This document shows, one piece after another, positions 1 to 64,000 of a stretch of DNA of 64,000 nt (positions are counted from its first letter, which is position 1; each line of letters starts with the position of its first letter). The notes below the pieces were generated by a model, which had not been told where the DNA came from, ran no database searches, and saw only the letters and a program-made list of their open reading frames with translations. This DNA comes from Sphingobium sp. (GTDB lineage Bacteria; Pseudomonadota; Alphaproteobacteria; Sphingomonadales; Sphingomonadaceae): contig NZ_JAVHPD010000012.1 in the NCBI RefSeq assembly GCF_036170395.1, forward strand, positions 13,337 through 77,336, in the 5' to 3' direction. The translations under genes were made by a program, and so were the position numbers.

Positions 1-197
1 GCGGTCAGCTTGGCGATGTGGCGACGCATCTCCTTCTGGTCGGCGATGGTGCGGGCGGCGGAGGCGCGCACCTCGACCAGAGTCTCCTCCATTTCGAGGA
101 TAATCATGCGGATCATCTTCGCCGGGTCTTCCGCCTTGTCGAGCAGGTCGGTCACATTGGCGGCGATGATGTCGCGGGTGCGGGAAAAAATGCCCAT
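1..197 (-). CDS. pspA: Phage shock protein A, 5' part only (runs off the window edge)
   Basis: The minus strand from ATG 197 reads MGIFSRTRDIIAANVTDLLDKAEDPAKMIRMIILEMEETLVEVRASAARTIADQKEMRRH, a typical PspA/IM30 N-terminus. It is divergent from pspF. Confidence 0.93.
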   Translation of the reverse strand, partial: MGIFSRTRDIIAANVTDLLDKAEDPAKMIRMIILEMEETLVEVRASAARTIADQKEMRRHIAKLT

Positions 198-237
198 TTT
201 ATCGTTACTCCTGGTCGTGGCTGTGCGAACCGCGTCC

Positions 238-432
238 TTACGCAAGATAGCGCGAAGGGGCGGCCATGTCGTGCTTGGCAAGCGCGGGGGTTTCGCTGGC
301 GCGGGGCGCCTTTTCGCTGGCGCGGGCCGGGCCGACCGCCGAAAGGATCATGGTCGATCCGAACAGGACGGCGGCGATGGCGACCGACATCAGCTGGCCG
401 ATCTCGCGGATGCTGCTGGTCTGCTTGTTCAT
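238..432 (-). CDS. Small hypothetical protein (64 aa) with a signal-peptide-like hydrophobic N-terminus
   Basis: Hydrophobic stretch followed by an A-x-A site (GPARA). It lies between a sigma-54 promoter and pspA, with a GGAG-like RBS (revcomp of ctccct) just upstream. Confidence 0.6.
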   Translation of the reverse strand: MNKQTSSIREIGQLMSVAIAAVLFGSTMILSAVGPARASEKAPRASETPALAKHDMAAPSRYLA

Positions 433-497
433 TTCACACTCCCTGAACCTTGGCCTTCATGTGGTTCCGCATCTTTTTCGCGGATTGTCCTGAGCTT

Positions 498-514
498 TGC
501 AGAGGGCATGCCAA
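498..514 (-). promoter_or_regulatory. Sigma-54 (-24/-12) promoter for the small ORF-pspA transcript
   Basis: Minus strand TTGGCATGCCCTCTGCA matches YTGGCACG-N4-TTGCW with correct GG/GC spacing, next to the sigma-54 activator gene pspF. Confidence 0.8.
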
Positions 515-617
515 TTTGCGGAAAGGCGCACAAATCTGCCGGTTTCGGCCATAGGCGCAAGGCGCATTCCAACATCTCGCTTGCCAAGCAGTGGGACATT
601 TCACCATAAGTTGGCAC

Positions 618-1643
<1,026 letters not shown>

Positions 1644-1648
1644 CCCGA

Positions 1649-2527
1649 TCAGCGGGTCGGCACCGGCTCCGGCCCCGAATAGTCGTAGAAGCCGCGCCCG
1701 GTCTTGCGGCCATACCAGCCCGCTTCGACATATTTGACCAGCAAGGGCGCCGGCCGATATTTGGGATCGCCGGTGGTGGTCAGGAACACGTTGAGGATTT
1801 CGAGCGCCGTGTCGAGGCCGACAAAGTCGAGCAGGGTCAGCGGACCCATCGGGTGGTTGAGGCCGAGCTTGCAGCCCTGATCGATGTCGGTGACGCTGCC
1901 CACGCCCTCGCCCAGAACGAACACGGCTTCGTTGAGCATCGGCAGCAGGATGCGGTTCACGACGAAGCCGGGCGCATCGAAGGCGTGGACCACGGTCTTG
2001 CCGGTCTTCGTCGCATAGGCTTCCACCGCCGCGACTGTTTCCGGCGTGGTGGCGAGCCCGCGGATGATCTCCACCAGCACCATAACGGGTACGGGATTGA
2101 AGAAATGCAGGCCGATGAAGCGGCCTGCGTCGGGCGCGGCCTGCGCCAGGCGGGTGATCGGGATGGAGGAGGTGTTGGTGGCGAGGATCGCGTCCGCGCC
2201 AAGCAGAGCGCCGACATTGCCGAAGATGGCGCGCTTCACCTCCTCGCGTTCGGTCGCGGCCTCGATCACGAACTGCGCGGCTCCGAGCGGCGCGAGTTCG
2301 CCGACCGGCGTGATGCGCGCCAGCGTGGCGTCGGCATCGGTCTGGCTGATCTTCTCCTTCTCCACCGCGCGCGACAGCAGCTTGGCGATGTTCGCCTTGC
2401 CCTTTTCGGCGCGGGGCAGGTCGATGTCGGAGAGGATGACGTCATAGCCGGCCTGCGCCGATACCTGCGCGATGCCGATGCCCATCTGTCCAGCGCCGAT
2501 CACCCCCAGGGTGCGAATATCCGTCAT
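1649..2527 (-). CDS. hbd: 3-hydroxybutyryl-CoA dehydrogenase
   Basis: GAGQMG Rossmann motif, LATNTSS, HFFNPVP, PGFVVNR, HPMGPL and [12 protein letters not shown]. Confidence 0.9.
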
Positions 2528-2685
2528 ATGCCTGTCTCCCTCCATCGTTTCGCTCTCCCTTAGCGGCGGCTCGCCTTCGCCGCCAGTGCCCGCACCCTGT
2601 CAAATGCGTGAGGCGGCAAAGCGAACAGCGCCGCGCGACGGATGACATGGATGAATGATTTCCGGCTTTGCGTGGAGGGTGCGCC

Positions 2686-3168
2686 ATGGTTAAAAGCCGG
2701 CCCATGTCCTTGCCCCCCCTGATGCCCGCGTCCGGCCGCTTCGTTTCCGCGGTGCATCACTTCCCGCTGCGCATCTATTTCGAGGATACCGACCTGTCGG
2801 GTCTGGTCTATCACGCCAATTATCTGCGCTATATGGAGCGAGCGCGATCGGACATGCTGCGCCTCGCCGGGATCGACCAGCGCAGCGAGCATGAGGGCGG
2901 CAGCGGCGTCTATGCCGTCACCGACCTGTCGATCCGCTATCGCCGCCCGGCGCGGCTGGACGATGATCTGACGGTGGTGAGCCGCGTGACCGAGGTGCGC
3001 CCGACGCGCTGCACCATCGGGCAGGCGGTCATGCGCGACGCCGAGGAACTGACGGACGCCAGCATCACCGTCGCCTGGCTGACGCCGCAGGGCCGGCCGC
3101 AGCGCCAGCCCAAAGCCTGGACCGACATCTACACCCGCCTTTGCCAAGGGGACGATCTTCACCCATGA
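2686..3168 (+). CDS. ybgC: Tol-pal-associated acyl-CoA thioesterase (YbgC/FadM family)
   Basis: IYFEDTDLSGLVYHANYLRYMERAR hotdog-fold motif. The stop overlaps the tolQ start (ATGA). Confidence 0.9.
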   Translation: MVKSRPMSLPPLMPASGRFVSAVHHFPLRIYFEDTDLSGLVYHANYLRYMERARSDMLRLAGIDQRSEHEGGSGVYAVTDLSIRYRRPARLDDDLTVVSRVTEVRPTRCTIGQAVMRDAEELTDASITVAWLTPQGRPQRQPKAWTDIYTRLCQGDDLHP

Positions 3169-3869
3169 GCCTCAACCTGCCCGCCGGCGCGATCACCGAC
3201 GCCGCGACCCTTTCCCCCCTCGCCCTGTTCCTTCAGGCCGATATCGTCGTCAAAGGCGTGATGGCCGGGCTGCTGCTCGCCAGCATCTGGACCTGGGCGA
3301 TCATCATCGGCTTTTCCGTCACGCTGCGCCGGGCGAGCAAGGAAAGCCGCAAGTTCGAGGCGGACTTCTGGAAGGCGGAGGATATCGACCGCTTCTATGA
3401 ATCGCGCGGCAAGACCGATTTCCCGGCGGCCAAGGTGATGGCGGCGGGCGTCACCGAATGGCGGCGATCGACCGCGCAGCGGGTGATCGACCGGGAGGGG
3501 ACGCGCGACCGCCTGTCCACATCCATGTCGAGCGCGATCGCTGCGGAAGTGGATCAGCTGTCCGACCGGCTCAACATATTGGCGACGATCGGATCGGTCG
3601 CGCCCTTCGTCGGGCTGTTCGGCACGGTCTGGGGCATCATGCGCGCCTTCACCTCGATCGCGGCGGAGCAGAATAGCAGCCTGGCGGTGGTCGCGCCCGG
3701 CATCGCGGAGGCGCTGTTCGCGACCGCCATCGGCCTGTTCGCGGCGATCCCGGCGGTCATCGCCTACAACCGCTTCAGCCACGGCATCAACCGGTTGGAA
3801 GCGGGCCTGTCGCGCTTCGCCGACGGCTTCTACGCGACGCTGAGCCGCGAGTTGGAGGCGCAACGATGA
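3165..3869 (+). CDS. tolQ: TolQ proton-channel subunit
   Basis: LATIGSVAPFVGLFGTVWGIM and APGIAEALFATAIGLFAAIPA motifs, in tol operon order. Confidence 0.93.
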   Translation: MSLNLPAGAITDAATLSPLALFLQADIVVKGVMAGLLLASIWTWAIIIGFSVTLRRASKESRKFEADFWKAEDIDRFYESRGKTDFPAAKVMAAGVTEWRRSTAQRVIDREGTRDRLSTSMSSAIAAEVDQLSDRLNILATIGSVAPFVGLFGTVWGIMRAFTSIAAEQNSSLAVVAPGIAEALFATAIGLFAAIPAVIAYNRFSHGINRLEAGLSRFADGFYATLSRELEAQR

Positions 3870-3891
3870 AGCGCGCCCCGGCTAGCCACAT

Positions 3892-3953
3892 CCGTTCGGT
3901 TCGAGCCTGTCGAGAACTGTGGGCGTCGTTCTCGACAGGCTCGAACCGAACGG
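3892..3953. repeat. REP-like palindrome with perfect 26-bp arms and a 10-nt loop
   Basis: ccgttcggttcgagcctgtcgagaac-N10-gttctcgacaggctcgaaccgaacgg. A related copy lies at 38045-38104. Confidence 0.85.
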
Positions 3954-3978
3954 GCGTTGGCGCGGGAGGGCGCGACTG

Positions 3979-4449
3979 ATGGCGATGTCCGGCCCTCCTT
4001 CTAGCAGGCGCGGGCGCGGGCGTCCGCCGATGGCGGAGATCAACGTGACGCCGCTGGTCGACGTCATGCTGGTGCTGCTCATCATCTTCATGGTGACGGC
4101 GCCGCTGCTGGTAACGGGCGTGCCGGTGAACCTGCCCGAAACCCGCGCCAAGGCGCTGGACGAGGATCAGAAGCCGACCGTCGTGTCGATCGACCGCGAC
4201 GGTGGCCTGTTCATCAACGACGCGCAGATCAGCGATGCCGACCTGCCCGATCGGCTGGCCGAGATCATGTCGGCCAATGCCGGCAAGGCCGAGCCGCCGC
4301 AGATCTTCCTGCGCGCCGATACCGCGCTCGATTATGGCCGGGTGATGCGGGTGATGGGCGAACTTAATCGCGCCGGGCTCAACAAGGTCGCGCTGGTCAG
4401 CACCGATGCCGGCTCGAACGCTGGTTCGGCCAGCGGCGGTTCAGAATAG
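3979..4449 (+). CDS. tolR: TolR/ExbD family protein
   Basis: AEINVTPLVDVMLVLLIIFMVTAP and FLRAD motifs. Start refined to ATG 3979, after a GGGAGG RBS. Confidence 0.92.
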   Translation: MAMSGPPSSRRGRGRPPMAEINVTPLVDVMLVLLIIFMVTAPLLVTGVPVNLPETRAKALDEDQKPTVVSIDRDGGLFINDAQISDADLPDRLAEIMSANAGKAEPPQIFLRADTALDYGRVMRVMGELNRAGLNKVALVSTDAGSNAGSASGGSE

Positions 4450-4467
4450 GGGCCATAGGCCGGGGAT

Positions 4468-5475
4468 ATGGAGCGCGCGGAAAAGATCGGCTTGGGCGTA
4501 GCGACGGCGGGGCATGTCCTGCTGTTCGGCCTGCTGTCCGCCGGTTTCCTGGCGTCGCCCAATCCGCTGAAGCTCAAGTCGCCGCCGATGGACGTCAGCC
4601 TGGTGGACGAGGTCGCGCTGCAATCCACCGCGCCGCAGGTGTCGACCCAGCCGCCTCCGCCCAGCGTCGCGCCCGAGCAGGGGCCGACCGAAGACGCCAA
4701 GCCCGCGCCGGAACCCGAGCCCCAGCCCGAGCCAGCGCCGCCCCCGCCGAAGCCGGCTCCAGCGCCCAAGCCCGCTCCCGCGCCCCCGCCCAAGAAGGTC
4801 GAGCCGCCCAAGCCGCAGGAAAAGCCCGCTCCGGCCAAGAAGGCGGTGGCGAAGGCTCCGGCGAAGCCCAAGCCATCGCCGGAGAAGCCCGCACCCAAGG
4901 CGAAACCGACGCCTGAAAAGCCCAAGCCGGCAGCGGCCGCGCCCGCCAAGCCGGCGAAGAGCGAGGCCAAATCCTCGGCCTCCGCCAAGAGCAACAGCAG
5001 TAGCAGCAAGGCCACCGCGCCCGCCAAGGCATCGGGCCAAGGCAAGGCCGAGAAGGCGCGCGGGTCGCTGCTGGGCAAGGATTTCCTCAAGGGCATCGAC
5101 AGCACCGAAGATGCCCCGCGCAAGCCCGCGCCGCCGCCCGCCGCCGCCATGGGGCCGCAGCAGAAGGCGGCGCTGGACGCGGAAATCCGCCGGCAGCTAA
5201 AGCCGCACTGGCGGCCGCCTTCGGGCGCGGATGCGGACAAGCTGGTGACATTGCTGGAAGTGCGTCTGGACCAGAATGGCAACATCGTCGGCACGCCGCA
5301 GGTGATCGACCAGCAGGGCGTCACCGCGAGCAACCAGCCGCAGGCCAAGCTGCATGCCGAGCGCGCGATCCAGGCCGTGAAGCTGGCATCGCCGTTCCGC
5401 AATCTGCCGGGTGAATTTTACGACCAATGGAAATGGCTGCGGCCACTCCGCTTTGACGCGAGGCTGAACCGATGA
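4468..5475 (+). CDS. tolA: TolA (TM anchor, Pro/Ala/Lys-rich linker, C-terminal TonB-like domain)
   Basis: The N-terminal TM contains a His (TAGHVLLF), followed by a long PAK-rich linker. It sits between tolR and tolB. Confidence 0.88.
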   Translation: MERAEKIGLGVATAGHVLLFGLLSAGFLASPNPLKLKSPPMDVSLVDEVALQSTAPQVSTQPPPPSVAPEQGPTEDAKPAPEPEPQPEPAPPPPKPAPAPKPAPAPPPKKVEPPKPQEKPAPAKKAVAKAPAKPKPSPEKPAPKAKPTPEKPKPAAAAPAKPAKSEAKSSASAKSNSSSSKATAPAKASGQGKAEKARGSLLGKDFLKGIDSTEDAPRKPAPPPAAAMGPQQKAALDAEIRRQLKPHWRPPSGADADKLVTLLEVRLDQNGNIVGTPQVIDQQGVTASNQPQAKLHAERAIQAVKLASPFRNLPGEFYDQWKWLRPLRFDARLNR

Positions 5476-6806
5476 AGACCCCCTTGTTGCGCCGCCTGCT
5501 CGTGGCGACCGCCGCGTTGTCCGCCTTTCTGGCCGCACCCGCCCTGGCGCAGCTGTCGGTCGACGTCACCGGCGATATCGACAGCAACCTCAAGATCGCG
5601 GTGCCCGCCCTCCCCGCGCAGCAGGATGTCGATACGCCGGCGGGCACCGCGTCCGACCTTGGCCGCAAGATCGCCGAGGTGATAGCGGCGGACCTCAAAG
5701 GCTCGGGCCTGTTCGACCCGTTGGGACCGGGCGGGATGCCGGGGATCGCCTTCCCCGAAGTCACCAACCCGGTCTATGACAAATGGGGCGCATACCAGGC
5801 GCTGGCGCAGGGCTTCGTTCGCACGACCGGGGGCGAGGCGGACATCACCGTCGGCTGCTATCTCTACGACGTGGCGCTGAAGCAGGAACTGACGCGGCAG
5901 GGCTATGTCGTCGCGCCGCGCGACTGGCGGCGGGCGGCGCATAAATGCGCCGACGCCATCTATGCGCGCTTGTCGGGCGAAAGTCCCTTCTTCGACAGCC
6001 GCATCGCCTATATCGCCGAGAGCGGCCCCAAGGGGAACCGCACCAAACGGCTCGCCATCATGGATTCGGACGGGGCGAACCACCGCTTCATCACCAACGG
6101 CCAGTCGATCGCGCTGACCCCGCGCTGGTCGCCCGATTACAAGTCGATCGTCTATGTCAGCTATCTGGGGAGCCGGGTGCGCCTCTACGTTTATGACTAT
6201 GGCAGCGGACAGCAGCGGCTGGTGACGGAAAGCAACAACCCGACCTTCGCGCCGCGCTGGTCGCCCGATGGGCGCAGCATCCTCTTCTCCATGGCGGTGG
6301 CCGGCAACACCGATATCTATCGCGTCGGCGCGAGCGGCGGGGCGCCGGTGCGGCTGACCACTTCGCCCGGCATCGACGTGGGCGGCAGTTACTCGCCCGA
6401 CGGCAGCCGAATCGTGTTCGAGAGCGACCGCTCGGGCGGGCAGCAACTCTACGTCATGAACGCCGACGGATCGAACCAGCAGCGGATCAGCCATGGCGGC
6501 GGGCGCTATGCGACGCCCGAATGGTCGCCGCGCGGCGACCTCATAGCCTTCACCAAGCTGTCGGGCGATTTCAAGATCGCGGTGATGACACCGAGCGGCG
6601 ACAATGAGCGCATCCTGACCAATGGCTGGCAGGACGAGCAGCCGACCTGGTCGCCCAACGGCCGCGTCCTCCAATTCTTCCGCACGACGCCGGGCCGACA
6701 GGGCAGCAGCCAGGTGTGGCAGGTGGACCTGACCGGCGTGAACGAGCGGCGCATACCGACCCCCTTGAGCGGCTCCGACCCGGCCTGGGGTCCGTTGCTG
6801 CCTTGA
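5472..6806 (+). CDS. tolB: TolB periplasmic beta-propeller protein
   Basis: Signal peptide, AHKCADAIY...GE..FDSRIAY, and repeated P-x-WSPDG motifs. Confidence 0.95.
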   Translation: MKTPLLRRLLVATAALSAFLAAPALAQLSVDVTGDIDSNLKIAVPALPAQQDVDTPAGTASDLGRKIAEVIAADLKGSGLFDPLGPGGMPGIAFPEVTNPVYDKWGAYQALAQGFVRTTGGEADITVGCYLYDVALKQELTRQGYVVAPRDWRRAAHKCADAIYARLSGESPFFDSRIAYIAESGPKGNRTKRLAIMDSDGANHRFITNGQSIALTPRWSPDYKSIVYVSYLGSRVRLYVYDYGSGQQRLVTESNNPTFAPRWSPDGRSILFSMAVAGNTDIYRVGASGGAPVRLTTSPGIDVGGSYSPDGSRIVFESDRSGGQQLYVMNADGSNQQRISHGGGRYATPEWSPRGDLIAFTKLSGDFKIAVMTPSGDNERILTNGWQDEQPTWSPNGRVLQFFRTTPGRQGSSQVWQVDLTGVNERRIPTPLSGSDPAWGPLLP

Positions 6807-6900
6807 GGGCCGAGGGAACCACTTCGTCTTGACAGCGTAACGAACTTCACGAACCATGACCTGTCTTCGCGGGTGGGCAGACGAGATAAAGGAGACCCCG

Positions 6901-7419
6901 ATGAAATTGTCCCGGACCCTCATCATGGCGAGCGCCATGATCGCGCTGGCGGCTTGCTCGAAGAAGCCGCCGGCCGACCTGCCGCCGCCGCCCGCCGGAT
7001 CGGGAACCGGCGCGACGGTCCCAAGCGGCCCCGCGACGCCCGCCGGCCCGCGCAAGGGCAGCCAGGAGGATTTCGTCGCGTCGGTCGCGTCCGACCGTAT
7101 CTTCTTCGGCCTCGACCAATATGACATCGATGCCGAGGATCAGGCGACGCTCCAGAGCCAGGCGGCCTGGTTGCAGCAGAACCCGTCGGTGCGCGTGACG
7201 ATCGAGGGCCATGCCGACGAGCGCGGCACCCGCGATTATAATATCGCGCTTGGCGAGCGCCGGGCCAATGCGGCCAAGAATTATCTCGCCTCGCTCGGCA
7301 TCGATCCGGGCCGGATCACCACGGTAAGCTATGGCAAGGAACGGCCGGCCGCGCTGGGATCGGACGAAGCGGCCTGGGCGCAGAATCGCCGCGCGGTGAC
7401 CGTTACCATTCAATATTGA
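6901..7419 (+). CDS. pal: Peptidoglycan-associated lipoprotein Pal
   Basis: Lipobox LAAC, and IEGHADERGTRDYNIALGERRA...SYGKERP...NRRA (OmpA-like domain). Confidence 0.95.
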   Translation: MKLSRTLIMASAMIALAACSKKPPADLPPPPAGSGTGATVPSGPATPAGPRKGSQEDFVASVASDRIFFGLDQYDIDAEDQATLQSQAAWLQQNPSVRVTIEGHADERGTRDYNIALGERRANAAKNYLASLGIDPGRITTVSYGKERPAALGSDEAAWAQNRRAVTVTIQY

Positions 7420-7440
7420 GGGATCGGCAAGCGCCGCTAA

Positions 7441-7478
7441 AAGAAGCCCGCCGGTCGCCTATGACCGGCGGGCTTCTT
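7441..7478 (+). terminator. Intrinsic terminator after pal
   Basis: aagaagcccgccggtc-N6-gaccggcgggcttctt, a perfect stem followed by Ts. Confidence 0.75.
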
Positions 7479-7493
7479 TGTAGGAGAATAAGG

Positions 7494-8678
7494 ATGCGGA
7501 CGGGCGTGATCGGCGCGGCTCTGGTGCTGGCTCTGGGCGCTGCGCCGGCGCTGGCGGAGGGCTGGTCGCGCAGCTGGATGGCCGCGCCGCAGGTCGCGAG
7601 CGGCCCTGCGGAGAAGCGCCCGAACCTGAGCGATCGGACCGTCCGGCAGGTGGTGCGGATCAGCAGCGGCGGCCAGCGCATCCGCCTGCGCCTCTCCAAC
7701 GAAATGTCGATCCAGCCGCTGGAGCTGGGCGCGGTGCATGTCGCGCTGGCGGGGGAGAATGGCGCGATCGTGCCGGGGTCCGACCATGTCGTTACCTTCG
7801 ACGGGCAGCGGGATGCGCTGATCCCCGCACGCGCGCCGCTGTTGAGCGACCCGATCGCGATGCCGGTCAGGCCACTGACGCATGTCACGGTCAGCATCCA
7901 CCTGCCGCGCGGCGCGCCCGATGCGACGGTCCACAGCTATTCGGCCGCCACCGGCTGGACCGCGCCGGGCGCCCAGACGGCGGCAGTGCGAATGACGGGC
8001 GAGAGCCGGATCGAACCGCGCCTGATCCTGACCGCCGTCGAGGTCGAGAATCGCAAGCCCGGCACCACGATCGTCACGCTGGGCGATTCGATCACCGACG
8101 GGGTGCGCGCGACCCCCGACAGCAATCGCCGCTGGCCCGACCTGCTAGCGGAGCGGTTGCAGAAGGCCGGGCGGACATCGGTCGGCGTCGCCAATGCCGG
8201 GATCAGCGCCAACCGGCTGCTGTCCGACGGCGCGGGCTATAATGCGCTGGCGCGGTTCGACAGCGATGTGCTGGCGGTGCCCGGCGTCACCCACGTCGTG
8301 ATATTGGAAGGGGTGAACGACCTCGGCAATGCGGCGCGCGCCGGGCAGATGCTGCGGCCCGAGGCGCTGATCGGCGCATACCGCCAGATGATCGCGCGGG
8401 CACATGACCGGGGCGTAAAGGTGATCCTCGCCACGATCCTGCCCTATAAGGGCGCGGGCTATTGGAGCGAACCGGGCGAGACGGCGCGCATGGCCGTCAA
8501 CCACTGGATCAGGACCAGCCGGGAAGCGGACGGCTTTGTCGATCTCGACAAGGCGGTCGCCGATCCGGACGATCCCGCGCGCATGGCGAAGCCCTATGAT
8601 GTGGGCGACGCGCTCCACCCCAATGACGCGGGCTTCAAGGCGATGGCCGACGCCTTCGACCTGCGCTTGTTCCGCTGA
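7494..8678 (+). CDS. Secreted SGNH/GDSL hydrolase (esterase)
   Basis: Signal peptide, block I LGDSITDG, block II NAGIS, block III LEGVND and block V DALHPN. Confidence 0.88.
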   Translation: MRTGVIGAALVLALGAAPALAEGWSRSWMAAPQVASGPAEKRPNLSDRTVRQVVRISSGGQRIRLRLSNEMSIQPLELGAVHVALAGENGAIVPGSDHVVTFDGQRDALIPARAPLLSDPIAMPVRPLTHVTVSIHLPRGAPDATVHSYSAATGWTAPGAQTAAVRMTGESRIEPRLILTAVEVENRKPGTTIVTLGDSITDGVRATPDSNRRWPDLLAERLQKAGRTSVGVANAGISANRLLSDGAGYNALARFDSDVLAVPGVTHVVILEGVNDLGNAARAGQMLRPEALIGAYRQMIARAHDRGVKVILATILPYKGAGYWSEPGETARMAVNHWIRTSREADGFVDLDKAVADPDDPARMAKPYDVGDALHPNDAGFKAMADAFDLRLFR

Positions 8679-8721
8679 GCCGGCGGCTTTCCTTCGCGCG
8701 AAAAGCGGTTACGACAAGGGC

Positions 8722-9768
8722 ATGGACAAGAACCAGAACGGCAAGGCGCCGACGATCAGGGATGTGGCGGCGAAGGCGGGCGTGTCGGTGATGACGGCGT
8801 CGCGCGCGGTGAACGGCAAGGCTCTGGTGAGCGCCAAGGCGCAGCGCGCGGTCGAGCAGGCGGTCAAGGATCTCGGCTATGTCCCCAATGCCTCGGCCCG
8901 CGCGCTGGCCGGCAATGTCGATCGGCGGGTGGCGCTGCTGCACAGCAATTCGACCACATCGGCTTATCTCGGCGAACTGCTGCTGGGCGCCCTGGGCGAA
9001 GCGCCGCAGCGGCACCTGCATATGGTGGTCGAGCAATGCGCGCCCGGCGCCTATGCCGAGGAGATTGTCGAGCAGGTGGCGCAAGCGCATGTCGCCGGCG
9101 TCATCCTGCCGCCGCCGCTGTGCGACTGGGCCGAACTGGTCGACGCGCTCCATGCCCGCGACATCGCGGTCGTGGCGGTCGCCCCGGACCAGGACGGGGG
9201 CGAGATGCTTAGCGTCGGCACCGACGACCGTCATGCCGCCTATGACCTGACCCGACACCTTATCGAACTGGGGCATCAGCGGATCGGCTTCATCGCCGGC
9301 AATCCGCGCCACCGATCAAGCGCACGGCGGCTCCAGGGTTTCCGCGATGCGATGGCGAGCCATGAACTGGCAGTGGACGAGGCGCTGATCGTGGCGGGCG
9401 ACTATAGCTATCGATCCGGGCTGGACGCGGCCGAGCGGCTGATGACGCTGAGCCAGCGCCCGACCGCGATCTTCGCCTGCAATGACGACATGGCCGCCGC
9501 CGCGATCACGGTCGCGCATCAGCGGCGGATCAACGTGCCGGCGGAAATCAGCATTTGCGGCTTTGACGACACGCCGCTCGCCAGCGCGATCTGGCCGGCG
9601 CTGACCACCATCCGCCAGCCGATCCGCGACATGAGCCGCGAGGCGATCGGCCTGCTGGCGATGCGCTTCCGCAGCCAGGACGAAGGCGCGCACGGGATCG
9701 TCGGCAAGGTGAAGCTGGATTATCAGCTGATCCGCCGCCAGTCCGACGCGGTGCCCGCGCGCCATTGA
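8722..9768 (+). CDS. LacI-family transcriptional regulator
   Basis: TIRDVAAKAGVSVMTASRAVN HTH, YVPNASARAL hinge and a periplasmic-binding-like core. Confidence 0.92.
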   Translation: MDKNQNGKAPTIRDVAAKAGVSVMTASRAVNGKALVSAKAQRAVEQAVKDLGYVPNASARALAGNVDRRVALLHSNSTTSAYLGELLLGALGEAPQRHLHMVVEQCAPGAYAEEIVEQVAQAHVAGVILPPPLCDWAELVDALHARDIAVVAVAPDQDGGEMLSVGTDDRHAAYDLTRHLIELGHQRIGFIAGNPRHRSSARRLQGFRDAMASHELAVDEALIVAGDYSYRSGLDAAERLMTLSQRPTAIFACNDDMAAAAITVAHQRRINVPAEISICGFDDTPLASAIWPALTTIRQPIRDMSREAIGLLAMRFRSQDEGAHGIVGKVKLDYQLIRRQSDAVPARH

Positions 9769-9789
9769 GGCGGGCACGGCGTTCGTTGC

Positions 9790-10347
9790 TCAGACCTTGC
9801 CGTATTTCGCTTCGAAGCCCGCAATGTCGCCTGCGGCCAGATATTTGGCCTGATCGACCCATTGGTCGCGCACCGGGCGGCCCTTGAAATTGCCGAGGCG
9901 GGCGTCGATCGCGGCGATGTCGCTGTCCGACCAGGCGGCGATCTGGGCATAGCGCGTGACGCCGAGTTCGATCAGCAGCGCCTTGAGCTTGGGGCCGACG
10001 CCCTTCAGGCGGAGCAGGTCGTCGGGCTGCTCCGGGGCGGCGGTGACGGCCGGCGAAGCGGGGATCGGTTCGGAGGCCGGCTGAGGCGCGGCCGGCATCT
10101 CGGGCTCGGCCGGAACCAGGACGGGCGCCGGCGGAACGGCCTCGGGCGCCGCGACGACGGCCGTGGGCTGGGGGGCGGCCGCGACGGGGACGGCCTCGGG
10201 CGGGAGCGGTGCGACCTCGGCAGGGGCCGGCGGAGCGTCGGTGGCGGGTTCCGCCTTGCTGCGTCCCGACAGGAGGAAGACCAGAGCGATCACCACGAGC
10301 AGGCCGATCAGCAGCCACAGCCCATAGTCCATGAAGAATTCCTGCAT
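9790..10347 (-). CDS. Membrane-anchored protein with a Pro/Ala linker and a C-terminal HhH-like domain (COG3743-like)
   Basis: N-terminal TM, then DDLLRLKGVGPK...GVTRYAQIAAWS...RDQWVDQAKYLA. Confidence 0.75.
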   Translation of the reverse strand: MQEFFMDYGLWLLIGLLVVIALVFLLSGRSKAEPATDAPPAPAEVAPLPPEAVPVAAAPQPTAVVAAPEAVPPAPVLVPAEPEMPAAPQPASEPIPASPAVTAAPEQPDDLLRLKGVGPKLKALLIELGVTRYAQIAAWSDSDIAAIDARLGNFKGRPVRDQWVDQAKYLAAGDIAGFEAKYGKV

Positions 10348-10414
10348 CGCCCGCCGTCTCCCCTGATGATGATTGGAGGCATTTAAGGACGGACAGCGCC
10401 GCGCCGCAAGAGCC

Positions 10415-11692
10415 TCATGCCGTTTCGCGGGCGACCTCGCGCCAGCCGATATCGCGGCGGCAGAAGCCCGATGGGAAATCGATCGCATCGACGGCCGCAT
10501 AGGCGGCCGCCTGGGCGGCGCTGACGCTGTCGCCGGTCGCGGTGACGTTCAGCACCCGGCCGCCACTGGCAACCAGTGCCCCGTTCCGATCAGCGGTGCC
10601 GGCGTGAAAGACTCTGGCCCCCTGCGCTTCTGCCGCCTTGATGCCAGCGATCGTGCCGCCCTTTTCCGGCGTGCCGGGATAGCCCTTCGCCGCCATGACG
10701 ACCGTCAACGCCGTGCGGTCGGCCAGCGCCACAGGCCCTTGCTCCGCCAGCCGCCCTTGCGCCACGGCCAGCAGCAGCTCGACCAGATCGCCGTCGAAGC
10801 GCATCATCAGCACCTGGCATTCCGGGTCGCCGAAGCGGGCATTATATTCGATCAGCTTGGGGCCTGCGTCGGTCAGCATCAGCCCGGCATAGAGCACGCC
10901 CGAATAGGGCGTCCCCTCCGCCGCCATCGTTTCGACCGTGGGGCGGATGATAGTGTCGATGACCTGCGCTTCCATTTCGGCGGTCAGCACGCGCGCCGGG
11001 CTATAGGCGCCCATGCCGCCGGTATTGGGACCGATGTCGCCGTCCCCTACCCGTTTATGATCCTGCGCCGACCCGAAGGGCAGGATGGCGGTGCCGTCGG
11101 TCAGGGCGAAGAAACTCGCTTCCTCGCCGGTCATAAACTCTTCCAGCACCACTTCCTCGCCCGCCGCGCCGAACGCGCCGGAGAACATGGAGTCGAGCGC
11201 GTCGAGCGCCTGCTCGCGGGTTTCGGCGATGATGACGCCCTTGCCCGCAGCCAACCCGTCCGCCTTGATGACGACGGGCAGCGCGAAATCGTCGAGCGCG
11301 GCGATCGCGCCATCCTTGCTGGTGACGCGGACATAGGCGGCGGTGGGGATGTTCGCGCGCTTGCACAGATCCTTGGTGAAGCCCTTGGACCCTTCGAGCT
11401 GCGCGGCCTTCTTGTTGGGGCCGAACACCGGCACCCCCATCGTGCGGAGATTGTCGGCGAGGCCGTCGACCAGCGGCGCTTCCGGCCCGATCACGACCAG
11501 GCCGATCGAGTGGCGCGTGCAGAAATCGAGCACCGCGCGATGATCCGTGGCGTCAAGGTCGACCAGTTGCGCATGCTGGGCTATGCCGGGATTGCCCGGC
11601 GCGGCATAGAGGGTCGAAAGCCGGGGCGATTGCGCCAGCTTCCACGCCAGCGCATGTTCGCGGCCGCCGCCGCCCAGCAGAAGGATGTTCAT
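10415..11692 (-). CDS. purD: Phosphoribosylamine-glycine ligase
   Basis: [42 protein letters not shown] and [10 protein letters not shown]. Confidence 0.97.
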
Positions 11693-11699
11693 CTCGCCC

Positions 11700-13190
11700 A
11701 TGTCCCCGGAATATGACGCCTATGACAGTTCGGGCCGCCTGTTAGCCGAGGAGCGCGCCGGCGACAACGCGCCGCCGCTGACCGTCAGCGAATTGTCGGC
11801 GTCGCTCAAACGCACGGTTGAGGACCGGTTCGGCCATGTCCGGCTGCGCGGCGAGATTTCGGGGTATAAGCGGGCGGCGTCGGGGCATCTCTATCTTTGT
11901 CTCAAGGACGACAACGCCGTCATCGACGGGGTGATGTGGAAGGGCGGGGCGCAGCGCCTCGCCTTTGCCGCGCAGGACGGGGTGGAGGTGATCGCCACCG
12001 GCAAGCTCACCACCTATCCCGGCCGCTCCAAATATCAGATCGTGATCGAGCGGATGGAGCTGGCGGGCGAAGGCGCGCTGATGGCGCTGCTGGAGAAGCT
12101 CAAGGCCAAGCTGGCGGCCGAGGGGCTGTTCGCGTCGGAGCGGAAGAAGCCGCTGCCCTTCCTGCCGCGCACCATCGGCGTGGTGACATCGCCCACCGGC
12201 GCGGTGATCCGCGACATATTGCATCGCCTGTCGGATCGCTGCCCGACCGACGTGCTGGTCTGGCCCGTGCTGGTGCAGGGAGCCGGCGCGGCGGAGCAGG
12301 TGGCGCGGGCGGTGCGCGGCTTTTCGGCGATGGACGGCAGCGGCCCTTTGCGCCGGCCCGATCTGGTGATCGTCGCGCGCGGCGGCGGATCGATCGAGGA
12401 TCTGTGGAGCTTCAACGAGGAGATCGTCGTCCGCGCCGTGGCCGACTGCACCATCCCGATCATCTCGGCGGTGGGGCATGAGACCGACACGACTTTGTGC
12501 GACCACGCCGCCGATCGCCGCGCGCCGACCCCCACCGCCGCCGCCGAGATGGCGGTGCCGGTGCGCGCGGAGCTGCTGGCGGGACTTACCGAAATGGGCC
12601 TGCGGTCGGGGCGGGCGGTGCGGCGCAGCGCGGCGCAGGCGCGCGAACGGCTGGAGATGCAGGCGCGGCTGATGCCGACGCCCGACACGCTGCTGAGCCC
12701 CCAGCGGCAGCGGCTCGACCAGCTATCGGACGCGCTGGCAGGGGGGCTGCGCCACCGGCTGGCGGAGGCACGCGCGCATCTGAGCGAGGCCGGCGCGGCG
12801 CTGCGCCCGCCCTTGCTGCGGCAGCATCTCCATCGCGCGACCGAGCGGCTGGACCGGTTGCGGCTGCGGCCCGACTATCTGACGCGGGCGCATCGCGACT
12901 GCGCCACCGCCTTCGACCGGGTGGCGCGCCATTTCGCCTCGCTCGATCCCGACCTGCCGCTGCAGCGCGGCTATGCGCGGGTAATGGCGGGCGGGCACCT
13001 CGTCGCGTCGGTCGATGCCGCCCGGACGGCGGGCGACGTGGTGCTGCATTTCCGCGACGGGACGGTCGGGGCGCGGGTGGGCGACGCCGCGCCACCGCTT
13101 GAGACACTGGCTGCGCCCGCTATATCTCCTCCCCGTCCGGCGCGCAGGGCTCGCGGTCCCGAAGAGGGGCAGCAGGATCTGTTCTCCTGA
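11700..13190 (+). CDS. xseA: Exodeoxyribonuclease VII large subunit
   Basis: OB-fold [46 protein letters not shown] and PTPTAAAE. Confidence 0.95.
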
Positions 13191-13209
13191 CGCGCAGAAA
13201 GGCCGCCTC

Positions 13210-13419
13210 ATGCTGATGTCCAATAGCGACCGGATCGCCCGGCTCCATTATATGCCCTACAGCTTCCGCGTGTTGCAGGCGGGCGACCATGTGCTCTGCG
13301 CGGTGACGGGGCAGAGGATCGCGCTAGACCATCTGCGCTACTGGAGCATCGCGCGGCAGGAAGCCTATGCCAGCGCCGAGGCGTCGGTCGAGGCGGAGCG
13401 CCGAGCGGCACGCGGTTGA
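13210..13419 (+). CDS. Small conserved protein (DUF2093-like)
   Basis: GDHVLCAVTG..I.LD.LRYWS..RQEAY pattern. Commonly follows xseA in alphaproteobacteria. Confidence 0.75.
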   Translation: MLMSNSDRIARLHYMPYSFRVLQAGDHVLCAVTGQRIALDHLRYWSIARQEAYASAEASVEAERRAARG

Positions 13420-14255
13420 TGCGGAACGGGGTTGTCGCCGTTCTGCTCTGTGCGGCGGCGGGTGGCGCGATGGCGCAAGCGCCGGTCGCGCGCGACTTTC
13501 GCCTCGAAGGCCGCGCGGTGCAGGGCGGGGTGATGCTGGGGACTGCGCCGGCCGGCACGGCCGCGCTGAGCCTGGGCGGGCAGCCGGTGCCGATGGACGC
13601 GGACGGGCGCTTTCTGATCGCCTTCGATCGCGACGCCGCGCCGGTGGCGCTGCTCAGCGCGCGCACGAACGACGGGCAGGTTATCGAGCGGATGCTGGAT
13701 GTCGGCCCGCGCGCCTGGCGGATCGAGCGGATCAATGCGCCGCTTCGGCCGACGAAGGACAGCGCGGCCTTTCTGGCGCTGCGCCAGCCCGAACTGGCGG
13801 CAATCGCGGCGGCGCGGGCGACGGTGACGCAGGCGCAAGGGTGGCGGCAGCGCTTCGTCTGGCCTAGCATCGGGCGGATTTCGGGGCTGTTCGGGGCGCA
13901 GCGCGTCTATCAGGGGGTGCCGGGCGCCTATCATGGCGGGGTCGATGTCGCCGGCGCGACGGGAACGCCGGTGGTCGCGCCGGCCGACGGCGTGGTCATC
14001 CTGGCGGCAGCCGACAAGCCTTTCACGCTGGAAGGCCATCTGCTGATGATCGACCATGGCCATGGCCTCAACAGCGCCTTCCTGCATCTGTCGCGGATCG
14101 ACGTGAAGGTGGGGGAAGCGGTGCGGCAGGGCCAGCGCATCGGCGCGATCGGGGCAACGGGCCGCGCCACCGGGCCGCATCTCCACTGGGGGATGAAATG
14201 GAACGACGCGCGGATCGATCCGCTGCTGGTAGCGGGGGGGATGCCGGCGGGTTAG
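13419..14255 (+). CDS. M23 family metallopeptidase
   Basis: Signal peptide, HGGVD (HxxxD) and TGPHLHW (HxH). Confidence 0.9.
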   Translation: MRNGVVAVLLCAAAGGAMAQAPVARDFRLEGRAVQGGVMLGTAPAGTAALSLGGQPVPMDADGRFLIAFDRDAAPVALLSARTNDGQVIERMLDVGPRAWRIERINAPLRPTKDSAAFLALRQPELAAIAAARATVTQAQGWRQRFVWPSIGRISGLFGAQRVYQGVPGAYHGGVDVAGATGTPVVAPADGVVILAAADKPFTLEGHLLMIDHGHGLNSAFLHLSRIDVKVGEAVRQGQRIGAIGATGRATGPHLHWGMKWNDARIDPLLVAGGMPAG

Positions 14256-14316
14256 GGGTTCGCTGATATACTGGCGACTTGCCACCACATCCCCGATGTC
14301 GCTAAGCCGTTATTAA

Positions 14317-14333
14317 TTGTAATAATATTGCAA
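14317..14333. promoter_or_regulatory. Operator-like 7-3-7 inverted repeat upstream of the TonB-dependent receptor
   Basis: TTGTAAT-AAT-ATTGCAA (one mismatch) in an AT-rich promoter zone. Confidence 0.4.
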
Positions 14334-14542
14334 CAGCCTGACGTTCTCTCGAGACCAATGTGGTATTTATGCTACATGGTCGATTAAAAGATGCTCTCGT
14401 CCCTCTGTCTGGCTTTACACCGCCGATGAGCCCGCGCAGTTTCCGGCGATCCTTATGGGGGGATCGCTGTCGGGCACCATATCCCTTCATACGGCCATCG
14501 AAAGGCAGAGATCTGCCGAACTCCAGAGCAAGGGACTGGAAC

Positions 14543-17413
14543 GTGACAATATTTTCAAACAAGGCAATGCTGTTTGCCGGCGTTGCCCCGGCGATGCTTG
14601 GCGCATCGCTCATCGCCGGCCAGGCGATGGCGCAGGAACCCCCTCAGGCAGCCGATGCTGACGCTGCTGAAACAATCGTTGTTACTGGCTCGCGCATCGC
14701 GCGTCCCGACCTCAGCGCATCTGTGCCGGTCGCGGTCGTCAGTCAGGAGCAGATCACTCAGGCCGGCGCTGCCAACATTCAGGACGTGCTTGCCGACCTG
14801 CCTGCCGTTGGACAAAATATCAGCCGCACCTCGTCGAATTTTTCGACTACAGGTAACGGCGTAGCGACGGTGAACCTTCGCAACCTGGGTTCTTCTCGCA
14901 CGCTGGTTCTCGTCAACGGACGGCGATTCGTGGCCGGGCTTCCGGGCACGTCCATCGTCGACCTCAACACCATCCCCACCGACCTCATCAAGCAGGTTCA
15001 GGTTGTTACCGGCGGTGCATCGGCCGTCTACGGCTCGGAAGCCATTTCGGGCGTGGTTAACTTCATTCTTGACGACAAGTTCGAAGGCCTGCGGTTTCAC
15101 GGGCAGAACACGCTCAGCGACGAAGGCGATGCCGGACGTTATCTGGCGACCGTCACCGGTGGCATCTCCTTTGGCGGAGGTCGCGGGCATATCGTCGTCA
15201 ACGGCAGCTATGATCGGGACAAAGGCTTGCGGTCGAAGGATCGCGACTATTCCGACACTGACATCCCTAACCGCAGTTCCTTCGCCTCCCAGGGCCTCTT
15301 CAGCCCCAGTGGCACGTTCGCGACGGGGCCCAGCACCTTCACCTTCGGACCGGGCAATGTGCTGAAATCCTATCAGGGCGCCAACATCGACGGGTATAAC
15401 CGGAACCAGGACCGCTATCTTGGGCTTCCGGTTGAGCGTTACCTAGCGACCGGTCTAGCGAGCTATGAACTGACCGACAACGTAACTCTGTTCAGCGAAG
15501 TGACCTACGCCAAGAGCAAGTCGCGCTCGCGGCTGGAGCCGCAAGCAGTCGCCAATACCGATCTGACCAACGCCGATGGCAGCGGCTATGAAGGCATTCC
15601 GATCACCAACCCGTTCATCCCGACCGCGATCCGCGATGCTATGGTGGCGGCTGGTGTGACGTCTTTGCCCTTCCGCCGTCGCTCAAACGATATTTTCGAC
15701 CGCAGCAACAAGAATGATCGTGAGACTTGGCGCGTCGTTGGCGGCCTGCGGGGCACTGTCGCAGAAAAGTTCAATTACGAACTTTACTACACCCACGGCG
15801 AAACGAAGGACTATACCCGCTCGGGAACGATCCTCGGCCCGCAATATGTGAACGCCCTCAACGCCGTAGCCGGCCCCAATGGCCCGGTCTGCAGCATCAA
15901 CGTGGATGCCGACCCGTCTAATAACGATCCTGCCTGCGTTCCGATCAACATATTTGGGGCGAACACTGCCTCGGCCGCCGCTGCCGCCTATGTAACCAAT
16001 AATGGCCAGCTGTCGACGTACCGGGCGAAGGTGAAGCAGGATGTGTTTTCCGCCTCGGTCTCGGGCGAATTGTTCGAACTTCCTGGTGGTGCGCTCAGCA
16101 TCGCGACCGGTTTTGAATATCGTCGGGAGTCGAGCACCGAGGATTTCGACGAGGCAACTAACCTTGGCCTTACGCTGGGCAATCTTCTGACCGACACGCG
16201 CGGCAAATATAATGTCAAGGAAGGCTTCATCGAAGTTCTCGCGCCGATCCTTTCGGAGCGCCCCTTCTTCCATTATCTGGGACTTGAAGGCGCTGTCCGC
16301 TACGCCGATTACTCGACGGTCGGCGGCGTCTGGAGCTGGAAGGCGGGTGGCGAATGGGCCCCTGTTCCTGACCTGCGATTCCGCGGCATCTACTCCGAAG
16401 CAACCCGCGCGCCCAACATCTCCGAACTGTTCTCTGCGCAGAGCGAGACCTTCCCGGCGGTTGTCGATCCGTGCGACCAGTCGGAAGGCAATGGCGATGG
16501 GGCTCCGATAAGCATTCCTGCCGCTTCGCTGCCAGCAGCCTGTCGCGCCAATCCCGCCATCGCCGCAGCTGCGGCCGCTGGCGGTTTCACCTACACGACG
16601 GCGCAAATTCAAACGATCAACGGCTTCGTGGGCGGTAACCCGGACCTCACCGAGGAAACCGCTAAGACGTTGACGCTGGGTGCAGTTTTCACGCCGAGCT
16701 TCCTGCGCGGTTTGAATATCACCGTCGATTATTACCGTATCAAGGTGAAGGACGCGATCGGTATCATCGGGCAGCAGACGTCGCTGGATGAGTGCATCAC
16801 CGGTGGCGGCGAAGCACTGTTCTGCGACAATATCACGCGCGATGCGACCGGCCGCGTTACTCAAGTCGACGCCTTCAACCTGAACACTGGTTCGTTCCTC
16901 GTTTCGGGTATCGATACCCAGGTTGGCTACACCGCCAGGTTTGGGGAGTCGGGCAAGTTCGATCTGACGGCCCGATGGACGCATCTGCTCAAGCAGGAGC
17001 AGACCTCCTTCCCCGGCGGTCCCACGCAGAAGGAAGTCGGTCAGCTCGATTGCTATAGCTGCGGTCGTCTCGGCACTGGCTTCCGTGACAAGGTGAACGT
17101 CTCGGCGACGGTCGGCGTGAACAATGTTTCGCTCAACTGGCGCGTGAACTATCTGTCGTCGGTCCGCGATGACATCACCGATCCGGATGCCACTCGCACT
17201 GGTGCTTACTGGTACCACGATGCCCAGCTCCGGTTCGGACTGGACGAGAAGAAGACTTACGAATTCTATCTCGGCGTGGATAACGTCTTCGACAAGAAGC
17301 CGCCGGTGTTTGGCGACACCAACCCGGTGACCTTCCCGGGCACTCAGACGTCGGCGAACACATACGATCTCTATGGCCGTATGTTCTACGCAGGTGTTGA
17401 TTTCCGCTTCTGA
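14543..17413 (+). CDS. TonB-dependent outer-membrane receptor
   Basis: Signal peptide, TonB box ETIVVTGSRI, plug motifs NLRNLGSSRTLVLVNGRR and GGASAVYGSEAISGVVNFI, and a C-terminal aromatic DFRF. Start uncertain (GTG 14543 after aaggga, or ATG 14567). Confidence 0.93.
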   Translation: MTIFSNKAMLFAGVAPAMLGASLIAGQAMAQEPPQAADADAAETIVVTGSRIARPDLSASVPVAVVSQEQITQAGAANIQDVLADLPAVGQNISRTSSNFSTTGNGVATVNLRNLGSSRTLVLVNGRRFVAGLPGTSIVDLNTIPTDLIKQVQVVTGGASAVYGSEAISGVVNFILDDKFEGLRFHGQNTLSDEGDAGRYLATVTGGISFGGGRGHIVVNGSYDRDKGLRSKDRDYSDTDIPNRSSFASQGLFSPSGTFATGPSTFTFGPGNVLKSYQGANIDGYNRNQDRYLGLPVERYLATGLASYELTDNVTLFSEVTYAKSKSRSRLEPQAVANTDLTNADGSGYEGIPITNPFIPTAIRDAMVAAGVTSLPFRRRSNDIFDRSNKNDRETWRVVGGLRGTVAEKFNYELYYTHGETKDYTRSGTILGPQYVNALNAVAGPNGPVCSINVDADPSNNDPACVPINIFGANTASAAAAAYVTNNGQLSTYRAKVKQDVFSASVSGELFELPGGALSIATGFEYRRESSTEDFDEATNLGLTLGNLLTDTRGKYNVKEGFIEVLAPILSERPFFHYLGLEGAVRYADYSTVGGVWSWKAGGEWAPVPDLRFRGIYSEATRAPNISELFSAQSETFPAVVDPCDQSEGNGDGAPISIPAASLPAACRANPAIAAAAAAGGFTYTTAQIQTINGFVGGNPDLTEETAKTLTLGAVFTPSFLRGLNITVDYYRIKVKDAIGIIGQQTSLDECITGGGEALFCDNITRDATGRVTQVDAFNLNTGSFLVSGIDTQVGYTARFGESGKFDLTARWTHLLKQEQTSFPGGPTQKEVGQLDCYSCGRLGTGFRDKVNVSATVGVNNVSLNWRVNYLSSVRDDITDPDATRTGAYWYHDAQLRFGLDEKKTYEFYLGVDNVFDKKPPVFGDTNPVTFPGTQTSANTYDLYGRMFYAGVDFRF

Positions 17414-17440
17414 TTCATCAAAAGGCGAATGGGTAAAAAG

Positions 17441-17470
17441 AAAGGCGGCTCCTAAGGAGCCGCCTTTTTT
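17441..17470. terminator. Intrinsic, probably bidirectional, terminator between convergent genes
   Basis: aaaggcggctcc-taa-ggagccgccttt flanked by A and T runs. Confidence 0.8.
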
Positions 17471-17474
17471 GTCA

Positions 17475-18593
17475 TCAACCAAGCACGTCGGTCAGAACCC
17501 GTCGCCAGTTTTCCCCCATTATTTTGTCGCATTCCCTTGGTGAGAAGCCAGCGGCGTCGAGCGCGCGAGCGATCGATGCCATCCGATCGATCCTGTTCAG
17601 TTCGGGGATGACGACATGCTCGGGTGTCCATTCGAAGCCGGCAATCCCCAACCCGCGCATCGCGCGCCACCAGGCGAGATATTCTTTCACCCCCTCCCTA
17701 TTGTCGTTGTTCAGCTTAGCTAGGTTGGGCTGTCCAGCCATGGGAAAGTCGTTCGAAATCCCGACCGCCTCCACGCCTGCGATGTTCACGACATGACGTA
17801 TCTGAGCGATCAGATGCTCGACGGCTGGGACGGACGCGCGAGTCAGCCAGAAGCTCATCATGAAAATGCCCATCATGCCGCCTTTATCGGCGATGGCGCG
17901 AATGACTGCGTCCGAAGCGCAGCGAGGATGATCGACAATTGCCTTGCAAGCGCCGTGCGAAAGAAGAATCGGTGTCGTGCTGCGTTGGGCAGCTTCAAGC
18001 ATCGTCGGTTCAGAGCCATGCGAAACGTCTGGGACGATGCCGACCCGATTCATCTCCGCTAGTCCTTCAATGCCGAGCGGCGTCAGCCCGCTCCATCGGC
18101 TTTCCAAAGCCCCGCCAGCGAAGAGATTATCATTGTGGTGCGTGAACTGAAGGACGCGCAAGCCTCGTCGATGAAAATCCGCAATGCGGGAAATATCTTT
18201 GCCGACCGGCTCGCAGGACTGGAACTGAAGAAAGATCGCGCAACCGCTTTTGCGGCCGATGTCGGACCCTCGGTAAGCGATGTAGGCATAGGGGCTGGAC
18301 GCGAGACGAGCGACGGCAGCGTCCAATGCAGCGCTGCATTTCGCAAAGGTGCGAAGATAGCGCGGAACGCCCCCCGCATCGCGCACCTCTTCGACTTCTG
18401 ACACGTCGCACACCATGCCATTTAGGCCCGCCCGTTGGATGTCCGCCAAGTCCTCCGGCAGAAAACTGAGGCCATCCATGTAGGAGCGGGGCTTGGGCGG
18501 CGTCACCGTGGCGCATCCTCCCGCAGCAAACGCCATGCTGCTTGCCGCGAGGAATGATCTGCGGGTCAGGCTGTTGAAAGCGGTTGACGACAT
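17475..18593 (-). CDS. Membrane dipeptidase (M19, amidohydrolase fold) with a twin-arginine signal
   Basis: TRRSFL Tat motif, then GLRVLQFTHH, GLTPLG, NRVGIVPDVSH, SHG..A...HPR...D...AIADKGG and VGISNDF. Confidence 0.85.
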   Translation of the reverse strand: MSSTAFNSLTRRSFLAASSMAFAAGGCATVTPPKPRSYMDGLSFLPEDLADIQRAGLNGMVCDVSEVEEVRDAGGVPRYLRTFAKCSAALDAAVARLASSPYAYIAYRGSDIGRKSGCAIFLQFQSCEPVGKDISRIADFHRRGLRVLQFTHHNDNLFAGGALESRWSGLTPLGIEGLAEMNRVGIVPDVSHGSEPTMLEAAQRSTTPILLSHGACKAIVDHPRCASDAVIRAIADKGGMMGIFMMSFWLTRASVPAVEHLIAQIRHVVNIAGVEAVGISNDFPMAGQPNLAKLNNDNREGVKEYLAWWRAMRGLGIAGFEWTPEHVVIPELNRIDRMASIARALDAAGFSPRECDKIMGENWRRVLTDVLG

Positions 18594-18663
18594 GTTGAAG
18601 CTCCCCAATGGAAAGAGCGAGCCTACCGCTTAAGTGCAATTTTGCCAGCAGTCTCGCTGCCGA

Positions 18664-21243
<2,580 letters not shown>

Positions 21244-21271
21244 GGCGTCTCACTCTTTCCAGACGCCCAGC

Positions 21272-21299
21272 ATGTAGTGTTGCCGAAAAACAACACAAG
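21272..21299 (-). promoter_or_regulatory. Probable RpoH (sigma-32) promoter of clpB
   Basis: Minus strand CTTG-N18-CTACAT about 30 nt upstream of the clpB ATG resembles alphaproteobacterial heat-shock promoters. Confidence 0.5.
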
Positions 21300-21330
21300 G
21301 GTGGCGCAGAAATTTGCGCCAGTGGCGGCT

Positions 21331-22539
21331 TCAGCGGCGTGCCTGAAACTGGCTGAGGAATGTCGTGCCAAAAACGCGATCGTTCATCGCGCCATAGGGA
21401 TCGAAGGGCTTAACGGCCGCGATGTTGGTGAAGTCGTGACAGCCGGTCATATACCAATATTTGCGGGTGGTTTTCGTCCCGTCGCTGGTGGAGATGAGCT
21501 GCCGGTAATAACGCTCGCGCGGATTGTCCTCGATCTCGCCGGCGTGGAAATGCGGGGTAATCTGGCCAGCGATGGTCGCGGGTTTCGTGCAGCCGGGGGT
21601 GGTGTAGGCTTTGCGCGCCTGTCCCATCACATCCTTGCGCGCGTCTTCCGCCGACCAGTTTTCCCATCGGGTGACAAAGCCATATTCGCGGGTGAGGTAG
21701 GCATGTTCCGACCCTTGCGAGCCGCCAGGCGCATCCTTGGTCGGGCCGACGCGGGTGAAGGGGATTTGCAGGAGTGTGTCGAGCGTCATGGTCGGGCGAT
21801 CCTTCGATCCATATTGGAAGTCGATCCGCTTCCAGAACTGGATCGAGGGCGTCGGCGCGCGCTGCCCCCCGGGCGCAAGCCCCGCCGCGCCGGCGAAGTC
21901 AGGCCGGGGCGACTTAACGGTACGGCGCCCGAATATGCCCCAGCCGACCTTCCCCTTGGCCGGAATGGCGGCGGGGAAAGCCCAAGCGCCCATGAAGCGG
22001 CTCGCACCCGCCTTGCGCGGATCGGCAAAAGCCGGGCCGGTGGTGAGAAACCAGCTATTATGGTGATGCGCCCCGATAAGACTCGCGCCCTCGGGGCCGA
22101 TCGCAAGCAGGGTAGCGGTATCGCGGGCGTCGAAGCGGTTATACTGGCATGGCTGACCGACTGGGGGGTAATCCGTCCAGCCGGCAACCAGCGTATAGCG
22201 CCGCCCGCGCTCATCCGAGCCCGCCGTCCTGAGCGGCAAGGCGAAGCGTTGGGACTGCATAGCGGCGGCGCAGCCCTTTGCGCCCGGCAGCGGAAAATCG
22301 GCGTGGCGATAATAGAGGAGATCGCCCGGCCGAATGTCGCGCTGCCGCCCGCCGGGACATCGGGGCGGAATGCCGGCGATCGCGCGATCATTGCCGTCGA
22401 CGCAGACATTCATCAGCATATAGTCGGCGATAGTGCCGGCCGCGCTGGAGGGGGGCGCCGCCCCAACGCCCGGACCGGACTGGGCTAGTCCAAGGAACAG
22501 CAGCAACGCGCCCGAGCGCGTCAGCACAACATGATTCAT
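21331..22539 (-). CDS. Hypothetical secreted protein, 402 aa, family not recognised
   Basis: Long ORF with a signal-peptide-like N-terminus, several Cys and natural-looking composition. It fills the gap between clpB and the next gene. Confidence 0.7.
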   Translation of the reverse strand: MNHVVLTRSGALLLFLGLAQSGPGVGAAPPSSAAGTIADYMLMNVCVDGNDRAIAGIPPRCPGGRQRDIRPGDLLYYRHADFPLPGAKGCAAAMQSQRFALPLRTAGSDERGRRYTLVAGWTDYPPVGQPCQYNRFDARDTATLLAIGPEGASLIGAHHHNSWFLTTGPAFADPRKAGASRFMGAWAFPAAIPAKGKVGWGIFGRRTVKSPRPDFAGAAGLAPGGQRAPTPSIQFWKRIDFQYGSKDRPTMTLDTLLQIPFTRVGPTKDAPGGSQGSEHAYLTREYGFVTRWENWSAEDARKDVMGQARKAYTTPGCTKPATIAGQITPHFHAGEIEDNPRERYYRQLISTSDGTKTTRKYWYMTGCHDFTNIAAVKPFDPYGAMNDRVFGTTFLSQFQARR

Positions 22540-22636
22540 CCGATCGTCTCCCGCAAGCCGGTCAGCGTGGGCAACGCTCCCTGTTACCGCCTGTTCCGGG
22601 AACGGGCGATGAACGGCGGGGCGACTGAGGCGTCGG

Positions 22637-24529
22637 TCAGAACCCGCCCACTAGCGGATGGCCGCCCGGCATCGCTTCGCTGCCGGTATAATCGAACGAC
22701 CCGCACGGCAACCCGGCATCCTCCAGATTGACGATGCGAACGCCTCCTTCCGCCCGCAGCGTCAGAAGCGTGGCGAGCAGCGAGTTCTGGTCGATCCACC
22801 AGGCGGAGTTGCGGTCCTTGAGCGCGCGGCCGAGATGGCGGCGCATGTCCCGCGCGATCTGCTCGGCGGCGTGGCGGCCAGCCGGCGTGGCGAGCAGCAG
22901 GACGGCGGCGGCATTGACCTGCCCCCAGGGAACCAGCCGGGGATAGCGGAAGAATTTGTCGCGCGGACGGCCATAACAGCCGAGCAGGCGGACCTTGTCA
23001 TAGACGCGCAGACCGAGATCTGCTTCGGCGAACAGCGGAGACTTGAGGAAATTGTTCGCATTTGCGCGGAACAGAACGTCAATGTCGGTCAGCACGACCC
23101 GATCGGCGACATAGGTGAGGAAATCGGGCGCGCGCAGGAAGCGCATGCTGGCATAATAGGTCGGGATCGGGAAGATCGGCACTTCGCTGCTGAAAGAGAC
23201 GTTGCGTTCCCCGCTCAGCAGCCTCTTGAACGCCTGGCGCGCCTGACGATGGGTGGGCGCGGCGATATGGAAGTGAAGCCTGATCCGCCCGCCCTTCTCA
23301 CGGGCGGATTTCAGATAGTTCGCAGCGTAGCGCTCGAAATATTTCAAGTCCGCACAGCATACAAAGGCGTGGTCGGTACGATTGACGTTGGTGAAGTCGG
23401 TGTCGGGGCGGAGAAGCGGGGCTTCATCCTCTTCGGAAAGGCCGGCGAAAAAGCTGGATGCGCCGGTCTTCGCAAGTTCTGCCGACTTCTCGACCGCACC
23501 GGCGAATTGCGCTTCCGCGTCGGCGATGCGGCCCTGAAGGAAGGCGACGAGGCCGCGCAGGAAGTCCGCTGCGCCACCACGCTCCTTCGCGATCATCGAC
23601 GCGATTTCTTCCAGCAGAGGATCGCGGAATGCGGCGTCGCGCCAGAAGCGCTGGGTCCAGGACGCGATGTCCAGCAGATGCTTGGCCCCCGCCCTGGTCG
23701 GCGTGTCCCGGCAAAACGCACGGAAGCCGTCAACGATACGATCCTTGACCGCCTCGCACCCGTCGAACGCGACCGTGAACGTCTCCTTCGACTGGGCGAG
23801 CGCCCGTGCGCCGGCATGGCCGTTCGCTTCAAGAAATTCGGTCACTTCTTCCGCCGTGGGCGGCGCGCCGGCCGACCGGCTGGCGGCGCGCACCCGCGCG
23901 TCGAAGACGAAGCGATAAATCGCCGACTGCAGTTCGGGCTTTTCGTGCAGGTCGAGCTTTTCAAGCATCCCGTTGATGCGGTTGACGACCGCGTCGGCGC
24001 GCTTCCGGGACAGGAGCCGTCCGACAATCAGGACGATGTCATGCGCCGCATTTTCATCCGTCTCGGTACGGAGAATCGCAAGCCGAAGCGCGGCGATCAG
24101 CTGGTTGGCAGCGACGAGCCGGTAGGTGCGAACCCGCTTGGCAAGATCGGGAGAGCCAAGCCGGGCGATCTTTTCCAAGTGCTGGTAAAGGCCCGGCACA
24201 TCGTCCTGCTTGCGGGCGATGCCCCGTCCGGGCGCAGTGACGATCATGCGCGCGAGATCACCGCTCAACGCAATGGCGCGGGCGCGCTCCGCACCGTTGC
24301 CCGTGCGGGCGGCGGCGAGAAGCGACGGCACCGCCGCCGTCACATCGCCCTCAGCTATAGCGAGCTGGGTGAGCGCCATAGCACGGCCTGCCTGATAGGT
24401 GCGGCCGCGGACGCGCATGACTTGCTTGCGAGCCGAATGAATTTCGGCCGTGCGCGGGTTGCGCTTGGTATGCTCGCCCGTGAGCCGGTCGACCCGTGCG
24501 AACAAATCCCCAACAATATTATCCAGCAA
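22637..24529 (-). CDS. Hypothetical 630-aa protein: helical/TPR-like N-terminus and GT-A-like nucleotide-sugar transferase C-terminus
   Basis: The C-terminal 250 aa contain VCCADxxYF, YYASMRF, VVLTDID (DxD), VNAA and WWIDQxxL. Confidence 0.7.
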   Translation of the reverse strand: MLDNIVGDLFARVDRLTGEHTKRNPRTAEIHSARKQVMRVRGRTYQAGRAMALTQLAIAEGDVTAAVPSLLAAARTGNGAERARAIALSGDLARMIVTAPGRGIARKQDDVPGLYQHLEKIARLGSPDLAKRVRTYRLVAANQLIAALRLAILRTETDENAAHDIVLIVGRLLSRKRADAVVNRINGMLEKLDLHEKPELQSAIYRFVFDARVRAASRSAGAPPTAEEVTEFLEANGHAGARALAQSKETFTVAFDGCEAVKDRIVDGFRAFCRDTPTRAGAKHLLDIASWTQRFWRDAAFRDPLLEEIASMIAKERGGAADFLRGLVAFLQGRIADAEAQFAGAVEKSAELAKTGASSFFAGLSEEDEAPLLRPDTDFTNVNRTDHAFVCCADLKYFERYAANYLKSAREKGGRIRLHFHIAAPTHRQARQAFKRLLSGERNVSFSSEVPIFPIPTYYASMRFLRAPDFLTYVADRVVLTDIDVLFRANANNFLKSPLFAEADLGLRVYDKVRLLGCYGRPRDKFFRYPRLVPWGQVNAAAVLLLATPAGRHAAEQIARDMRRHLGRALKDRNSAWWIDQNSLLATLLTLRAEGGVRIVNLEDAGLPCGSFDYTGSEAMPGGHPLVGGF

Positions 24530-24652
24530 GCGTAAGCCCCCGTATATCCGAGAATATCCGATGACCTCTCCAGCGATTTATGCAGGCTTTTTGTCGGCAC
24601 TTGGGCCGATCAAGAAGAACTATCGTTAGAATGTTTCATCTGCACTACAGAG

Positions 24653-24678
24653 TCAATTAACTTATCCAAGTTGATTGA
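24653..24678. promoter_or_regulatory. 11-4-11 inverted repeat in an AT-rich divergent promoter region
   Basis: tcaattaactt-atcc-aagttgattga (one mismatch). Confidence 0.35.
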
Positions 24679-24828
24679 TGTTATACGGAATGCGGTGGAG
24701 CATGGACTCCCTCGGCCCATCACGCCCCCTTTATCCGTATTGCGCCGCTACCACGCCCCGCTATGGTGATGGCAGATGCGGCGCGTCCGTGCCGCTGGTC
24801 CATACGCTCATTCGCAGAAGGCCGTTCC

Positions 24829-27705
24829 ATGATCCTGTCTCGCCTGTCGCGCCGCCTGACCCTGCTGGCCGGCCTGTCCGCTATCGCTCTGACGCCCGCT
24901 CCTGCGCTGGCGCAGGCCGCTGCAACCGCCACCGCCGCGCCTGCCCCGCTTTCCAGCCTCGTGTCGAAAGTGGACATTCCCTATGAGGAGTTCCGCCTTC
25001 CAAACGGGCTGCGCGTTATCGTCCATACCGACCGCAAGGCGCCGATCGTCGCCGTGTCGGTCTGGTATCATGTCGGGTCGCGGCACGAGCCGGCGGGCAA
25101 GACCGGGTTCGCGCATCTGTTCGAGCATCTGATGTTCTACGGCTCGGAAAATGCCGATGGCCCCTTCTTCGGCCGGCTGGAGGATATCGGCGCGACCGAC
25201 TGGAACGGGACGACCTGGTTCGACCGCACCAATTATTTCGAGACGGTGCCGACCGGCGCGCTCGACCGGGCGCTGTTCCTCGAGTCCGACCGGATGGGGC
25301 ATCTGCTGGGCGCAGTGACTCAGGTGAAGCTCGATACCCAGCGCGGGGTCGTGCAGAACGAAAAGCGGATGGGCGAGAATGAGCCCTATGGGCTGGTCGA
25401 ATATGCCCAGCTCGCCGCGCTACTGCCGGAGGGCCACCCCTATCGCCACTCGACCATCGGGTCGATGGCGGACCTCAACGCCGCCAGCCTCGCCGACGTG
25501 CAGAGCTGGTTCAAGACGCATTATGGCCCCAACAATGCCGTGCTGGTGCTGGCCGGCGATATCGACGTGGCGACGGCGAAGGCGAAGGTCGAGAAGTGGT
25601 TCGGCAATATCCCCGCCGGCCCCGCGCCGCAGGATGTCGATGCGACCGTGCCGACGCTGGCGAAGGACGCCGAGGTGACGATGCACGACAATGTCGCCGC
25701 TACCCGCCTCTACCGCAACTGGATCGTGCCGGGGCTGAATTCGCCCGAACTGCCACAGCTCGACCTGGCGCTGTCGATCTTCGGCGGTCTCGCCTCCTCG
25801 CGTCTCGACACCATATTGGTGCGCGACGAGAAGGTGGCGGTGGCAGTCAAGGCGGCGATGCTGCCGTTCGAAAAGCTCAGCATGGTCGAGATCACGGTGG
25901 ACGTGAAGCCAGGCGTGGACCCGGTCGCGGTGGGCAAGCGGCTGGACCAGCTGCTCGCCGACTATCTCGCCAAGGGGCCGACCGCCGACGAGGTGCTGCG
26001 CGCCGCGACGCAACAGGCGTCGGGCACGATTTCGGGGCTGGAGAAGGTGGGCGGCTTTTCGGGCAAGGCAGTGACGTTGGCCGAAGGCGCGGTCTATTCC
26101 AACGATCCCGAGAAATATAAGAAAGACCTGGCCATCTACGCCGCCGCGACGCCCGCGACGGTGAGCGCGGCGGCGCGAAAATGGCTGGGTCGGCCGGTGC
26201 TGCGGCTGACCGTGTCGCCGGGCGAGCGGAGCGCGGCGGACAATGCGCTGGCGGGCAATGCGAAGGGAGCGACGCACCATCCCGCCTATTTCCAGCAGCC
26301 GGGTTCCCCTGCTCCGGCGGCGGGCAGCCCCCCTGCCCCGACCAAGATCGCCGAGCCGCCGATCGAGCCGGTCAAGGATCTGGACTTCCCAGATGTCGAG
26401 CGGGCGACGCTGAAGAGCGGGATCAAGGTCGTGTTCGCGCGGCGCACCGCGGTGCCGACGGTGCGGGTCTCGGTCGGCTTCGACGCGGGCAATGCGGCCG
26501 ATGACAAGGCGAAGCTGGGGACGGCGGGGCTGACCACCGCGCTGCTCGATGAAGGCACGACGAGCCGGACGGGCAAGCAGATCGCTGAGGAACAGGAACG
26601 GCTGGGCGCGACGATCAGCGCCGCCAACAGCATGGACCGCACGACGGTCGGCCTGTTCGCGCTCAAGCCCAATCTGGATGCGTCGCTGGGGCTGCTGGCC
26701 GACGTGATCCGCAACCCGGCGTTCAAGCCCGAGGAGGTCGAGCGGCTGCGCGGGCAGATACTGACCCGGATCAAGGCGGAAAAGACCGAGCCGATGGCGA
26801 TCGCGCAGCGGATGCTGCCGCCCTTGCTCTTCGGGCAGGCGCATCCCTACGGCATTCCCTTCACCGGCTCCGGCACCGAGACCGGGGTCAAGGCGGTGAC
26901 GCGGGCTGACCTTACCGGCTTCCACGACAAGTGGCTGCGGCCCGACAATGCCACCATCTTCGCGGCGGGCGACACGACGCTGGCCGAACTGATGCCGCTG
27001 CTCGAAAAGCGCTTCGGCGACTGGAAGGCGCCGGCGGCGGCCAAGGGCGTCAAGACCTTCCGCAAGGACCGGATGGCGCGGCCGGCGCGGATCGTCCTCA
27101 TCGACAAGCCGCAAAGCCCGCAGTCGATGATCCTCGCCGGGCTGCTGACCGACAAGAAGGGCACCGACAATCCGGTGACGCTCCAGACCGCCAACGAGGT
27201 GCTGGGCGGCTCCACCTCCTCGCGGCTCATCATGGACCTGCGCGAGACCAAGGGCTGGGCCTATTATGCCGGGACCGCGCTGCCCGGCGTCAAGGACACG
27301 ATCCCGCTGCTGGTCTACGCCCCGGTGCAGACCGACAAGACGGGCGAATCGATCCTGGCGGCGCGCAAGGACATCAGCGACTATCTGACCACGAAGGGCA
27401 CGACCGAGGCCGAGCGCAACCAGACAATCAACAGCCAGATCCTCTCGCTGCCCGGCAGTTTCGAGACGTCGTCGGAGCTGCTGTCGGCGATGATGCGCAA
27501 CGACCTGATCGGGCGGCCCGACGATTATTATGAGACGCTGCCCAAGACCTATCGCGCCATGACCGCCGCCGATCTGGACAAGGCGGCGCGCGAGGCGATC
27601 AATCCCGACCGGCTGATCTGGGTGGTGGTGGGCGACGCCAAGCTGGTGCGGCCGCAGCTTGACGCGGTGGGGCTGCCGGTGGAAACGGGCACGCTCGCCG
27701 ATTGA
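24829..27705 (+). CDS. M16B zinc protease (PqqL/pitrilysin-like), secreted
   Basis: Signal peptide, inverted zinc motif HLFEH, NGTTWFDRTNY and duplicated M16 domains. Confidence 0.93.
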   Translation: MILSRLSRRLTLLAGLSAIALTPAPALAQAAATATAAPAPLSSLVSKVDIPYEEFRLPNGLRVIVHTDRKAPIVAVSVWYHVGSRHEPAGKTGFAHLFEHLMFYGSENADGPFFGRLEDIGATDWNGTTWFDRTNYFETVPTGALDRALFLESDRMGHLLGAVTQVKLDTQRGVVQNEKRMGENEPYGLVEYAQLAALLPEGHPYRHSTIGSMADLNAASLADVQSWFKTHYGPNNAVLVLAGDIDVATAKAKVEKWFGNIPAGPAPQDVDATVPTLAKDAEVTMHDNVAATRLYRNWIVPGLNSPELPQLDLALSIFGGLASSRLDTILVRDEKVAVAVKAAMLPFEKLSMVEITVDVKPGVDPVAVGKRLDQLLADYLAKGPTADEVLRAATQQASGTISGLEKVGGFSGKAVTLAEGAVYSNDPEKYKKDLAIYAAATPATVSAAARKWLGRPVLRLTVSPGERSAADNALAGNAKGATHHPAYFQQPGSPAPAAGSPPAPTKIAEPPIEPVKDLDFPDVERATLKSGIKVVFARRTAVPTVRVSVGFDAGNAADDKAKLGTAGLTTALLDEGTTSRTGKQIAEEQERLGATISAANSMDRTTVGLFALKPNLDASLGLLADVIRNPAFKPEEVERLRGQILTRIKAEKTEPMAIAQRMLPPLLFGQAHPYGIPFTGSGTETGVKAVTRADLTGFHDKWLRPDNATIFAAGDTTLAELMPLLEKRFGDWKAPAAAKGVKTFRKDRMARPARIVLIDKPQSPQSMILAGLLTDKKGTDNPVTLQTANEVLGGSTSSRLIMDLRETKGWAYYAGTALPGVKDTIPLLVYAPVQTDKTGESILAARKDISDYLTTKGTTEAERNQTINSQILSLPGSFETSSELLSAMMRNDLIGRPDDYYETLPKTYRAMTAADLDKAAREAINPDRLIWVVVGDAKLVRPQLDAVGLPVETGTLAD

Positions 27706-27728
27706 CGGAAGCGTAAAGGAGATTCGAG

Positions 27729-28031
27729 ATGGCTACAGTGGATGGCGCTTATGATTGCGTGGCCAAGACGCCGATGGGGGACCAGAAGGGCGTGTTCACC
27801 GTCATCAGCAGCGGGGATCGCTTCAACGGCACCTTCGCCGGAATGATGGGGTCGCTCGACGTGGTCGACGGGCAGGTCGCGGGCGACAAGCTGACATGGA
27901 AGATGGAAATGACCATGCCGATGCCGATGACGCTGGAGTGCGAGGCGGAGGTTTCGGGCGACAGCATCAGCGGAACGATGCAGCTGGGCGCGTTCGGCGC
28001 GTCGGCCTTTTCGGGAACGCGGCGGGCCTGA
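27729..28031 (+). CDS. Hypothetical small beta-rich protein (100 aa)
   Basis: AGGAG RBS, strong host codon bias, followed by a terminator. Confidence 0.75.
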   Translation: MATVDGAYDCVAKTPMGDQKGVFTVISSGDRFNGTFAGMMGSLDVVDGQVAGDKLTWKMEMTMPMPMTLECEAEVSGDSISGTMQLGAFGASAFSGTRRA

Positions 28032-28056
28032 CCGGCCGACAGGCTTTCAAGCCCAC

Positions 28057-28095
28057 GAAAAAGGGCGCTTCGGTCAGGCCGGAGCGCCCTTTTTC
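28057..28095. terminator. Bidirectional intrinsic terminator
   Basis: gaaaaagggcgcttcgg-N5-ccggagcgccctttttc, between convergent genes. Confidence 0.75.
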
Positions 28096-28139
28096 AGCCC
28101 AAGTGGAACAGCGAGTGGGACAGCTGTTTGCGCATTTAC

Positions 28140-28652
28140 TCAGCTGCCGTTCGGACCGCCGCCATTGGGGCCGGCATTGCCGCCGCCCATGCCACCCGCG
28201 CCGACCGCGCCGATATTGCCGAAAATTTCGTCGAACAGGCTGCGATTGCGGCCAAGCGTGGGCGTCTTGTCGCCAGCGGGCGAGATGCGCGCGACCTGTT
28301 CCAGCCCCATGCGATCGACCGCGACGACATTGCCGGCGGGATCGAAGCGGACGCGCAGCACGGTCTGCTCGACCGGCTTGGGATTGGCGAAGGCGAGCTG
28401 GCGCATGTTGCGCGAGACATAATACCAGTCCTGCTGACCGAATTGCGACACGAAGGTCGGACGGCCCAGCGTGCCTTCCACCGAGGCGCGATTGTCGATG
28501 CCGGGCTGGACCGAATCCACCAGCAGCTTGTCGACCTGATAGCCCTGATGCGTGCGGATGCGGGTGCAGGCGGACGTGCCGACCAGCAGCGCGGCCAGGC
28601 CGATCGCGATTATCACGCGCCCGCGGCGGTCATGGCGGCTGAACTGGGGCAT
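28140..28652 (-). CDS. bamE: Outer membrane protein assembly factor BamE (SmpA/OmlA)
   Basis: Lipobox TSAC, then HQGY, LGRPTF and WYYVS. Confidence 0.88.
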   Translation of the reverse strand: MPQFSRHDRRGRVIIAIGLAALLVGTSACTRIRTHQGYQVDKLLVDSVQPGIDNRASVEGTLGRPTFVSQFGQQDWYYVSRNMRQLAFANPKPVEQTVLRVRFDPAGNVVAVDRMGLEQVARISPAGDKTPTLGRNRSLFDEIFGNIGAVGAGGMGGGNAGPNGGGPNGS

Positions 28653-28797
28653 GAATATCTCCTGCGGGGGCGCGCCCGCGCCATGCGTAAAACTCAAGGT
28701 GCCGCTGTTGCATTGGGCGGCGCAGCGATCAATATGGAAATGCGCGGTCCCCGGCAAGGGGCGCGAACATCCCCCTTTTGCACAGAAGCGCCGTACC

Positions 28798-29319
28798 ATG
28801 CCTGCCTCTTCCTTCCTGCATCGCCTTTTGGGCCGCAGCGATCCGCGCGAGGGTCTGCTGCCGCTCTACCATGCCGTGGTCGCCGAGGGGCGGCAGCCGC
28901 ACTGGTATCTGGACGGGGCCGTGCCCGATGCGCTCGACGGGCGGTTCGACATGATCGTCGCGGTGCTGGCGCAGGTGCTGATGCGGCTGGAGCAGCTCGG
29001 CGCGGCGCAGGACAGCGTCTGGCTGACCGAGTTGTTCGTTGACGATATGGACGGGCAGTTGCGGCAGGAAGGGATTGGCGACGTGGTCGTGGGCAAGCAT
29101 GTCGGGCGGATGATGAGCGCGCTCGGCGGGCGGATCAGCGCCTATCGCGCCGCGCTCGGCGGCGAGGCGGCGCTCGACGAGGTGCTGCGGCGCAACCTCT
29201 ATCGCGGCGCGGATGTGCCGGCGGAGGCGGTGGCGCATGTCGAAGGGGCGCTGCGGGCGCGCTGGGTGCGGATCGGCTGCGTGACGCGCGAGGCATTGCT
29301 GGCGGGAGACCTTGGATGA
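28798..29319 (+). CDS. Ubiquinol-cytochrome c chaperone (Cbp3/UQCC1 family)
   Basis: VPDALDGRFDM, DMDGQLRQEGIGDVVVGKHV and GRISAY. Divergent from bamE, a conserved alphaproteobacterial synteny. Confidence 0.85.
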   Translation: MPASSFLHRLLGRSDPREGLLPLYHAVVAEGRQPHWYLDGAVPDALDGRFDMIVAVLAQVLMRLEQLGAAQDSVWLTELFVDDMDGQLRQEGIGDVVVGKHVGRMMSALGGRISAYRAALGGEAALDEVLRRNLYRGADVPAEAVAHVEGALRARWVRIGCVTREALLAGDLG

Positions 29320-29837
29320 GCGGGACGCCGGAATTTTCGCGGGTCGTGCGGGCCGAGCAGGTCAAGCGGTTGACCGGCGAGACGCATATCGCGGCCGACG
29401 AGGCCGAGCGGGTGGCGCTGGCGAAGCGGTTCGGCCTCTCGGCGCTCGACCGGCTGGAGGCGGACTATAGCCTGACCGAGGAAGCCGGCGCGATTCTGGC
29501 GCGCGGGCGGGTGCGCGCGGCGCTGGCCCAGCCCTGCATCGCCACCGGAGAGCCGGTGCCCGAGACGATCGACACCGACTTCGCGCTGCGCTTCGTGGTG
29601 GAGGACGGTGTGGTGGAGGGCGAGGAGCTGGAACTGGACGCGGAGGATGTCGACACGATCGGCTATGACGGGCAGGCGATCGATATGGGCGAGGCGGTGG
29701 CCGAGACGATGGCGCTGGCGATGACCCCCTACCCCCGGTCGCCCGACGCCGACGCGGTGCTGAAGGAAGCCGGGGTGATGACCGAGGAACAGGCGAGCCC
29801 CTTCGCTGCGCTGCTGGGGCTCAAGGGGAAGGGGTGA
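29316..29837 (+). CDS. DUF177/YceD family protein
   Basis: QPCIATGEPV, IDMGEAVAETMALAMTPYPR and ASPFAALLGLK. Confidence 0.85.
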   Translation: MSGTPEFSRVVRAEQVKRLTGETHIAADEAERVALAKRFGLSALDRLEADYSLTEEAGAILARGRVRAALAQPCIATGEPVPETIDTDFALRFVVEDGVVEGEELELDAEDVDTIGYDGQAIDMGEAVAETMALAMTPYPRSPDADAVLKEAGVMTEEQASPFAALLGLKGKG

Positions 29838-29950
29838 GCGGGGGCGCCAAGGCTCTGGGGTGCCACGCCGGTTGCCTTCGTTCGCTGTCATGTCGTGGAT
29901 GACGGTCCAGCCGGAGGGCTACGGAACGGCGGGGCTATCCCGTCGCCGCC

Positions 29951-30562
29951 TCAGCCCTCCGCCAGCGATTTGCGCCAGAAGCGCATCCTATGGTCGCTCT
30001 CCTGCGGCGCGCCGCGTTCCTTCCAGCGTAGCGTCATCATGAGGCGGGGGTCGGCGCGATAGCCGCGCCGCTCCCAGAAGGGCGCTAGATCGCGTACATC
30101 GTGCGGCCGGGCCGGATGATCGGGATCGCGCTCGACCGCCGCGAAGGTCGCGCCGGTCGCCCCGGCGGCGCGCGCCGCCGCCTCGCGCAGGTCGAAGAAG
30201 CGGTGCCCGATGCCCAGCCCGCGAAACTGGGGAAGGAGCACCGATTCGCCGAAATAGAAGAAGGTTGCAGGGTCAAGGCCCGCTGCCAGGAAGGGCGCGG
30301 TCACGGCGTCCGACTGGCCCGCCATGGGCGAGGCGGTCGCCATGCCGACCGGAATGTCGCCCAGCCGCGCGACGATCAGCACCGCCGCCTGGTCGCGCAG
30401 AAATTCGTCGAGATAGGCGGCCTCATAATCAAGGCTGCCGTCGTACAGATAGGGCCAGCTGCGAAACACCGTCATCCGCAGCGTGGCGAGCGCGCGCAGA
30501 GTGGCGGCGTCACGGCCGATGCGCTCGACCGTGATGGCGGCGTCGGCGGCCGCCTGTGTCAT
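29951..30562 (-). CDS. GNAT family N-acetyltransferase
   Basis: YFGESVLLPQFRGLGIG (AcCoA-binding motif A) and FWERRGY. Confidence 0.85.
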   Translation of the reverse strand: MTQAAADAAITVERIGRDAATLRALATLRMTVFRSWPYLYDGSLDYEAAYLDEFLRDQAAVLIVARLGDIPVGMATASPMAGQSDAVTAPFLAAGLDPATFFYFGESVLLPQFRGLGIGHRFFDLREAAARAAGATGATFAAVERDPDHPARPHDVRDLAPFWERRGYRADPRLMMTLRWKERGAPQESDHRMRFWRKSLAEG

Positions 30563-30960
30563 CCCCGCTTCACCTGATCCAGCCAGTCCGCGAGATTATA
30601 ATGGTTGCTGACGCGGGCGATCCGCCCATCGGCGATGGCGAAGAAGGCGCCGACCCGGAGGCGATAGCGTTGGCCGGTTGCGGGCGGCAGGCCGGGGTCG
30701 GTGGCGAGATATTCGCCCTCCAGCATGAACTCCGCCGCCGCCCGCGCGCCATCGGCGGACGTCAGGAATATAGGGTCGATCACCTGCTCGCGATAGCAGC
30801 GGTTCATATGATCGAGGAAGTCGGCGAACGCCTGCTTGCCCTCGCGCACCGCCCCCTGCGAGGGTTCATGGACGACATCGTCGGTCAGCAGCTCCAGCAT
30901 GGCGGCGCTGTCGCCCCGGTTGAACGCCGCATAATAGCGGCGGAGCAGGTCGGCCGGCAT
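30559..30960 (-). CDS. SnoaL/ketosteroid isomerase-like (NTF2 fold) protein
   Basis: RYYAAFNRGD..AMLELLTDDVVH and IARVSNHYN. Confidence 0.85.
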   Translation of the reverse strand: MPADLLRRYYAAFNRGDSAAMLELLTDDVVHEPSQGAVREGKQAFADFLDHMNRCYREQVIDPIFLTSADGARAAAEFMLEGEYLATDPGLPPATGQRYRLRVGAFFAIADGRIARVSNHYNLADWLDQVKRG

Positions 30961-30963
30961 GGA

Positions 30964-31281
30964 TCAATCCTCCGGCGCGATGGTGACGCGCAGACCGTCC
31001 AAGCTGTCGGCAAAGGCGATCTGGCAAGACAGGCGACTTGTTTCGGCGCGATGATCGCTGCTTTCGAGCAGGTCGTCCTCGTCCTCGCTCATCGGCCCCA
31101 GGCGATCGGCGAAGGCTGGATCGACAAAGACATGGCAGGTCGCGCAGGAACAGCAGCCGCCGCACAGCGCCAACAGTTCGTCGAAGCCATTGTCGCGGAT
31201 GATTTCCATGACCGACAGGCCGGCCTGCGCCTCGACCGGATGCTCCGCCCCCGCGCGGTCGATGATGATGATCTGCGACAT
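30964..31281 (-). CDS. fdx: [2Fe-2S] ferredoxin, adrenodoxin/putidaredoxin type
   Basis: [11 protein letters not shown] and SRLSCQ. Confidence 0.92.
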
Positions 31282-31313
31282 TCTCGCCCTTCTCTCCTTT
31301 TGCGATCCGCCCG

Positions 31314-32165
31314 TCAGGCCAGCCGCGCCGCGTGCCAGCGCAGATGGTCGGCCATGAAGGTCGAGATGAAATAATAGCTATGGTCATAACCGGGCTGGAG
31401 CCGCAGGCTGAGGTCGATACCGGCTGTCTCGCAGGCTTGGCGCAGCAGGTCGGGCCGCAGCTGCTCGGCGAGGAAGGGGTCGGCTTCTCCCTGGTCCACC
31501 AGCAACGCCGGCAGGCGCGCCCCATCCTCGATCAGCGCGACCGCGTCATGCCGCCGCCAAAGCGCCCGGTCCTCGCCCAGATAGCCGGCCAGCGCCTTGT
31601 GCCCCCAGGGCACCTGCCCGGGCGCGACGATCGGCGCGAAGGCGGACACGGACTTGAAACGGTCGGGGTGAGTCAGCCCGATGGTGAGCGCGCCATGGCC
31701 GCCCATGGAATGGCCGGTAATGCCCTGCCGCGCCATATCGACGGGGAAATGCTCGGCCACCAGCGCCGGCAGCTCTTCCGTGACATAGGTCCACATACGG
31801 TAATGGGCGGCATAGGGCGGCTGCGTCGCATCGACATAGAAGCCCGCGCCCAAGCCGAAATCATAGGCGCCGGCGGGATCGTCCGGCACGGGGTTCCCAT
31901 GCAGATCCGGACCGCGCGGGGATGTGTCGGGCGCGACGAAGATCAGGCCGAGGTCCGCGCAAGCGGCGCGAAACTCGCCCTTTTCCGTTACATTGGCATG
32001 GGTGCAGGTCAGCCCCGACAGATACCAGACGACCGGCATCTTGGCCCCCGGCTCATGCGGCGGCACGAAGACCGAAAAGGTCATGTCCGTGCCCGTAGCG
32101 GCGGACGCGTGCTTGAAAACGCCCTGCTCGCCGCCGAAGGACCGATTAGTGCTGACCTGCTCCAT
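31314..32165 (-). CDS. fghA: S-formylglutathione hydrolase
   Basis: [21 protein letters not shown], and GYDHSY..F...F..DHL.WH. Confidence 0.95.
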
Positions 32166-32168
32166 CGA

Positions 32169-32570
32169 TTAGTTGGCTTCCGTGAAGGTGTAGGCGCAGA
32201 TCTTGTTGCCCGCCGGGTCACGCAGATAGGCAGCGTAGGCGCCGGGGAGGTGACCGCGCGGGCCGGCCGCCCCCTCGCATGTGCCGCCCGCGGCAATCCC
32301 GGCCGCGTGGAAGGCGTCAACCTGTTCCGTGCTGGCGGCGGCGAAACCGATCGTCACCCCGTTGCCGGACGGCGCCTCGCCATTGCCCGGCCGCAGCACG
32401 AGAAAGGCCGGCTTGTCCTTGCCGTACAGAATGATGTTGTCGCCGAAGGGGCCGAGATTTTTGACCCCCAGGGGCGTCAGCACAGCATCATAGAAGGCCG
32501 CAGACCCAGCAAGGTCGCTTGCCCCCACGCAGGTGTGCGAAAACACCCCGTCACCCGAAATGACTGCCAT
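32169..32570 (-). CDS. VOC/glyoxalase family protein
   Basis: FSHTCVG..DL..S..FYD..L, GG..EG.PG and AYLRDPAGNK. Start refined to ATG 32570. Confidence 0.85.
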   Translation of the reverse strand: MAVISGDGVFSHTCVGASDLAGSAAFYDAVLTPLGVKNLGPFGDNIILYGKDKPAFLVLRPGNGEAPSGNGVTIGFAAASTEQVDAFHAAGIAAGGTCEGAAGPRGHLPGAYAAYLRDPAGNKICAYTFTEAN

Positions 32571-32599
32571 ATCGCTTCTCCCTTGGTTGATGTGGACTT

Positions 32600-33712
32600 T
32601 TAGAAGACGACGACCGATCGGATCGACTTGCCGGCATGCATCAGGTCGAAGGCGGTGTTGATCTCCTCCAGCCCCATGACATGGGTTATCATCGGGTCGA
32701 TCTGGATCTTGCCGGTCATGTACATGTCGACGATCTTGGGGACATCGGTGCGCCCCTTCGCCCCGCCGAACGCGGTGCCACGCCAGTTGCGGCCGGTGAC
32801 AAGCTGGAACGGGCGGGTGCTGATTTCCTTGCCCGCTTCCGCCACCCCGATGATGATGCTGGTGCCCCAGCCGCGATGGCACGCCTCCAGCGCGGTGCGC
32901 ATCACTTCGGTATTGCCGGTCGCGTCGAACGTGTAATCCGCGCCGCCGTCGGTCAGTTCGACTACCTTGGCGACCGTTTCCTCGCGGCTCAGCCCCTTGC
33001 TGTTGAGGAAGTCGGTCATGCCGAACTTGCGGCCCCATTCCTCGCGATCGGGGTTGATATCGACGCCGATGATCTTGTTCGCGCCGGCCAGACGCGCCCC
33101 CTGGATGACGTTGAGGCCGATGCCGCCCAGGCCGAAGACGACGACATTGTCGCCCACCTGCACCTTCGCCGTGTTGATGACCGCGCCGACGCCCGTGGTG
33201 ACGCCGCACCCGATATAGCAGCTCGACTGGAAAGGAGCATCCTCGCGGATTTTCGCCACCGCGATCTCGGGCAGCACGGTGAAGTTGGAGAAGGTCGAGC
33301 AGCCCATATAATGGTAGATCGGCTGCCCCTTGTAGGAAAAGCGGGTCGTGCCGTCGGGCATCAGCCCCTTGCCCTGGGTCGCGCGGATCGCGGTGCACAG
33401 GTTCGTCTTGCCGCTGAGGCAGCTTTTGCACTGGCGACATTCGGGCGTGTAGAGCGGGATCACATGGTCGCCGGGCTTGACCGAGGTGACGCCCACGCCG
33501 ACCTCCCGCACGATGCCCGCGCCTTCATGGCCCAGGATCGAGGGGAAAATGCCTTCGCTGTCGAAGCCGTCGAGCGTGTAGGCGTCGGTATGGCAGATGC
33601 CGGTCGCCATGATTTCGACCAGCACCTCGCCGGGCTTTGGCCCTTCCAGGTCGAGTTCGACGATCTCGAGAGGCTTCTTGGCTTCAAAAGCGACGGCTGC
33701 ACGGGTTTTCAT
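32600..33712 (-). CDS. frmA: S-(hydroxymethyl)glutathione dehydrogenase / class III alcohol dehydrogenase
   Basis: GICHTD, GHEGAG, structural Zn site CRQCKSC, GLGGIG and [12 protein letters not shown]. Confidence 0.96.
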
Positions 33713-33834
33713 CTTGTCTCCAGACTCTTTGCGGTGCCGGCGGCGGCGCCTCGACGGCTCACCGTGATAATAGTATAGCTGTCCTGCGATAATATAGTTT
33801 CTGCGAAAATCATCTTTTCATATATGGGATAATC

Positions 33835-34734
33835 ATGTCGGGGTGGGATGGGATAGACGAGTTTCTGAGCGTCGCAACGACCGGCTCCTTCACGAAGGGC
33901 GCGCGCGCGCTCGGCATGTCCACCACGCATGTCAGCCGCGCGATCATGGCGCTGGAGCGGCGCGTCGCCGCGCAGCTCTTCCATCGCACCACCCGCAACG
34001 TCCGGCTGACCGATACGGGCCAGGCCTTTTACGAGCGGTGCGCCCGGATCGCGCAGGAGCGGGACGAGGCGATCGCGCTGATTAGCGAACGCAGCGAGCC
34101 GCAGGGCGAGTTGCGGGTGACCTGTTCCACGACCATGGGCGAGCGGTTCGTCGCCCCGATCCTGCGCCGCTTCGCAGGTCAGCATCCGCGCCTGTCGGTG
34201 TCGATCGACCTGTCCAACCGGGTGGTCGATCTGGCGAGCGAGGGCTATGATCTGGCGATCCGCACCGGAACGGTCACCGATCCCCGGCTGATCGCAACGC
34301 GGGTCGCTTCCCGCACCCTCTATACCTGCGCCGCGCCGAGCTATCTCAACAGCGCCGGCCGCCCGGACCGGATCGAGGCTTTGGCGGACCATGCCTGCAT
34401 CGTCGGCACGGCGGCGACGTGGCACTTCCGGCAGGGCGATCGGGAAATCCTCCACCGGCCCAGGGGGCGGTTCCGCTGCAACAGCGGCCATGCGGTAATC
34501 GAGGCTTGTGTCGCCGGGTTCGGCATCTGCCAGCTGCCCGACTTCTACATATTGCCCTATCTCAAACATGGCATGGTCGAACTGCTGCTGGAGGAGGCGC
34601 AGCCCGAGGACGAACCGATTTGGGCCGTCTATCCGCAGCGCCGCCATTTGCTGCCCAAGGTGGCGCAGGCGGTCGAACTGTTGCAGCGCGAACTGGGACG
34701 GGCGATGAACCGGCCGAGCGCGCAGCCGCTTTAG
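33835..34734 (+). CDS. LysR-family regulator, divergent from frmA
   Basis: N-terminal GSFTKGARALGMS..HVSR...LE HTH and a LysR substrate-binding domain. Confidence 0.92.
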   Translation: MSGWDGIDEFLSVATTGSFTKGARALGMSTTHVSRAIMALERRVAAQLFHRTTRNVRLTDTGQAFYERCARIAQERDEAIALISERSEPQGELRVTCSTTMGERFVAPILRRFAGQHPRLSVSIDLSNRVVDLASEGYDLAIRTGTVTDPRLIATRVASRTLYTCAAPSYLNSAGRPDRIEALADHACIVGTAATWHFRQGDREILHRPRGRFRCNSGHAVIEACVAGFGICQLPDFYILPYLKHGMVELLLEEAQPEDEPIWAVYPQRRHLLPKVAQAVELLQRELGRAMNRPSAQPL

Positions 34735-34976
34735 GCCGCACCGGCAGGATGGAGCCGTTGGAGGGCGGCGGCGGCGATCGGCGAGAGCGCCTCGGGCTGC
34801 TCCGCCGCCAGCGCACGGATTCGCGCGCGCATGGCGGGATCCCAATAGAGGCTGATATGGGTGGCGGTCTGCGCCGCCGCCTGCGCCTCGCCGTCCGTCG
34901 CGAAGTTGCGGGCGATCTGGTTCGCCATGTAGATCAGCCGGTCGCCGGTGGACATCACATGGGTGTCGTCGCTCAT
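34731..34976 (-). CDS. fdsD: NAD-dependent formate dehydrogenase delta subunit
   Basis: LIYMANQIARNF...HISLYWDPAMR. Confidence 0.88.
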   Translation of the reverse strand: MSDDTHVMSTGDRLIYMANQIARNFATDGEAQAAAQTATHISLYWDPAMRARIRALAAEQPEALSPIAAAALQRLHPAGAA

Positions 34977-34980
34977 CGCG

Positions 34981-37827
34981 CTACTCCGCGGCTTCGAGCG
35001 GCAGGATACGGCGGCTCTGCCGCGCCTGCCGCGCATAATCCTGCTGCCAGTCGCTCGGCCCGTTGCTGGCCGACACCTGCACCGCCGTCACTTTATATTC
35101 GGGGCAGTTGGTGGCCCAGTCCGAATAGTCGGTGGTGATGACGTTGGCCTGCGTCTCGGGGTGGTGGAAGGTTGTGTAGACGACGCCCGGCGCGACGCGG
35201 TCGGTCACCAGCGCGCGCAGCGTCGTCTCCCCTGCCCGGCTGCGCAGCGTCACCCAGTCGCCATCCTTCAACCCCCGGTTCTCCGCGTCGCTCGGATGGA
35301 TTTCCAGCCGGTCCTCGGGATGCCAGGCGGTGTTGGCGGTGCGGCGGGTCTGCGCGCCGACATTATAATGGCTAAGGATGCGCCCCGTGGTGAGCAGCAG
35401 CGGGAAGCGCGGGCCGGTCTTCTCATCGGTGGGCACATAGTCGGTGACGACGAACTTGCCCCGCCCCCGCACGAAACCATCGATGTGCATGGTGGGGGTG
35501 CCGTGCGGCGCGGCGTCGTTCGCCGGCCATTGCAGCGATCCTTCCGCGTCCAGCCGGTCATAGCTGACACCCGCAAAGGTCGGGGTGAGCGCCGCGATCT
35601 CGTCCATGATCTCGGACGGGTGCTCGTATGCCCAGCCCAGCCCCATCGCGTTCGCCACCAGTTGCACGATCTCCCAGTCGGCGTAACCGTTCAAGGGCGC
35701 CATCACCTTGCGCACGCGCTGGATGCGCCGCTCGGCATTGGTGAAAGTGCCGTCCTTTTCGAGGAAGGTCGATCCCGGCAGGAAGACATGCGCGTAATTG
35801 GCGGTTTCGTTGAGGAACAGATCCTGCACCACCACACACTCCATGGCGGCAAGCCCAGCGGCGACATGATGGGTGTTGGGATCGGACTGGAGAATATCCT
35901 CGCCCTGCACGAACAGCGCCTTGAACGCGCCGTCGGTCGCGGCGTCGAGCATATTGGGGATACGCAGGCCCGGCTCCGCGTCCAGCGCGACGCCCCAGGC
36001 ATCCTCGAACAGCTTTCGCGTGGCATCGTCCGATACATGGCGATAGCCGGAAAATTCATGGGGGAAGCTGCCCATGTCGCAGGCGCCCTGCACATTATTC
36101 TGGCCGCGCAGCGGGTTCACACCCACGCCCTCGCGCCCGATATTGCCCGTCGCCATGGCTAGGTTCGCGATCGCCATGACGGTCGAACTGCCCTGGCTAT
36201 GCTCGGTGACGCCCAGGCCATAATAGATCGCCGCATTGCCGCCGGTGGCGTACAGCCGTGCGGCGGCGCGGACGTCCTGCGGATCGACCCCGGTCAGCGG
36301 CTCGATCGCTTCCGGCGAGCGCGCGGGCTCAGACACGAAATCCGCCCAGTCCTGAAATTCGTCCCAGTCGCAGCGCTCGCGGATGAAGGCTTCGTCATAG
36401 AGCTTCTCGGTGACGATCACATGCGCCATCGCAGTCAGCATCGCAACATTGGTGCCGGGGCGTAAGGGCAGATGATGCTCCGCCTCGACATGGGGCGACT
36501 TGACGAGATCGGTGCGGCGCGGATCGATGACGATCAGCTTCGCGCCCTGACGGAGCCTGCGCTTCATGCGGCTGGCGAACACCGGATGCCCGTCGGTCGG
36601 GTTCGCGCCGATGACGAGGATGACGTCCGACCGCATCACGCTGTCGAAATCCTGCGTTCCGGCCGATGTGCCGAAGGTGGTCTTGAGGCCATAGCCGGTC
36701 GGCGAGTGGCAGACGCGGGCGCAGGTATCGACATTATTGTTGCCGAAGCCCTGCCGGATCAGCTTCTGGACGAGGAAGGTTTCCTCGTTGGTGCAGCGGC
36801 TCGACGTGATACCGCCGACGCTGCGGGTGCCATATTTCGCCTGGATGCGGCGGAATTCGGACGCGGTGTGGGCGATCGCCTCCTCCCAGCTGACTTCGCG
36901 CCAGGGTTCATCGACCGAGGCACGGATCATGGGGTTGAGGATGCGCTCCTTATGCTGGGCATAGCCCCAGGCGAAGCGGCCCTTGACGCAGCTATGGCCG
37001 CGATTGGCCTTGCCGTCCTTCCACGGCACCATCCGCACCAGCTCCTCGCCCCGCATTTCCGCGCGGAAGGTGCAGCCGACGCCGCAATAGGCGCAGGTGG
37101 TAACGACCGCGCGGTCGGGCGTGCCGGTTTCGACCACCTTCTTCTCGATGAGGCTGGCGGTCGGACAGGCCTGAACGCAGGCGCCGCAGGACACGCATTC
37201 GGAGCCGAGGAAATCCTCGCCCTGCGACGGCGCGACCTTCGACTCGAAGCCCTTATTCTCGATGGTCAGCGCGAAGGTGCCCTGCACCTCCTCGCAGGCG
37301 CGCACGCAGCGCGAGCAGACGATGCATTTGCTGGGATCGAAGTCGAAATAGGGGTTCGACTGGTCCTTCGCCTGGCCCATATTGGTCGCGCCGTCATAGC
37401 CGTAGCGCACGTCGCGCAGGCCGACCGCGCCCGCCTGGTCCTGCAGTTCGCAGTCGCCATTGGCGGCGCAAGTGAGGCAATCGAGCGGATGGTCGGAGAT
37501 ATAAAGCTCCATTACCCCGCGCCGCAGCTGCTTCAGCCGATCGGTCTGGGTGCGCACGACCATGCCGTCTACAATCGGCGTCGTGCAGGAGGCGGGATAG
37601 CCGGCGCGCCCCTCCACCTCGACCAGGCAGAGGCGGCAGGAGCCGAAACTCTCCACGCTGTCAGTCGCGCACAGCTTGGGGATGGAGCCGCCCGCGAGCG
37701 AGGCGGCGCGCATGATGCTGGTGCCTTCGGGCAGGGTCAGGCTCTGTCCGTCGATCGTGACGGTGACGGTCTTGCCGGTCGCCAGCGCGGGCGGCGTGCC
37801 ATGATCGGTTTCGCGGGAAAAGCTCAT
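34981..37827 (-). CDS. fdsA: NAD-dependent formate dehydrogenase alpha subunit (Mo-bisPGD, Cys ligand)
   Basis: N-terminal Fe-S clusters, CAYCGVGC, DTCARVCH, LRGQNNVQG and LLLTTGRILSHYN. Confidence 0.95.
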   Translation of the reverse strand: MSFSRETDHGTPPALATGKTVTVTIDGQSLTLPEGTSIMRAASLAGGSIPKLCATDSVESFGSCRLCLVEVEGRAGYPASCTTPIVDGMVVRTQTDRLKQLRRGVMELYISDHPLDCLTCAANGDCELQDQAGAVGLRDVRYGYDGATNMGQAKDQSNPYFDFDPSKCIVCSRCVRACEEVQGTFALTIENKGFESKVAPSQGEDFLGSECVSCGACVQACPTASLIEKKVVETGTPDRAVVTTCAYCGVGCTFRAEMRGEELVRMVPWKDGKANRGHSCVKGRFAWGYAQHKERILNPMIRASVDEPWREVSWEEAIAHTASEFRRIQAKYGTRSVGGITSSRCTNEETFLVQKLIRQGFGNNNVDTCARVCHSPTGYGLKTTFGTSAGTQDFDSVMRSDVILVIGANPTDGHPVFASRMKRRLRQGAKLIVIDPRRTDLVKSPHVEAEHHLPLRPGTNVAMLTAMAHVIVTEKLYDEAFIRERCDWDEFQDWADFVSEPARSPEAIEPLTGVDPQDVRAAARLYATGGNAAIYYGLGVTEHSQGSSTVMAIANLAMATGNIGREGVGVNPLRGQNNVQGACDMGSFPHEFSGYRHVSDDATRKLFEDAWGVALDAEPGLRIPNMLDAATDGAFKALFVQGEDILQSDPNTHHVAAGLAAMECVVVQDLFLNETANYAHVFLPGSTFLEKDGTFTNAERRIQRVRKVMAPLNGYADWEIVQLVANAMGLGWAYEHPSEIMDEIAALTPTFAGVSYDRLDAEGSLQWPANDAAPHGTPTMHIDGFVRGRGKFVVTDYVPTDEKTGPRFPLLLTTGRILSHYNVGAQTRRTANTAWHPEDRLEIHPSDAENRGLKDGDWVTLRSRAGETTLRALVTDRVAPGVVYTTFHHPETQANVITTDYSDWATNCPEYKVTAVQVSASNGPSDWQQDYARQARQSRRILPLEAAE

Positions 37828-39443
37828 TCCGCGGCCTCCTTGATGGGCGCGGTCGCGCCGAAATCCTCGGGAAAATAGTCGAGCGCGCTCAGCACCGGAT
37901 AGGGGGTGAAGCCGCCGAGCGCGCAGAGCGAGCCATATTTCATCGTGTCGGCAAGGTCTCGCAGCAGGGTGGTCTGCGCTTCGAGCGAGACGTCGATCCG
38001 GTCGGGCGCGCGGGAATAGAGGGCTTTACCCAGATACCCACCCTCCGTTCGTGCTGAGCCTGTCGAAGCACGCGCGCGCCCTTCGACAGGCTCAGGGCGA
38101 ACGGCTGTTGCGCTATCCCGCGCCGCGATGATCCGGTCCATGATCTCCACCCCGCGCGTCGATCCGATGCGGCAGGGCGTGCATTTGCCGCAGCTTTCCG
38201 CCGCGCAGAATTCCATCGCGAAGCGCGCCATATGCGCCATGTCGACGCCGTCGTCGAACACGGTGATGCCCGCATGGCCGATCAGTCCGCCCGCCTGCGC
38301 AAAGGCTTCATAGTCGAAGGGCAGATGAAACATGCTCGGCGGGAAATAGGCGCCCAATGGCCCGCCCACCTGCACCGCGCGCACCGGGCGGCCGCTCGCC
38401 GTGCCGCCGCCGATGTCGTTCACGAGTTCGCCCAGCGTGACGCCGAAGCCGATTTCGTAGAGGCCGCCATGCTGCACATTGCCGGCGAGCTGCACCGGCA
38501 TGGTGCCGCGCGACCGGCCGAAGCCGACCGCCGCATAAGCCTCCGCCCCCTCCGCCAGGATGAAGGGTACGGCGGCGAGGCTCAGCACATTGTTGATGAC
38601 GGTCGGCTGGCCGAACAGCCCCTTGATCGCGGGCAGCGGCGGCTTGGCGCGCACTTGCCCGCGCTTGCCCTCGATCGAGTCGAGCAGCGCGGTCTCCTCA
38701 CCGCAGACATAGGCGCCCGCGCCTTCGCGCACCTCCAGCGTGAAGGGCGCGACCAGATGCGCCGACGCCTCGATCGCGGCGCGCATCGTGGAACACGCAA
38801 AGGGATATTCGCTGCGGATATAGATATAGCCGTGTGCCGCGCCGACCGCATGGGCGGCGATCGCCATACCCTCGATCAGGCAATAGGGGTCGCCTTCCAT
38901 CAGCATCCGGTCGGCGAAGGTGCCGCTGTCGCCCTCGTCGGCGTTGCAGACGATATATTTGGGGGAGGCGGGCGCATCCAGCACGGTCTGCCACTTGATC
39001 CCGGTCGGGAAGCCCGCGCCGCCCCGCCCGCGCAGGCCCGACGCCTTGACTGCATCGACCACCTGCTGGGGGCTGAGAGCGCGGGCGGCTTCCAGCCCTT
39101 TCCAACCGCCATGCGCGGCATAATCGGCAAGGCTCAGCGGATCGATGACGCCGCAGCGGGCGAAGGTGAAACGCTGCTGGCTGGCGAAGAAGGGCAGCTC
39201 ATCGACAGGGCCGAACCGCGCTGGATGCGTGCCCGCCAGCACCGCCGCCGCATCGGCCGAGGTGATCGGGCCATAGCCGATCCGCCCTGCGGCCGTCTCC
39301 ACCTCCACCAGCGGCTCGATGCTGAAAAGCCCGCGCGATCCGGTCCGCACGACCTCGCAGCCGGCGTCAGCGAAGGCGCGCGCCACATCGTCAGCGCCCA
39401 GCGCGACCGAGGCCATGTCGCCGCTCACATAGACGCGGGTCAT
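37824..39443 (-). CDS. fdsB: NAD-dependent formate dehydrogenase beta subunit (NuoF-like) carrying an in-frame REP-derived insertion
   Basis: SGLRGRGGAGFPTG, CNADEGD, GAGAYVCGEET and ESCGKCTPCR...SLCALG. Confidence 0.93.
   Translation of the reverse strand: MTRVYVSGDMASVALGADDVARAFADAGCEVVRTGSRGLFSIEPLVEVETAAGRIGYGPITSADAAAVLAGTHPARFGPVDELPFFASQQRFTFARCGVIDPLSLADYAAHGGWKGLEAARALSPQQVVDAVKASGLRGRGGAGFPTGIKWQTVLDAPASPKYIVCNADEGDSGTFADRMLMEGDPYCLIEGMAIAAHAVGAAHGYIYIRSEYPFACSTMRAAIEASAHLVAPFTLEVREGAGAYVCGEETALLDSIEGKRGQVRAKPPLPAIKGLFGQPTVINNVLSLAAVPFILAEGAEAYAAVGFGRSRGTMPVQLAGNVQHGGLYEIGFGVTLGELVNDIGGGTASGRPVRAVQVGGPLGAYFPPSMFHLPFDYEAFAQAGGLIGHAGITVFDDGVDMAHMARFAMEFCAAESCGKCTPCRIGSTRGVEIMDRIIAARDSATAVRPEPVEGRARASTGSARTEGGYLGKALYSRAPDRIDVSLEAQTTLLRDLADTMKYGSLCALGGFTPYPVLSALDYFPEDFGATAPIKEAAE
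38045..38104. repeat. REP-like palindrome inside the fdsB coding sequence
   Basis: ccgttcgtgctgagcctgtcgaag-N12-cttcgacaggctcagggcgaacgg. 60 bp, same family as 3892-3953. Confidence 0.85.
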
Positions 39444-39892
39444 GCCGCCACCTCCAGCGCGATGCGGTCGAGCGCCGCCGCGTCGATCCGCGCGACCGGC
39501 CGCCCATCGACCAGCGCATTGGGGCCGATCGCGCAGAGGCCGAGGCAATAGACCGGCTCCAGGCTGACCTGCCCGTCGGCGCGGGTGTCGCCCATCGCTA
39601 CGCCCAGTCGCTGCGCCGCTTCCACCTCGATGGCCGCGCCGCCGCGCGCCTGGCAGCTTTCCGCGCGGCAGAGCTTCACGACATGGCGGCCCGGCGCGGT
39701 GCGGCGGAAATCATGATAGAAGGTGACGACGCCATGCACGTCGGCGCGGCTGAGATTGAGCGCCCTGGCGATGGCGGGCACCAGCGCATCGTCGATATAG
39801 CCCGCTTCTTCCTGCACGGCATGAAGCAGCGGCAGGAGTTGATCGCGGCCGTCGCCATGGACCGCTACCCAGCCTTCGATAAATGCGTCCAT
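39440..39892 (-). CDS. fdsG: NAD-dependent formate dehydrogenase gamma subunit (NuoE-like)
   Basis: LNLSRADVHGVVTFYHDF, CRAESC and CLGLCAIGP. Confidence 0.92.
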   Translation of the reverse strand: MDAFIEGWVAVHGDGRDQLLPLLHAVQEEAGYIDDALVPAIARALNLSRADVHGVVTFYHDFRRTAPGRHVVKLCRAESCQARGGAAIEVEAAQRLGVAMGDTRADGQVSLEPVYCLGLCAIGPNALVDGRPVARIDAAALDRIALEVAA

Positions 39893-39971
39893 ATAAGTTG
39901 ACCCGTCGCCATTTTCGGGTCGGTAGCGTGGCGCGCGGCTGGCCGTTCGTCAAATCGATCCGGCCTATATA

Positions 39972-39990
39972 TGATAGACCAATCCTATCA
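39972..39990. promoter_or_regulatory. LysR-type binding box upstream of fdsG
   Basis: tgATAG-accaatc-CTATca, a T-N11-A dyad about 80 nt upstream of the fdsG start. Confidence 0.6.
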
Positions 39991-40890
39991 GTCGGCCCGA
40001 AAGCCCGGCGGCAGGCGCAGCTGGCGCGCGACGCCGAGCACCGCCTGAGCAAGCGGGCCGACCGGCGTGCTGTTGGCGACGATCACGCCGACCTTGCTGC
40101 CTTCGTGCATCTCGGGCAGCGGCGCCGTGCGCGCCCAGGAAAGGCCGTCGAGCAACGTCGCATGGCTGTCCGGGATGATCGAGCAGAGCCGGCCATGCTG
40201 CACCAGCGCGAGCAGCGCGATATAGCTGTCGGCGGTGACCAGCGGGCGGATCGCCAGGCCGCGCTCGGCGAGGCGAGCGTCGAGGATGCGACGATTCTGC
40301 ATCCCCTGGTGCAGCAGGCAGAGCGGCAGCCCGGCAAGATCGGACCAGCCGAGCGGATCGGGCACAGCGACGCCGCCGGTCGCGCTCACCAGCATCGTGC
40401 GTTCGGCATAGAGCGGGACCGAGAGCGCATGGGCCGGCGGCTCGAAATCGAGATAGGTGATGCCAGCGTCCAGCTCGAACGCGGCCAGCTCCCGCTCGAT
40501 CTGGCGCGAGGTCAGGGCGCGCACCGACATATTGAGCCCCGGATGCCGGTCCAGCATCGCGCGCGCCAGGCTGCCGACGATCGGCATGGCGGCGGGGATC
40601 GCGCCGATCCGCAACTCGCCCTTCAGAGGGCCGCGCGCCGTCTCGGCGGCCTGCTCCATCGCTTCGGCGGCGGCCACGAGCTGGCGCGCCCAGGGGAGGA
40701 TCGCCTCGCCCTCGGCCGTCAGCCCGACGAACTTGCGGTCGCGCCGGATCAGCCGCTTGCCCAGTTGCGCTTCGAGCGAAGCGATGCCGGCCGACAGGCT
40801 GGGCTGCGAGACGTTGCAGGCGGCGGCGGCGCGGGCGAAATGGCCTTCGCGTTCGATGGCGAGGAAATATTCGACGAGCCGGGTCTGCAT
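39988..40890 (-). CDS. LysR-family regulator (FdsR-like by position)
   Basis: HFARAAAACNVSQPSLSAGIASLE HTH, immediately upstream of fdsGBAD. Confidence 0.9.
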   Translation of the reverse strand: MQTRLVEYFLAIEREGHFARAAAACNVSQPSLSAGIASLEAQLGKRLIRRDRKFVGLTAEGEAILPWARQLVAAAEAMEQAAETARGPLKGELRIGAIPAAMPIVGSLARAMLDRHPGLNMSVRALTSRQIERELAAFELDAGITYLDFEPPAHALSVPLYAERTMLVSATGGVAVPDPLGWSDLAGLPLCLLHQGMQNRRILDARLAERGLAIRPLVTADSYIALLALVQHGRLCSIIPDSHATLLDGLSWARTAPLPEMHEGSKVGVIVANSTPVGPLAQAVLGVARQLRLPPGFRAD

Positions 40891-40920
40891 GGGTGAAGGA
40901 TAGCGCAAAGCGCTGCGCCG

Positions 40921-40939
40921 TCATAGGACGGACCTATGA
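40921..40939. promoter_or_regulatory. LysR-type box upstream of the LysR gene (likely autoregulation)
   Basis: tcATAG-gacggac-CTATga, the same dyad as 39972-39990. Confidence 0.55.
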
Positions 40940-40943
40940 GCGG

Positions 40944-42248
40944 TCAATCCTCCAATATGGCGCTCTCGCGGCGGGTGTCGCGCATCCGCAGATAGACGAT
41001 CAGCGACAGGGCGATCATGCCGGTCACATACCAGTAGAAGCCGCGCTCCCAGCCTTCATCCTTGAAGCGCAGCGCGACATATTCGGCGGTCCCACCGAAC
41101 AAGGTGTTGGCGAGCGCATAGGGCAGAGCGACGCCAAGCGCGCGGATATGGGCGGGGAACATTTCCGCCTTCACCACCGCGTTGATCGAGGTGTAGCCGG
41201 TGACGATCACAAGGCCACCGAGCACCAGCAGAAAGGCGGTCAAGGGATCGCGCGTCGTTTCGAGCGTGGCGAAGAGCGGGTAGGTGCAGATCATGCCGAG
41301 CAGGCCGAAGCCGACCAGCAGCGGCTTGCGGCCGATCCGGTCGCTGAGCGCCCCGGCGACCGGCTGGAGCAGCATGAACAGGAACAAGGTGCCGCCATTG
41401 ATGCGCGAGGCGGTTTCCCGGTCGAAGCTGCTGGTGTTGACCAGGAATTTCTGCATGTAGATCGAATAGGCATAGAAAGCGAGCGTGCCGCCGGCGGTCA
41501 TCAGCATGACCGTGATCGCCTCGCGCGGGTGATGGCGGAACAGGGCGAGCAGCCCTGATTTGGGCGCATCGCTGCCCTTCGCCTTCTCGAAACTCTCGGT
41601 CTCGGCAAGGCCGCTGCGGATCCAGAACACCACAACCGCAAGCGCCGCGCCGATTGCGAAGGGGATGCGCCAGCCCCAGGCGTCGAGCGCAGCCTCGCTC
41701 AGGATCGTCTGGAGCGCGAGCAGGACGCCGATCGCCAGCAACTGCCCGCCGATCAGCGTCACATATTGGAAGGAGGAAAAGAAACCGCGCCGGTTCTTCC
41801 CCGCCATTTCCGACAAATAGGTGGCGCTGGCGCCATATTCCCCGCCAACCGACAGCCCCTGCATCAGCCGCGCGAGCACGAGCAACGCGGGCGCGAGCAG
41901 GCCGACGCTCTCATAGGTGGGCGCGATCGCGATCAGCAGCGACCCCGCGCACATCAGCGTCACCGAAAGGGCAAGCCCGCTCTTGCGCCCCCGCCGGTCG
42001 GCATAGATGCCCATGATCCATGCGCCGAGCGGCCGCATGAAGAAGCCGACCGCGAACACCGCCGCCGCGCCGAGCAGTTCTGCCGTCGGGTTATCGGACG
42101 GGAAGAAATGCGGCGCGAAATAGAGGGTGAAGGCGGCATAGGCATACCAGTCATACCATTCGACCAGATTGCCGGTCGATCCGCCGATGATGGCCTTCGC
42201 GCGGTCGCGGGCGGAGGGGCTGCGTGTGTCGAGGGAGGATATCGTCAT
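40944..42248 (-). CDS. MFS transporter, metabolite:H+ symporter family (KgtP-like)
   Basis: GNLVEWYDWYAY, FFMRPLGA, DRRGRK and RLMQGLSVGGEYG. Confidence 0.92.
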   Translation of the reverse strand: MTISSLDTRSPSARDRAKAIIGGSTGNLVEWYDWYAYAAFTLYFAPHFFPSDNPTAELLGAAAVFAVGFFMRPLGAWIMGIYADRRGRKSGLALSVTLMCAGSLLIAIAPTYESVGLLAPALLVLARLMQGLSVGGEYGASATYLSEMAGKNRRGFFSSFQYVTLIGGQLLAIGVLLALQTILSEAALDAWGWRIPFAIGAALAVVVFWIRSGLAETESFEKAKGSDAPKSGLLALFRHHPREAITVMLMTAGGTLAFYAYSIYMQKFLVNTSSFDRETASRINGGTLFLFMLLQPVAGALSDRIGRKPLLVGFGLLGMICTYPLFATLETTRDPLTAFLLVLGGLVIVTGYTSINAVVKAEMFPAHIRALGVALPYALANTLFGGTAEYVALRFKDEGWERGFYWYVTGMIALSLIVYLRMRDTRRESAILED

Positions 42249-42462
42249 GCCACTCTGCCGGTCGGGGACAGGGCGGCCTAGCATGACGGCGGCGCAAGGT
42301 GAAGGATGCGGGGCTGCGGGCCGATTGCGGCGAAGGCGGCCGGGTCGCGGCTGGGAGCGGCGCTTTTCGAGATAATCGAACGGTGCGGCGGATATTCGCC
42401 GGATGGCGGAGCGAAGGGCGGGCGCCTAAACTGCCAGGACATGCACATGCAAGGAGTTGCTC

Positions 42463-43161
42463 ATGGCCGACGCCCAAGCCCCCGCCTCGCCCCTCCCCTG
42501 GCTGCTGCTGCTCCTCTCCTTCGTCACCGGCCTGGTCGATGCGGCGAGCGTGCTCGGCCTGGGCAAGGTGTTCACCGCCAATATGACCGGCAATATCGTC
42601 TTTCTGGGCTTTGGCGTGGTGGGAACGCCGGGCTTTGCGATATGGCCCTTCCTGGTGGCGATAGCCGCCTTCCTGATCGGCGCCCTGCCCGCGGGCTATA
42701 CAGGCCGGCGGCTGAGCGCGCGACCGTTGCGCCGGTGGCTGACGATCGCGGCGCTGGTCGAGGCCGCGTTGCTCTGGGCCGCCGCGGGCGTCGCGGCCTG
42801 GACCGGCAGCGTTGCGCCGCAGGGCAGCGCGTTATATGCGATCATCGCGCTGACGGCGGTCGCCATGGGCTTTCGCAATGCGACTATCCGGCAGTTGAAG
42901 GTGCCGGACCTGACCACCACCGTGCTGACGCTGACCATCACCGGCATCGCCGCCGATTCCCGGCTGGCCGGCGGGACCGGCGCGAACCTCGCGCGGCGGA
43001 TCGGTAGCGTGCTCACCATCTTCCTGGGCGCCGCGGCCGGGGCGACGATGCTGATGCGCTACGGGCTGGCCGCGCCGCTGGCGCTGGCGGGCGCGCTGGT
43101 CTTGCTGGGCACATTGGCCTGCATGGCGCACCCCGCCGCGCGCGATATGCGGGCGGGGTGA
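42463..43161 (+). CDS. YoaK/DUF1275 family membrane protein
   Basis: GLVDA, FTANMTGN, AMGFRNA and TTVLT motifs. Confidence 0.85.
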   Translation: MADAQAPASPLPWLLLLLSFVTGLVDAASVLGLGKVFTANMTGNIVFLGFGVVGTPGFAIWPFLVAIAAFLIGALPAGYTGRRLSARPLRRWLTIAALVEAALLWAAAGVAAWTGSVAPQGSALYAIIALTAVAMGFRNATIRQLKVPDLTTTVLTLTITGIAADSRLAGGTGANLARRIGSVLTIFLGAAAGATMLMRYGLAAPLALAGALVLLGTLACMAHPAARDMRAG

Positions 43162-43166
43162 GCCAA

Positions 43167-44948
43167 TTAGAGTGGGGCGCAGGCGGCGGTCAGCCAGTCG
43201 CGCGCGTCGCCATCGAGTTGGGGGCTGACTATGGCCAGCACCTGGGCATGATAGGCGTCGATCCAGCCGCGCTCTTCCGGGCTCAGCAGATCGACGGCGA
43301 TCAGCGCGCGGTCGATGGGCGCGAAGGTCAGCGTCTCGAAGCCGAGCATCTCCTTTTCCGCGCCGGGAATGGGGCGATCCTCCACCAGCACCAGATTTTC
43401 GATGCGGATGCCATATTCGCCGGTCTTGTAATAGCCGGGCTCATTGGAGAGGATCATGCCCGCCGCGAGCGGCTCGTCGCCGCCCCCGAAGGTGGCGATG
43501 CGCTGCGGCCCTTCATGCACCGACAGGAAGCTGCCGACGCCGTGGCCGGTGCCATGGGCATAATCCAGCCCCTCGGCCCAGAGATATTGGCGCGCCAGCA
43601 GATCGAGCTGGCCGCCGCGCGTGCCCTTCGGGAAAACCGCGCGGGCGAGCGCGACATGGCCCTTGAGGACCAGAGTGAAGCGGCGGCGCATCTCGTCGGT
43701 CGGCGTGCCGATGGCGATGGTGCGGGTGACGTCGGTGGTGCCGTCGCGATATTGGCCGCCTGAATCGACCAGGTAGAGGCTGCCCGTTTCGATCGGCCGG
43801 TTGGTCTTTTCCTCGACCCGATAGTGGACGACCGCGCCGTTCGGCCCCGCGCCGCTGATCGTGTCGAAGGACAGATCCTCCAGCAGGCCGGTTTCCTTGC
43901 GGAACGCCTCCAGCCGGTCGGCGGCGGCGATTTCGGTAAGGCCGCCCCTGGGCGCTTCGGCGGCGATCCAGTGGAGGAAGCGGCTCAGGGCCGCGCCATC
44001 GCGCGCCTGCGCCGCCTTGTGGCCGGCGATCTCGGTGCCGTTCTTGATCGCCTTGGGCAGGACAGCGGGATCACGCAGCGGGAGGATGGTCGCGCCGGCC
44101 TGCTCCAGCGCCTCGAAAATGGCGGCGACGGCGCGCTCGGGATCGGCGACGACGGTCTTGCCGGCAAGGTCGGCGAGCGCATCGGCGAAGGCGGCGCGGT
44201 CGTGGATGCGGACAGCATTGCCGAGATGCTGGGCGACTGCCTCGTCCATCTTCTCCGGCGCGACATAGAGGTCGGCGGTCGCGTCGGCATGGACGATGGC
44301 ATAGGCCAGCGCGACGGGCGTGCGATCGACATCCTTGCCGCGAATGTTGAAGGTCCAGGCGATCGAATCGAGCGCGGAGAGGATGGCGGCGTCGGCCTTC
44401 TTCCCGGTCAGCCAGTCGGCCATTTCGGCGCGCTTTTCCGCCGCGCTGCGGCCGGCGAAGCGATCGTCATGGACGACGAGCTTGGCGCTGCTGGGCGCCG
44501 GGCGATCGGGCCAGATGGCGTCGATGGGGTTGGTATCGACCGCGACCAGCTCAGCGCCCTTTTCCGCCAGCGCTTCGGTCGCCTGTTTGACCCAGCTGCT
44601 TGTATGAAGCCACGGATCGTAGCCGATCCGCGCGCCCTGCCCGGCATGGTCCTTCAGCCAGGCGGCGATCGAGGTCTGCGGCACGCTTTGATATTGCCAG
44701 TGCGCCCCGTCCACCTGCTCGCGCACCTGAAGCGTATAGCGCCCGTCGACGAAGATCGCGGCGTCCTCCGGCAGCACCACCGCGCTGCCCGCCGACCCCT
44801 GAAACCCCGTCAGCCAGGCGAGCCGCTGCGCATAGGCGCCGACATATTCGCTCATATGCTCGTCGGTCAGCGGCACCACGAAGCCGTCGAGCTTCTGCCG
44901 CACGAGTTGCGCGCGCAGCGCCTTCAGACGGTCTTCATAACTGGACAT
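43167..44948 (-). CDS. Aminopeptidase P family protein (M24B)
   Basis: DEHMSEY, FVDGRY, DSGGQY.DGTTDVTRT, HGTGHGVG and NEPGYY...GIRIEN. Confidence 0.93.
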   Translation of the reverse strand: MSSYEDRLKALRAQLVRQKLDGFVVPLTDEHMSEYVGAYAQRLAWLTGFQGSAGSAVVLPEDAAIFVDGRYTLQVREQVDGAHWQYQSVPQTSIAAWLKDHAGQGARIGYDPWLHTSSWVKQATEALAEKGAELVAVDTNPIDAIWPDRPAPSSAKLVVHDDRFAGRSAAEKRAEMADWLTGKKADAAILSALDSIAWTFNIRGKDVDRTPVALAYAIVHADATADLYVAPEKMDEAVAQHLGNAVRIHDRAAFADALADLAGKTVVADPERAVAAIFEALEQAGATILPLRDPAVLPKAIKNGTEIAGHKAAQARDGAALSRFLHWIAAEAPRGGLTEIAAADRLEAFRKETGLLEDLSFDTISGAGPNGAVVHYRVEEKTNRPIETGSLYLVDSGGQYRDGTTDVTRTIAIGTPTDEMRRRFTLVLKGHVALARAVFPKGTRGGQLDLLARQYLWAEGLDYAHGTGHGVGSFLSVHEGPQRIATFGGGDEPLAAGMILSNEPGYYKTGEYGIRIENLVLVEDRPIPGAEKEMLGFETLTFAPIDRALIAVDLLSPEERGWIDAYHAQVLAIVSPQLDGDARDWLTAACAPL

Positions 44949-45057
44949 CAAAATTTCCCTGGATTCAATCGGCCCTTGCACAGGGCATGAAGGCGACAAC
45001 ATAGAGAAGGCCGAGCGCTTATGCCAGCGCATCGCCCCGTCTAGCCATGGATAGTGA

Positions 45058-47118
45058 ATGACCGATCAAAGCCTGCCCCCCGTTGCCGAGCGCCGCCCGC
45101 ATAGTTTCACGCGCCACGGCGTCACGATCGAAGACCCGTGGGCGTGGCTGCGCGACCCTGGCTATCCCGAGGTCAAGGACAAGGACATACTCGCCTATCT
45201 GGAGGCGGAGAATCGCTGGTTCGAGCGGGCGATGGAACCACGCAAGCCGCTGATCGACGCGCTGTTCCAGGAGATGAAGGGCCGCATCAAGGAGGATGAC
45301 AGCTCGGTCCCGCAGAAGGATGGCGACTATATCTACTGGCGCGCGTTCGAGAAGGGCGCGCAATATCGCAAATGGTATCGCAAGCCCGCAAGCGGCGGGC
45401 CGGACCAGCTCATCCTGGACGAGCCGGCGCTGGCGGAAGGGCGTGACTATTTCCGCCTGGGCGCGATGTCGGTCAGCCCCGACGGGCGCTACCTCGCCTA
45501 TGCGATCGACACCGACGGGTCGGAGCGGTTCGAGGCGCGGATCAAGGATCTGTTTTCGGGCGAGATACTGCCCGAGGTGATCCCCGATACGCTCTCCTCG
45601 CTGGTATGGACGTCAAACAGCAAGGGGCTGCTCTACGGCCTCGCCAACGACAATTGGCGGACGGACAATGCGCGGCTGCACTGGCTGGGGCAGGATGTGG
45701 CGAGCGACGTCGAGCTGTTCCACGAGGATGACGAGGGGTTCCGCGTCTCGATCGGCCTCACGTCCTCGGAGAAATGGATCGTCATCGCGACCGGCGACCA
45801 TGTGACGAGCGAGGCGTGGCTGGTGCCGGCCGATGATCCCACCGCGACGCCCTTGCTCGTATCGGCGCGGCAGGCGGGGCGCGAATATGATGTCGATGAG
45901 CATGAGGGCACGCTCTACATCCGCACCAACGACGCCCATCCCAATTTCCGGCTGGTGAAGGCGTCGCTCGACACGCCGGGGGAGTGGCAGGAAGTGATCG
46001 CGCCGGACGCGCATTTCTACCTGACCGATTTCACCCTGTTCAAGCGCTTCTACGTCACCGAAGGGCGGCAGGACGGGCTCGACCAGATCGAACTGCGCGA
46101 TTATGCGACGCACGCGGCCAAGCGCATCCCGTTCCCGGAAGCGAGCTATTCGGCGAGTCTTGACGACAATCCCGAATATGACGTGACGAAACTCCGCATC
46201 GGCTATGAGTCGATGGTCACGCCCGATACGATCTACGACTATCATCTGGAGACCGGCGCGCTCGAAGTGCTGAAGGTCCAGGAGATACCCTCGGGCTATG
46301 ACGCCAGCCTTTATGCGACCGAGCGGCTGATGATCCCGGCGCGGGACGGGACGCCGATTCCGGTGTCGATCGTCTATCCCAAGGACTTGCCGCGCGACGG
46401 GAGCGCACCGCTGCATCTCTATGGCTATGGCGCCTATGGCATCGCGATGGAGCCGGGCTTTTCGACCAGCCGGCTCTCGTTGCTCGACCGCGGCTTCGCC
46501 TTCGCGCTCGCGCACATCCGGGGCGGGGACGATCTTGGCCAGCAATGGTATCTGGACGGGAAACTCGACAAGCGAACCAATACGTTCACCGACTTTGTCG
46601 ATGTGGCGAAGGGATTGATCGAGCGCGGCTATACGGCGAAGGGCCGGATCAGCATTTCGGGCGGATCGGCCGGCGGGGAATTGATGGGCGCGGTCGCCAA
46701 CAGCGATCCCGACCTGTGGGGCGCGGTGGTGGCGCATGTGCCCTTCGTCGATGTGCTCAACACCATGCTCGACGAGAGCCTGCCGCTGACGCCGGGCGAA
46801 TGGCCGGAATGGGGCAATCCCATCGAGGACGAAGCGGCGTTCCGCACCATCCTGTCCTACGACCCGTACAATAATGTGCGCGCGCAGGACTATCCGCCGC
46901 TGCTGGTGACGGCGGGCCTCAACGATCCGCGCGTCACTTACTGGGAGCCGGCCAAATGGGTGGCGCGTCTGCGCGCGACCAAGACGGATGGCAACATGCT
47001 GCTGCTCAAGACCAATATGGGCGCGGGCCATGGCGGCAAGTCGGGGCGGTTCGAGAGCCTGCATGAAACGGCGGAGGAATTCGCCTTCATCCTGTGGCAG
47101 CTGGGGCTGGCGAACTGA
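45058..47118 (+). CDS. ptrB: Oligopeptidase B (S9A)
   Basis: YGYGAYG, AHIRGG, GGSAGG nucleophile, GLNDPRV.YWEP and GHGG. Confidence 0.92.
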   Translation: MTDQSLPPVAERRPHSFTRHGVTIEDPWAWLRDPGYPEVKDKDILAYLEAENRWFERAMEPRKPLIDALFQEMKGRIKEDDSSVPQKDGDYIYWRAFEKGAQYRKWYRKPASGGPDQLILDEPALAEGRDYFRLGAMSVSPDGRYLAYAIDTDGSERFEARIKDLFSGEILPEVIPDTLSSLVWTSNSKGLLYGLANDNWRTDNARLHWLGQDVASDVELFHEDDEGFRVSIGLTSSEKWIVIATGDHVTSEAWLVPADDPTATPLLVSARQAGREYDVDEHEGTLYIRTNDAHPNFRLVKASLDTPGEWQEVIAPDAHFYLTDFTLFKRFYVTEGRQDGLDQIELRDYATHAAKRIPFPEASYSASLDDNPEYDVTKLRIGYESMVTPDTIYDYHLETGALEVLKVQEIPSGYDASLYATERLMIPARDGTPIPVSIVYPKDLPRDGSAPLHLYGYGAYGIAMEPGFSTSRLSLLDRGFAFALAHIRGGDDLGQQWYLDGKLDKRTNTFTDFVDVAKGLIERGYTAKGRISISGGSAGGELMGAVANSDPDLWGAVVAHVPFVDVLNTMLDESLPLTPGEWPEWGNPIEDEAAFRTILSYDPYNNVRAQDYPPLLVTAGLNDPRVTYWEPAKWVARLRATKTDGNMLLLKTNMGAGHGGKSGRFESLHETAEEFAFILWQLGLAN

Positions 47119-47519
47119 TGGCGGCGAGCTTCACCAAGGATATCACCGCGCTCCCTGAGCATATCGACGAACTCGGCCATGTGAACAATGCGGTGTGGGT
47201 GCAGTGGATGGAGCAGGTGTCGGTCGAGCATTGGCGGCGCGACGCCGATCTGGCGCATGTCGACGCCTATATCTGGGTCGTGACGCGGCACGAGATCGAC
47301 TATCGCGGCAATGTGACCGAAGGCGAGACGGTGACGGCGCGGACCTGGATCCCCGAGCCGCCGCGTGGCGCGCGATTCGACCGGCTGATCGAATTTACGG
47401 GACCCGACGGCAAGGTGAAGGTCGCGGCGCGATCGACCTGGGCGATGATCGACAAGCAAAGCGGGCGGCTGATGCGGGTTCCGGCAGATGTCGCCGCTCC
47501 TTTCCTGAACCTCAGATAA
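47118..47519 (+). CDS. Acyl-CoA thioesterase (hotdog fold)
   Basis: HIDELGHVNNAVWVQW. Coupled to the ptrB stop (TGATG). Confidence 0.88.
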   Translation: MAASFTKDITALPEHIDELGHVNNAVWVQWMEQVSVEHWRRDADLAHVDAYIWVVTRHEIDYRGNVTEGETVTARTWIPEPPRGARFDRLIEFTGPDGKVKVAARSTWAMIDKQSGRLMRVPADVAAPFLNLR

Positions 47520-47581
47520 AGGAACCCTAAGACAAAGGCGCACGTTTCTCCGGCCGTCATCACCAATGACAGGAGAGAAAC

Positions 47582-48199
47582 ATGAAGAATATCTTCGGGT
47601 CCACCATGGGCGGCCTGCTCGCCGCCTCCGCTCTTGCCCTGACCGTCACGCCGGCTTTTGCGGGCGACGAGGAACGCGCGCTCGCCGCCATCGCCCAAGC
47701 GCAGGGCAAGCTGGATGCGGCGAGCCGGATCAACGCCTCGCCCGAACTCATCGCCCGCGCCCAGGCGTCGCTGCGGCTCGCCAAGGAGCAGTATCAGAGC
47801 GGCAAGGAACAGAAGGCGATCGCCTCCGCGCTCGACGCGCAGCAGGCGGCCGACACCGCCATCGGTGAGAGCAAGCAGAGCGCCGACATGAGCGCGCAGG
47901 TGCAGACCGAGGCCACCTTGAGCGCGCAGCAGCAGGCTGACGCCGCCAATGCCCGCGCCGCCGCTGCCGAACAGGCTGCCGCTTCGGCCGCCGCCGATGC
48001 CGCCGCCGCCCGGAACGCCGCCGCTGTGGCCGCCGCCCGCCCCGCCACCACCACGGTGACGACCGAGACGGTCAAGACGGCGGCCGCTACGCCGCGCCGC
48101 ACCGCCGCGCCCCGCAAGATCGTCCGCAAGACGACCACGGCTGCGCCGCGCACCGCCGTCGCCGAGCAGACCACCACGACGGTCACGACGCAGAACTGA
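47582..48199 (+). CDS. Hypothetical secreted Ala/Thr-rich helical protein
   Basis: GGAG RBS, signal peptide (..TPAFA) and a low-complexity tail. Confidence 0.75.
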   Translation: MKNIFGSTMGGLLAASALALTVTPAFAGDEERALAAIAQAQGKLDAASRINASPELIARAQASLRLAKEQYQSGKEQKAIASALDAQQAADTAIGESKQSADMSAQVQTEATLSAQQQADAANARAAAAEQAAASAAADAAAARNAAAVAAARPATTTVTTETVKTAAATPRRTAAPRKIVRKTTTAAPRTAVAEQTTTTVTTQN

Positions 48200-48206
48200 T
48201 CCCGTC

Positions 48207-48232
48207 CGACGCCCTCCTTCAGGAGGGCGTCG
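48207..48232. terminator. Hairpin between convergent genes, with the ABC transporter stop codon in or next to the loop
   Basis: cgacgccctcc-ttca-ggagggcgtcg. Confidence 0.55.
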
Positions 48233-50066
48233 CGACCTCGAATATATCCTCAACGCCCCTCTCGCTGCGCATGTCGGCCCGCTCGGCCGCCTGCCGCGCC
48301 CACATCATGGCATAAAGCCCATCCCCCTGAACCAGGTCGGCATGGCGCCCGCGCTCCGCGATGCGGCCCTGATCCAGCACGATGATTTCATCCGCATCCA
48401 CCACGGTCGACAGCCGATGCGCGACCACCAATGTCGTGCGCTGGCGGCTGATGTCGCGCAGCACCGTCTGGATTTCGGTTTCGGTGCGGCTGTCGAGGGC
48501 GCTGGTCGCTTCGTCCAGCACCAGCACCGGCGGGTCTTTGAGCAGAGTCCGCGCGATGGCGACGCGCTGCTTTTCGCCGCCCGACAGTTTCAGGCCGCGC
48601 TCGCCGACGCGGGTGTCATAGCCTTGCGGCAGGCTCATGATGAAGTCGTGGATTTGCGCCGCACGCGCCGCCGCCTCGATCTCCGCCTGGCTCGCGCCCT
48701 GCCGGCCATAGGCGATATTGTAGCCGACCGTGTCGTTGAACAGCACCATGTCCTGCGGCACGATGCCGATCGCGGCCCGCAGCGATGCCTGGGTCACGGC
48801 GGCAATATCCTGCCCGTCGATCGTCACTCGCCCACCCTGAATGTCGTAGAAGCGGAAGAGGATGCGGGCGATGGTGGATTTGCCCGCGCCCGATGGCCCT
48901 ACGATCGCCAGCGTCCTGCCCGACGGCACAGTGAAGCTGACGCCGTGGAGGATTTCGCGCTCCGGGTCATAGCCGAAATGCACATCCTCGAACCGCACTT
49001 CGCCGCCCGCCACCGTCAGCGTCGGCGCGCCGGGCGCGTCGGCGATCTCCGCCTGGGTGTCGATCAGCTTGTACATCGCCTCCATGTCGATCAGCCCTTG
49101 TCGGATGGTGCGATAGACCATGCCGAGCAGGTCGAGCGGGCGGAAAAGCTGGCTGAGCAGCGTGTTCACCAGCACGACATCGCCGGTCGAGAATTGCCCC
49201 CGGCTCCAGCCCCAGACGGTATAGGCCATGGCGCCCGCCATCATGAGGTTGGTGATGAGCGACTGGCCGATGTTGAGCCAGGCGAGGCTGTTCTCGCTCT
49301 TCACCGCCGCGCGCGCATAGCGGCGCATGGCGTCGGCGTAGCGATCCGCCTCGCGCTGTTCCGCGCCGAAATATTTGACCGTCTCGAAATTGAGCAGGCT
49401 GTCGACGGCGTGCGCGACCGCGTTGGTGTCCATGTCCACCATGTCGCGGCGCAGTTGGTTGCGCCATTCGGTGACGGTCCGCGTGAACCAGATGTAGAGC
49501 GCGACCATCGCCAGCGTGGCGACGACGATCTCCACCCCGAACTTGACGAGGAAGATGGCGCAGACCGCCGCCAGCTCCAGCACCGTGGGGGCGATGTTGA
49601 AGAGCAGGAAATAGAGCATCGTGTCGATGCTTTTCGTGCCGCGCTCGACGATCTTCGTGACCGCGCCGGTGCGCCGGTCGAGATGGAAGCGCAGCGAGAG
49701 GCGATGAAGGTGGACGAACACATCGTCGGAGAGGCGACGGCCGGCCTCCTGCCCGACCTTCTCGAAAACCGCGTTGCGGAGATTGTCGAACAGGACGCCG
49801 CCGAAGCGCGCGCCGGCATAAGCGACGACCAGCGCCATGGCGAGACCCGCGGCGGGTTCGAGGCCCGGCGCCATCCGGTCCACCGCCGCCTTGTAGGCGA
49901 AGGGCATGAGCAAAGTCACCGCCTTCGCCAGCAGGACGCAGCTCATGGCAAGCACCACGCGGCGGCGTAAGGCGGGCGCATCCGCCGGCCAGAGATAGGG
50001 CAGGAAGCGGCGGAGCGTCTGCCAGATGGGCGGCAGCGGCGTGGCGTCGGGTGTCGAAGGCGGCAT
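48219..50066 (-). CDS. atm1: Atm1-type ABC transporter (fused TMD-NBD)
   Basis: LSLRFHLDRRTG, DSLLNFETVKYF, GPSGAGKST, LSGGEKQR and LDEATSALD. Confidence 0.88.
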   Translation of the reverse strand: MPPSTPDATPLPPIWQTLRRFLPYLWPADAPALRRRVVLAMSCVLLAKAVTLLMPFAYKAAVDRMAPGLEPAAGLAMALVVAYAGARFGGVLFDNLRNAVFEKVGQEAGRRLSDDVFVHLHRLSLRFHLDRRTGAVTKIVERGTKSIDTMLYFLLFNIAPTVLELAAVCAIFLVKFGVEIVVATLAMVALYIWFTRTVTEWRNQLRRDMVDMDTNAVAHAVDSLLNFETVKYFGAEQREADRYADAMRRYARAAVKSENSLAWLNIGQSLITNLMMAGAMAYTVWGWSRGQFSTGDVVLVNTLLSQLFRPLDLLGMVYRTIRQGLIDMEAMYKLIDTQAEIADAPGAPTLTVAGGEVRFEDVHFGYDPEREILHGVSFTVPSGRTLAIVGPSGAGKSTIARILFRFYDIQGGRVTIDGQDIAAVTQASLRAAIGIVPQDMVLFNDTVGYNIAYGRQGASQAEIEAAARAAQIHDFIMSLPQGYDTRVGERGLKLSGGEKQRVAIARTLLKDPPVLVLDEATSALDSRTETEIQTVLRDISRQRTTLVVAHRLSTVVDADEIIVLDQGRIAERGRHADLVQGDGLYAMMWARQAAERADMRSERGVEDIFEVATPS

Positions 50067-50225
50067 GGGTTCCATGTAGGGATTTGTCGGGTTTGTTACA
50101 GCAGGCTTTTGGGGTAGGGATCGGCCCGTGCGAAGTTCACACCGTGGCGCACGCTTTTCGATGCGAAGCGCTCGCTTCGCGCTCGCGACGCGCCTGTCAC
50201 GCGCCACGGACGCGTCCCCGACGCC

Positions 50226-50537
50226 TCACCCAAGCGCCCCCTCTCCGGCGCAGCGATCGACGATGGCGGCGGCCATCGCCTGAAGCGCGAGCGGATGAGC
50301 GCAATAATGATCGTACATCGCCAGCGCTTCATCCCAATTGGCGTCGAACTGCGTATCGGCGAGGCGGCGGCGCAGCCGGTGTGCGCTGGACGGCGACATG
50401 CCGACCGCGCGCGCGGCATGGCGCACGCTGCCGCTCTGCATCAGCGCAGCGAGAAAGCGGGCCTGGAGGGCGGGCGTCCAGTGGCCGCGTTTGGCGGGCC
50501 GGGGACGGGGCGGATTGGGGTGGGGGTTCTGGTCCAT
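50226..50537 (-). CDS. Hypothetical small HTH-like protein
   Basis: WTPALQARFLAAL..SGSVRHAARAVGMSPSSAHRLRRR...F...WDEAL, an HTH-like pattern. Confidence 0.6.
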   Translation of the reverse strand: MDQNPHPNPPRPRPAKRGHWTPALQARFLAALMQSGSVRHAARAVGMSPSSAHRLRRRLADTQFDANWDEALAMYDHYCAHPLALQAMAAAIVDRCAGEGALG

Positions 50538-50565
50538 TTACGAGGGTGGACCAGAGATTTTCCTA

Positions 50566-50970
50566 TTAGGAAAGAGGGTCGGTGAGATGCTGGCGGAACC
50601 AGTCGGCCAGTTCCTCTTCGGAGAGGGTGCCGGCGGCAAAATCCAGCATCGTGCGCGTGGCGTCGGCGGGGTCGAAGCCGATGGCGACCTGGTTCAGCTT
50701 CAGGAACAGGCGCGCGAGAACCCAGCCAGTGCGCTTGTTGCCGTCCACGAAAGGATGGTTGCGAACCACGCCGAACCCATAGGCAGCGGCGAGCGCGCAA
50801 GGATCGTCCTCGCCATAATTCCAGCGATTGATGGGGCGGGCCAGCGCGGATTCCAGCATGGCAAGATCGCGCACGCCCTCGCCGCCGCCATGTTCGGCAA
50901 GCTGGCGATCATGGATGGCGAGCGCGACCTTCCGGTCGATCCAGATCGGCTCCTGCCGGTCTTCGCTCAT
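50566..50970 (-). CDS. doc: Doc/Fic family toxin
   Basis: HPFVDGNKRT Fic/Doc catalytic motif and LESAL.RP. Confidence 0.92.
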   Translation of the reverse strand: MSEDRQEPIWIDRKVALAIHDRQLAEHGGGEGVRDLAMLESALARPINRWNYGEDDPCALAAAYGFGVVRNHPFVDGNKRTGWVLARLFLKLNQVAIGFDPADATRTMLDFAAGTLSEEELADWFRQHLTDPLS

Positions 50971-51198
50971 CTACTTGGCAAGGACGCGCAATATGTCGCG
51001 ATCTTCGCGCATGATCTCCTCGGCCAGCGCCATCTTCGTCTCGAAGTCGGGATCGCCAGCGGTCAGGCGCACGCCTTCCGGCGTTTCGGTGGCATAAAGC
51101 GTGTCGCCCAAGCCGACGCGAAGTTGCGCCAGCAGCTCCTTGGGCAGGATGACGCCGGCGCTGTTGCCGATCCTGGTGATTTTGAGAGGCATGTTCAT
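50971..51198 (-). CDS. AbrB/MazE-fold antitoxin
   Basis: LKITRIGNSAGVILPKE swapped-hairpin motif, abutting doc. Confidence 0.9.
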   Translation of the reverse strand: MNMPLKITRIGNSAGVILPKELLAQLRVGLGDTLYATETPEGVRLTAGDPDFETKMALAEEIMREDRDILRVLAK

Positions 51199-51247
51199 AC
51201 GTGGGTTATAACATGGCGGCTACCTCGGATCAACCATCTTGTAATTT

Positions 51248-51265
51248 CGTACGGAATTTGGTACA
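51248..51265. promoter_or_regulatory. Probable YefM operator: two GTAC-core hexamers 12 bp apart
   Basis: CGTACG (51248-53) and GGTACA (51260-65) just upstream of the yefM ATG. Confidence 0.5.
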
Positions 51266-51273
51266 AGTTCCTC

Positions 51274-51528
51274 ATGCAGACCGTCAGCGTATCCGAAACC
51301 CGCTCCAATCTGAAAGCTGTGCTCGACCGTGTAGTGGCCGACAAGGCGCCGATCCAGATCGTGCGGCCCAAGGGCGAAGGCGTGGTGATGATCGCGGAAA
51401 GCGAGTGGGCCGGGATGCAGGAGACGCTGCACCTGCTGGCCTCGCCCGCGAACGCCAGGCATTTGCTGGAGGGCATTGCGGAGTTGGATGCCGGACTTGG
51501 CGAGGAGCATGAGCTGATCGCGCCGTGA
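51274..51528 (+). CDS. yefM: Phd/YefM family antitoxin
   Basis: MQTVSVSETRSNLKAVLDRV...P..I.R..GEGVVMI..SEW..MQETLHLL.SPANA..LLE.I (read from the 51195-51528 frame). Confidence 0.9.
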   Translation: MQTVSVSETRSNLKAVLDRVVADKAPIQIVRPKGEGVVMIAESEWAGMQETLHLLASPANARHLLEGIAELDAGLGEEHELIAP

Positions 51529-51791
51529 AGATCGTCTTTGGGGCTGAGAGCTGGCGCGACTATGTGGCGTGGCAGGCGGAAGACCCCAAGGTGCTGGAAC
51601 GGATCAACGCGCTGATCGGCGAATGCCTGCGCGATCCGTTTCGCGGCCTGGGCAAGCCCGAACCCTTGCGGCAGAATCTGACCGGCTGGTGGTCACGCCG
51701 CATCACCGGCGAGCATCGGCTGGTCTATCGGGTGAGTGGATCGGGCGACACGCAGGCGCTGGAAGTGCTGAGTTGTCGGTATCATTATTGA
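51525..51791 (+). CDS. yoeB: Txe/YoeB family mRNA interferase toxin
   Basis: W.DY..WQ..D, GLGKPEPL, WSRRIT.EHRLVY and C-terminal RYHY. GTGA overlap with the antitoxin. Confidence 0.93.
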   Translation: MKIVFGAESWRDYVAWQAEDPKVLERINALIGECLRDPFRGLGKPEPLRQNLTGWWSRRITGEHRLVYRVSGSGDTQALEVLSCRYHY

Positions 51792-51801
51792 GGGCATCCG
51801 A

Positions 51802-52368
51802 ATGGAAACCACCAATCTAGCTTCAACGTGCATGAACGCTTGGCGGTTCTATGACCTCTCAACCTGCAAGCCATTGGGGTGGGACGCCGCAACTTGGATC
51901 GCGGTTCTTACCGCTTTAGCTTCCTTAGCTTCCTTACTCATATACTGCGGAAGGAAATTGTATCGACGATGGCGTGGAGTTCGGTCCAGCTCATATGTCG
52001 GCGGTAACTTCAGGCGTAGCCGCTTTCGCAATCTATGCCGATCAATTAAGCCGATTATGGATGATAACTATAGGATGTTCTCCAAATTCGGCCCTAACAG
52101 CGGCAGTAGTGAAGGCCTTCCAAAGATCGTTAGGCATGACTTAGGGATATGGTATCAGGTTCGCAATAAAATTTCTGAAAACAATAAGAAAATAGAATAT
52201 CTTATAAAGGAAAACATGACCGCAATACCATTCGAGTTTCGACCGGCCTTCATCCAATGGCTCGATCATATAGATGCATTCAATGCCCATATAATCGACG
52301 ACAAAGCCGACTACAGCCGGAATCAGTTTCCCCGAGATATATCCGCGATCATTTCCCGTCATGCTTAA
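51802..52368 (+). CDS. Hypothetical protein with one N-terminal TM helix, AT-rich
   Basis: 188-aa ORF with TM WIAVLTALASLASLLIYC. Overlaps the next ORF by 8 nt. Confidence 0.7.
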   Translation: METTNLASTCMNAWRFYDLSTCKPLGWDAATWIAVLTALASLASLLIYCGRKLYRRWRGVRSSSYVGGNFRRSRFRNLCRSIKPIMDDNYRMFSKFGPNSGSSEGLPKIVRHDLGIWYQVRNKISENNKKIEYLIKENMTAIPFEFRPAFIQWLDHIDAFNAHIIDDKADYSRNQFPRDISAIISRHA

Positions 52369-52654
52369 GTCTGAAATTGTAGAAATATGGTTGAGGAATT
52401 ATTTCGGCAGCCATTCACTTCCAGTTGTGAAATGTCTGATGTTTGGGTCGATATTACACTCTGAAAATCCGAATGATATTGATATCATCATAGTATTCAA
52501 TGAGTGGGATATTCGAGATTTTATGAGTCAAATAAAAAAATCATTCAAGATAAAATTTAAATTCACTTTAAACGTACAGATATTTCACATTTCTCAAGAC
52601 GAAATTATAAACTTGTTCCTCAAGCGCGCAGCACCAACGCGTGAGATTTTATGA
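52361..52654 (+). CDS. Minimal nucleotidyltransferase (Pol-beta fold, MNT-like)
   Basis: hhFGS-x7-DID-hhh motif (LMFGSILHSENPNDIDIIIVF) and a later strand LNVQIF. 97 aa, very AT-rich. Confidence 0.7.
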   Translation: MLKSEIVEIWLRNYFGSHSLPVVKCLMFGSILHSENPNDIDIIIVFNEWDIRDFMSQIKKSFKIKFKFTLNVQIFHISQDEIINLFLKRAAPTREIL

Positions 52655-53067
52655 CGAAAGATCTATATTATACAATACCACAGTATTTTATCGCGAGAAT
52701 GTTAGAGCATAATTCAGTCATATCTATAGAGGATGTCAGTACGGACGAGTACTTCTTATATCTTGTCCGCCGATCTAAATATGGACATGCGTTGGTATGG
52801 CTTTCAGATGCATACTTGTTTACTGACATGGACTACATCAATCGTCCGGCGCAGCTTAAGTGCGGCGACTACATCGTTATTGCCAAACCAGAAGGGGGCG
52901 GCGGAGCTTCAACAGAACTTATCCAATCTGCAGCTATCGGAGTTGGCAAACTCGCTGATTTTATGGGCGCACTAAACAAGCGCGACATGTGGACCTATGT
53001 CGCGCCGAGCTGGGAAGAGCGGCAAGAGCGGAAAAAGCGCTTCGAGGCCAAGCGGCGCCAATCATAG
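52651..53067 (+). CDS. Hypothetical protein, 138 aa, alpha/beta, family not recognised
   Basis: ATGA overlap with the MNT gene, and the stop sits just before the thiC end. Confidence 0.7.
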   Translation: MTKDLYYTIPQYFIARMLEHNSVISIEDVSTDEYFLYLVRRSKYGHALVWLSDAYLFTDMDYINRPAQLKCGDYIVIAKPEGGGGASTELIQSAAIGVGKLADFMGALNKRDMWTYVAPSWEERQERKKRFEAKRRQS

Positions 53068-53088
53068 CCGCTTCTCCACGTAGACCGT

Positions 53089-55023
<1,935 letters not shown>

Positions 55024-55033
55024 TCACGGCGCG

Positions 55034-55146
55034 CTCCCTCCCTACGCCGGTGTCAGCCGGATCAGGTTCAGCGGGTCGCGGCCCCGCCCCTTGTTCAAGG
55101 AAGCCAGCCGCCTCTCAACCGTCTGTGGACGGTCCCCCGGGGATGG
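55034..55146 (-). ncRNA. TPP riboswitch
   Basis: The minus strand contains GGGG...UUGAGA...ACCCGCUGAACCUGAUCCGG...ACCGGCGUAGGGA, directly upstream of thiC. Ends are approximate. Confidence 0.93.
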
Positions 55147-55175
55147 CAGCGGGTGTAGCGCAAGCGGCGGGAGAG

Positions 55176-56804
55176 TTAAAGCCCCTTGCGCCCGAAGCCG
55201 CCGGGCGCGCGACGGCCGAACCCCTGAGACGGCGCCGGCGCGCGGGGCGCGGGGAGCGGATCGGCGCGCGGCGGCGGCGCATCGGCGCGCGGCGGCGCGG
55301 CCGGCGCGGCGGGCAGGTCAGCGCGGGGCGCGGCGGGCGCGCCGCCCAGCCCGTCAAATTCTAGCAGCATCGCCGGCACGCTGCCCTCACCGCGATCCGC
55401 GCGGCTCTCCCCCAGGAAGCAGCGAGTCGATCGGTCGGCGGCGTGATCGCCGATCGTGTCGCCATGGGCGATAACCGGACCGTTGATGAGGAGATAGCGC
55501 AGCACGCCGTTCAGCCGCTCGGCCACCTGCTCCAGCGTGCCCGGCGCGTTCCACAGCTCGACCTCGAACCCGGTGAAGGGCAGCATCCCGCCGGTCGAGA
55601 TGGAGATGGCGTCCGCCTCGATCGAATGGAAGGCAGCCCAGGTCCAGAGCGTGATCGGCACCTCGTCGCTGCCGAGAATCCCGATCTGGCTATGGACGCG
55701 CGCCGCCGGCATGACCGTAGCGACACCCGCGTTGAAGAGGCCGACAAAGCCCGCGCGCTTGGACGCGAGGCCGATCAGCAGCGTCGCGATCTTCGCGGTC
55801 TGGCGCACGTCGACGAAGGGCGCGGCGCGGGTGTCGAGATCGATGCGGATCGCATGATGGATGCGGTGGGTGGCGATGAGGCGCTTGTCGTCTTCGGTAA
55901 GGCCATGGCTGCGCGCCTGCGCCTGGGCGAGCAGATAGGCGGGGAGCGGCGCGGCTTCGGTATCGAGCCGGATGGTCGCCCCGCGCCCGGCGATCACGCC
56001 ATGGCGGATGCCGGTCTCTTCCACCCGCCAGTCGCCGCCGGGGTCGATCGCGTCCATCCCTTCGCGCACCAGCGCCCAATCGAGGATCAGCGGCTGGGTG
56101 GCGAGCAGCACCATCGTCGGCAGCCGATCGGGCTGCGGCTTTTCATGCGCGAAGGCGGGCGGGCGGCTGAGGCCCATGCCGTCGGCGATCTCGCCCATGC
56201 CGCGTTCGTGCAGGATGCGCGCCATGGTCTCGTCCATGCTGCCGAGCGAGAGCGCCTGTTCCTGGCTGAGCCCGGCATAGCGGCGCCCGGCCGGCGGGGC
56301 GGCGGCGGGTGCGGGCGCGGTGACGCGCGCGCCGGCAAAGCTGCTGGCGGGGCGGCCGAACTGGACGATCTTGTCGAAGGCCTCGCCCGCGAGCAGCGCT
56401 TTGGCCGCGCGAACCATGTCCTCCTGCGACAGCCAGCCGCCGCCCGGCTCAAGCTGGCAGAGCGCGCCATCGTCCGGCACCATCACGACCGAGGCGATCA
56501 GCAGCAGCATACGGTGCGCGATCGCGTCGCTTTCCGTGGTCGGGCGGCGAATGTCGAGATGCCAGCTGTGGAGCGGCGCGTCGCTGGACAGCGCTTCGTT
56601 CCGCGCGAACAGTTCGCAAAAGACGACGCTGGCCCCGGTGCGCCCCGCGATCAGCTGCGCGCCATGCCATTGCCCCATGGTTTTGGCGCCGCCGTCATCC
56701 TCCTCGCCGATCTGCCATTTGTAGAGCGGCAGCTGCGCGCCCAGCACCTGACGCAGCGGCGCGATCGGGAAAGGAACGGGCTGAGTGAAGGTGATGATCG
56801 CCAC
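55176..56804 (-). CDS. Hypothetical protein with a C-terminal DUF4261-like domain
   Basis: GGMLPFTGFEVE...L..V..YLL.NGP.I.HGDTIG pattern, ending in a Pro/Ala tail and GFGRK. GTG start. Confidence 0.65.
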   Translation of the reverse strand: MAIITFTQPVPFPIAPLRQVLGAQLPLYKWQIGEEDDGGAKTMGQWHGAQLIAGRTGASVVFCELFARNEALSSDAPLHSWHLDIRRPTTESDAIAHRMLLLIASVVMVPDDGALCQLEPGGGWLSQEDMVRAAKALLAGEAFDKIVQFGRPASSFAGARVTAPAPAAAPPAGRRYAGLSQEQALSLGSMDETMARILHERGMGEIADGMGLSRPPAFAHEKPQPDRLPTMVLLATQPLILDWALVREGMDAIDPGGDWRVEETGIRHGVIAGRGATIRLDTEAAPLPAYLLAQAQARSHGLTEDDKRLIATHRIHHAIRIDLDTRAAPFVDVRQTAKIATLLIGLASKRAGFVGLFNAGVATVMPAARVHSQIGILGSDEVPITLWTWAAFHSIEADAISISTGGMLPFTGFEVELWNAPGTLEQVAERLNGVLRYLLINGPVIAHGDTIGDHAADRSTRCFLGESRADRGEGSVPAMLLEFDGLGGAPAAPRADLPAAPAAPPRADAPPPRADPLPAPRAPAPSQGFGRRAPGGFGRKGL

Positions 56805-57036
56805 GAAAGACGCGCCTGAATTGCCGATGTCGCCGGGACAATGGCACGGGGGAGCTTAAGATCGGGTTTAGGCTGGACAATTTGCTTTGCGCGGCACGGG
56901 GCATCCGGTTCGCGTCGAGACGCAAGGAACGAGGACTTTTGCACGCTGCGCCGCTTGGGCACGCACGAGCGGCCGGGCCAATTCCTGCCGTTTGGCGCGG
57001 CTTGTGATCTGCGCGGCGGCGTCCTAGCTTTGCGTC

Positions 57037-57324
57037 ATGCACCGCCCCCCGCCAGACCTCACCACCCGCGCCGGGCGCAAGGCATTCCGGCATGAGATGC
57101 GGATGGTCGCGGTGCGGCCCCGGCGGTGGGGGTTGTGGCTGCTGACCGCCGGCTTCCTGGCTCTGCTCGCGCCGTCGGCCTTCGGCGTCCACACCCTGTT
57201 CGGCTGGTCGCCGAGCCTGATCGGGATCGTCCTGATGCTCGTAGCGTTACCCTTGCTGATCGTGGGCGCGTCGCGGCGCCGGCGCTATCGTCAGGGGCGG
57301 CTGGGACGCGCGCAGGGGGAATGA
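57037..57324 (+). CDS. Hypothetical small two-TM membrane protein
   Basis: Two hydrophobic helices. The stop overlaps the next start (ATGA). Confidence 0.6.
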   Translation: MHRPPPDLTTRAGRKAFRHEMRMVAVRPRRWGLWLLTAGFLALLAPSAFGVHTLFGWSPSLIGIVLMLVALPLLIVGASRRRRYRQGRLGRAQGE

Positions 57325-59438
57325 AAGACATGAAGAAAAGGATGATAGGCTTGGTTTCCGCTGCCCTGCTGACCGGCGCCAATGCGCCATCCGCCACCCC
57401 GCCCGCCCCCGCCGACGATCCGTTCGTCTGGCTGGAGGACTGGACCGGGCCGCGCGCAATGCAATGGGTAGAGGCAGAGAATAAAGCGACGCTGGCCGCC
57501 TTCCAGAATGATCCGCGCTATGCCGGCTATTACGCCCAAGCGCTCGCGATCGCATCGGCCAAGGACCGGATCGCCATGCCGATGCTGATCCACGGGCGGG
57601 TCTATAATGTCTGGCGCGACGCCGATCATCCGCAAGGCATCTGGCGCTGGACCACCGAAGCCGATTACGCGACCGATGCGCCCAAATGGACCACGGTGCT
57701 GGACCTCGATGCGCTGTCCAAGGCGGAGGGCAGGAAATGGGTGTGGAAAGGCGCGACCATCCTCGATCCCGAGGAACGGCTGGCGCTCATCAACCTGTCG
57801 GACGGGGGCGAGGACGCGGTGACGCTGCGCGAGTTCGACCTGGAGACCGGGCAGTTCGTGAAAGGCGGCTTCGACGTGCCGACCTCCAAGCAAAATGAGG
57901 CATGGCTGGACGGCGATACGCTGCTGCTCGCGCGCGACTGGGGGGAGGGCTCGATGACGAAATCGGGCTATCCCTTCGTCGTCAAGACAGTGAAGCGCGG
58001 CCAGCCTTTGTCGGCGGCGACGGAAATCTATCGGGGCGCGGCCAGCGACCAGGTCGGCGTCTATCCGTCGGTCTATTCGGACGGAGACGGCAATCGCGCC
58101 GCCTTCCTCTATCGCGGCGTTACCTTCTTCACCAACGAGACCTTTCTGGTGACGTCGCAGGGGGTGAAGAAGCTGCCGCTGCCGGCCAAGAGCACGATCA
58201 AGGGCATGGTGGCGGGCCAGCTGCTGATCCAGACCAGCCAGGCATGGGACAGCGGCGGCGTGACGGTGCCGAGCGGCGCGCTGGCGGCGGTGCCCTTGAA
58301 AGCGCTGCAAGCGGGCGAGACGCTGACGCCCCAGATATTGTTCGCGCCGACGCCGCGCCAGTCGATCGAGGAGGTCAGCGCGACCAAAGGCCATGTCATC
58401 CTGTCCTACAATGACAATGTGCGCGGCCGGGTGGCGGTGCTGACGCCGGGCGCGCAGGGATGGACGAGCACGCCCGTCGCCCTGCCCGACAATGCGACGA
58501 TCGGCATCGCCACCACCAGCGAGAAGAGCGACCGCGCCTATCTCTCGGTCGCCGGTTTCCTGGCGCCGACGACGCTCTGGGCGCTGGACGCGGCGGCTCC
58601 CAGGCCGGTTCAGGTAAAGGCGATGCCGGCGCGCTTCGACGCGAGCGGCCTGGTGGTCGAGCAATATGAGGCGACCTCCACCGACGGCACGAAAATCCCC
58701 TATTTCATCGTCCATCGGAAGGACATGAAGCAGGACGGCTCCACGCCAACGATCATGACCGCCTATGGCGGGTTCGAGATTTCGATGACGCCAAGCTATG
58801 CCGCGATCACCGGCAAACTGTGGCTGGAGCGGGGCAACAGCTTCGTGCTCGCCAACATCCGAGGCGGCGGCGAATTCGGTCCGGCCTGGCATGAGGCGGG
58901 GCTGAAGACGAAGCGCCAGATCATCTATGACGATTTCGCGGCGGTGGCGCAGGATATTTTCGCGCGCAAACTCTCCTCGCCGCGCCGGTTCGGCATCTAT
59001 GGCGGCTCCAATGGCGGGCTGCTGATGGGCGTGGAGTTCAACCAGCATCCCGATCTCTGGAACGCGGTGACGATCCAGGTGCCGCTGCTCGACATGATCC
59101 GCTACGAACAGATCGCGGCCGGCGCGTCCTGGGTGGACGAATATGGCAGCGTGTCCGTGCCTGAGGAAAAGGCATTTCTGGAGAGGATTTCGCCTTATTC
59201 GAATATCCGCAGGGGCGTGAAATACCCGACACCCTATATCTGGACGACGACGAAAGATGACCGGGTGGGGCCGCAACATGCGCGCAAATTCGCCGCGCGG
59301 CTGAAGGATTATGGCATTCCCTATCATTTCTACGAGGACACGGCCGGCGGCCATTCGGGCGACGCCGACATCGAACAGGGCGCGCGGTTGCAGGCGATGC
59401 AGATGGTCTATTTCAGCCAGCGGCTGGAGGGGGAGTGA
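57321..59438 (+). CDS. Prolyl oligopeptidase family serine peptidase (S9A), secreted
   Basis: Signal peptide, DDPFVWLE, YGGF, ANIRGGGEFG, GGSNGG, DDRV.P.H and GGH. Confidence 0.92.
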   Translation: MKDMKKRMIGLVSAALLTGANAPSATPPAPADDPFVWLEDWTGPRAMQWVEAENKATLAAFQNDPRYAGYYAQALAIASAKDRIAMPMLIHGRVYNVWRDADHPQGIWRWTTEADYATDAPKWTTVLDLDALSKAEGRKWVWKGATILDPEERLALINLSDGGEDAVTLREFDLETGQFVKGGFDVPTSKQNEAWLDGDTLLLARDWGEGSMTKSGYPFVVKTVKRGQPLSAATEIYRGAASDQVGVYPSVYSDGDGNRAAFLYRGVTFFTNETFLVTSQGVKKLPLPAKSTIKGMVAGQLLIQTSQAWDSGGVTVPSGALAAVPLKALQAGETLTPQILFAPTPRQSIEEVSATKGHVILSYNDNVRGRVAVLTPGAQGWTSTPVALPDNATIGIATTSEKSDRAYLSVAGFLAPTTLWALDAAAPRPVQVKAMPARFDASGLVVEQYEATSTDGTKIPYFIVHRKDMKQDGSTPTIMTAYGGFEISMTPSYAAITGKLWLERGNSFVLANIRGGGEFGPAWHEAGLKTKRQIIYDDFAAVAQDIFARKLSSPRRFGIYGGSNGGLLMGVEFNQHPDLWNAVTIQVPLLDMIRYEQIAAGASWVDEYGSVSVPEEKAFLERISPYSNIRRGVKYPTPYIWTTTKDDRVGPQHARKFAARLKDYGIPYHFYEDTAGGHSGDADIEQGARLQAMQMVYFSQRLEGE

Positions 59439-59471
59439 GTGGCGCGGGTTGAAGCGAACTTGGCGCATGCT

Positions 59472-59639
59472 GTTCCCCGGCGCAGGCCGGGGTCCAGTTG
59501 GGAGCGAGCGACTGGCCCCGGCGTACGGCCTCGTAAAGCAGGCTGCGCGTTCCAATCATTGCCAATTGCGCACGAAAAGCCCGCCATGGGGCGGGCTGGG
59601 TTGGAATTCATACTGGGTCCCCGCTTTCGCGGGGATAAC
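59472..59639. repeat. Inverted pair of short REP-like hairpins (REP doublet)
   Basis: gttccccggcgcaggccggggtccag at 59472-97, and ctgggtccccgctttcgcggggataac at 59613-39 (revcomp gttatccccgcgaaagcggggacccag). Confidence 0.6.
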
Positions 59640-59680
59640 ATAAATCTTAGCGCTCGCTTACGCTCGCTGAGATTTATGTT
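59637..59680. terminator. 16-bp hairpin abutting the tRNA-like CCA end
   Basis: aacataaatcttagcg-N12-cgctgagatttatgtt (one G-U pair). Confidence 0.55.
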
Positions 59681-59830
59681 GGTTGCGGGAGGGCGATCTA
59701 ACCGAGACCGACAATCCAAGGAGAAATCTGGTTTGTCGGTATCGGTGGTTGCGGGGGAGGGATTAAACCGGGACCGATACTCGAGTTCGTCTCCAATGTC
59801 GGCAGCGGTGTTTGCGGGGAACTACAACTG
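59680..59830 (-). repeat. Three degenerate copies of a tRNA-fMet 3' end (att-site remnants)
   Basis: + strand TGGTTGCGGGAGGGCGATCTAACC (59680), TGGTTGCGGGGGAGGGATTAAACC (59746) and TGTTTGCGGGGA (59809), compared with the revcomp of tRNA-fMet ...GGTTCAAATCC..CCCCCGCAACCA. Confidence 0.65.
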
Positions 59831-60020
59831 CCGACGTCGCCATTCTCTAGAAGTCGCAATCTGAATAAATTGTAGAAGTCCGCTTAACCGTCCTTGTTTG
59901 TGCCTCGCAACCGGAGTGGGCCATGGCGCTAGGGTGAACGGCTGGAGGATGCCGGCGCTGCTGCCTTTAAATATGCGGGGCACAGCGTTCAAAATTCGAT
60001 CCGCTTTGCAACGCGACATC

Positions 60021-60286
60021 GATCACTAGAGCGCAGCCCTTCACGATTAAGGTCCTGTACAGCGGCAAGGGGCTGGCCAACGCCGACGTGAGGTTGTTCC
60101 AGGAAGCCGGGTTCTATGATGGAAAGAAAGTGGCGGCCGACCTCCACACCAATGCGTCGGGCAAGTTCACCGTTTACCTCGCCGGATGCCGGTCGCTATC
60201 TTCTGCTCGTGCGCCACCGCGACATGGCACCCTCGGGCGCCGCAGCCCACTACTACAGCTATTCCTTCACGCTCGCAGCGATGTAG
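60021..60286 (+). pseudogene. Truncated, frameshifted fragment resembling the C-terminus of a DUF4198-family protein
   Basis: ITRAQPFTIKVLYSGKGLANADVRLFQEAG...TNASGKFTV, then after a frame change near 60180, DAGRYLLLVRHRD...YSYSFTLAAM*. No N-terminal part is present. Confidence 0.55.
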
Positions 60287-60305
60287 CTGGCCAATGTTTC
60301 CAGCG

Positions 60306-60830
60306 TTAATTATGTGTCCGCATCGGCTCGTGAAAGACGCTCTCGCCAAAGCGAATTTTCATCCGACGTGCGACCGAACCTGAATATCTGCGCTGCCGCC
60401 AAGTAGTCGGACTGTGATAAAGGCCAATTGCCGCCCAGTAATCTTTCGCCGCTCGTAGGCCGGAGAGAAAGATCCATCGCGCAGCTTCGGCGTTGAAGCA
60501 GGGATCGAAGCGCAGCCAATGTCGTACCTGCAATTCGGAGTGCCCGACTTGCGCGGCGATGCGCGGCACCCACCAGCTGTTGATCTGCAAGGGGCCAAGA
60601 TCATGCGAGCCATTGCTATTGCGGACTTCAGCTCCGATCCAGCCTGCTTCCTGGTCTCGCAGGCCCCAAAGCGTCTTCTCCAGCCACGCATGACCCATCG
60701 ACGCGTGACGGATGCAGGTAGCTATACGCTGTTCCTCCTGCACTTTTTCGGGCGCGGCCATGGCCCGTTCCGGCGATGCTGCCAGCAAGGCAGTGACTGC
60801 CCATGTCGTGCTCGAGAGAAGGCGCCACAT
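60306..60830 (-). CDS. Lytic transglycosylase (SLT; VirB1/TrbN-like)
   Basis: Signal peptide, catalytic QE, N.NGSHDLGPLQIN and A.G.YHS. ATG 60830 overlaps the upstream stop (TGATG). Confidence 0.9.
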   Translation of the reverse strand: MWRLLSSTTWAVTALLAASPERAMAAPEKVQEEQRIATCIRHASMGHAWLEKTLWGLRDQEAGWIGAEVRNSNGSHDLGPLQINSWWVPRIAAQVGHSELQVRHWLRFDPCFNAEAARWIFLSGLRAAKDYWAAIGLYHSPTTWRQRRYSGSVARRMKIRFGESVFHEPMRTHN

Positions 60831-61417
60831 CACCGTGCCCGCCACGGCGTGGCTCGATGAGATTTCGCGGGAAGCACGGCACGGCCTGGTACTTCAGCCA
60901 CTGCTATCGGGCCGCCTGTCACCAGGGCAAGCAGCCTCCGCCCGGATAGGATCTCGACGTGGCTGCTGTTACCGATGGATTCTCGGCTCTGCGGCCCTGT
61001 TCGGCCGGTATGGATGAAAAGGCCGCGACAGTTGCTGGCCCGGCACAGCGCATTGAAGGCGCTGACATGTTCGGGCCGGATGGCCGTTGCATAGCGCTTG
61101 GCCTGGATGAGCCACAGAGCGCCGTCGATCATCACCTTTCCATCAATGCCGCCATCGCCAGTGTAGCGATGGTTTCTGATGACCCTGAAACCACGACGCT
61201 CCAAACTTTCGAGCAGCAATTCCTCAAAGGCGAGCGGATCCATGCTTCTTAGCCGGGCGTAGAGGAGCTGGGGCGGTTGCAGGCGATCACGGCGGCGCAG
61301 TTGCTGCACCATGACCCTTGCCTGCCTGCGACGCCAGCGATGCCGCAAGGGCACGTGAAAGCGGTGCAGGACAAGGGCCAGGAGCATCAACGCGACAGCG
61401 AGCAGGATGAGGAGCAT
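60830..61417 (-). CDS. Mrr-like PD-(D/E)XK restriction endonuclease with an N-terminal TM helix
   Basis: DPLAFEELL...L..RGF, TGDGGIDG and IQAKRY, preceded by a hydrophobic 16-aa N-terminus. Confidence 0.85.
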   Translation of the reverse strand: MLLILLAVALMLLALVLHRFHVPLRHRWRRRQARVMVQQLRRRDRLQPPQLLYARLRSMDPLAFEELLLESLERRGFRVIRNHRYTGDGGIDGKVMIDGALWLIQAKRYATAIRPEHVSAFNALCRASNCRGLFIHTGRTGPQSRESIGNSSHVEILSGRRLLALVTGGPIAVAEVPGRAVLPAKSHRATPWRAR

Positions 61418-61428
61418 GGGACGAGCCT

Positions 61429-64000
61429 CTATCGTTCGGGACCGTGGGAGGGTTCGGGTTGAGGTGCGGGGGATGGCGACTGCCGTTCAGCATGCGTCGC
61501 CGGGGGCTCGATCCGGGTGCGAGCACGATCGAGAATACCCTCGAGAAACCGGTAGAGGACCTGCGCGACGCTTCGGGCGCCTTCCGCGATATACTCTGCT
61601 GTCCCTTGCGGTCCGCGATCCCGGCGAGACAATTGCCTTTCAAGGGCGCGATCTCCACGCGACGCCCGGTCCTTTTCCTGTTCGGCCTTCAGCGTTGCCA
61701 GGCGCGCGCGCTGCCGGTTCGTGAACGGGCCGACGCGGTCCTGGTCCATGCGTCCAAGGCCCTCGGTGGAGGAGGTCTTCTCACCCGACTGTCGCTCCAG
61801 CTTGGCGACAAGTTCCTTGACGTTGTTCGTCCAGAGCCTGACGCCGTACTTGGCGCGCGTAATGGCAGTGTAGAAGTTCTGGGCACTAACCAGCGGCGAG
61901 TCCACGGGCGCCAGCAGGAAGACCCGCGGATAGGTCTTCGACTGGGAGGAATATACCGTCTCGGCATAGCCATGGTCCCAGGTCTTGTGCTCTGTCAGGT
62001 TGACCTGCTGTACACGGCCGTCCCGGTCCCATCGTATGGTGGCGAGGTCGCCGTCCAGCTTTTCGACCGTGCCGCGCTCGGCGTTGCGCAGATCGAGATC
62101 GCGATTGACCAGTCGCCACTGGATACGATCCCCCTCGGCCAGATCACGCTCTTCGGGGTTGAAGACATTGATGTGCCGGGCCCGTGTCGTCTGCGGATCC
62201 CAGCGGATGATGCGACCCTGTTCATCGACAAGGCGCACGACCTGCCGGCCGTTGGGCTCCCGTCCGAGCCCTACGACGCGATAGTCCGTGTGCCGGGCAA
62301 CGCCGAGACCAGCGATGTCGCGGTCGAAGCGCACCACCTGCCCTGCTCCGTAGAAGCGGCCCATATGTTTTTCGATATCGGTGAAGCCTGCCGGGGCAAG
62401 GATCGAGAGCCTGCTGTCTTCGGCTGCCAACCCATTCTCGTTCCTGAGCGCTTCGCGGATCTTGCTGTTGACGATGAGGCGCGTGGCGTTGTCGAGCACG
62501 AGGATGTTGGTGCCCGCACGGGAGTCGGGCTTGAGCCTCACCCAGGCGTTGACCACCATCGCGGCCATGGCCTCATTGTCGGTGACGGTCGTCACGCTGT
62601 CGAGATTCTTGAGCGACTGCTCGAAATTGCCGGCCCTCGCCTGAGCGACCGCTTCTTTGATCGTACGGGTTTCCTGGCGAACCGCCTCGGTCAGTTCCAC
62701 CACCGGCAATCCCAGCCGGCGCATCAGCCAGAAGGGCTTGCCTTGTTCGATGGCGCCGGTCTGCTTCTCGTCACCAAGGAACAGGAGCCTTGCTCCGGTT
62801 ATCCGGCTGATCTCGAGCAGCCTTCTAGCCTGACGGTTGCCAAGCTGACCGGCCTCGTCGAGCACGAGCACATGGCGATCCGTTATGCCATGGCCGCCAC
62901 GCGCTACAAAGCTGGCGACCGTGTGCGCCTCGATACTGGCCTTTTGCCCCAGTTCCGCAGCCGCCGATGATGTGGGCGCCAATGCTATCAGCGTCGTTCC
63001 TGGTTCCGCCGCTTCGCCCAATACCCGCACCAGTGTCGATTTGCCCGAACCGGCAACGCCGTGGATTCCGGTGACGCGATCCCGTGACATAGCGGTCTCG
63101 ACCAGGGCCCGCTGCTGCTCCGCATTGAGTGTCGTCTTTTCCAGCACGGCCAAGAGCCGGTCGCCCGACGCGATCGGCCGGGCGTCGTCGAGGCCAAGTG
63201 CAATATGTTGGGTAAGCGCCAGTTCCAACCGCCATGACTTGCGGGTGGTGCGTCCATGCGTGAGTACCCTGTCGCCCGTTTGCTCGTGGGTCGGCAGCAG
63301 TTTTCGCATGAGTTCATGCATCGCGACCCGAGGACGCAGATCCTCCAGCCGCATTTCCCCGACATGGGCTGCGAGCCCCGTGCGCAGGATATCGCCGAGA
63401 TTGTTGACGGCTTCGGCGGTTTCGAGTTGCCGCAGGCCGAAAAGGGCAGCGCGTGAAGCCGTGCGTTCGGTAGGGGGAGAATGTTGCCCCTCCCGTTCGC
63501 GTGCAACGGCAGCGATTTTACCAAGCGTGTCGAGTTGGTCGCCAGTCCGTTCATGCCATTGTACAGTATGTTCTTGCGCGCCGATCTTCACCTTGGCCTT
63601 GCGGGTGGCATAGAAGGAGGCGCGCTGGGCCTTTTGGCCGACCAGGCCATGTTCCCGGGCATGCTCCTCGATCGCCTCTGCGCGCTGCGAGAAGCGCTCG
63701 ATGAGCTCCTTGGGCACGCCCCGTATCTCGAATAAGCCAGTGCGAGGATCGAACTCGACCTCATAACCAGCCTCGCGGAGGCTGAAGGCGAGCGCATTGC
63801 GATAGATCTGCCCGGCGACGCGCTGCTCACCATACATGACGCGACTTTCCAGGCTCGCCATCGGGTCGCCATCCTGGCGATTGGTCATGTTGAGAACGAC
63901 CAGATGGGTATGGAGGTGCGGGTCGAGTTCCCGGCTGCCATGCTCGGTGAAGCGCGCGACGAGAATGCGCCCCGTGGTCTCATGAACGATCTTGCCTTCC
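61429..64000 (-). CDS. trwC: MobF/TrwC-type conjugative relaxase-helicase, N-terminus beyond the window
   Basis: The frame continues upstream of 63888 as ...HGSRELDPHLHTHLVVLNMT (HUH motif). Also FEIRGVP, FSQRAEAI, Walker A GVAGSGKST, LDEAG, GDEKQ and HGYAETVYSSQ. Confidence 0.92.
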   Translation of the reverse strand, partial: EGKIVHETTGRILVARFTEHGSRELDPHLHTHLVVLNMTNRQDGDPMASLESRVMYGEQRVAGQIYRNALAFSLREAGYEVEFDPRTGLFEIRGVPKELIERFSQRAEAIEEHAREHGLVGQKAQRASFYATRKAKVKIGAQEHTVQWHERTGDQLDTLGKIAAVAREREGQHSPPTERTASRAALFGLRQLETAEAVNNLGDILRTGLAAHVGEMRLEDLRPRVAMHELMRKLLPTHEQTGDRVLTHGRTTRKSWRLELALTQHIALGLDDARPIASGDRLLAVLEKTTLNAEQQRALVETAMSRDRVTGIHGVAGSGKSTLVRVLGEAAEPGTTLIALAPTSSAAAELGQKASIEAHTVASFVARGGHGITDRHVLVLDEAGQLGNRQARRLLEISRITGARLLFLGDEKQTGAIEQGKPFWLMRRLGLPVVELTEAVRQETRTIKEAVAQARAGNFEQSLKNLDSVTTVTDNEAMAAMVVNAWVRLKPDSRAGTNILVLDNATRLIVNSKIREALRNENGLAAEDSRLSILAPAGFTDIEKHMGRFYGAGQVVRFDRDIAGLGVARHTDYRVVGLGREPNGRQVVRLVDEQGRIIRWDPQTTRARHINVFNPEERDLAEGDRIQWRLVNRDLDLRNAERGTVEKLDGDLATIRWDRDGRVQQVNLTEHKTWDHGYAETVYSSQSKTYPRVFLLAPVDSPLVSAQNFYTAITRAKYGVRLWTNNVKELVAKLERQSGEKTSSTEGLGRMDQDRVGPFTNRQRARLATLKAEQEKDRASRGDRALERQLSRRDRGPQGTAEYIAEGARSVAQVLYRFLEGILDRARTRIEPPATHAERQSPSPAPQPEPSHGPER

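Follow-up and report, generated by a model that had tools for sequence, protein, structure and literature searches.

The three genes (A, B and C) that lie between yoeB and thiC in a Sphingobium sp. contig form a trio that is probably, at a rough probability of 0.6 judged from sequence, a conserved conflict system with three components, horizontally mobile and of the abortive-infection or toxin type. The window analysed is the whole 64,000-nt stretch of NZ_JAVHPD010000012.1 (positions 13,337 to 77,336). Homologues of gene C (ORF3) adjoin a protein of the gene A (ORF1) type and a minimal Pol-beta nucleotidyltransferase (NTase; gene B or ORF2 here) in every related locus examined. Because known cell-killing domains are exchanged for a membrane anchor in gene A, an unnamed anti-phage or toxin-type system is the probable interpretation.

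The features are listed in Table 1. Three co-oriented ORFs that overlap by 8 nt (A/B, ATGCTTAA) and by 4 nt (B/C, ATGA), as reported in the first-pass annotation, were confirmed at 51802-53067. Both spacings given there also held: yoeB ends at 51791, 10 nt 5' of the gene A start, and the thiC stop at 53089 lies 21 nt past the gene C stop, with the space from the yoeB stop to the thiC stop occupied exactly by genes A, B and C. The cassette is more AT-rich than the host, as had been estimated by eye, with a GC content of 43.7% (ORF1, 46.0%; ORF2, 33.0%; ORF3, 47.5%) compared to 65.5% for the window, and yefM-yoeB is host-like at 63.3%, unlike the cassette. Judged from the intact homologues of all three across phyla, A, B and C are real genes. 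No sigma-70-like promoter was found upstream of ORF1, where the search returned internal AT-rich matches only, near chance level; the yefM-yoeB promoter may serve gene A, and the 10-nt spacing is consistent with read-through. A terminator-like hairpin for the thiC strand is located within the 3' end of ORF3. Neither att-like flanking repeats nor structured RNA were detected in or around the cassette.

Table 1. Coordinates of the cassette and its neighbours in the window
Feature	Position	Strand	Size	Basis or remark
Gene A (ORF1)	51802..52368	+	188 aa	ORF list; 26 homologues
Gene A transmembrane helix, predicted	51886..51954	+		Residues ~29-51; hydropathy scan (segment from residue 28) and AF2 model
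Gene A conserved C-terminal domain (CTD)	52009..52365	+		Residues 70-188; alignments
Gene B (ORF2)	52361..52654	+	97 aa	Minimal Pol-beta-type NTase
Gene C (ORF3)	52651..53067	+	138 aa	Small alpha/beta protein; 83 homologues
phd/doc toxin-antitoxin pair	50566-51198			
yefM-yoeB, neighbour outside the trio	51274..51791	+		PhdYeFM_antitox E 1.6e-19, YoeB_toxin E 1.5e-34 (Pfam)
thiC, convergent neighbour outside the trio	53089..54984	-		Pfam in related loci; tblastn identity 85-90%
TPP riboswitch	55022-55149	-		

Gene A is predicted to consist of a short Cys-containing N-terminal head, one transmembrane (TM) helix and a cytoplasmic four-helix domain. The single hydrophobic segment, directly followed in the sequence by an Arg/Lys-rich stretch, bears out the TM protein proposed earlier, and the AF2 model (pLDDT 90) has a long helix at residues 29-60 and a helical bundle at 74-187. 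The protein had no match in Pfam, NCBIfam, PADLOC or PHROGs. In alignments, the CTD (~120 aa) has the invariant polar residues N89, R91, R111, W117, N128, H156 and H163, and D170 and Y171 are nearly invariant. Despite its confident model, the CTD matched no PDB entry by sequence or by fold, and the window CTD alone matched no PADLOC model even at E<=1. A CTD profile retrieved 345 clusters at E<=1e-3 among 1.84 billion representatives. Heads on 124 CTD cluster representatives included TIR_2 (n=15), SEFIR (n=12), HNH (n=6) and SMEK_N (n=4), as well as the rarer SIR2_2 (n=2), lipase-like (n=2), EAD1, Metallophos and EndoVII domains, and 48 of 60 short heads had one or two predicted TM segments. 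The SMEK head is a nuclease effector of short Argonaute systems (PADLOC Aga_REase, E 5.7e-49; PMC12205087). The TM part of the window protein occupies the position that TIR, SEFIR, SIR2, HNH or SMEK takes in relatives, which fits an effector role with a closely coupled NTase and agrees with the membrane effector first suggested.

Gene B carries the NTase signature that had been claimed for this 97-aa protein, but the spacing differs from the x7 reported: it reads FGS-x8-DID (G29 S30 x8 D39 I40 D41). Two Pfam families scored just under their cut-offs (Polbeta, 24.0 bits versus 26.9, E 4.4e-5; NTP_transf_2, 20.2 bits versus 21.0, E 7.9e-4). G29, S30, D39 and D41 are kept in 80-84 of 86 aligned NTase sequences. 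The best PDB sequence matches of the ORF2 profile were weak, with MNT-type NTases among them (9xbd_E, E 0.015; MntA 5yep, E 0.058). In PADLOC 2023, the candidates PDC-S09 (E 1.4e-4) and PDC-M63A (E 3.5e-4) matched weakly and ORF2 only, with none for ORF1 or ORF3; the PDC-S09 and PDC-M63 matches probably reflect the shared NTase fold only. A third acidic residue is not strictly conserved in the NTase family, and the next-best conserved positions, mostly H and E in the family, are N71 and Q79 in this genome, so the local enzyme might be a nucleotide binder that lacks catalytic activity. Of the 124 representatives, 73 (59%) carry the NTase as a fusion C-terminal to the CTD, with GS..DxD visible in the consensus.

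Gene C encodes a small, highly conserved alpha/beta protein (AF2 model pLDDT 92.4) without a match in Pfam, NCBIfam, PADLOC or PHROGs and without a significant PDB or viral fold match. Its best fold matches were weak (EndoMS/NucS 5gkj_B, probability 0.72, TM 0.40; EcoT38I, TM 0.39; viral Mrr-like, TM 0.30). The PD-(D/E)xK superfamily is defined by an alpha-beta-beta-beta-alpha-beta core and a D...(D/E)xK motif. The order of secondary-structure elements in the AF2 model is compatible with that core. The spacing of the conserved D53, D73 and K79 differs from ExK, and K79 is missing from the plasmid variant. ORF3 was not classed as a clear PD-(D/E)xK nuclease, based on these weak fold hints and the missing motif. 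In the stretch RRSKYGH, weighed as a possible Rx4-6H motif, R41 alone is conserved.

An ORF1-type gene was located directly upstream, in the same order, in all 12 genome loci found via ORF3. ORF2 was found by tblastn in 11 of these, and the twelfth (Mucilaginibacter, L023) has a 107-aa ORF with the GS...DxD motif in the ORF2 slot; loci found via the CTD likewise carry gene C. Three layouts were observed, namely three separate genes, a two-gene form in which ORF1 is joined to ORF2 (as in Corallococcus, L028), and the order A-C-B (L034, a Novosphingobium plasmid, and L069). Overlapping start and stop codons were seen again in related loci. The proposal that the genes form one functional module was upheld by co-occurrence in every locus examined, fusions in many lineages and the retained overlapping starts. 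Hosts range from Proteobacteria to Bacteroidota and include Sphingomonas, Croceicoccus, Siccirubricoccus, Bradyrhizobium, Corallococcus and Mucilaginibacter. The cassette is rare (~1%; 4 of 401 Sphingomonadales and 4 of 401 Pseudomonadota genomes), and its GC content is 9-27 points under both flanks in all 12 loci with both flanks available. One distant homologue was found in 72,556 plasmids and none in 50,697 phage records.

The distance from the cassette end to the thiC stop is 0-62 nt in eight sphingomonad loci; outside the sphingomonads, the cassette is found at polA/glycogen synthase, at trpS/a YgjP-like gene, at hupB/nuoA and also on a plasmid. The thiC site is without the cassette in 17-18 same-genus genomes (~1.5 kb around thiC; one locus was too short). 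At the same thiC junction in other sphingomonad genera, the identity of ORF3, ORF1 and ORF2 is 70, 50 and 40%, respectively, compared to 89% for thiC, which points to an old slot that is patchily kept or recombined. The recurrence of such deeply diverged forms at the sphingomonad thiC 3' end argues against a fresh import, and the earlier description of the module as recently acquired was too simple. Cassette and thiC distances correlated at r 0.28-0.50 on eight loci, a range that fits either a vertical or a horizontal history. The placement at the thiC stop codon recurs in sphingomonads without a recombinase or flanking repeats. Against a conflict role, many copies are flanked by housekeeping genes and do not stand in classical defence islands. 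Toxin-antitoxin or defence neighbours were present in several loci, in line with the expected proximity to defence genes: relatives have parDE or yefM-yoeB in the same place (yefM-yoeB is present in some and absent from others), the plasmid variant is adjoined by DRT3 reverse transcriptases and an NTase+HEPN gene, and L025 is adjoined by a prophage.

Based on this arrangement, gene A would be an effector fused to the CTD, here one membrane-spanning helix whose small head faces outwards, and gene B would work in physical contact with the CTD. Together with gene C, which would be a constant part of the system, B and the CTD may restrain the effector or sense a trigger. Gene B might nucleotidylylate a partner in the style of MntA-HepT, with Tyr171 of A and Tyr55 of C as candidate sites, or, in the style of HalB-HalA, it might synthesise a ligand (a nucleotide or an oligonucleotide) that would fit the polar CTD pocket. 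Infection would upset this control, the CTDs would assemble and the heads would be brought together; in this genome, permeabilisation of the inner membrane by the TM helices would follow and would stop the infected cell. A wider reading, put forward tentatively at a little under even chances, is that the cassette is the TM-headed form of an unrecognised, phylum-spanning immune system with two new domains (the CTD, as an adaptor or ligand pocket, and ORF3), in which the NTase, bound to the CTD, controls swappable heads (TM, TIR, SEFIR, SIR2, HNH, SMEK) by nucleotidylylation or by a Hailong-like guard ligand, and that some matches named bSEFIR or TIR-domain protein belong to it.

The trio was assigned by the profile libraries to no named system and to no housekeeping family, consistent with the first-pass annotation. 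As also stated there, profile searches gave no HEPN, AbiEi or Cap identity for either ORF beside the NTase. HepT/MntA shares with the cassette a minimal Pol-beta NTase of ~100 aa with GS...DxD beside a small helical partner, and both could plausibly follow the logic of restraining a toxic partner through nucleotidylylation; the cassette differs in having three components, not two, and a helical domain with swappable heads that in most cases precedes the NTase in a fusion. The MNT motif criterion is GSx(9-13)DxD, and ORF2 has x8 and an NTase domain below the Pfam cut-offs. No HEPN domain or Rx4-6H motif was found in ORF1 or ORF3 and no HEPN family matched at E<=1; a HEPN identity was rejected for both, and hhalign of the CTD with the neighbouring NTase+HEPN protein gave a probability of 0.2. 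AbiE consists of a DUF1814-type NTase toxin of ~250-300 aa and a winged-helix antitoxin, AbiEi. Membership in AbiE was rejected since the three proteins had no DUF1814 or AbiEi match in Pfam, NCBIfam or PADLOC and ORF2 has only 97 aa.

Hailong, in which the NTase HalB makes protein-linked oligo-dA, is similar in pairing a membrane effector with a small NTase. The NTase product, poly-dA, holds the transmembrane channel HalA shut, and its removal by a phage nuclease ends this block (review PMC13434031). By analogy, Hailong is the best current functional model of how an NTase could guard a TM effector; it differs in having two genes and no ORF3 equivalent where the cassette has a third obligatory gene, and the cassette head is interchangeable, its single-pass helix forming no obvious channel. 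No HalB- or Hailong-named PDB chain was matched by the ORF2 profile at E<=1, and PADLOC gave no Hailong match. CBASS is comparable in placing a killing head (TM, TIR, HNH or other nuclease) with a constant domain beside an NTase-fold enzyme, and some fused relatives had a faint PADLOC "Cyclase" match (E ~1e-3). The cassette differs from CBASS in its 97-aa minimal NTase, which is not a CD-NTase, and in having no SAVED, STING, Cap2 or Cap3 domains. CBASS membership was rejected, as no PADLOC CBASS model matched the window proteins and Pfam found no SAVED or STING. That effector and NTase so often form one polypeptide speaks against a messenger that diffuses freely.

Partners of short prokaryotic Argonautes (TIR-, SIR2-, SMEK/DREN- and HNH-APAZ) carry the same interchangeable heads (TIR, SIR2, SMEK, HNH) on a constant adaptor domain. 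TIR and SIR2 forms of short Argonaute systems are activated by oligomer or filament assembly. Activation by such assembly is likewise stated for SPARDA in the title of PMC12205087. The cassette differs in having no Argonaute and no APAZ, its constant parts being the four-helix CTD, the minimal NTase and ORF3. The EACC1/TRADD-N conflict systems (Aravind type) are similar in their menu of heads only: EACC1 is a single-TM constant component with a caspase partner, and TRADD-N sits between variable heads and tails. Membership was rejected, as no such Pfam family was found in A or C and the constant parts differ by published description; the NTase-conflict systems of the Aravind group were rejected on the same published grounds.

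The adjacent toxin-antitoxin pairs could equally indicate a plain tripartite addiction module without a phage role, with A as a membrane toxin, B as a type VII-like nucleotidylylating antitoxin and C as a regulator or chaperone, stabilising the variable islet on the thiC side. In its favour, the genes are short, overlap and have a low GC content, the cassette stands in a row of toxin-antitoxin pairs (phd/doc and yefM-yoeB), relatives have such pairs in the same place, and the NTase matched MNT antitoxins, for example MntA (5yep), best. This alternative is nevertheless unlikely: the head range (TIR, SEFIR, SIR2, HNH, SMEK, EAD1) is that of immune effectors, not of classical toxins, there is no HEPN partner, and the supposed toxin and antitoxin are fused in 59% of clusters, a poor fit to control by a labile antitoxin. 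Many toxin-antitoxin systems also defend, so the addiction and defence readings are compatible. The suggestion that the trio assists thiamine metabolism or thiC expression as a housekeeping accessory draws on the eight sphingomonad loci ending at thiC and on the hairpin for the thiC strand inside the ORF3 3' end. It is close to refuted, given that the same trio occurs away from thiC outside the sphingomonads, including on a plasmid, that same-genus genomes have thiC without the cassette and that the heads are cell-killing domains.

Somewhat less likely than the addiction module is that the cassette is a split, TM-headed relative of the validated bSEFIR system with extra parts that were overlooked. 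That system was described as a single gene without an NTase or ORF3 partner (Millman et al. 2022), and the paper annotates the N-terminal SEFIR domain of the prototype only. SEFIR-headed homologues of the family exist (L020, L024-L026 and P0184). PADLOC scored L020 from Bradyrhizobium sp. 139 (E 5.8e-33) and P0184 (E 2.3e-54) as bSEFIR, with the P0184 alignment reaching residue 283, inside the CTD, and the fused SEFIR-CTD-NTase proteins are ~405 aa compared to the 412-position profile. However, the CTD adds almost nothing to the score (183.8 bits versus 175.8 for P0144, which aligned over the SEFIR part only; 113.3 versus 114.1 bits for the two-domain pair), the CTD of the window protein by itself drew no PADLOC model at E<=1, and the window proteins have no SEFIR domain; ORF1 matched neither SEFIR nor TIR in Pfam or PADLOC. 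A PDB search for the bSEFIR prototype (Bacillus sp. NIO-1130) returned SEFIR domains only. The PADLOC score stems from the head alone, and pipelines probably file part of the family under bSEFIR.

If the trio does defend against phages, it would be a small system (1.3 kb) containing two protein folds not yet characterised, and it would represent a new wiring of a minimal NTase to TIR, SEFIR, SIR2, nuclease and membrane-helix effectors. An annotation correction would follow, as SEFIR- and TIR-headed members are now annotated as systems of one gene. Forms that are split, fused or permuted in order, with their varied heads, are a natural set for dissecting effector switching, and the placement at the thiC stop codon bears on how such cassettes move.

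The three genes of the cassette (ORF1, ORF2 and ORF3) overlap by 8 nt (ORF1/ORF2) and 4 nt (ORF2/ORF3, ATGA). The YoeB toxin gene (Pfam E 1.5e-34) stops 10 nt ahead of the ORF1 start, and ORF3 ends 21 nt from the stop codon of the convergent thiC. The GC content is 43.7% for the cassette (33.0% for ORF2) versus 65.5% for the window and 63.3% for the adjoining yefM-yoeB. The first-pass annotation had described three co-oriented, AT-rich ORFs with these overlaps and junctions, all of which were found; the nucleotidyltransferase (NTase) signature that it gave as FGS-x7-DxD is present, with a spacing of x8 (FGS-x8-DID). Its core reading of an undescribed trio, working together and combining a membrane effector with a minimal NTase, was upheld. 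The three genes hold as an undescribed, co-functioning module of this kind, for which we infer a role in conflict.

Features of the window and of related loci (positions are those of the window unless a locus is named)
Feature	Position	Strand	Remarks
ORF1	51802-52368	+	188 aa
ORF2	52361-52654	+	97 aa
ORF3	52651-53067	+	138 aa
Fic/Doc toxin and MazE/Phd-like antitoxin	50566-51198	-	134 aa (Pfam Fic E 1e-18) and 75 aa; just upstream of yefM-yoeB
Terminator-like hairpin	52979-53006	- (thiC strand)	10-bp stem; within the 3' end of ORF3
TPP riboswitch	55022-55149	-	Rfam RF00059, 59.7 bits; upstream of thiC, as expected
542-aa protein	55176-56804	-	Beyond thiC, same position as the weak-DUF4261 gene in related locus L001; Ala/Pro-rich low-complexity C-terminus, local DNA up to 78-79% GC
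Slot of same-genus genome G405	L066 2359-3420		~1.1 kb of different cargo, between yefM-yoeB and thiC
NTase ORF of plasmid pP6W1	L034 5354-5686; NZ_CP030354.1 ~560254-560586		Novosphingobium sp. P6W; 110 aa, between the ORF3-like gene and drt3a
Decayed cassette	L007 6756-8735		NTase cut off; DDE transposase gene between NTase and ORF3
Decayed cassette	L022 6001-8508		ORF3 split by a ~2.1-kb insertion

One genome per prokaryotic species was scanned using an ORF3 profile, resulting in 12 loci from Sphingomonas, Stakelama, Croceicoccus, Siccirubricoccus, Bradyrhizobium, an uncultured alphaproteobacterium and Mucilaginibacter (Bacteroidota). The co-occurrence that the first-pass annotation had proposed as a check was found, with an ORF1-type gene immediately upstream of ORF3 in 12/12 loci. 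ORF2 was located between the two by tblastn in 11/12, the slot in Mucilaginibacter holds a 107-aa ORF with a GS...DxD motif, and the 8-nt and 4-nt overlaps were seen again at related loci. A profile of the conserved C-terminal four-helix domain of ORF1 (CTD) was compared with 1.84 billion representative proteins and gave 345 clusters at E<=1e-3. At least 80 residues follow the CTD in 73 of 124 inspected representatives, and the NTase GS..DxD motif is visible in the family consensus of this tail; ORF1 and ORF2 are therefore fused in these proteins. Wherever context was fetched, the gene after the fused form is an ORF3 homologue, as in Corallococcus (37% identity, E 8e-27) and the metagenomic loci L029-L032. 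Distant variants on plasmid pP6W1 (L034) and in L069 have the three components arranged as ORF1-ORF3-ORF2; on the Novosphingobium plasmid, an HNH-CTD gene is followed by an ORF3-like gene and an NTase ORF that is absent from the PLSDB gene table, itself incomplete. This trio sits in a defence island with DRT3. Taken together, the fused forms, the permuted orders and the strict co-occurrence of the genes are strong sequence-based evidence that the three components work together.

Pfam domains in the 124 CTD-family representatives, counted with the fused NTase set aside, were TIR_2 (15/124), SEFIR (12/124), HNH (6/124), SMEK_N (4/124), SIR2_2 (2/124), DUF676/PGAP1/LCAT-type lipase-like domains (2/124), and EAD1, calcineurin-like phosphoesterase, Endo VII and GAP1-N2 (1 each). 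The part N-terminal to the CTD is the head; short heads have one or two transmembrane (TM) segments in 48 of 60 cases, and directly inspected relatives have a TIR, SEFIR or SMEK domain N-terminal to the CTD. TIR, SEFIR, SIR2, nuclease and TM heads are the usual set of abortive-infection effectors. Judged from these domains, the region of ORF1 ahead of the CTD is a presumed, exchangeable effector. The TM helix of the window ORF1 occupies the position of the effector heads in relatives, an argument for its being the part responsible for killing or arrest. The SMEK head matches PADLOC Aga_REase (E 5.7e-49), and the SMEK nuclease occurs on short-Argonaute partners (PMC12205087).

The short head of the window ORF1 contains a pair of conserved cysteines and a single hydrophobic helix (residues ~28-51); the Arg/Lys-rich stretch directly after the helix suggests an N-out, C-in topology. 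The CTD is a 120-aa helical domain, and the AF2 model of ORF1 (29 sequences, pLDDT 90) has helices at 74-96, 115-137, 144-165 and 178-187. Many polar residues of the CTD are invariant (N89, R91, R111, W117, N128, H156 and H163; D170 and Y171 are nearly so), a pattern that suggests a role in ligand binding or catalysis more than one as a passive linker. No match to the CTD was obtained in Pfam, NCBIfam, PADLOC or PHROGs, or in the PDB by sequence or fold search. ORF2 is a minimal Pol-beta-type NTase with Pfam scores just below the cut-offs and weak best PDB sequence matches to MNT-type enzymes. An alignment of 87 split and fused NTase sequences showed conservation of W10, G29, S30, D39, D41, F62, F66, L70, F75 and F86, with no strictly conserved third carboxylate apparent. 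Most members of the family have His at position 71 and Glu at position 79. N71 and Q79 take their place in the window protein, which could thus be a catalytically altered or binding-only variant; Q79 is typical of the sphingomonad group. ORF3 is the most conserved component (83 homologues). Its model (pLDDT 92.4) runs helix, three strands, helix, strand, helix, strand, helix and C-terminal helix, and fold searches of the PDB and viral models gave no match at E<=1e-3. The top matches below significance (EndoMS/NucS, EcoT38I, Mrr-like) are a faint hint of a restriction-endonuclease-like topology. The conserved residues of ORF3 form no D...(D/E)xK motif.

The cassette is rare (4/401 Sphingomonadales in the ORF3 search, 4/401 Pseudomonadota in the CTD search). 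The 50,697 phage records searched contain none, and among 72,556 plasmids a single distant copy turned up. Its GC content is 9-27 points under both flanks in 12/12 loci keeping both flanks, and the Mucilaginibacter copy has 30% GC in a 43-45% GC host. Vicinity to defence genes was found in part: outside sphingomonads, the cassette has housekeeping-type flanks (polA/glycogen synthase, trpS/YgjP-like gene, hupB/nuoA), and it also adjoins a prophage, and DRT3 with an NTase+HEPN gene. In eight sphingomonad loci the cassette ends 0-62 nt from the thiC stop, with yefM-yoeB, parDE or a DUF2726 gene upstream. The hairpin may be a thiC terminator that lies inside the cassette, and transcripts from the two directions probably overlap. 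Because a second toxin-antitoxin pair adjoins yefM-yoeB, the thiC-side islet is a stack of small toxin-type modules.

No cassette gene was found within ~1.5 kb either side of the thiC match in 18 same-genus relatives, one locus (L044) being too short for certainty. The nearest relative aligns to the window through 51221 and resumes at 53089, yefM-yoeB and the cassette being replaced there by 387 nt that contain a Cys-rich ORF of 121 aa. The G405 cargo encodes two proteins, one LuxR-like (252 aa, with a TM segment) and one Mop-like (68 aa), and homology to the window breaks off exactly at the stop codons of yoeB and thiC; a second congener (G308) has ~1 kb of non-homologous DNA in the same slot. 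Searches around the cassette revealed neither flanking repeats nor a recombinase gene nor an RNA element. Mean pairwise identity among sphingomonad cassettes is 70% for ORF3, 50% for ORF1 and 40% for ORF2 versus 89% for thiC, which indicates that the copies are old and fast-evolving rather than recently spread. The earlier description "recently acquired" needs softening in view of these old copies. Cassette and thiC distances correlate at r = 0.28-0.50 among sphingomonad loci, which bears on whether the slot is inherited or refilled by recombination.

As the first-pass annotation had judged, neither ORF1 nor ORF3 is a HEPN, AbiEi or Cap protein: HEPN-MNT shares a minimal NTase with the cassette, but its HEPN domain was not found, and AbiE and CBASS were rejected as their defining proteins were not found. 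NCBIfam (June 2026) has no model for ORF1, ORF2 or ORF3. Hailong, a two-gene system of a TM channel and an NTase making guarding poly-dA (PMC13434031), is the closest functional analogy, although the cassette has three genes and a profile search of the PDB gave no sequence link to ORF2. The conflict systems of the Aravind group (EACC1, TRADD-N), compared by published description, have similar heads but different constant parts. Kinship with bSEFIR, to which PADLOC assigns the SEFIR-headed relatives, is an improbable full explanation. The score derives from the head (183.8 bits for P0184, aligned through the CTD, versus 175.8 for P0144, aligned over the SEFIR part only), the window CTD alone has no PADLOC match, and only the SEFIR domain is annotated in the bSEFIR prototype (Millman et al. 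2022). The chief alternative, a plain tripartite toxin-antitoxin module, is compatible with the conflict-system reading.

For the conflict module, the fact that CTD and NTase are so often fused speaks for action in cis or inside one complex, not via a freely diffusing messenger. The NTase might nucleotidylylate a conserved Tyr of ORF1 or ORF3, silencing the head as in MntA, or it might make a nucleotide or oligonucleotide that occupies the CTD's polar pocket and acts as a guard ligand, as in Hailong. Infection would lift this control and the CTDs would assemble. TIR, SEFIR, SIR2 and SMEK heads need oligomerisation in other systems, and single TM helices would likewise have to cluster to breach the membrane. 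The slowest-evolving part, ORF3, is probably a core catalytic or scaffold partner, and it may be the NTase, which evolves fastest, that meets phage-encoded triggers or inhibitors.
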